From assembly GCA_012841255.1 (NCBI GenBank), contig DUUZ01000040.1, positions 1-28,574 of the forward strand: a stretch of DNA of 28,574 nt, in the 5' to 3' direction. The notes below the pieces were generated by a model. It had not been told where the DNA came from and did no database searches. It saw only the letters and a list, made by a program, of their open reading frames with translations. This stretch comes from Clostridiaceae bacterium. Lineage in GTDB: Bacteria; Bacillota; Clostridia; Saccharofermentanales; DTU023. Positions 1-28,574 of the stretch are shown in pieces. The first letter of the stretch is position 1, and the number at the start of each line of letters is the position of its first letter. A program made the position numbers and the translations under genes.

Positions 1-423
1 CTCTCTGTGAAACAAAACATAGGCGGAGTTCGAGTTTGAGCGTGACAGCTGCTCTTCCAGCACCAATCGGCGGGTGCAGCTGAAGCTGTACTCGTAAAGA
101 TCATCATCAAGATATAGGGTGACAGCGAAATGGCTGGGCTTTTCCTGAAGCTTTACATCGTATTTATTGGGTTCAAGATTTCTTGACAGGAAATGATCGT
201 TCCAATTGGTGACAAAATTCTTCATAAATTCGATCGACGTGATGAATGCACTCTTTCCAGAAGCATTCCCCCCGAAAAGAATAGCATTGGGCAGAAGGCG
301 GATTCCGAACTTCTTAAGCCGGGTCAGACGCTCCCCATGCTGCTGCTCCTTGGTCGCCTGCAGGGACAAAGAGACGGGTTCTGTAAAAAGACGCCAGTTT
401 GAAACTGTAAAATCCAAGAGCAT
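1..423 (-). CDS. AAA_21/COG1106-type ATP-binding protein (RloA/AbiEii-like), N-terminal 141 aa; continues beyond the window start
   Basis: Translated by hand, absent from the ORF track. RBS GAGGAGG then ATG at 423. Open frame to position 1: MLLDFTVSNWRLFTEPVSLSLQATKEQQH...LLPNAILFGGNASGKSAFI. The Walker A (GxNASGKS) and the N-terminal 'F.VSN...F...V.LS' pattern match this family. Confidence 0.8.
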   Translation of the reverse strand, partial: MLLDFTVSNWRLFTEPVSLSLQATKEQQHGERLTRLKKFGIRLLPNAILFGGNASGKSAFITSIEFMKNFVTNWNDHFLSRNLEPNKYDVKLQEKPSHFAVTLYLDDDLYEYSFSCTRRLVLEEQLSRSNSNSAYVLFHRE

Positions 424-562
424 AAGCACCTCCTCGGACAGTTTACCGGATATAGTGATATAATTCAAGAGACGATGCGAAAATATCGCGTCTTATGCCG
501 AACGGAATTCTCCGCTCTCAGATATCCTGGAGATGCGGGATGAACAGATAAGAGGAATGATA

Positions 563-1429
563 ATGCTGGATCACAATAGAAAATACGGAATTTTCACCTG
601 GTTCGGCTACGCCCGGCCCATGGAAGAGAAGCTGGATCTGATCAAAGCCGCAGGCTTCCATTCCGTGTGCAGCTGGTGGGGCGACAGCTTCAGCGGATTG
701 GACGGGCCCAAGGAAGAAATAGCCTTTCTTGCGGCCGCCAGAGGACTGCATTTGGAGAATGCCCACATGCCTTACGAAGAGCAGGATCTGCTCTGGCAGG
801 ATACAGAAGCCGGTGAGGATCTTCACAAGAAACTGGAGGCAGATATCTTGAAGGCCGCCGAGGTGGGCATCCCTGTCCTGGTGATCCATCCTTACCGGTC
901 AAGGCGGGTCCTCTTAGAAGGGCAAGAAGCTCTCTTCTTCCGGAGGGCCAGACAGCTGGGTGAGGCGGCCGGCCGTAGAGGGGTCCTTCTGGCCTGGGAG
1001 AATCTGAAAGAAAGCCGCCTGCTTCGCACTTTAATGGAAGAACTGGCAGATCAGGAGAATTCAGGTTTTTGCCTGGACACGGGCCACGCCAATATCAGCC
1101 GGGACGGTGCTCTTTCCCTCCTGACCGACTTTCCTGACAAGCTCTTTGCCCTCCACCTCCACGACAATGACGGAAAAGAGGACCAGCACCTCATGCCCGG
1201 CCAGGGCACTTTTCCCTGGCAAGATTTCATGGACAAGCTGAATAAGACGGAATACCAAGGATCTTTGATGTTGGAGTCTTCATATCCCTACGATGAAAAA
1301 AGAGCAGAGGAGCTGGGAAATCCCCCCTACCTGGAACCCGGCCTCCCGCCGGAGGAATACCTGCAAGAGGCTTTCGAATCTGTCTGCAGGCTTGATGCAG
1401 ACTGGAACTTTTCCGGAAGCCTGGGCTGA
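563..1429 (+). CDS. Sugar phosphate isomerase/epimerase (AP_endonuc_2, xylose-isomerase-like TIM barrel)
   Basis: Metal-ligand motifs WENL, CLDTGH, LHLHDN, HLMPG and MLES are present. RBS AGAGGA at 551-556 favours ATG 563; 533 and 557 are alternative starts. Confidence 0.8.
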   Translation: MLDHNRKYGIFTWFGYARPMEEKLDLIKAAGFHSVCSWWGDSFSGLDGPKEEIAFLAAARGLHLENAHMPYEEQDLLWQDTEAGEDLHKKLEADILKAAEVGIPVLVIHPYRSRRVLLEGQEALFFRRARQLGEAAGRRGVLLAWENLKESRLLRTLMEELADQENSGFCLDTGHANISRDGALSLLTDFPDKLFALHLHDNDGKEDQHLMPGQGTFPWQDFMDKLNKTEYQGSLMLESSYPYDEKRAEELGNPPYLEPGLPPEEYLQEAFESVCRLDADWNFSGSLG

Positions 1430-1451
1430 TGAAAGCTGGCGCAGAGCTTGC

Positions 1452-2048
1452 CTATAGATGAAGAAGCGGCTGAAAGTCCGAAAAAAGCCCCTCCCTCTCC
1501 CAAAGCTCCGGGTCTACCGTAATGTCAAAGCCCTGAGCCAGGGGAACCGCCCAGTCAAAGAAAGATTTCCCGGGATCGGCAAAGCGGTGCATAACAGCCC
1601 GGATACTGCCGCCGTGGGCCACCACCGCCAAGAGGTCTTCCTGAGTCAGAAGTGCCCGGTCAACAAGGCCCCGGAAGGCCCCTTCGGCTCTTTTTTGAAA
1701 AGAAGGAAGATCCTCACCCCCGGGACAGGCCGTCATGCAGTGATTGTCCAGCCATTTCCGGTAGCGGGGGTCGTCCGTCATTTCATCAGCCGTCTTCCCC
1801 TCAAACTCCCCGAAATCCATCTCGGAAAGGCCGGGCACAATAATTTGCCGGGCATCAGGGAAGAAGAGTCTGGCCGTTTCACGGGCCCTTTGAAGCGGAC
1901 TGGTATAAACCTTATGGATATCGTCCCGGCTCCCGGTTCTCCTGGCGTCCCCGATTCCCTCATGACTTAAGGAGAGGTCCGTCCGTCCCCAGTAACGGCC
2001 TTCCCGGCTGCCGGGAACCGCAGCATGGCGAAGGAGGAGGATCCTCAT
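1452..2048 (-). CDS. cobC: Histidine phosphatase, probable alpha-ribazole/adenosylcobalamin phosphatase
   Basis: LLRHA (RHG variant), SPLQRARETA, EMDFGEFEG and HGGSIR motifs. Last gene of the cob salvage operon. ATG 2048 overlaps the upstream stop (ATGA). Confidence 0.8.
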   Translation of the reverse strand: MRILLLRHAAVPGSREGRYWGRTDLSLSHEGIGDARRTGSRDDIHKVYTSPLQRARETARLFFPDARQIIVPGLSEMDFGEFEGKTADEMTDDPRYRKWLDNHCMTACPGGEDLPSFQKRAEGAFRGLVDRALLTQEDLLAVVAHGGSIRAVMHRFADPGKSFFDWAVPLAQGFDITVDPELWEREGLFSDFQPLLHL

Positions 2049-2398
2049 GAGAGGTCTTCTTTCAAAATAACGGGAATACCGCAGACCATGCGGACGACCT
2101 TTTCCGCCCGGGCGGCCAGCCGGCTGCAAAGGCGGCCGACCGCTTCCCTCCCGGCCCGGTCATGGGCCAGAGCTGGAATGATTCCGCTTCCCACCTCGTG
2201 GCAAACCACAAGGTCCTTCTCCAAAAGGGCATCGAAGAGGTCCATGGCTTTTTCAGGATGAGGGAAGACCAGGTTCTGAAGATTATAGAGAACAGGCCGC
2301 TCATCCATGACCGCATCCGCCACCATGGAATCCTCATAGCCCAGTTCCCGGACATAGTCTCTTTTTCCCGAGCCGACACCGCCGATTACAAGGATCAT
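2045..2398 (-). CDS. Short (117 aa) CobU-like protein
   Basis: P-loop GGVGSGK and the CobU C-terminal motif EVGSGIIP...REAVGR...VCGIP are present. The central His-containing segment is absent. ATG 2398 overlaps the cobS stop. Confidence 0.75.
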   Translation of the reverse strand: MILVIGGVGSGKRDYVRELGYEDSMVADAVMDERPVLYNLQNLVFPHPEKAMDLFDALLEKDLVVCHEVGSGIIPALAHDRAGREAVGRLCSRLAARAEKVVRMVCGIPVILKEDLS

Positions 2399-3159
2399 AG
2401 AACAACCGTCCTTCCGATTAAGACTAAAAGAATCAGCTCTGTCATCTGAAGCCAATAGCCGGCCAGATCACCGTTCATGCCGCCAAAGTGCCTGACGGAT
2501 ATCTGCCGGATATGAAGCGAATACAAGAGGACCAGGGCGGCGGGGATTAAAGCCGGCCAGCCTGAGGTCCAGTAAAGACCCGCCAGAGTCAGAAGCAGCC
2601 AGAAGATAAGGGCAGCCGTTACAGGTCCCCTTTTAGCCGCCTTCGAAAGAGAGGCAAAGAAACCATCTTCTCTGGCCGCAGGATAATAAACAAGTCCGAA
2701 AGCCACCAGGGTCCGGCCAAGGACATGGGCCAGTCCCAGGGCAGCCAGCTTTTTGGGATCTGGCGGCCACTCTGAGGCAAACGCCAGGTAGGCCGCCATA
2801 TAGGCCGCCAGGGAGATGATGGCAAAGGCGCCGGTTCTGGGATCTGCCAGGATTTCCTGTTTCTTCTCCATGGGTGCCCGGCTGGCCAGGGCGTCAGCGG
2901 TATCGCAAAAACCGTCCAGATGGATACCGCCCGTCACGGCCAGGGGAATCAGGGTCAGGCCGGCTGCAAAAACGAAAGTACCAAATGCCAGGATCCGGCT
3001 GAGCCAAAGCCAGGCCTGCAGCAGGAGGCCGATAAGAACCCCGACCAGGGGGAAGGCCGCCGGCAGGTAGCGCATATTGTCTTCCGACCAGTCCAGTTTG
3101 GGCATGGGGAGCTTGGTGAAGAAGGCCAGGGCCAGGCTGATGGAGCGGAGTATTCTCAC
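2395..3159 (-). CDS. cobS: Adenosylcobinamide-GDP ribazoletransferase (cobalamin synthase)
   Basis: FFTKLP, TGGIHLDGFCDTADAL, DPRTGAF and GGMNGDLAG motifs; hydrophobic membrane protein. Confidence 0.93.
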   Translation of the reverse strand: MRILRSISLALAFFTKLPMPKLDWSEDNMRYLPAAFPLVGVLIGLLLQAWLWLSRILAFGTFVFAAGLTLIPLAVTGGIHLDGFCDTADALASRAPMEKKQEILADPRTGAFAIISLAAYMAAYLAFASEWPPDPKKLAALGLAHVLGRTLVAFGLVYYPAAREDGFFASLSKAAKRGPVTAALIFWLLLTLAGLYWTSGWPALIPAALVLLYSLHIRQISVRHFGGMNGDLAGYWLQMTELILLVLIGRTVVL

Positions 3160-3677
3160 GGCAGCTCTCCTTTCAGGACCAGGGGGATCCCGGCTGCAAG
3201 TTCCGCCAGGCTATCAAAGCGGGCGGCGAATGCCCTGTTCAGCCGGCCCAGGAGCTGGATATAGGCCTGGGTTCCCGGGCCGTACGGATAACCGTCACTT
3301 CCCACTTCATTGGTGACCAGGATCAGGTTCCGGCTTTTCTTTTCCAGCTCTTCCAGGTCATCCAGAATCTTATTATAGACGTCCAGCATCCGGCCTTCCC
3401 GGTCGAACATTTCATTGGCCAGGAGATTGCAGAGGCATTCGACCAGGATGGTTCCGGCTTCATCAAAATCAAGTCCGCCCAGGTCTTTGGGTCTTTCGAT
3501 GGTGATGAAGCCCTTGCCTGCCCGCATCCCCTGGTGCCGGATGACCTTCTTTCGGGCCTCTTCATCCATGACTTCCATGGTGGCGATGTAATAATGGGGC
3601 GGGGGAAGCAAAAGAGAGAGTTTCTCCGCATAAGTGGACTTCCCTGAAGCCGAACCGCCTGTCAGAAGAATACGCAC
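3156..3677 (-). CDS. cobU: Adenosylcobinamide kinase/adenosylcobinamide-phosphate guanylyltransferase
   Basis: GGSASGKS P-loop; YIATM...DEE...RHQGMR (catalytic His); ECL.NLLANEMF; VTNEVG; AGIP. Confidence 0.88.
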   Translation of the reverse strand: MRILLTGGSASGKSTYAEKLSLLLPPPHYYIATMEVMDEEARKKVIRHQGMRAGKGFITIERPKDLGGLDFDEAGTILVECLCNLLANEMFDREGRMLDVYNKILDDLEELEKKSRNLILVTNEVGSDGYPYGPGTQAYIQLLGRLNRAFAARFDSLAELAAGIPLVLKGELP

Positions 3678-3684
3678 GGTGCTC

Positions 3685-4734
3685 TCACATCCCGATGTCT
3701 TCGAAGGTCATCAGACTCTTGTAGACAGCCAGCGCCATGTCAATCAGGGGAAGGGCGGCAACCGCTCCCGTGCCTTCGCCCAGCCTCATCTTGGCACGGA
3801 TCAGGGGGGAGAGACCCAGGGCTCCCAGGACCGCTTCGCCTGCCGGTTCGGCAGACTGGTGGCTGGCCAGCATAAAGTCTTGGGAAGTGGGGCAGAATCT
3901 GGAAGCCAGCAAGGCGGCGACCCCGCTGATCAGGCCGTCAATCAGCACCGGGATCCCGCATAGGGCAGCTCCCAGGAAGACGCCGCAAAGGGCGGCGATG
4001 TCAAAACCTCCCAATTTGTGCAGCAGGTCCAGAGGATCGTCCGGATCCGGATTGTTGACTTCGATCGCCTTTCTAATGGCCTGAATTTTGCGGTTCAGTC
4101 CCTCATCATCCAGACCGGCCCCCCGGCCGGTGACAGCTTGGGGGGATAGTCCCAGGAGCTGCGAGGCCAGAGCGCTTGAGGTGGTCGTATTGCCGATTCC
4201 CATTTCCCCTGTGACCAGGATGTCATAGCCCAGGGCCTTCATATCTGAAACAAGTTCCACCCCCGCGAGGATGGCCTCTTGCGCCTCTTGGCGGCTCATG
4301 GCGGGGCCCAGGGTCATATCGGCCGTACCTGCGGCAATCCGGCGGTCCAGGATGCTGCTTTTCTCCAAAGGCCGAAACATTCCCATGTCTACGGTGATGA
4401 CATCGGCACCCGCCTGGTCGGCCATGATGCAGACCGAGGACCGGCCGGCTGCAATAAAACTTGCCATGACGGCTGTGATTTCCCCGGGCGTTCCGGCAAC
4501 TCCCTGGGCCAGGACGCCGTTGTCGGCACACATGACCAGGACGGCCCGTTTCCCGATGCTGACATCCGCCCGCCTTTGGATGCCGGCCAGGCGGACGATT
4601 GTATCCTCCAGCAGGCCCAGGCTGCCGACGGGTTTGGCGATGCTGTTCCAGCGGGCCCGGGCCTGGCCCATGGCTTCAGAGTCCGACCCTTGGACACTTT
4701 CGAGACTTTTAATCAGAGTATTCCAGTTTTGCAT
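3685..4734 (-). CDS. cobT: Nicotinate-nucleotide:dimethylbenzimidazole (lower-ligand) phosphoribosyltransferase
   Basis: AKPVGSLGLLE, CADNGV, GEMGIGNTT, GGFDIAAL and RLGEGTGA motifs. Confidence 0.95.
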   Translation of the reverse strand: MQNWNTLIKSLESVQGSDSEAMGQARARWNSIAKPVGSLGLLEDTIVRLAGIQRRADVSIGKRAVLVMCADNGVLAQGVAGTPGEITAVMASFIAAGRSSVCIMADQAGADVITVDMGMFRPLEKSSILDRRIAAGTADMTLGPAMSRQEAQEAILAGVELVSDMKALGYDILVTGEMGIGNTTTSSALASQLLGLSPQAVTGRGAGLDDEGLNRKIQAIRKAIEVNNPDPDDPLDLLHKLGGFDIAALCGVFLGAALCGIPVLIDGLISGVAALLASRFCPTSQDFMLASHQSAEPAGEAVLGALGLSPLIRAKMRLGEGTGAVAALPLIDMALAVYKSLMTFEDIGM

Positions 4735-4746
4735 TCTTGATCCTTT

Positions 4747-5505
4747 TTATCTTTGCCATTGTGACAGCATGTCCCGCATCCAGGCGAAGACATCCATGCC
4801 GTAGACCCGGTTCAGGTTTTCCTCCGTCAGGACCTCCTGGATGGGGCCCCGGGCCTCCAGCCGGCCCTTGTCCAAAAGGAGAGCCCGGCTGCCGTAGGCC
4901 CGGGCGGGTCCCAGATCGTGGACGACCGAGACGATGGCCCGGCCGGGTGATTTCAGCCATTCTTTCAACAGGCCGAAGGTTTGCTTCTGATAGACCAGAT
5001 CCAGGTGGTTGGTCGGTTCATCCAGAAGGAGGAGGCTGGGGTTCTGAGCCAGGAGCTGGGCCAGGAAGACCCGCTGGATCTCTCCCCCCGAAAGAGTCAG
5101 GACGGATTGTCCGAGGAGGGGCCCCAGACCCGTCATTTCAACAGCCTCCCGGACATAGGTTTCATCCTCTTCCCGGGGCCTGGAAAAGATTCCCGGTGTG
5201 TAGGCATAGCGGCCCAGACGGATGACTTCCTCCACCGTAAAGGAATAGTTGAAATAGTGATGCTGGGAGAGAATGCCCAGGAGCCGGGCCCGCTCATGAG
5301 CCTTATAACTCCGGATATCCCGGCCCGCAAGATCGATGCTGCCGGTATAGGGGGCGCCCTGGGCCACGGCGTTGATGATGGTGCTCTTGCCGGCCCCGTT
5401 GGGCCCCGCGACCATGAGCCAGTCCCCTTCTTCCACATGGAAACTGACCTGATCCAGGATGGTCAGATCGCCATAGCGGACGGTCAGATCCTTGACCTTA
5501 AGCAT
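4747..5505 (-). CDS. Corrinoid/iron-chelate ABC transporter ATP-binding protein (BtuD-like)
   Basis: GPNGAGKS, LSGGEIQR, LLLDEPTNHLD and VVHDL motifs. Start ATG 5505 overlaps the permease 3' end. Confidence 0.9.
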   Translation of the reverse strand: MLKVKDLTVRYGDLTILDQVSFHVEEGDWLMVAGPNGAGKSTIINAVAQGAPYTGSIDLAGRDIRSYKAHERARLLGILSQHHYFNYSFTVEEVIRLGRYAYTPGIFSRPREEDETYVREAVEMTGLGPLLGQSVLTLSGGEIQRVFLAQLLAQNPSLLLLDEPTNHLDLVYQKQTFGLLKEWLKSPGRAIVSVVHDLGPARAYGSRALLLDKGRLEARGPIQEVLTEENLNRVYGMDVFAWMRDMLSQWQR

Positions 5506-6538
5506 GGCCGGTTTTCCTGGCTCTATGGAAGATGAAGACAAAGACGATGGCTCCCACAAAAGAGGTGACAACGCCCAGAGGCAACTCAACTGGATTCAGC
5601 AGCATGCGGGCCAGGAGGTCAGCCAGCATGAGGAAGATGGCGCCGCCGAAAAGCGAGGCGGGGAAGAGCTTCTTGTGGTTGGGTCCCGTGATCATGCGGA
5701 CCATGTGAGGGGTGACAAGGCCGACAAAGCCGATGGTTCCGCCGATGGAGACGGAAACACCGATGAGAACCGAGACGGAGATCATGACGGTCAGCTTGAC
5801 CCTCCTGGTATTGATGCCGATATGGCGGGCATTATCCTCGCCGATGGCGAAGGCATTCAGTTCCCGTGCATGGAGCAGGATGACGCCCCCGAAGACCAAA
5901 AGGGCCCCGAGGAGAATGAGGGCGTTGCCGTAGCTGCTGCCATTCAGACTCCCCATGGTCCAGAAGGTGATCTGACGGACCCGGTCGGAGGCGTAGGTGA
6001 TGATGAAGGACATGATGCTGGACACAAACATGGAATAGATAACCCCGATCAGGATGATGGTGTTGGTCGATAGCGAGTAATCCAGCCGGTAGGCCAGAGC
6101 CAGGATGATGATCAGGGAGAGAAAGGCGAAAAGAATGGCCATGACCATGGTCCCCGCGAAGGGCAGGGAGGGCATGGTGATCCCGAAGGCGATTGCGATG
6201 ACAGCCCCCAGGGAGGCTCCGGAGGAAACCCCCAAAGTGGATCCGTCAGCCAGGGGATTGCGGAGGAGTCCCTGCATGGCGCCGCCGCAAAGAGAGAGGG
6301 CAGCCCCTGTCAGGGCAACCGAGAGAACCCGGGGCAGACGGACCGCCAGGATGATGGAGGGTGAAACGGCTGTTTCAGGCAGGGGAAGTCTCCAAAGGGC
6401 ATTCCAGATCAGGGTCACGGTGTCGGGGAGGGGCACGCGGACAGAGCCCAGCGACACGGAGACCGCAAAAGTCACGAACGTGAGGCCGGCAAAGAGAAGA
6501 TATTCAAAGGGGCGAAAGCCCTCCCGTCTCTTGTGCAT
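5498..6538 (-). CDS. Corrinoid ABC transporter permease (FecCD/BtuC family)
   Basis: VRLPRVL, QGLLRNPLAD...LGVSSGA and GFVGLVTPH motifs; RBS GGAGG. Confidence 0.92.
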   Translation of the reverse strand: MHKRREGFRPFEYLLFAGLTFVTFAVSVSLGSVRVPLPDTVTLIWNALWRLPLPETAVSPSIILAVRLPRVLSVALTGAALSLCGGAMQGLLRNPLADGSTLGVSSGASLGAVIAIAFGITMPSLPFAGTMVMAILFAFLSLIIILALAYRLDYSLSTNTIILIGVIYSMFVSSIMSFIITYASDRVRQITFWTMGSLNGSSYGNALILLGALLVFGGVILLHARELNAFAIGEDNARHIGINTRRVKLTVMISVSVLIGVSVSIGGTIGFVGLVTPHMVRMITGPNHKKLFPASLFGGAIFLMLADLLARMLLNPVELPLGVVTSFVGAIVFVFIFHRARKTGHA

Positions 6539-6548
6539 GGTGTCCTCC

Positions 6549-6578
6549 AGGGCCGGCGGGTATCCCCCCGCCGGCCTT
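6549..6578 (-). other. Intergenic GC-rich stem-loop between the binding-protein and permease genes
   Basis: GGCCGGCGGG (6551-6560) pairs perfectly with CCCGCCGGCC (6567-6576). It lies directly upstream of the permease RBS and has no U tract on the minus strand. Confidence 0.65.
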
Positions 6579-6588
6579 GTTTCTTTAA

Positions 6589-7590
6589 TCAGGCGGCTTC
6601 ATCCAGGACCGATTCGTGGTCCATGATGAAATCGAAGAGCATTCTGGCGCCCTCGGCCAGACGGGGTCCGGGCCGGGACAGTTCATTGTCGGGCAGATTG
6701 AGGACCAGGCCGTTTTTGACGGCGCTGACTGTATCCCAGCCGGTCCGTGCAAGAATTTCGTCAACCGGCTCAGGGCCTTCCCCGAAGTACATGGAGATGG
6801 TCAGGATCAGGTCGGGATCCCGCTCCAAGACCTGCTCCTCGGAGATCTCGCTCCAGCCGCTGATATCGGCAAAAGCGTTGTCGAGGCCGATCAGATTTGC
6901 AATTTCATCCATGAAAGTCCCCTGGCCGGCAGTCCAAAGTCCCCATTCCAGCGGGGAGACTTCAAAGTAGATGCCTTTGCCGGAAAGACTCTCTGCCATG
7001 ACCGCAACTTCATCAAATGTGGTCTTCATGGAGGTGATGACCGCTTGCGCTTCCGCGTCTTTGCCCATCAGGCTACCGATCATGGTGATGGCCGTGTAGA
7101 CTCCCTCGATATCCATGGCGTCGGAGACCACGCACTTGATGCCGGCGGCCTCAAGTGCGGCCACCTGCTCTTCGGACTGGGCCATGGTGCTCATGAGGAG
7201 AATCTGCGGATCAAGGTCAATGATCTGTTCCAGGTTGGTTTCAGCCCCGGACTGGACGGCCGGGACTTCCAGGACTTCCGCCGGATAATCGCAGTACTCC
7301 CCCCGGCCGACCAGGGCATCCCCGGCTCCGATGGCGTAGAGGATCTCACAGTCGGCGGCTGTGAGTGCCACCACCCGGCTGGCCGGTTCGTCCAGCGTGA
7401 TGGTCCGGCCGGTCATGTCGGTCACTGTAATGGACTGATCTGCCGGTTCCGTGGACTGGACCGGATGGCTTTCCGCAGGAGCCGATTCCGATTGCGAAGG
7501 GTCCGGCGTTTCGGGCTTGGCGCATCCTGCAATCAACAGGGCGATCAGGATCAGCCCCGAGAGGATGGTCAGAAGTTTCTTGTGTTTCAT
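6589..7590 (-). CDS. Corrinoid ABC transporter substrate-binding lipoprotein (BtuF-like)
   Basis: Signal peptide with LIAGC lipobox; TVTDMTGRTITL..PASRVVAL; EILYAIG; SRPGPR. First gene after the B12 riboswitch. Confidence 0.9.
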   Translation of the reverse strand: MKHKKLLTILSGLILIALLIAGCAKPETPDPSQSESAPAESHPVQSTEPADQSITVTDMTGRTITLDEPASRVVALTAADCEILYAIGAGDALVGRGEYCDYPAEVLEVPAVQSGAETNLEQIIDLDPQILLMSTMAQSEEQVAALEAAGIKCVVSDAMDIEGVYTAITMIGSLMGKDAEAQAVITSMKTTFDEVAVMAESLSGKGIYFEVSPLEWGLWTAGQGTFMDEIANLIGLDNAFADISGWSEISEEQVLERDPDLILTISMYFGEGPEPVDEILARTGWDTVSAVKNGLVLNLPDNELSRPGPRLAEGARMLFDFIMDHESVLDEAA

Positions 7591-7639
7591 GGGTGTAAAA
7601 CCCCTTTCAAATATTCAAATGAACATAATGGAAGGAGTC

Positions 7640-7666
7640 AAAAAAGCTCCTTGGACCAAGGAGCTT
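7640..7666 (-). terminator. Intrinsic terminator (expression platform) of the cobalamin riboswitch
   Basis: Perfect 11-bp inverted repeat AAGCTCCTTGG/CCAAGGAGCTT (7644-7666), followed by a U run on the minus strand. Confidence 0.85.
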
Positions 7667-7709
7667 CTCTTATGCAAATAGCTCTCCCCGCCCCCCAAGT
7701 GGATAATGT

Positions 7710-7850
7710 GTAATCAGGTAGCCCGACTTAGTCTGCCCTGTAAGGCTGAGACATCACGGTTATTGGGATAGTTCGGAATTCTCATCCGATTCCCCCCGGA
7801 ATCTTTACGATTCCGCGCCGAAGCGAAAAACACACGCTATATTCATTTGT
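7710..7850 (-). ncRNA. Cobalamin riboswitch (compact variant); boundaries approximate
   Basis: Minus strand reads GGGGAAUCGG-AUGAGAAU-UCCGAACUAUCCCAAUAACCGUGA...UAAGUCGGGCUACCUG. This resembles the GGGAA / T-loop / CCC..AC.GU / AAG.C.G..ACCUG pattern. It precedes a terminator and a corrinoid transport/salvage operon. Confidence 0.8.
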
Positions 7851-7856
7851 AACTTC

Positions 7857-7886
7857 AAATTACATGAGGGACGGGCGGATTGTCAA
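7857..7886 (-). promoter_or_regulatory. Putative sigma-A promoter for the B12 operon
   Basis: TTGACA at 7886-7881. A TGTAAT/TAATTT -10 candidate lies 16-18 nt downstream, just before the riboswitch. Confidence 0.5.
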
Positions 7887-7912
7887 TTGAAGTAACGCTC
7901 CGCCCCCTCTTG

Positions 7913-8668
7913 TCATCCCTTTCTAAAGCGCTTCAGGAAATCCCGGGTTTCCGGCTGACGGGGATCTTCGAAGAGTTCTTGGGGCCGGCCGTTCTCGTGA
8001 ATCTTCCCCTCATGCATGAAGATGACTCTGCTTGAGACATCCCGGGCGAAGGCCATTTCATGGGTGACGGCCAGCATGGTCATGCCCTCCTGGGCAAGCC
8101 TCTGCATGACCTCCAGGACCTCGCCCACCATCTCGGGGTCAAGGGCGGAGGTGGGTTCATCGAAAAGCAGGATGTCCGGCTCCATGGCCAGGGCCCGGGC
8201 AATGGCCGCCCTTTGCTGCTGGCCTCCGGAAAGCTGGCCGGGGCGGGCCTTGATGTAGGGCGCCATGCCAACTTTGTCCAGATAGTCCAGGGCACGGGAC
8301 CGGGCCTCTTCTTTTGTTTTTTTCAGGACCCGAACCTGGCCTGCGACGCAGTTGTCCAGGACCGTCATATTCCGGAAGAGGTTGAAGGATTGGAAGACCA
8401 TGCCCACCCGGGTCCGGTAGGCATTGACATCCATGCCGCCTTCCAGGATGTTTTGCCCCCTGTAAAGGATACGGCCTCCGGAGGGTGTCTCAAGCAGGTT
8501 GATGCAGCGCAGGAGGGTGGACTTGCCCGAACCGGAGGCCCCGATGATGCTGACCACATCCCCCTCATGAACGTCGAAGTTGATGCCGGTCAAAACCTGG
8601 TTTTTCCCGAAGGATTTGGTCAGGTCCCTGACCTCCATGACCGGATTTATCCGGTTCATGCCGCTCAT
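7913..8668 (-). CDS. Polar amino acid ABC transporter ATP-binding protein (GlnQ family)
   Basis: [35 protein letters not shown] and VTHEM motifs. Confidence 0.95.
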
Positions 8669-9462
8669 TTTTCACCTCCCGGATGACGATGGGTGCCGGC
8701 CGCCATGACCAGCGGGTCGATGGCTGCCAGTTCATAGCTCTTGTCCCCGTCCATCCGTTTTTCAATCCGGCGGAGGAGAAAGGAAGCGGCAAGCGTCAGG
8801 GCCAGGTAGCCGCCCATCTCGATGATGGCCGAAGGGAAATACAGGTAGGTGGCCCCGGTCGCCGCCCGGTGGGCGGCGAAGAAATCAGGGAAACCGATGA
8901 TGAACATGACCGAGGTGTCCTTGACATTGATGATGAAGTTGTTGCCGATCTGGGGCATGATGTTGCGCAAAGCCTGGGGCAGGATGACCGATGTCATGCT
9001 CTGGTAATGGTTCATGCCGATGGCCCGGGCACCTTCCGACTGGCCGGGGTCGACGGAGAGGATGCCGCCCCGGACCGATTCCGCCATATAGGCTCCTGTA
9101 TTGATGGAGACAATCAGGATGGAGGCGGCCCAGACGCTTTGGAATTTAACGGCATTCTGCGTGATGTAGGGAAGGCCGTAGTAGATGAAGACGGCTTGCA
9201 GGACCATGGGGGTCCCGCGGAACACTTCCACATAAAGACGGATGGCCGCCCGGATCAGCCGCAGGAAAAAGCGGCGGACCGGGCGGTCGCTGGCCGAAAG
9301 GGGGATGGTGTTGAGGACACCGGCAAGAAAGCCGATGACGCAGCCGGCGGCGGTCGCAATCAGAGCCAGGATGAGTGTGGCCCTGATCCCCCGCAGATAG
9401 GAGTCCCCATATCGCGCCCAGAGTTTGGACAGATCCTGGATCAAGCCTGTAAGTCCTGTCAT
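8665..9462 (-). CDS. Polar amino acid ABC transporter permease (GlnP/HisM family), probably lysine
   Basis: [25 protein letters not shown] and EGARAIGM (EAA loop) motifs. Confidence 0.92.
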
Positions 9463-9463
9463 A

Positions 9464-10342
9464 TCAGTCCTCGCTTAAGGGTTGGATGCGGATGGCTTCC
9501 TGCATGAGTGCGTTGAAATCATCGCTACTCATGGGCCTCAACACGTCGTTGATGGCCTGCTTAAGATAGGCATTGCCCTTCATGACCGAGATCCCGATAT
9601 TGACATTCTCCGTCCGCTCCTGCTCGCTGAACTGAAAGTCCCCCGGGGTCCCGGAGAAGTCCAGGATGACCATGTCCGGGTAGGCAATGACGGCCCCCTG
9701 GGCGGTGGGCATGTCGGTGCAGACGAAATCCACAATGCCGGTCTCCAGTGCCATCAACATGGCCGGGGCATCGACCGAAGCCGGCTGGATGCGGGCCCCT
9801 TCGATCTGGGGCAGGCACTTCTCGTACCAGATGGTCCCCAGCTGGGCGGTGCAGCTGCCCCCTGCAAGATCGGCCAGGCCACCGGCGGAGGCAAAGGGAC
9901 TGCCTTTTTTGGCCAGGCAGACGATGCTGGCATAGAAGTAGGGGCCGGCAAAATCCACCTGTTCCGAACGGTCGGCAGTCATGGACTGCCCGGCAATGGC
10001 GGCGTCGATATTGCCGGTCATGACAGCCGGGACCAGGGAGTCCCAGTCCGACTGGACGATTTCCAACTCCCAGCCCTGGCTTTCACAGATCATTTTGGCA
10101 ATCATAACATCGTAGCCGTTGGCGTAGGAGCCGGGCACGTTCTTGATGGGGACCGCTCCTTTGGAGTCATCATTCTGGGTCCAGTTGTAGGGTGCATAGG
10201 CACATTCCATGGCGATGGTGAGAATGCCGTCTTCCACGGCCGTCGGAACTTCCTGTCCGGATGGTCCCGTCACGGCCGGTCCGCATGCTGCAAGTGTCAG
10301 CAGGAGCAGAAGGCTCATAAGGCCCGCAATCCAATTCCTCAT
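9464..10342 (-). CDS. Amino acid ABC transporter substrate-binding lipoprotein, probably lysine
   Basis: LAAC lipobox; AMECAYAPYNW; GYDVMIA; AIAGQSMT..R (SBP family 3). Lies downstream of the lysine riboswitch. Confidence 0.9.
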   Translation of the reverse strand: MRNWIAGLMSLLLLLTLAACGPAVTGPSGQEVPTAVEDGILTIAMECAYAPYNWTQNDDSKGAVPIKNVPGSYANGYDVMIAKMICESQGWELEIVQSDWDSLVPAVMTGNIDAAIAGQSMTADRSEQVDFAGPYFYASIVCLAKKGSPFASAGGLADLAGGSCTAQLGTIWYEKCLPQIEGARIQPASVDAPAMLMALETGIVDFVCTDMPTAQGAVIAYPDMVILDFSGTPGDFQFSEQERTENVNIGISVMKGNAYLKQAINDVLRPMSSDDFNALMQEAIRIQPLSED

Positions 10343-10405
10343 TTTGAATCCTTTCCTTCCCGCAAGAGAGCGGGATCCGGCTTCTTCCCCGCCGGCGGGT
10401 CATTC

Positions 10406-10434
10406 AAAAAAAGAACCGCCTTGTCAAGCGGTTC
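10406..10434 (-). terminator. Intrinsic terminator of the lysine riboswitch
   Basis: GAACCGC/GCGGTTC stem followed by a run of 7 U on the minus strand. Confidence 0.88.
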
Positions 10435-10463
10435 ACGGGAATCGGATATTATCCAACACCTCA

Positions 10464-10624
10464 GATAGCGCTCCACATAAGCTTGTGACAGTCCGGCAGA
10501 TCTTCTCTGCCGTCCCAGCACCGGAAGACAAGGCCGTCTTGCCGGAACTTCGGCGGTTTCCCCTTTCATGCCTGCGGCGGCCTTGCCGGATGCTGACATT
10601 ACTCTTTGAAACCGCGCCTCTATC
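10464..10624 (-). ncRNA. Lysine riboswitch (L-box)
   Basis: Conserved blocks in order on the minus strand: gauaGAGGCGC, GAGUA, AAAGGG, GCCGAA, UGGG, ACUGUC, GGAGCGCUauc. P1 closure GAUA/UAUC is present. Confidence 0.93.
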
Positions 10625-10645
10625 GAAAGCGATTCAATTTTCAGC

Positions 10646-10674
10646 AGATTAGCATGAGCGGGAGGGGATGTCAA
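10646..10674 (-). promoter_or_regulatory. Sigma-A promoter of the lysine ABC operon
   Basis: TTGACA (10674-10669), a 17-nt spacer ending TGc, then TAATCT (10651-10646), about 20 nt before the riboswitch. Confidence 0.75.
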
Positions 10675-10740
10675 ATGAGGGGTAGAGAATGAGATTTCAG
10701 GACGATGTCAGCTGTAACTATGGAAATTGATATATTTTCA

Positions 10741-10769
10741 TTGTATGTTCGTTATAGTCGTGTTATTAT
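10741..10769 (+). promoter_or_regulatory. Putative sigma-A promoter of the COG1373 ATPase gene
   Basis: TTGTAT-17 nt-TATTAT with an extended TG; RBS GAAGGAG downstream. Confidence 0.45.
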
Positions 10770-10798
10770 TATTTTAATTCGAAGGAGCTTTCATTCTC

Positions 10799-11986
10799 AT
10801 GATTAAGCGGGAAAATTATCTGAAACAAATCAGACCCTTAATCGGGAACGATCAGATCAAGGTTCTGACGGGGATCCGTAGGGGCGGAAAATCAGTCATG
10901 CTTGAGCATATCCGGGAGGAGTTGATCAGGCAGGGCGTTTCCCCGGAGCGTTTTATTGCCTATAACTTTGAAGAAATGCGGAATCTCCCCTTACGGAAAG
11001 CCGAATCCCTTTTTCATGCAGTCGCAGAACGGATGGCGCAGATAGACGGCAAAGCCTATCTGTTTTTCGATGAAATCCAGGAAGTCCGCGGCTGTGAGGA
11101 GTTTATCGAAAACTTGCAGAAATCCTATGATTGTGAGATCTTCCTGGCCGGTTCCTGTTCAGATGTTCCGGCCGGCTCTTTTGTCCGCTTCAAGATCTTT
11201 CCGTTTTCATTTGCCGAATTTAAAGAAATGTACATCCAGCTCTACCCGGGGGCTCCGGAAAATGAGATCTTTGTCCGCTTCTTCCAGCTGGGCGGCATGC
11301 CGGCCCTGGGCAGCCTCCGCATGGAAGAAGATGCTTCCAAGCTCTACCTGAAAGATCTTTTCGGCTCCCTGGTCTTGCAGGATATTGTCAGGCGCAATGA
11401 GATCCGGGACGTGGAGCTCCTGGAGCGTGTGATCGGTTTTGTCTTTGCCCATCCCGGCACCAGCCTGTCGGCCAATTACATCTCCGGGCAATTCAAAAAA
11501 GAGGGCCGGATTACAGCCAGGGAAACAATCCTCAATTATCTGGAATACGGTGTCAAGGCATCCTTGTTCTACAGGATCCCCCGCCATGACCTGAAAAGGG
11601 ACAAGCTTCTGACTGTCGGCGACAAATTCTACCTGGCGGATCACGGCATCCGGGAGGCGGTCTTCGGCGGCCAGATCAAGGAGATCAACATGATCCTTGA
11701 AAATATTGTCCTCCTGGAGCTTTTGCGGCGGGGCTACCGGGTAACGGCAGGCCTTACCGGATCCTCCGCCATTGATTTTGTTTGCGAGCGGGGGGACAGC
11801 AGGATATACATCCAGGTCGCCTATATCCTGGCCTCTCCCCAAATTGAGGAACAGGAATTCGGAGCCTATGACGCTGTCAGGGATCATTACCCCAAGTATG
11901 TGCTTTCCATGGATGAGACGGATCTGAGCCAGAAGGGCATCCGTCACCGGAATATCCGGGATTTTCTTGTGGATCCCAGCTGGTGA
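10799..11986 (+). CDS. COG1373-type ATP-binding protein (AAA_14 plus DUF4143)
   Basis: GIRRGGKS Walker A and YLFFDEIQ Walker B; K.YLAD.G; ENIVLLEL.RRGY; IDFV...YIQV nuclease-like C-terminus. Confidence 0.88.
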   Translation: MIKRENYLKQIRPLIGNDQIKVLTGIRRGGKSVMLEHIREELIRQGVSPERFIAYNFEEMRNLPLRKAESLFHAVAERMAQIDGKAYLFFDEIQEVRGCEEFIENLQKSYDCEIFLAGSCSDVPAGSFVRFKIFPFSFAEFKEMYIQLYPGAPENEIFVRFFQLGGMPALGSLRMEEDASKLYLKDLFGSLVLQDIVRRNEIRDVELLERVIGFVFAHPGTSLSANYISGQFKKEGRITARETILNYLEYGVKASLFYRIPRHDLKRDKLLTVGDKFYLADHGIREAVFGGQIKEINMILENIVLLELLRRGYRVTAGLTGSSAIDFVCERGDSRIYIQVAYILASPQIEEQEFGAYDAVRDHYPKYVLSMDETDLSQKGIRHRNIRDFLVDPSW

Positions 11987-11994
11987 CCGGTAAG

Positions 11995-12027
11995 AAAGGC
12001 CCTCCCCAATAAGGAGAGAGCCTTTTT
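11995..12027. terminator. Bidirectional intrinsic terminator between convergent genes
   Basis: AAAGGC...GCCTTT stem with A/T runs on both sides; full pairing with G-U on the minus strand. Confidence 0.75.
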
Positions 12028-12049
12028 GTTGCTATGGATTTGGATTGTT

Positions 12050-13477
12050 TCAGTAGGTCAGCGTGATCCTTGGGCTGGAAAGCACATCATAGCGGTTGTC
12101 CATGACCTTAAATACCATTTCGATCAGGCGGATGTCACTGATTTCATAAATGCCGTTCTCCTCCAGGGAGTCATAATCGATACCGATATCAATGACGGCG
12201 GCTCCGCCTTTGGGGATATCAAGTGTCATATTGTAGTAATCGGTCATGTAGTCGTTGACGGAGAGTGCATCGTAGGGATCCGTGAAGATGTAATCCGTGG
12301 ATCCGGTATTCTCAACCAGCAGCAAGAGGTGGATGTCGTCGATGAAGTCGTAGGGATCGGGAAGCAGATCTTTGTAGATAATACGGATGCCGTCCTGATT
12401 GAAAAGTTCCTTGCCGGAGCCGTCGTAGACGGCCTTGGCGCCGGGAACGGTGACCTTGACCTCCCGGGGCTCCAACAGATCCTTATGTTCCCCGTCTTCC
12501 AAAGTGACGGAGAAGAGAATTTCACCGATTTCCTTGACCCCGTAAAGATCAGCGAAATCCTGGCTCAGTCTGGCCGTCAGATCCAGGGCGACCAGTCTCC
12601 TTGTACCGGGGTTGATGAACTGACCGGTCAGTGTTGAATCGTCGACCAGAAGACCGTTCAGGAAGAGGGAACGGGCTGCCAGGTAGATGTGTTCATCGGC
12701 ACTGTTCTCGACCTCCAGAAGGAGCAGGGTGTCTTCATCCTGGTGGATCAGGGTCTGGGACAGGATGTGGATTCCTTTTTCATTGAAAATCTCATCTTCC
12801 GAGAAATGGATCAGTTTGTATTCGAAAAGCTCCTGAGCGGCCTTGTTGACGATGGTCTTCCTGAAGGCGTCCTGGGTCTGGACATGGTCTGCGGCAGATG
12901 TTTTCAGGCTCAGCGGACCAGTGATAAAGAAGCTGTCCCGGTCATCCTTGTCCCGAATATAGAAACCCAGTTCAATCTCCGCCATCTTCGTGACGCCTAA
13001 CAAAGCAAGTTCGTCTGTACTGAAGCGGAGGGATTCGATGGATTTTTTCCCGGCCATGATATCGAAATTGGCGTAGACATCCAGCATCCGTCCATTGACT
13101 GCGGTGCCTCCGCTGTAGTTGAGAAAGCCGGTGGAAATATTCCAGTCTATGTCGGTCTTGTTTTCAAGCTCCAGCTTGAGTTCTGCCGCGTAACTGCCGA
13201 AGGAAAGCTCAAGAGCCGTGATCTTCACGCCCTGCTCGTCAAAAAGGACGGTTTCCTCGATGCTGGATTCTTGAAGATCGCCGGCCCAGGGTTCATCGGA
13301 AGGATCATGGTCCGAGGGTTCGGTCTGGGGGGCCGGTTCAGTGGATCCGGATTCTGCCGGCTTATCTGTTGCGGGCGAAGTTTCAGGCGTCTTGCCCGGG
13401 CCATTGCCGCATCCGGCGAGGATGGCCAGGCTCAAAAAAAGGGCAAGAAAGATCAGTAAATATTTGGAATGTCTCAT
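12050..13477 (-). CDS. Hypothetical acidic lipoprotein with three internal repeats of about 120 aa
   Basis: RBS GAGGAG, ATG 13477 and LAGC lipobox. A Pro/Thr/Glu linker precedes the repeats beginning ETVLFDEQGVKI, DEIFNEKGIHI and KELFNQDGIRI. Confidence 0.8.
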   Translation of the reverse strand: MRHSKYLLIFLALFLSLAILAGCGNGPGKTPETSPATDKPAESGSTEPAPQTEPSDHDPSDEPWAGDLQESSIEETVLFDEQGVKITALELSFGSYAAELKLELENKTDIDWNISTGFLNYSGGTAVNGRMLDVYANFDIMAGKKSIESLRFSTDELALLGVTKMAEIELGFYIRDKDDRDSFFITGPLSLKTSAADHVQTQDAFRKTIVNKAAQELFEYKLIHFSEDEIFNEKGIHILSQTLIHQDEDTLLLLEVENSADEHIYLAARSLFLNGLLVDDSTLTGQFINPGTRRLVALDLTARLSQDFADLYGVKEIGEILFSVTLEDGEHKDLLEPREVKVTVPGAKAVYDGSGKELFNQDGIRIIYKDLLPDPYDFIDDIHLLLLVENTGSTDYIFTDPYDALSVNDYMTDYYNMTLDIPKGGAAVIDIGIDYDSLEENGIYEISDIRLIEMVFKVMDNRYDVLSSPRITLTY

Positions 13478-13736
13478 GGTCAGTCTCCTCTTAAAATACA
13501 TATACATATGTATAACGGTATAATATTAACATATAAAATACATCTGCACCGGTGATTCAGGGCCGGCCAGTGACGGAGGTATTGCTCAAAAAGAAAGAAT
13601 TGGAATAATCTTCGAAACTGCTCCAGCCCGTGTTCAGCTTTTTTCACCATGAAAAGTGCCACTGAATGTCCGGATCTGCTAAGGTGACGGATAGAGCTAT
13701 GACCAATAACGGCCAGACAATGGGAAGAGGATCAAT

Positions 13737-14660
13737 ATGAGTTCTTTTAAAAATCTTCGGATCGTCGACAACTTCTATCAGACATCTTCCTTCTTTCCCA
13801 TGCCGACGGTCCTGATCGGCACACTGACGGATGACGGGAAGACCAGCTTAGGTCCCTTTTCGCTTATTCAGCCCTATTACGTGGCCGGCCGAGACTATTA
13901 CGCCATGCTTCTTTGCTGCCGGAATTCTTCAAACACGGCCCAACACATTCTGGCCAGGGGGGCCTGCTCCATCAATTTCATTCCGGACAAACGGAAATAC
14001 TTCAAGGAGGCGGTGCGGCTGGGCTGGCCGGGGGATACGCCGGCCGAGAAAATGAAGGACTGCCTTTTCACCTTGGAGGAAGGCCTGAGATCTGCAGAAG
14101 ATCCGCGAGGACTCTATCCGAAAGTTGTGGCAGAGAGTTTCCAGGTATTCGAATGCAGCTGGATGCGGGAGCTTGATGAGGCTGGAGGAGACAGGCCTGG
14201 AATTCTGGACGGTTATCCGCCGCCCTATCATGATTTCAACGGTATCACCAGCGAGTTCGGAGCCCATTTCATCCTTCGCGTCGATAAGATTCTGATGAAA
14301 GAAAAATACCACAGGGCCATCATTGACGGGGTGCGCTCCCGGGACTTCCCCCGGGTTCCCGTGGATTACGGTTACCGGGATTCCAAATCTTTCTGGTATA
14401 CCCGGTTTTCCCGGGCTATTCCCCAGATCCTGCCCATGCGTGAGGCAAACCTTGATTCAGTCTGCTATGCGGCTGAACGGATTGATCCGGACATCAAGTT
14501 CACAAGGGAGGCCTGCTCCCGGCTGGTCAAGGTGCCGCGGATCTTTCTCCATACGGCTCTCAAAGGCTGTGTGGCCTGGGCCCGGGACAATCAGGTGACC
14601 TTGATTACAGAGGAGCATATGGACATCATCAACGATAAGCGGGCAAAAGAGAAGAAATAG
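13737..14660 (+). CDS. Flavin reductase-like (FMN split-barrel) protein with a C-terminal PCP_red-like domain
   Basis: N-terminal FPMPTVLIGT, SINF, AEK and ES.QVFEC pattern. C-terminal FTREA..RL.KVP.IF...A....A....V..IT.EHM resembles the BchB/ChlB C-terminal domain. RBS GAGGA. Confidence 0.6.
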   Translation: MSSFKNLRIVDNFYQTSSFFPMPTVLIGTLTDDGKTSLGPFSLIQPYYVAGRDYYAMLLCCRNSSNTAQHILARGACSINFIPDKRKYFKEAVRLGWPGDTPAEKMKDCLFTLEEGLRSAEDPRGLYPKVVAESFQVFECSWMRELDEAGGDRPGILDGYPPPYHDFNGITSEFGAHFILRVDKILMKEKYHRAIIDGVRSRDFPRVPVDYGYRDSKSFWYTRFSRAIPQILPMREANLDSVCYAAERIDPDIKFTREACSRLVKVPRIFLHTALKGCVAWARDNQVTLITEEHMDIINDKRAKEKK

Positions 14661-14769
14661 TTATCCGCCTCTTCCCCATTGCCCTCGGCCAAGTGCTATC
14701 CTGATGCCGATATGATCCGCCCTGATGCCCGGCTTGCATGACAGGCCGACACCCGAAATGGGGGAAGCC

Positions 14770-16731
14770 ATGCTCAAACGTCTGATCGCTTTTATTGCCG
14801 CCCTGCTCCTTCTCATTACCCTGCTCCCGCTTGGAGCATCCGTGCCGTCCGCTGCGGCCGGCCGCGAAACTCTGCCGGATCCCTTTGCAGCTGAAGACTC
14901 CGCCCGGGAAAGGAAGCTTTCCCTCATGCAGGAGGGTATACCCCGTGAGATCCGGGCAGGTTCGCTGGGAACCCGGCCGCCGACTGCTTCGGCCGCTTCA
15001 GGGGAAAAGCGCTATATCGTCGGTTTTCGAAAGAATAGCTCCAAAACAGATATTTCCGGAGTGCTCAAAGATGAAAGATACAGCCTGATCGGTTCCAGCG
15101 ACAACCGGCTGGCCTGCCTGGTGACGGCGGATCTCGACGGTTTTCTCGCCAAGGCAGGCGATCTGGTTGACCAGGTCGAAGAAGACTTTGTGATCCATGC
15201 CCAGAGGGCCGTGGATGATCCCTACGCCCCCGATCAATGGGCGCTGGATTCCATGAAGCTGCGCCCGGCCTGGAACCGGACCATCGGCAGTGTCGGCTTT
15301 TACATTGCGGTTCTTGACACCGGCTTCAACCGGCAGCACCCCGATTTTCAGCCGGGTCATATCCGGGCAGGCTGGGATTATCTGAACTGGGATCATGTTT
15401 ATACCGATCCCAACGGCCACGGGACCAATGTGACCGGTGTGATTGCGGCCGCTGCCAATAACAGCATTGGAATCGCGGGGACAGTCTGGCGTTCGGCCGT
15501 GATCCCCTTCCGTGTCCTGGATGCCAATGGCGACGGTTACGTCAGCGATGCCGTTGGGGCCATTTACGATGCCGCAGACATGGGCTGCCGGGTCATCAAT
15601 CTCAGCCTGGGCCATTACGAATTCCTTGAATTTGAAGAAGAAGCAGTCCGGTATGCCCAGGATAAGGGCGCTATTGTGGTCGCTGCCGCCGGAAATGATA
15701 ACAGCAGCCAATATTCCTATCCTGCTTCCTATGAGGGTGTGTTTTCAGTCGGAGCCGTGACAAGTGAACATCTCCGGGCCAGTTTCTCCAACTACAACGA
15801 TCGGGTGGATCTCGTGGCCCCCGGCCAAAGTGTTTTGACCACGGACGGCAGCCGCTACTATGGCTACGCCAGCGGAACTTCTTTTTCCTCACCCTATGTG
15901 GCGGGGGTTGCGGCTTTGGCTGTTTCGCTCCGGCCCAAGCTTACCGCGGCCCAGTTTCTGGAAGCCGTGAAAGCAACGAGCCGGGATCTGGGCCCCCGGG
16001 GCTATGATGTCAAGTACGGGCATGGGCTGGTGGATGCCAGCGCTCTTCTTGCTTATCTGGACGTATCCTTCCCGGATGTGATCAAGGCCAGCTGGTACCA
16101 CGGCTACGTGATCAATCTGGCCCGCCAGGGGATCGTCAACGGCTATTCCACGGGAACCTTCCGGCCCTCCTACGGAGTCCGCCGGGACCACGCCTCCAAG
16201 ATGATCGCAGTTGCGGCAGGCCTCAACTACAAAGGCAAGCGGGCGGATTTCCCCGACGTCGCCAAAACAGATGAAATGTCCCCCTATATCGCGGCCCTGG
16301 CGGAAGAGGGCGCCATCCGGGGCTATCCGGACGGAACTTTCCGGCCCAAAAAACAGATTACCCGGGAGCAGATCTGTCAGATTACAGCCAAAGCCTTCCA
16401 TCTGGAAATGGGAGACTTGCCCGCTGATTTCACGGATCTTTCGCCAAATGAAGAAATCAGGGGCTATGTCCTGATCCTGGCCAGCAACGGCATTGTCAAG
16501 GGTATAGGCGGTAGTGAACAATTCGATCCCCGAGGGGACGTCACGCGGGCACAGATGACCAAGATTCTCTCCATTGCCATGGCCGTGTCCGCCATCCAGA
16601 AGGCGGAGACGGCCATGTCCCAGGAGGCTGTCGATGCGGCTCAGGCTCTGGTGGATTTCCTGCCGGAGAATCAGGACCTGGATACAAGAGACTATCTGCA
16701 GGCACGGATTGACGCCATTCAAATACCTTGA
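14770..16731 (+). CDS. Secreted S8 subtilase with three SLH domains
   Basis: Signal peptide; catalytic VLDTG, NGHGT and GTSFS; oxyanion AAGN; three SLH motifs. Confidence 0.92.
   Translation: MLKRLIAFIAALLLLITLLPLGASVPSAAAGRETLPDPFAAEDSARERKLSLMQEGIPREIRAGSLGTRPPTASAASGEKRYIVGFRKNSSKTDISGVLKDERYSLIGSSDNRLACLVTADLDGFLAKAGDLVDQVEEDFVIHAQRAVDDPYAPDQWALDSMKLRPAWNRTIGSVGFYIAVLDTGFNRQHPDFQPGHIRAGWDYLNWDHVYTDPNGHGTNVTGVIAAAANNSIGIAGTVWRSAVIPFRVLDANGDGYVSDAVGAIYDAADMGCRVINLSLGHYEFLEFEEEAVRYAQDKGAIVVAAAGNDNSSQYSYPASYEGVFSVGAVTSEHLRASFSNYNDRVDLVAPGQSVLTTDGSRYYGYASGTSFSSPYVAGVAALAVSLRPKLTAAQFLEAVKATSRDLGPRGYDVKYGHGLVDASALLAYLDVSFPDVIKASWYHGYVINLARQGIVNGYSTGTFRPSYGVRRDHASKMIAVAAGLNYKGKRADFPDVAKTDEMSPYIAALAEEGAIRGYPDGTFRPKKQITREQICQITAKAFHLEMGDLPADFTDLSPNEEIRGYVLILASNGIVKGIGGSEQFDPRGDVTRAQMTKILSIAMAVSAIQKAETAMSQEAVDAAQALVDFLPENQDLDTRDYLQARIDAIQIP
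16066..16570 (+). repeat. Three tandem SLH domains (protein-level repeat)
   Basis: FPDV...GIVNGY.TGTFRP...RRDH; FPDV...GAIRGYPDGTFRP...TREQ; FTDL...GIVKG...FDP...TRAQ. Confidence 0.88.
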
Positions 16732-16740
16732 GGGTGTTGC

Positions 16741-16771
16741 AAAAAGGGGCAGCCCTGCCAGGACTGCCCCT
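16741..16771 (-). terminator. Intrinsic terminator ending the grd-DUF2156 transcript
   Basis: AGGGGCAG/CTGCCCCT stem extended by a U-G pair on the minus strand, followed by a U run. Confidence 0.75.
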
Positions 16772-16795
16772 CGATGACCGGGTTCTTGAATCACC

Positions 16796-17719
16796 CTACA
16801 TATAACAGCGTTCCATCCATTCCGGCTTGGACTTGTCCGTATAAACCGTGTACTTGGAGATCAGGGCAACCGGACCGTAGGTCATCTTGGACTGGCGGAG
16901 GCCGGGGTCTCCGTTGTCGTCCTCCCGGTTGACGTAGGCGATGGACTCAGCGTCGCCGAACATCTGCATGAACTCTGAAACCAGCATCTGGTAAACCCCC
17001 CGGTGGCGGACATCGGCCTTTTCCACGTGGACGTAGAGGGTATCTCCCTCGATCTCAGCCAGGGAGAAGCCGGCTACATCATCGCCGACGAAAAGGACGC
17101 CCCCGAACATGCCGTAGTCCTGCATGTTGTGCAGGACCTCCCGGATCTTGCGGGCCTCCTCTTTCAGGGTGCTGTTATCGGGCGGATTGTCCGCTTCCAC
17201 GGCACAGGCAAAATTGCAGACAGCCTCGAGATTATCCTGGTTGATCATCTCGAAGCGCCAGTCGGGGATGCTCCTCAAAAAGCGGTTGATATTATTTCTG
17301 GTCGCCCGGTGCTTGCCGCCTTTCAGCTGGAGGAGGTCCCGGGCGTCATAAAGATAGTCGAAATAGTCCCGTTCGGAGACCGCATGAAATTCGGGGTAGC
17401 GCTGGGAGAGAAGGGGGAGATCCTGATCTCCGACGATGCAGAAAACAAGAGGTTCCCCGATTTCTTCACAGTGCGCTTCCAGAAGAGCCAGGGCTTCCTC
17501 CCGGTTGTTACCGAGAGGAACCGTAAATGCTGTGTGGGTATCAAAGATCCGCATGCTGGTGATCAGGCAGTCTGCCGCAATCACGAACTCGTTCTTGAAC
17601 CAGTCCCGCCACATGAAGATCCCTCCGACCGTGAGGTCGCAGAGTCTTTGGGGGTTGGGGGTCAGGTAGGGCCTGACCAGTGGGATGTGCTTTAATTCAA
17701 GCGGTTGAAAATCCAACAT
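16796..17719 (-). CDS. Stand-alone DUF2156 protein (aminoacyl-phosphatidylglycerol synthase-like, tandem GNAT fold)
   Basis: DYLY...L..LKGGK...RNNINRF, HVEKAD...GVYQ and NREDD.G..GLRQSK.TY.P motifs; no transmembrane segments. Confidence 0.8.
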   Translation of the reverse strand: MLDFQPLELKHIPLVRPYLTPNPQRLCDLTVGGIFMWRDWFKNEFVIAADCLITSMRIFDTHTAFTVPLGNNREEALALLEAHCEEIGEPLVFCIVGDQDLPLLSQRYPEFHAVSERDYFDYLYDARDLLQLKGGKHRATRNNINRFLRSIPDWRFEMINQDNLEAVCNFACAVEADNPPDNSTLKEEARKIREVLHNMQDYGMFGGVLFVGDDVAGFSLAEIEGDTLYVHVEKADVRHRGVYQMLVSEFMQMFGDAESIAYVNREDDNGDPGLRQSKMTYGPVALISKYTVYTDKSKPEWMERCYM

Positions 17720-17735
17720 CAGTAAAGAATCGCCC

Positions 17736-18902
17736 CTATTCGCTCACGAAACCGCCGTCTTTGAGAATGACCGCAGCTTGCTCCAGATTAGCCTCCGACA
17801 CACGGACAATGGGGCCGGTACAGCCCATTCCGCTTTCCGCATAAATCTTCTTGCTCCAAAGAAGGTGGACGGCGTCTTCCAGGTCCAGGACGTCGATGCC
17901 CTCAATCTGCTCTGTAACCACCTCGGAGGGAGGAGCCGCAATGGTCTCCGCTGCCGCGGACTTGCCGGCTGCCGCTTCCCGCCGCTCGGCCAGGATCCGA
18001 TCCAGGCCGGCCTTTCTGGCCAGGCTGAGTTCATTCATGTAGACAGACTTGAGTCCGCCGCGGGCCAGGGAGGCCGCGTAGGCCACTGCCCCGGCAATGA
18101 CCGGAACGCCGGAGGCCCGGGAGACGATCATGACGATCCCCGACATCTTCTCCCCGACGCCGGGGCCGTAACCGGCACCTGACGTCTCATAGGAGCCGCC
18201 GGAGGTAAAGGCCGACAGCACCTTCATGAGGACGTTGCCAGTCAGGGAATCGGTCACCAGGACATCCTGGGAGGCCATGAGCAGGTCGTTGCCCCGCATG
18301 ACCGCCCCGCCGTCGGAACGGCCGGATGATGCGAAGTTCAGGGGGTAGCCATTGTCCTTCAGCTCTTTGAGGATTCCCTCCACCTGCCGGGTACCGTCCA
18401 GATTCAGGAGGCCGACTGTGGGGGACTGGATCCCGTCCGCTTTGGCGGTTGCAACACCAGCGATGGTATTGAGGACCATGGCCTCCACCCGGTCGGTGGA
18501 TGTCGTGCCGGTCGTGGTCGCCAGATAGACGTCCTTGCCGGTCGCGGGAGCGACCACCCGGCCCACCGTGGAAACCCCGATGGGGAAGGGGTAATGCATG
18601 GCGACGGCCGCATCGGCCTCGCCCTTGGACAGCAGTTCTTCCATTTTTTCGAAGGCATCGTCAGCGCAGCTGCAGGGGATGGTGGTCACACCCTCTCCTT
18701 GCACATTGCCAAGATAGAGAACTTCGATTCCTTTTTTTGCGGCCAGGACGCAAGCCTGTATGACATTGTCCTCGCCCAGCTCCGAGCCGGGGCCGATGAC
18801 GGCGACCCGGGTCTTCTTGCCGAACTGGCCCGTTTCAAGGGCGTCCGCCAGCTCATTGAAGATGCCGGCAATATCGCGTTTGATCTGATCCATGGCGATC
18901 AC
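17736..18902 (-). CDS. grdD: Glycine reductase complex protein C, alpha (acetyl-thioester) subunit
   Basis: GSELG, MHYPFPIGVSTVGRV, LATTTGT, SRASG and ESGMGCTGP (active-site Cys) motifs. Confidence 0.95.
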   Translation of the reverse strand: MIAMDQIKRDIAGIFNELADALETGQFGKKTRVAVIGPGSELGEDNVIQACVLAAKKGIEVLYLGNVQGEGVTTIPCSCADDAFEKMEELLSKGEADAAVAMHYPFPIGVSTVGRVVAPATGKDVYLATTTGTTSTDRVEAMVLNTIAGVATAKADGIQSPTVGLLNLDGTRQVEGILKELKDNGYPLNFASSGRSDGGAVMRGNDLLMASQDVLVTDSLTGNVLMKVLSAFTSGGSYETSGAGYGPGVGEKMSGIVMIVSRASGVPVIAGAVAYAASLARGGLKSVYMNELSLARKAGLDRILAERREAAAGKSAAAETIAAPPSEVVTEQIEGIDVLDLEDAVHLLWSKKIYAESGMGCTGPIVRVSEANLEQAAVILKDGGFVSE

Positions 18903-20434
18903 CTGCTCTCCAGGAGACCTGAGGCGAAATCCCGGAGCGATTCGGCGATCAGCTTGCGGATTTCGTCGCTGGAAACCGAGGAAGCGGCCGATTCACCCTT
19001 ATTCGGTTCCATGATGAAGGAGACACCGTCAAAGAGGTTGGTAATCCGGCCCAGGAACAAGGAGCCCTTGCCCACGATCATGACGCGGTTAACCTCTCCC
19101 TTAAGCATGGATTCACGGGCATGGCCCATCAAAGGCACACCGGAAGGGATATGGCCCTGAGTGGGGGCAAAGCCGGGCAGGCCGTGCTTCTCAACAAAGG
19201 CTGCCAGATCCCTGCGTTCCAGGTCGCCTTCCTTGACGGCCAGAGCACCGATCATCTTCATGTTGGCTTCGGGGACGTTGCCGGCACCGGCCGGTTTCGT
19301 AATATCGGGGTTCTGCATCTCGGGTGAGTAGTAGTCAATGTCGGTCACTTTCAGACCTGCTTTGGCCAGGGGTTGGGTGACCAGGGAAGCGATGACATTT
19401 TGGGGAGAGCTGCCGGTGCCGACGGCGTGCCAGCCTACATTCTCCACGTTGATCTCAGGATTTTTCCCGTCGTTTTCAGAAATGATGACGGCGAAACCGC
19501 CCAGGCAGTCCTCCAGGATGGGCAGGCCTTTTTTGACGTGGTCCTTGCCGTTCATGCCCAGCTTGGCAGTCGATCCGCCGGCGGTCACAGCCACGGTCTT
19601 GAAGGTCCCGGCCTTGACCAGTGAGGCTGCCACCATGACGGCGTGGGCGGGGGCTGCACAAAAGCCCCGGACGTCAGAGCCGGTGGAGTGGGTCAGACCC
19701 GCAATCTCGGCCGTCGCCTTACCGAAGTTGCCGCCGCCTCTCTGGTTCATGTCGCCGCAGGCTTCCTCGGAACAGTCGATGGTGTATTCAACATCTTCGG
19801 GGCTGATTCCGGCATTCTTAACCGCATAAAGGAGGGCCAGGACACTGGAGGCCTTGGAGACCAGGTTCTCAATCATGACGTGGGCCGACAGGTTGGGGTC
19901 AATGTCGTGGGCACGGCGGACGGCACCGACCAGATGATCATCTTTGTAAAGACCTTCCGCGCCTTCCTCTTCGACCATCTTCTTCAAACGCTCTTGATCG
20001 ACACCCTCCCTGATTCTTTTCAGGATGTATTCCGTGATGATAGGGTCTTCAGCCAGCTTGGGCAGGGTTCCTGCGACAAAGTCTTTGTCCAGGTAGACCA
20101 GCTCAAATTCGTCAGCAGCCTGGATCAGGAGGTAGAACTCGTCCTGGGGCATAATTTCCCCGAAAAGGCCGTAGCGGTCGTCTGTTGGGGCCTCAAGGTC
20201 CTGCCAGGGGCCTTCCACCTTGGCAAGCTCAAAAGGAGTGATATTGCCGATGTAGGTCTGATTGGGGTAATATGCGCACACACGGTCGTAGGGGCGTAGG
20301 TGGGATTTGATTTGTTTCAGGTAGTCTGAATCGGGGTTGACAATGCGCTCAGTCGTCTGCGTAGTCCCGTTATGCATGATCATGTCGGGGGTATGGACGA
20401 GGATATAGCCGGCGCCTTTCATTACACTGTTCAT
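18899..20434 (-). CDS. grdC: Glycine reductase complex protein C, beta subunit
   Basis: GYILVHTPDM..HNGTTQ, DCSEEACGDMNQRGGG, GFCAAP, PTQGHIPSG and GKGSLFLGR motifs. Confidence 0.95.
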   Translation of the reverse strand: MNSVMKGAGYILVHTPDMIMHNGTTQTTERIVNPDSDYLKQIKSHLRPYDRVCAYYPNQTYIGNITPFELAKVEGPWQDLEAPTDDRYGLFGEIMPQDEFYLLIQAADEFELVYLDKDFVAGTLPKLAEDPIITEYILKRIREGVDQERLKKMVEEEGAEGLYKDDHLVGAVRRAHDIDPNLSAHVMIENLVSKASSVLALLYAVKNAGISPEDVEYTIDCSEEACGDMNQRGGGNFGKATAEIAGLTHSTGSDVRGFCAAPAHAVMVAASLVKAGTFKTVAVTAGGSTAKLGMNGKDHVKKGLPILEDCLGGFAVIISENDGKNPEINVENVGWHAVGTGSSPQNVIASLVTQPLAKAGLKVTDIDYYSPEMQNPDITKPAGAGNVPEANMKMIGALAVKEGDLERRDLAAFVEKHGLPGFAPTQGHIPSGVPLMGHARESMLKGEVNRVMIVGKGSLFLGRITNLFDGVSFIMEPNKGESAASSVSSDEIRKLIAESLRDFASGLLESR

Positions 20435-20498
20435 CTGTTGTATCGCTCCTGTCTTGTGATCTTTATTTATATAAAAATTTGAATTTCTTAACTGTTAA

Positions 20499-20545
20499 GA
20501 TGCCCCGGGCCGGCCCCAAGGATTTGGGGTTGGCACCGGGGCATC
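20499..20545 (-). other. Long GC-rich stem-loop just 3' of grdA
   Basis: GATGCCCCGG/CCGGGGCATC perfect 10-bp base stem, plus an inner GCC/GGC, CCCC/GGGG, AA/TT stem. Confidence 0.75.
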
Positions 20546-20560
20546 GTCTCGTCAACCGAG

Positions 20561-21037
20561 TTAAGCACTGTATTTGCTGAACTCTTCGCGAATTGCCTTC
20601 ATTTCTTCGGCGATCTCATCGATGTCGAGAACCATCTCCATCATGGAAACCTGCTCTTCGTACACTTCCGGATCATAATCCGCCTTGACTTCCTCTTCAC
20701 ACACGTGGTAGACATTGAGTCCCAACGAGACTCCTGTCAACGGACCTGCGAATGTCGGGTCACCGTTTGTGACCGTCTCAGCAGCGATACCGGAGGCCTC
20801 ACCTTCAGCGGCACCCAGAAGGACAACAATATCCTCAGGGTTATGCTCTTCAGTGAGATCCTTGATACGCTTCTGATTCTCCAGATCCATTGCACCCGCG
20901 GCCGTTCAGACGAAGCACTCCGTTGCGGAGAAGATAACCTCGGCACCAGCTGATTCTGCGCAAAGCGCGATTGCCGGGCCGGGGATTCCGTCGCGGTCAC
21001 CGATGATGATGACCTTCTTGCCATTGAGTATGCTCAT
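20561..21037 (-). CDS. grdA: Glycine reductase selenoprotein A (158 aa; UGA=Sec at codon 44, nt 20908-20906)
   Basis: Translated by hand from ATG 21037 (RBS AAGGAG): [23 protein letters not shown]...[19 protein letters not shown]. It is in frame with ORF 20561..20890, which the track truncates. Confidence 0.95.
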
Positions 21038-21096
21038 ATCCTGCTCCTTTCCTGTTTATTTAGAGGTGTTTTTTAAACGGGTCACCCACCCAAAGC

Positions 21097-21116
21097 GCAG
21101 GGCCCGGAGGCCCTGC
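21097..21116 (-). other. 8-bp hairpin with a cUCCGg (UNCG-type) tetraloop between trxA and grdA
   Basis: Minus strand GCAGGGCC-UCCG-GGCCCUGC, a perfect stem. Confidence 0.7.
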
Positions 21117-21132
21117 AGCAGGATTGTAAACG

Positions 21133-21450
21133 TTAGATATACTTCTTGATCATGGCCTCGACCGCTTCAGGGGTCGCATCATCCTTGATCAGCTCTTCCA
21201 CTTTGACACCGCCCTGGTAGATGGCGATGACCGGAAGGCCCAGGATCCGCTGGCCGATGGCCAGGCGTCTGGCACCTGAAGTGTTGAGGGCTGTGAAGCG
21301 GAGGCGGTCGCCGTATTCTTCCTCAAGTTTCAGAATATGGGGTTTCAGGGCCTCACAGGGAACACAGCCGTTGCCGTAGAAGTCAACGAGAACAGGCTCT
21401 TCCGACTGAAGAATTTCGCTTTCGAAGTTATTCTTGTCGAGTTCAAACAT
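21133..21450 (-). CDS. trxA: Thioredoxin (grd-associated GCVPC type)
   Basis: VLVDFYGNGCVPC active site; ATG 21450 with RBS AAAGGA. Confidence 0.92.
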   Translation of the reverse strand: MFELDKNNFESEILQSEEPVLVDFYGNGCVPCEALKPHILKLEEEYGDRLRFTALNTSGARRLAIGQRILGLPVIAIYQGGVKVEELIKDDATPEAVEAMIKKYI

Positions 21451-21503
21451 GGTTATCTTTCCTTTCACTAGCCAATCACGCCGGATGCCAGGTCGTGTTC
21501 AAC

Positions 21504-22427
21504 CTACATGGCGGCGATGGCTCCGTCCGAACAGGCGGTGACCACCTGGCGGAGCGGTTTCTTCCGGATATCACCGGCGGCGTAGACGCCCTTGACATTG
21601 GTCCGCATTTCTTCGTCGGTCAGAATGTAGTTGTACTCCATGTCGATGACATCGCGGAAAAGTTCGGAGTTGGGCAGGAAGCCGATGAAAACGAATACAC
21701 CGAACATGCCGTCTTCCTCATCTGCCTCGAGCCGGGTCAGCTCGCCGGTCTTGACATTCTTGACTGTCATGGCGGACAGGACTCCGTCATCACCATGGAG
21801 CTCCTCGACCACCGAATCCCAGAGGAATTCGATCTTATCGTTGGCAAAGGCCCGTTCACGGATGGACTGGACAGCCCGCAGTTCATCCCGGCGGTGAACG
21901 ATGGTCACCTTGCGAGCGAACTTGGTCAGGTACATGGCTTCTTCAACGGCAGTATCGCCGCCGCCGATCACGTAGACTTCCAGGTCTTCAAAGAAAGAGC
22001 CGTCGCAGGTGGCGCAGTAGGAAACACCGCGTCCCACCAGATCCGCCTCACCCGGGCAGCCGATGGGCCTGGGGTGGGCTCCCGAGGCAATGATGACAGC
22101 CTTGGATTCACGAACCCCTTCACGGGTGTGGACGCGTTTGACCGGCCCTTCCAGTTCGACACGGGTCACGTCAGCAGACAGGCGCTCGACGCCGAAGTGG
22201 GCCACCTGGGCGGTCATGCGGGCGATGAGCTCAGCTCCGCTTTCAATCTTTTCGGGGCCTGACAGGCCGCCGGGGTAATTTTCAATTTCATCGGTGATGG
22301 CGATTTGGCCGCCGTCCGGACCGCGTTCGATCAGGAGCGTATCCAGGCGCGAGCGCCCGGCGTACAGTCCGGCGGTCAGGCCGGCCGGACCGGCCCCGAT
22401 GATGATAAGGTCATAAATCTTGTCCAT
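21504..22427 (-). CDS. trxB: Thioredoxin reductase; the frame ends at a TAG that appears premature
   Basis: GAGPAG, GVSYCATCDG, GGGDTA, HRRD..RA and YAAGDIR motifs. It ends at DGAIAAM, followed by TAG and 11 more sense codons. Confidence 0.92.
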   Translation of the reverse strand: MDKIYDLIIIGAGPAGLTAGLYAGRSRLDTLLIERGPDGGQIAITDEIENYPGGLSGPEKIESGAELIARMTAQVAHFGVERLSADVTRVELEGPVKRVHTREGVRESKAVIIASGAHPRPIGCPGEADLVGRGVSYCATCDGSFFEDLEVYVIGGGDTAVEEAMYLTKFARKVTIVHRRDELRAVQSIRERAFANDKIEFLWDSVVEELHGDDGVLSAMTVKNVKTGELTRLEADEEDGMFGVFVFIGFLPNSELFRDVIDMEYNYILTDEEMRTNVKGVYAAGDIRKKPLRQVVTACSDGAIAAM

Positions 22428-22457
22428 GACTGATCCTTCCTGCGGCCAGGCCGCTGT

Positions 22458-23765
22458 TTATTCAAAGATGGTCTGATCAGTGACTTCCGTCATCAGGGCC
22501 TTCAGGGCCTTGTCGATCAGTTCGCTTCGCAGTTTGTACTCTTCCTCCGGGGACAGATCAGGCTTGCCCAGGGGGTAGGGGATGGCCACTGTGGGGACGA
22601 TTCTGTTGGCGCCGACTGTCAGTGAGATCGGGGTGACCGTGCACATGTGGACAACCGGGATGCCTGCGCGTTCAATTTCCTTAACCATTGTTGCACCGCA
22701 ACGTGTACAGGTTCCTCAGGTCGAGGTAAGGATGACGGCATCCACTCCTTGTGAAACAAGCTTCTCTGCAATATCCACTGCAAAGCGCTTGGAGTTGGCA
22801 ACGGAGGTGCCGTTGCCAACGGTGGAGTAGAACCAGTTGTGCAGCTTGCCGATCTTGCCGTCCTTTTCGTACTGGCGGAGAACGTCGACGGGGACCACGC
22901 GGTCTGCATCCTCATTGGCATAGACCGGGTCATAACCGCCGTGGGCCGTCTCATAGGTCTCGGCTGTCAGATCGTCGACACCCTCGATATTATAGGCACC
23001 ATATTTGGTTGCGGAAGAACTCTCGATACGGTCGGGGTTGCCCTTGGGAACGATCCCGCCCGAGGTCACGATGGCGATTTGTGCCTTGGTGATATCCTTG
23101 ATGGCCGGCTGGGGTTCCACCCGGTCGAAGGAAGGCATGGGGTACTCCGTGACAAAGGGTTTGTCGGCCAGCTTCTTCATGAGCATGTTGACCGCACGGG
23201 CAGCGCCGCGCTCCTTGTCGAAGAAGTTCTTGCGAATGCCGTTAGGCAGGTAGCCGTCCTCGATGGAGGCGCCGATGGCTTCACCGGTCATCAGCTTCAG
23301 GCCCAGCTTGGCCATGAGCGGAACGACTTTTCTCATGCCGGCGGCATTGTCGCCGGTAGCGATGGTGTAGACCTTCTCGCGGAACATATCCGCTCCGGGG
23401 TTCTCTTCGTACATGCCGGTGACGGCGGGAATCCCCAGCTCTGTCTGGACGGCATCGGCGATGGTGCCGCAGGCGACACCGTAACGGCCGGCGTTGAAGG
23501 CGGGACCTGCAACGAAGAGGTCGGGTTTTTCTTCACGGACCATCTCAAGGACCAGGGCTTTCGCCGTTTCCAGATTCTCATTGAACCAGGAGTCCCCGGA
23601 GATGATGGTGGCGGTGATTTCAGCCTTGTCGCCGAAGGCCTGCTGGAAGGCGATGCCCGGGCCGACCGGCCCCTGGCGTTTTTCAGCCGGGAAATCCGCC
23701 ATGTCTTCGCTGCCGATCTGGCCGAAGAACTGATTGATATAATGAACGACCTTGAATTTACTCAC
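22458..23765 (-). CDS. grdB: Glycine reductase selenoprotein B (435 aa; UGA=Sec at codon 350, nt 22718-22716)
   Basis: VVHYINQFFGQIG, AGPAFNAGRYG and ILTST-U-GTCTRCGATMVKEIER motifs. ORFs 22716..23765 and 22458..22688 are in the same frame. Glycine versus sarcosine (GrdF) specificity cannot be fully resolved by eye. Confidence 0.9.
22690..22702 (-). promoter_or_regulatory. Putative SECIS hairpin of grdB
   Basis: GUUGC-GGU-GCAAC begins 13 nt after the UGA. Confidence 0.55.
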
Positions 23766-23775
23766 CGTATCCTCC

Positions 23776-25059
23776 TTAGCGTGCGCTCATGTGGTTGAAA
23801 CCAAGCTCATTGGTTGCCCCGATGATGACCTGGATTTCTGCTTCAATGGACCCGTCGGGACGGAGGGAGCCGTCATGGCCGCCTGCGATTGTATCGACAT
23901 AATCGAGTGTCCCGATGATGTGATCCATGGGAGGCAGCACGATGGTCTCGTTGGCATTGCCTGCGGAGACGACCGCATTGGCCAGTTCATCCGCGTCGGC
24001 CAGGGACTGGCTCTTGCCATCCTGTCCGGCATATTCATCCGTCACGATAACGGTTTTAATGCCCTTCTTCTCCAGTTTGGTGCAGTTCATGATCAGGTCG
24101 GTATCGGGGTTGCCGAAGCCTTCCTGGCTGATGATGGCACCGTCGAAGGGCAGGAATCCCGCCATATCCGCCGTCCAGTCCGAGGAACGGATCTTGTCTG
24201 ACAGATAAACGGTTTCGTTGGTGATGATCATCCCGACGAAGTTCAGGGTCTTGCCGTGGCGGGCCAGAAGTTCTTCGATGATGGGATTGTTGAGGTGGTG
24301 GTAGGTGGTGTTCTTGTCACAGGCCGACACGCAGTTGCCGGAGACGATGGCACCGTCCATCAGCTCGGTGGGGCGGATCAGGGTCGACAGGGTTCTCTTG
24401 GCGTCAACACCGTAAACGTAGGTGTCGTGCAGGAGGCCCTGGCTTTGCAGCATCATGACATAGCCGACCCGGGGCAGGCCGCGGAGTTTGGCGTCAAAGG
24501 TCTCGGCGATGGTCGGCGTCTCATAGACAACCGTCTCGTCCGGCGCAATATTGCGGGCCAGTTCACCGACGGTCACGGCGATTTTCAGGCCGGCCAGGCG
24601 GGCTGCTTTTTCATACTCGTGGGGATGGATCCCTTCTGCAGGCTCCATGACGAGGACCAGGTTGTGTGTTTTCGAGAAGGGGGTGTAGTCGGCACCGGGG
24701 CCTGACATGTCGATGATCCCCTCCTGGAAGCCGACGATCTTGCCGGCGGTCACCACAGCCATGCCGCGCATGACGTGGGTCTTGCCTGAACCGACACGGT
24801 CAACCTTGGAGATGACGCCGGGGAAAATACCGCCCGGGCCTTCCACCTTGACTCTGGGTTCAATAACGTCCTTGACGGGAGTAATCCGTGTTTTTTCACC
24901 CGGTGACGCGATTTCAAAACGCGCCGCCTTGATATGCGGATCTTCCAGGACCTGTTCGATCAGCGTATCCGGATTGACGACAAGCACGCGGTCTTCAACG
25001 GCGTTGTATGTGCCGAACCGGATGCCTTTGATGTCAATATAGCCTAATTCCAGTTTCAC
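23776..25059 (-). CDS. grdE: Glycine reductase protein B proprotein
   Basis: MKLELG.I; ITPVKDVIEPR; GIIDMSGPGA; GNCVSACDKN (Cys cleavage/pyruvoyl site); EGFGNPD; DEYAGQDG. GTG start. Confidence 0.9.
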   Translation of the reverse strand: MKLELGYIDIKGIRFGTYNAVEDRVLVVNPDTLIEQVLEDPHIKAARFEIASPGEKTRITPVKDVIEPRVKVEGPGGIFPGVISKVDRVGSGKTHVMRGMAVVTAGKIVGFQEGIIDMSGPGADYTPFSKTHNLVLVMEPAEGIHPHEYEKAARLAGLKIAVTVGELARNIAPDETVVYETPTIAETFDAKLRGLPRVGYVMMLQSQGLLHDTYVYGVDAKRTLSTLIRPTELMDGAIVSGNCVSACDKNTTYHHLNNPIIEELLARHGKTLNFVGMIITNETVYLSDKIRSSDWTADMAGFLPFDGAIISQEGFGNPDTDLIMNCTKLEKKGIKTVIVTDEYAGQDGKSQSLADADELANAVVSAGNANETIVLPPMDHIIGTLDYVDTIAGGHDGSLRPDGSIEAEIQVIIGATNELGFNHMSAR

Positions 25060-25091
25060 CTTTTCACCTCATTGCAGTGGTCCGGCAGGGG

Positions 25092-25493
25092 CTAAGCCTG
25101 ACCGGCGGCCTCCATGGACATGAGCGCACTCTCCATCAGGCTTTTATCAACAATTTGAAAGTCCTGGAGAATGGCCTGGGATACAGTCCGGGGGCTGGCT
25201 TTTGTTTCTCTTAATATTGCCAAAGCACGTTCCATGAGATCCAGTGAAAACAGGTCCATCGGTCCTTCCGGCTCAGCTGTCAGCATGACCGACCGGTAGG
25301 GGGTCTCCCACGGCTTGATGCTCCCGGCCAGGGGGGCCGTCAGGATACGGTGCCCCACATGGACCAGGTCGCGCGCGCGCAAAAGAACATCCCGGTCGTT
25401 CCCCTCTTCAATAAATTGAATGGAGAAACGTCCGCTGAAGGCCTCAGCGACCATTGGATTGTTCGTCAGGATTAGGAAAGAGCTTGTAAGCAC
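25092..25493 (-). CDS. grdX: GrdX family protein; start uncertain (GTG 25493 or TTG 25529)
   Basis: ILTNNPMV, RDLVH.GH.ILT.PLAGSIKP.ETPYRSV and DFQIVD.SL motifs; first gene of the grd operon. Confidence 0.85.
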   Translation of the reverse strand: MLTSSFLILTNNPMVAEAFSGRFSIQFIEEGNDRDVLLRARDLVHVGHRILTAPLAGSIKPWETPYRSVMLTAEPEGPMDLFSLDLMERALAILRETKASPRTVSQAILQDFQIVDKSLMESALMSMEAAGQA

Positions 25494-25544
25494 TATGCTA
25501 AATATTCGCTTTCTGCATTTCACACCCAAAAATTACCAGGTACC

Positions 25545-25572
25545 ATTATGCCAAAAGAAAACAATCCTGCAA
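25545..25572 (-). promoter_or_regulatory. Possible sigma-A promoter of the grd operon
   Basis: TTGCAG-16 nt-CATAAT with an upstream TG; weak match. Confidence 0.35.
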
Positions 25573-25666
25573 GTTGACATAAAGGAGATAAAGCAATGAA
25601 TTTCCCCGTGCTTGTATAAGATTAATAATAAAAGAAGGAAAATGCAGAAAAATGCCGAATAAAGGA

Positions 25667-25710
25667 GATCGCCCGCATTTTCCTGTATAGGAGCAGAAGT
25701 GCGGGCGATC
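25667..25710 (-). terminator. Long hairpin downstream of pheT, probable pheST terminator
   Basis: Perfect 11-bp arms GATCGCCCGCA/TGCGGGCGATC with an inner TCCT/AGGA stem, followed by a pyrimidine-rich tract on the minus strand. Confidence 0.65.
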
Positions 25711-25759
25711 CCGGTCATTCAAAAACTGTTACATTCGATACGGAAATATCGATATTCGG

Positions 25760-28189
25760 CTATCTTAACTCCGCCCCCAGTATATGCTTGAGTTTTTTCA
25801 AAATCCGTTTACGCATTTCCTCGATGTCTTCGGCCGTCAGGGTTTTCTCATCCGAAGCCAGCCAGAAGCGGAACATGAGGGATTTCTTGCCTTCCGGCAC
25901 CTGGCTGCCCCGGTACTCCTCAACAAATTCGGAACGGCGGACATGGGAGGCCACTGCCTTTTCGATATCGGCCCAGGACACCTCTTCGCCGACAATGACC
26001 GACAGATCCTGTTCAACCAGGGGGAAGTGGGGCAGCGGCCGGAATTCATTGTGGCGGCTGGGAAGAGGCAGGAGCTTGTCTGCATCGATCTCAGCTGCCG
26101 CCGCAAAGAGCTGGCGGATACCGGAAGAGCTTGTGGCCCTGGGCGACAAGAGGCCCATGCGGCCGACGGTCTCTCCCCGGCCGTTGACCAGATTAAGCCA
26201 GGCCTGGCGATCCGCCCAGGGGGCTTTTTCACCTTCCCGGGTAAAGGACCAGTTTTCGGTTCTCCCGTAGCGGGGCAGGCCGGACAGGATTCCTTTCAGA
26301 CGGCGGAAGAGCAGGAGAGGCATGCTGCCGGTCAGGATCATCCCCAGCTTTTTGTTTTGCAGCGGCAGTGTCTCTTCAGGGACGCTGGGATGGCTTTCTC
26401 CCTTGTGGAAAACCTGGGCCATTTCAAAAAGGCCGAAACCGTCGTAGAAGCGGGAGTTCTCTGCTGCCGCTTCCATGAGTCCGGGGATCAGGGAGCCGCG
26501 CAGGAAGGCCTGTTCAGGCGAGGGCGGAGTCGAAAGGACCAGAAGGTCTTCCGTCTTCTCTCCGGCAGCTTCCAGGAAACGGCTGTCCGCCCAGGGATAG
26601 GTGAAGATTTCCTGCAGGCCGGCATGGAAGGCCAGGTATTCCCGGATGGCCCGTTCACTTTCATAGTCCAGCTGACGGACCGGGCGTTCCAGGGTGATGA
26701 CGGGCGGGACAAAGGCAAAGTGCTGGTAGCCGATCATGCGGCAGACTTCTTCCAGGATGTCGTCCTTGATGCTGACATCCCCCGTGGACCGCCAGACCGG
26801 CACCTTGACCGTCAGGGTATCCTGGCCGTCGAAGCTTGTTTCAAATCCCAGGGGCTGCAAGGTTGAGACGACTTCATCTGCGGAAAGCGCCCGGCCCGAG
26901 CGGACATTGAGAAAGTGGAGTGAAACGGGCAAAGTGACCGTCTCTGTCTCTTTTGCATGCTGGCGGCCGGTATGGGAGATGAGGGCTTGCGGCTGCAGTT
27001 CCCCCATCAGTTCGATCATGAGCGCCAGGGCCAGGTCGGCCCGTCTCGTATCAATGGCCTTTTCAAAGCGTGTGGAAGCTTCCGTCCGAAGCTGATGGCG
27101 GGCTGCCGTTTTCCGGATGCCGATGGCCTCGAAGTTGGCCACCTCCAGAACCATGCCGGTCGTTTCCGGCAGGATGGAGTCCAGCGCCCCGCCCATGACG
27201 CCGGCCAGGCCGATGGGCTTGTCCTTGCCGTCGCAGATCAGGAGGTCTTCCCTGTCAAGTTCAAGCTTATGGCCGTCCAGAAGCTCCAAAAGTTCGCCCT
27301 CCCGGGCCAGGCGGACATGAATCCCCTCTTCGACGTGGTCGCGGTCGAAGGCGTGGGTGGGCTGGCCGGTGGCCAGCATGACATAGTTGGTCAGGTCGAC
27401 CAGGACATTGATGGGCCGCATGCCGACGGACCAGACGGCCCGTTTCAGCCAGAAGGGGGAGTCGTCCGGCCGGACCCCGTCGAATACCACGGCATCGTAA
27501 CGGCGGCAGCGGTCTGTGTCACTGATCCGGACCTCATAGGGCAGGGCCTCTGGGATTTCCAATTCCGGCAGAGTTTGAAGCGTCTTGCCGTACATGGCGG
27601 CAAATTCGCGGGCGATGCCGTAGTGGCCCCAAAGATCGGGCCGGTTGGTCAGGGATTTATTGTCGATCTCGATGATGGTATCATCCAGGCAGAGGAGATC
27701 CGCCAGAGGTTCTCCCGGCAGCGCCTCCGGAAAATCCGGGGTCAGATCCAGGATAATGGCCTCCTCAGGGGCGGGGAAGAGGTCCCCCAGGTTAATTTCC
27801 CCTGAACTGCAGATCATGCCTTCACTCAGTTCCCCGCGGAGTTTGGTCGCCTTCAGTTCGACGGGCTCCCCTTCCCCGTGCCAGCGGACAAAGCTTCCGG
27901 GCGGGGCAACGGCAACCAGCTGGCCCTCGAAGAGGTTGGTGCCGCCGCAGACGATCTGGCTGGGCTCTTCATTCCCGATGTCCACCTGGCAGACGCGGAG
28001 AAGATCGGCGTTGGGGTGGGGGCGGACCGTCAGGACACGGCCCGCGATGATCCCGTCCACCAGGAGGGCGGGGTTCTCCAAAGCCTCGACTTCCACGGTC
28101 CGCATGGTCAGATCGAAGGCAATCTGCTCGGGAGTGATATCCTCCGGCAGGTCAACATATTCACGAATCCAGTTTAAAGAGACTTTCAC
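25760..28189 (-). CDS. pheT: Phenylalanine--tRNA ligase beta subunit
   Basis: MKVSLNW, QIVCGG.N, GELSEGMICS, TNRPDLWGHYGIARE, GQPTHAFD, DI.EEV.R..GY, and a C-terminal anticodon-binding domain (KKSL...TL...LR). GTG start with RBS GGAGG. Confidence 0.95.
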   Translation of the reverse strand: MKVSLNWIREYVDLPEDITPEQIAFDLTMRTVEVEALENPALLVDGIIAGRVLTVRPHPNADLLRVCQVDIGNEEPSQIVCGGTNLFEGQLVAVAPPGSFVRWHGEGEPVELKATKLRGELSEGMICSSGEINLGDLFPAPEEAIILDLTPDFPEALPGEPLADLLCLDDTIIEIDNKSLTNRPDLWGHYGIAREFAAMYGKTLQTLPELEIPEALPYEVRISDTDRCRRYDAVVFDGVRPDDSPFWLKRAVWSVGMRPINVLVDLTNYVMLATGQPTHAFDRDHVEEGIHVRLAREGELLELLDGHKLELDREDLLICDGKDKPIGLAGVMGGALDSILPETTGMVLEVANFEAIGIRKTAARHQLRTEASTRFEKAIDTRRADLALALMIELMGELQPQALISHTGRQHAKETETVTLPVSLHFLNVRSGRALSADEVVSTLQPLGFETSFDGQDTLTVKVPVWRSTGDVSIKDDILEEVCRMIGYQHFAFVPPVITLERPVRQLDYESERAIREYLAFHAGLQEIFTYPWADSRFLEAAGEKTEDLLVLSTPPSPEQAFLRGSLIPGLMEAAAENSRFYDGFGLFEMAQVFHKGESHPSVPEETLPLQNKKLGMILTGSMPLLLFRRLKGILSGLPRYGRTENWSFTREGEKAPWADRQAWLNLVNGRGETVGRMGLLSPRATSSSGIRQLFAAAAEIDADKLLPLPSRHNEFRPLPHFPLVEQDLSVIVGEEVSWADIEKAVASHVRRSEFVEEYRGSQVPEGKKSLMFRFWLASDEKTLTAEDIEEMRKRILKKLKHILGAELR

Positions 28190-28199
28190 GCTGCCCCTC

Positions 28200-28574
28200 C
28201 TATTTGAACTGTTCCAGGAAGCGCAGGTCGGCGCTGTGGAACAAGCGGACGTCGTCGATGCCGTAGCGCATCATGACCAGGCGGTCCAGTCCGATATTAA
28301 TGTAGAAACCGCTCCAGATATCGGGGTCAAGGCCCGCCGCCCGCAGGACGTTGGGGTGGGGGGAGCCGCCGGGCATGACCTCGATCCAGCCGCTGTGGTG
28401 GCAGACCGGGCAGCCCTGGCCCATACAGACCTGACATTCCATGTCAATTTCGAAGCCCGGTTCCACGAAGGGGAAGAAGCCCGCCCGCATACGCACCGGG
28501 ACATCGTGGCCGAAGACCCGCTCCAGGATGGTCTGGACCAGGATCAGACCGGACGAAAAGGAATAATCGCGGTC
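28200..28574 (-). CDS. pheS: Phenylalanine--tRNA ligase alpha subunit, C-terminal part (gene starts beyond the window end); divergent active-site motifs
   Basis: Open frame from 28574: FFPFVEPG, CxxC-x4-CxxC zinc ribbon, HPNVL, GLDRLVMMRYGIDDVR.F...DLRFLEQF. Lies directly upstream of pheT. Confidence 0.9.
   Translation of the reverse strand, partial: DRDYSFSSGLILVQTILERVFGHDVPVRMRAGFFPFVEPGFEIDMECQVCMGQGCPVCHHSGWIEVMPGGSPHPNVLRAAGLDPDIWSGFYINIGLDRLVMMRYGIDDVRLFHSADLRFLEQFK

Follow-up and report, generated by a model that had tools for sequence, protein, structure and literature searches.

A conserved, patchily distributed phenylalanyl-tRNA synthetase subtype with a probably re-lined phenylalanine pocket

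Ala294 of PheS, the phenylalanyl-tRNA synthetase (PheRS) alpha subunit (E. coli numbering is used throughout), is the standard specificity gate of the enzyme, the basis of pheS* counter-selection and a starting point for non-canonical amino acids. In the 28,574-nt stretch of DNA analysed here (the window), which is the complete contig C238 of a metagenome-assembled genome (MAG; 1.31 Mb, 273 contigs, 74% complete), the 3′ end of a pheS gene encodes tyrosine at this position. The original prediction, made from the window alone, read the gene as a functional but non-canonical synthetase that could have a different substrate, a different binding mode or inhibitor resistance, perhaps as a second copy beside a canonical pheST. 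We asked which of these readings fits the locus and its relatives. As judged from sequence comparison, the window very probably carries part of the organism's single housekeeping PheRS, which belongs to a distinct and conserved subtype with a re-lined pocket and still charges Phe. A natural, widespread and essential PheRS with Tyr at 294 would represent a second way to build a Phe pocket.

The pheST locus and conservation of its pocket substitutions

The window ends within pheS (Table 1). On the minus strand the frame is open as far as the TAG at 28202-28200, and the 5′ part of the gene lies on contig C177, where the gap between pheS and the upstream ORF is only 84 nt. Together the two pieces give a single pheS of 345 codons. 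The contig break within the gene leaves a 48-nt overlap (window 28527-28574 with C177 1-48) containing one synonymous mismatch, which probably stems from strain heterogeneity. Minus-strand translation confirmed the motif readings of the original prediction and the position of its Glu codon (28382-28380): the window piece reads WIEVMPGGSPHP and SGFYINIGLDR, and W-I-E-V-M-P-G-G-S-P-H-P spans 28388 to 28353. For the second motif the residues had been read correctly, but the range assigned to it, 28310-28290, covers G-F-Y-I-N-I-G only; the full S-G-F-Y-I-N-I-G-L-D-R spans 28313 to 28281 (Tyr codon TAC at 28304-28302; Asn codon AAT at 28298-28296). The surrounding scaffold, described as intact, was found in full (FPFVEPG, the four-Cys ribbon, RLVMMRYGIDDVR and DLRFLEQFK), and HMMER alignments place the zinc-ribbon insert in P. 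aeruginosa and Staphylococcus PheS as well.

Table 1. Positions of the pheST genes, their motifs and other features of the window (window coordinates unless a contig is named)
Feature	Position	Strand	Remarks
pheS 3′ part, 124 C-terminal codons + TAG stop	28200..28574	-	PF01409 108 bits on fragment
pheS 5′ part, 237 codons	contig C177:1-711	-	PF01409 120 bits on fragment
FPFVEPG loop	28455..28475	-	E. coli F248, F250 counterparts retained
Zinc-ribbon insert CxxC-x5-CxxC	28401..28436	-	Common in bacterial PheS
MPGGSPHP strand	28353..28376	-	L270M, G271P, C272G, M274S, V275P (E. coli numbering)
Motif 3 strand GFYINIGLDR	28281..28310	-	A294Y and G296N; motif-3 Arg kept
pheT, 809 codons, GTG start 10 nt after pheS stop	25760..28189	-	TIGR00472 585 bits, cut-off 402.65
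grdE-like component B gene	23776-25059		
grdB, selenoprotein B	22455-23765	-	In-frame UGA (Sec350, 22716-22718)
SECIS_4 element (Rfam)	22678-22715		Immediately after the grdB UGA
Thioredoxin-reductase-like gene	21504-22427		
307-residue protein, LPG_synthase_C domain	16796-17719	-	Without membrane flippase part
Lysine riboswitch	10458-10630	-	Rfam 96.8 bits
Cobalamin riboswitch	7696-7848	-	Rfam 34.6 bits

As a full-length stand-in for the split gene we used the PheS of a congener (L005:1501-2535:-; 93% identical to the window PheS), which was aligned by HMMER with E. coli-type, P. aeruginosa and Staphylococcus PheS. Tyr falls opposite Ala294 and Asn opposite Gly296 of E. coli, and the alignment is gap-free nearby. 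Comparison of 129 clade members with 46 canonical PheS sequences revealed ∼30 positions specific to the clade; at 15 of them all 129 members agree. The changes include H155M, T168P, T170L, S171T, Q174S, A189Y, P204R, M209Y, L223G, F243M, S246G, G271P, C272G, V275P, A294Y, G296N and F316H. The changes touch four of the seven named residues of the E. coli pocket: where the canonical Phe-pocket signature has S171, Q174, A294 and G296, the variant has T, S, Y and N. Likewise, the neighbouring strand reads MPGGxPHP instead of LG[AC]GMVHP. Position 294 is Y in 125 members and F in four, position 296 is N in 128 of 129, P271 and G272 are universal (129/129), and P275 is found in 113 of 129. The motif 2 Arg, the motif 3 Arg, F206, Q208, E210 and the FPF-loop residues F248 and F250 are kept (invariant across the alignment). 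What had been described as coordinated changes with no frameshift is thus a set conserved across the clade, in an open frame.

In the E. coli pocket, F248 and F250 stack on the substrate ring, and S171, Q174, Q208, E210 and G296 line one wall (PMC9050441). The A294 methyl group sits at the para position of Phe; A294G widens the pocket, whereas A294S narrows it enough that even p-fluoro-Phe is rejected (PMC9050441). The effects of A294G and T251G on E. coli PheRS have also been described (PMC3275996), and the size of the residue at 294 sets the tolerance for para substituents in E. coli PheS (PMC3275996, PMC9050441). Because A294S alone already rejects p-fluoro-Phe, Tyr at 294 would need real rearrangement of the pocket. 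The variant is changed at the same position as the relaxed (A294G) and restricted (A294S) E. coli mutants, but unlike these laboratory substitutions its Tyr (or Phe) is natural, fixed and apparently part of a co-adapted set.

The split of the gene over two contigs, with a mismatch in their overlap, could be taken as a sign that the substitutions are sequencing or assembly artefacts, or that the gene is decaying. The chance of this verges on negligible, given that more than 200 independent sequences carry these residues, that the frame is open and that the overlap mismatch is synonymous. MPGG[SA]PHP and GF[YF]INIGLDR are present in all 21 matched same-genus genomes (84-94% identity), and the variant motifs were found in all of the best 120 homologues from a 5.8-billion-protein collection and in 80 of 80 loci from named genomes, where a few actinomycete copies read GCY[VL]N.

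Family assignment, copy number and evidence for phenylalanine charging

By fold, catalytic residues, partner, copy number and regulation, the window PheS is a bacterial PheRS alpha subunit. The class II PheRS core and the N-terminal coiled-coil domain are both present (PF01409 242 bits and PF02912 75 bits, respectively, in the congener). On the NCBIfam pheS equivalog model, TIGR00468, the congener scores 227.3 bits, under the 237.45 cut-off (E. coli PheS, 401.8), so that automatic naming of the clade rests on other evidence. An AlphaFold model of the congener (pLDDT 85.7 overall, 88-92 on both pocket strands) superposes on the bacterial PheRS alpha core with a TM of 0.90 and an rmsd of 3.5-3.7 Å. 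Three PDB PheS alignments are all canonical at the pocket strand and motif 3, and the remaining PDB PheS matches are presumably of the GFAFG type too; we know of no solved structure from the variant subtype. Like the canonical (alpha-beta)2 PheRSs (E. coli 3PCO, T. thermophilus 1B70/1B7Y, P. aeruginosa 4P71), the variant has the same domain order in both subunits, the catalytic-core fold, the motif 2 and 3 Arg, the FPF loop, Gln208, Glu210, the PheT editing residues, the pheS-pheT operon and, in some Bacillota, a Phe T-box.

Membership in SrmL (NF051887), the ‘PheS-related mystery ligase’, was rejected at 101 bits against a cut-off of 300. Altered pocket residues on a PheS-like class II core are seen in SrmL too, but the window protein has a complete PheT as its partner, and no other PheRS was found in its genome.

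The window PheT contains all five Pfam domains (tRNA_bind, B3/4, B5, core-like and FDX-ACB). Its editing residues are kept at eight of eight positions (R244, N254, H265, G315, G318, E334, T354 and A356), which rules out that better Tyr rejection has made editing dispensable. The roles of these residues have been described, including that of Glu334, which reads the Tyr hydroxyl (PMC8599791). In the anticodon domain, the motif reads FVEEYRG...KKS in place of LFDVYRG...YKS, a form typical of the clade in which the Tyr and Lys-Ser are kept, and the genome encodes an ordinary tRNA-Phe(GAA) with A73. Retention of the PheT domains and of tRNA-Phe recognition, as originally predicted, agrees with all of these features. 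The B2 tRNA_bind domain (OB-fold) is kept in the window PheT. Of the 79 aligned PheT rows, 18 lack it. Most of these come from Acidobacteriota and actinomycetes, and the 18 rows represent 16 distinct loci (L070, L071, L075, L085, L088, L092, L097, L099-L103, L105, L106, L111 and L112), as L119 and L123 are re-fetches of L105 and L112.

Regulation points to the same amino acid. A T-box leader lies directly upstream of the variant pheS in three genomes (L041, L048 and L029), and in all three the specifier is UUC, followed by A. The L029 genome belongs to the window's order, is 99% complete and has the variant as its only PheS. An Rfam scan of C177, which carries the pheS 5′ region, matched no family, so no T-box was found in the window genome.

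A Pfam PF01409 search of the MAG found one PheS gene (its two halves), and the search of this 74%-complete MAG for a second or archaeal-type PheRS returned only an 18-bit match, below the family cut-off. Among the 21 matched congeners, whose completeness reaches 97%, a single PheS was found in each, always the variant. Five near-complete variant-bearing relatives (one single-contig, one 99% complete) have one strong PF01409 match each, and when they were searched for further PheRSs the only matches were of 16-23 bits, in ORFs of 470-620 residues that are taken to be other class II synthetases. The variant is also the only PheS in the Mogibacterium kristiansenii isolate (PF01409 search) and in MAGs of Vicinamibacterales (Acidobacteriota), Anaerolineaceae (Chloroflexota), Pseudomonadales (Pseudomonadota) and Patescibacteria. 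Since the window MAG is incomplete and actinomycetes carry both types (see below), a canonical pheST might sit in the missing 26%, leaving the window copy as a second or specialised enzyme. We consider this highly improbable: the congeners show one match each, and the near-complete relatives, including the single-contig genome, have only the variant by family-model search. The proposal of a second copy beside a canonical pheST therefore finds no support in the window's genome, its congeners and these relatives.

Replacement of four of the seven named pocket residues, including the para-position gate, together with the score under the pheS equivalog cut-off, could instead indicate a changed amino-acid specificity, either a non-Phe substrate or a dual one. 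This too is very unlikely, because many genomes, from several phyla, have the variant as their only PheRS, the T-box specifier is the Phe codon UUC, the editing site is intact including Glu334, and F248, F250, Q208 and E210 are kept. The wide occurrence of the motifs in genomes with the variant as their only PheRS is an outcome that the original prediction had itself named as counting against its reading, and on this point it does so. The sole copy, the T-box UUC, the editing site, the catalytic residues and the tRNA-Phe all indicate that the variant enzyme almost certainly charges tRNA-Phe with Phe. It does look functional but non-canonical, as first described, in that the catalytic residues and PheT are kept and the pocket signature is lost.

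The most probable account of the variant is as follows. The pheS 3′ end and the pheT that follows it in the window belong to the organism's single housekeeping (alpha-beta)2 PheRS, which keeps the class II catalytic machinery and the FPF loop but departs from canonical enzymes in the rest of its Phe pocket. The ‘hydrophilic wall’ is altered by S171T, Q174S and G296N and the para-position floor by A294Y, with the neighbouring strand (G271P, C272G and V275P) and scattered residues of the catalytic domain (L223G, F243M, A189Y and M209Y, for example) changing alongside. Large-for-small and small-for-large swaps may compensate for one another, leaving a Phe-shaped cavity of altered geometry. Such an enzyme would activate Phe, charge tRNA-Phe(GAA) and clear Tyr-tRNA-Phe at the PheT editing site.

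Phylogeny and horizontal spread

The suggestion that the FYINI and MPGG motifs might define a conserved clade was borne out by a PheS tree. In this tree the variant sequences group in a single clade (SH-aLRT 98). Its stem is long, at 0.53 plus 0.50 substitutions per site, and the branches inside it are very short despite a span of at least seven phyla (Bacillota, Chloroflexota, Acidobacteriota, Pseudomonadota, Bdellovibrionota, Patescibacteria and Actinomycetota). The sister of the variant clade is a single lineage, P0147, which has P168, T171, the PGG strand and N296, yet Ala294. The next group out reads LPCGLVHP with GFAFG. Such a series suggests a step-by-step re-lining of the pocket in which A294Y was a late change.

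Within the window's order, the variant is carried by the window's genus and by three genera in two other families. Compared over ∼110 aligned residues at the C-terminus, these other-family variants share 77-81% identity with the window PheS, compared with 40-49% for the canonical PheS found in two sister genera of the window's own family and in most others. The canonical PheS of the order lies far from the variant clade in the tree. The PheT proteins that accompany variant PheS likewise group in a single clade (SH-aLRT 100), whose internal topology resembles that of the PheS clade, and the matching PheS and PheT trees argue that the pheST pair moves as a unit and displaced native genes. The variant pheST has evidently replaced the native enzyme in scattered genera, and in the ancestor of the window's genus the incoming pair would have taken the place of a native canonical pheST. 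In one motif-pattern scan the variant was detected in five of 400 evenly sampled genomes of the class (4 of 217 genera), and the reversed-pattern control gave 0 matches. The literature searched on PheRS self-resistance, on a second Streptomyces pheST and on descriptions of the Phe pocket held nothing on the variant subtype, which is conserved, spreads horizontally and apparently has not been described so far.

Second copies in actinomycetes and inhibitor sensitivity

All ten actinomycete genomes tested (from Actinokineospora, Amycolatopsis, Pilimelia, Catenulispora, Streptomyces, Micromonospora, Kutzneria, Rugosimonospora, Rhizocola and Plantactinospora) carry two pheS genes, one canonical (PF01409 304-339 bits) and one variant (225-239 bits), the latter always followed by its own pheT. 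In the PheS tree the actinomycete variants make up a single group, within which the branching disagrees with family taxonomy. A ribosomal-protein context was sought for the canonical actinomycete copy, and the only neighbour checked is a histidine kinase.

In four of the ten genomes the variant adjoins NRPS/PKS clusters, which are of two conserved types. The first is seen in Streptomyces sp. bgisy159 (L125/L126), where a terminal NRPS gene (C-A-PCP-TE) is followed after 239 nt by the variant pheST, in the same orientation and at the cluster edge. This cluster also contains more NRPS genes, a free adenylation enzyme, a class III aminotransferase, a LAL regulator, an AurF-like oxygenase, an MFS transporter and a TE-SnoaL protein. 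Beside its variant copy, a Kutzneria MAG (L136/L137) carries homologues of the NRPS (50% identity) and of the TE-SnoaL gene (56%). The second type is shared by Actinokineospora sp. G85 (L130/L131) and Micromonospora sp. CPCC 205546 (L134/L135), which belong to different families and have the same cluster next to pheST at 51-77% identity (Fmt, a WelO5-like oxygenase, a thioesterase, a 2100-residue NRPS, a KS-PCP-C hybrid and an SHMT-like enzyme). In Rugosimonospora, Rhizocola and Plantactinospora no biosynthetic genes were found near the variant copy, and the neighbours are a NicO transporter, an ABC ATPase, LtrA, a LAL regulator, a STAND-WD40 protein and an MFS transporter. Separately, a PhyH dioxygenase gene paired with a DUF4254 gene, often together with a second PhyH, lies near the variant pheST in two Pilimelia species, a Micromonosporaceae MAG and Catenulispora (L094, L095, L107, L127 and L129).

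Two kinds of precedent are relevant to this distribution. IleRS1 and IleRS2 are two types of one aminoacyl-tRNA synthetase (aaRS) that spread by gene transfer and differ in mupirocin sensitivity, and the ThrRS ObaO of the obafluorin cluster is a cluster-borne immunity copy. The variant PheRS resembles these systems in its patchy occurrence over phyla, in serving some lineages as their only copy and others as an additional one, and in that the second copies of producer-type actinomycetes sit beside NRPS/PKS clusters. Unlike in the IleRS and ThrRS cases, a link between PheRS and self-resistance is here something we infer. A second copy at a biosynthetic cluster is the classic signature of a target-duplicate immunity gene, and on this circumstantial pattern the actinomycete second pheST may be an immunity gene for PheRS-targeting products.

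By extension, the subtype could be intrinsically insensitive to Phe-site inhibitors or to toxic para- or meta-substituted Phe analogues, and this property could have driven its horizontal spread; the window's organism would then carry a housekeeping PheRS that is resistant by nature. We regard this as possible rather than probable. It adds to the explanation of the variant as a Phe-charging housekeeping subtype rather than excluding it. The second pheST beside the canonical one in all ten actinomycete genomes tested is in keeping with insensitivity, as are the bgisy159 copy at an NRPS cluster edge, with the NRPS and TE-SnoaL genes shared by the Kutzneria MAG, and the same cluster beside the copy in G85 and CPCC 205546. 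The short branches over at least seven phyla, with patchy occurrence within families, are as expected for a selected mobile allele, and A294S is known to narrow specificity in E. coli (PMC9050441). However, no inhibitor or product is known for the linked clusters, and actinomycete genomes are dense in biosynthetic clusters, so that some adjacency is expected by chance. Three of the ten genomes have no nearby biosynthetic genes, and four loci (two of them in the ten genomes) show only the PhyH-DUF4254 pair. A cluster-borne aaRS may instead have a biosynthetic role, and none of the literature searched links PheRS to self-resistance or describes a natural PheRS inhibitor.

On balance, the actinomycete second copies beside NRPS/PKS clusters lend indirect support to an altered binding mode or inhibitor sensitivity, both raised by the original prediction, and make them more plausible. 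The double copies and their cluster linkage are a new observation that suggests an inhibitor-insensitive PheRS class. In a fuller and equally tentative version, this class would be naturally insensitive, actinomycetes would keep its members as immunity copies against NRPS/PKS products aimed at the Phe site of canonical PheRS, and a Saccharofermentanales-like genus would have captured the pheST pair and discarded its native enzyme. If so, Tyr294, Asn296, Thr171 and Ser174 would constitute a second structural solution for Phe recognition. PheRS Phe-site inhibitors are in development, and inhibitor complexes of M. tuberculosis, E. coli, A. baumannii and P. aeruginosa PheRS are among the structural matches; a mobile pheST whose Phe site differs could serve as a ready-made source of insensitivity. 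The cluster-linked second copies also offer a handle for genome mining of natural PheRS inhibitors.

The window's own copy is single, and the genes it adjoins are those of an ordinary glycine reductase cluster directly downstream of pheT, not an NRPS/PKS cluster beside a second copy. This glycine reductase cluster comprises a grdE-like component B gene, a grdB gene for selenoprotein B with its Rfam SECIS_4 element and a thioredoxin-reductase-like gene (Table 1). Farther along, the window contains a lysine riboswitch, a cobalamin riboswitch and a gene for a protein that consists of an LPG_synthase_C domain alone, the aminoacyl-tRNA-dependent transferase domain of MprF-type enzymes.
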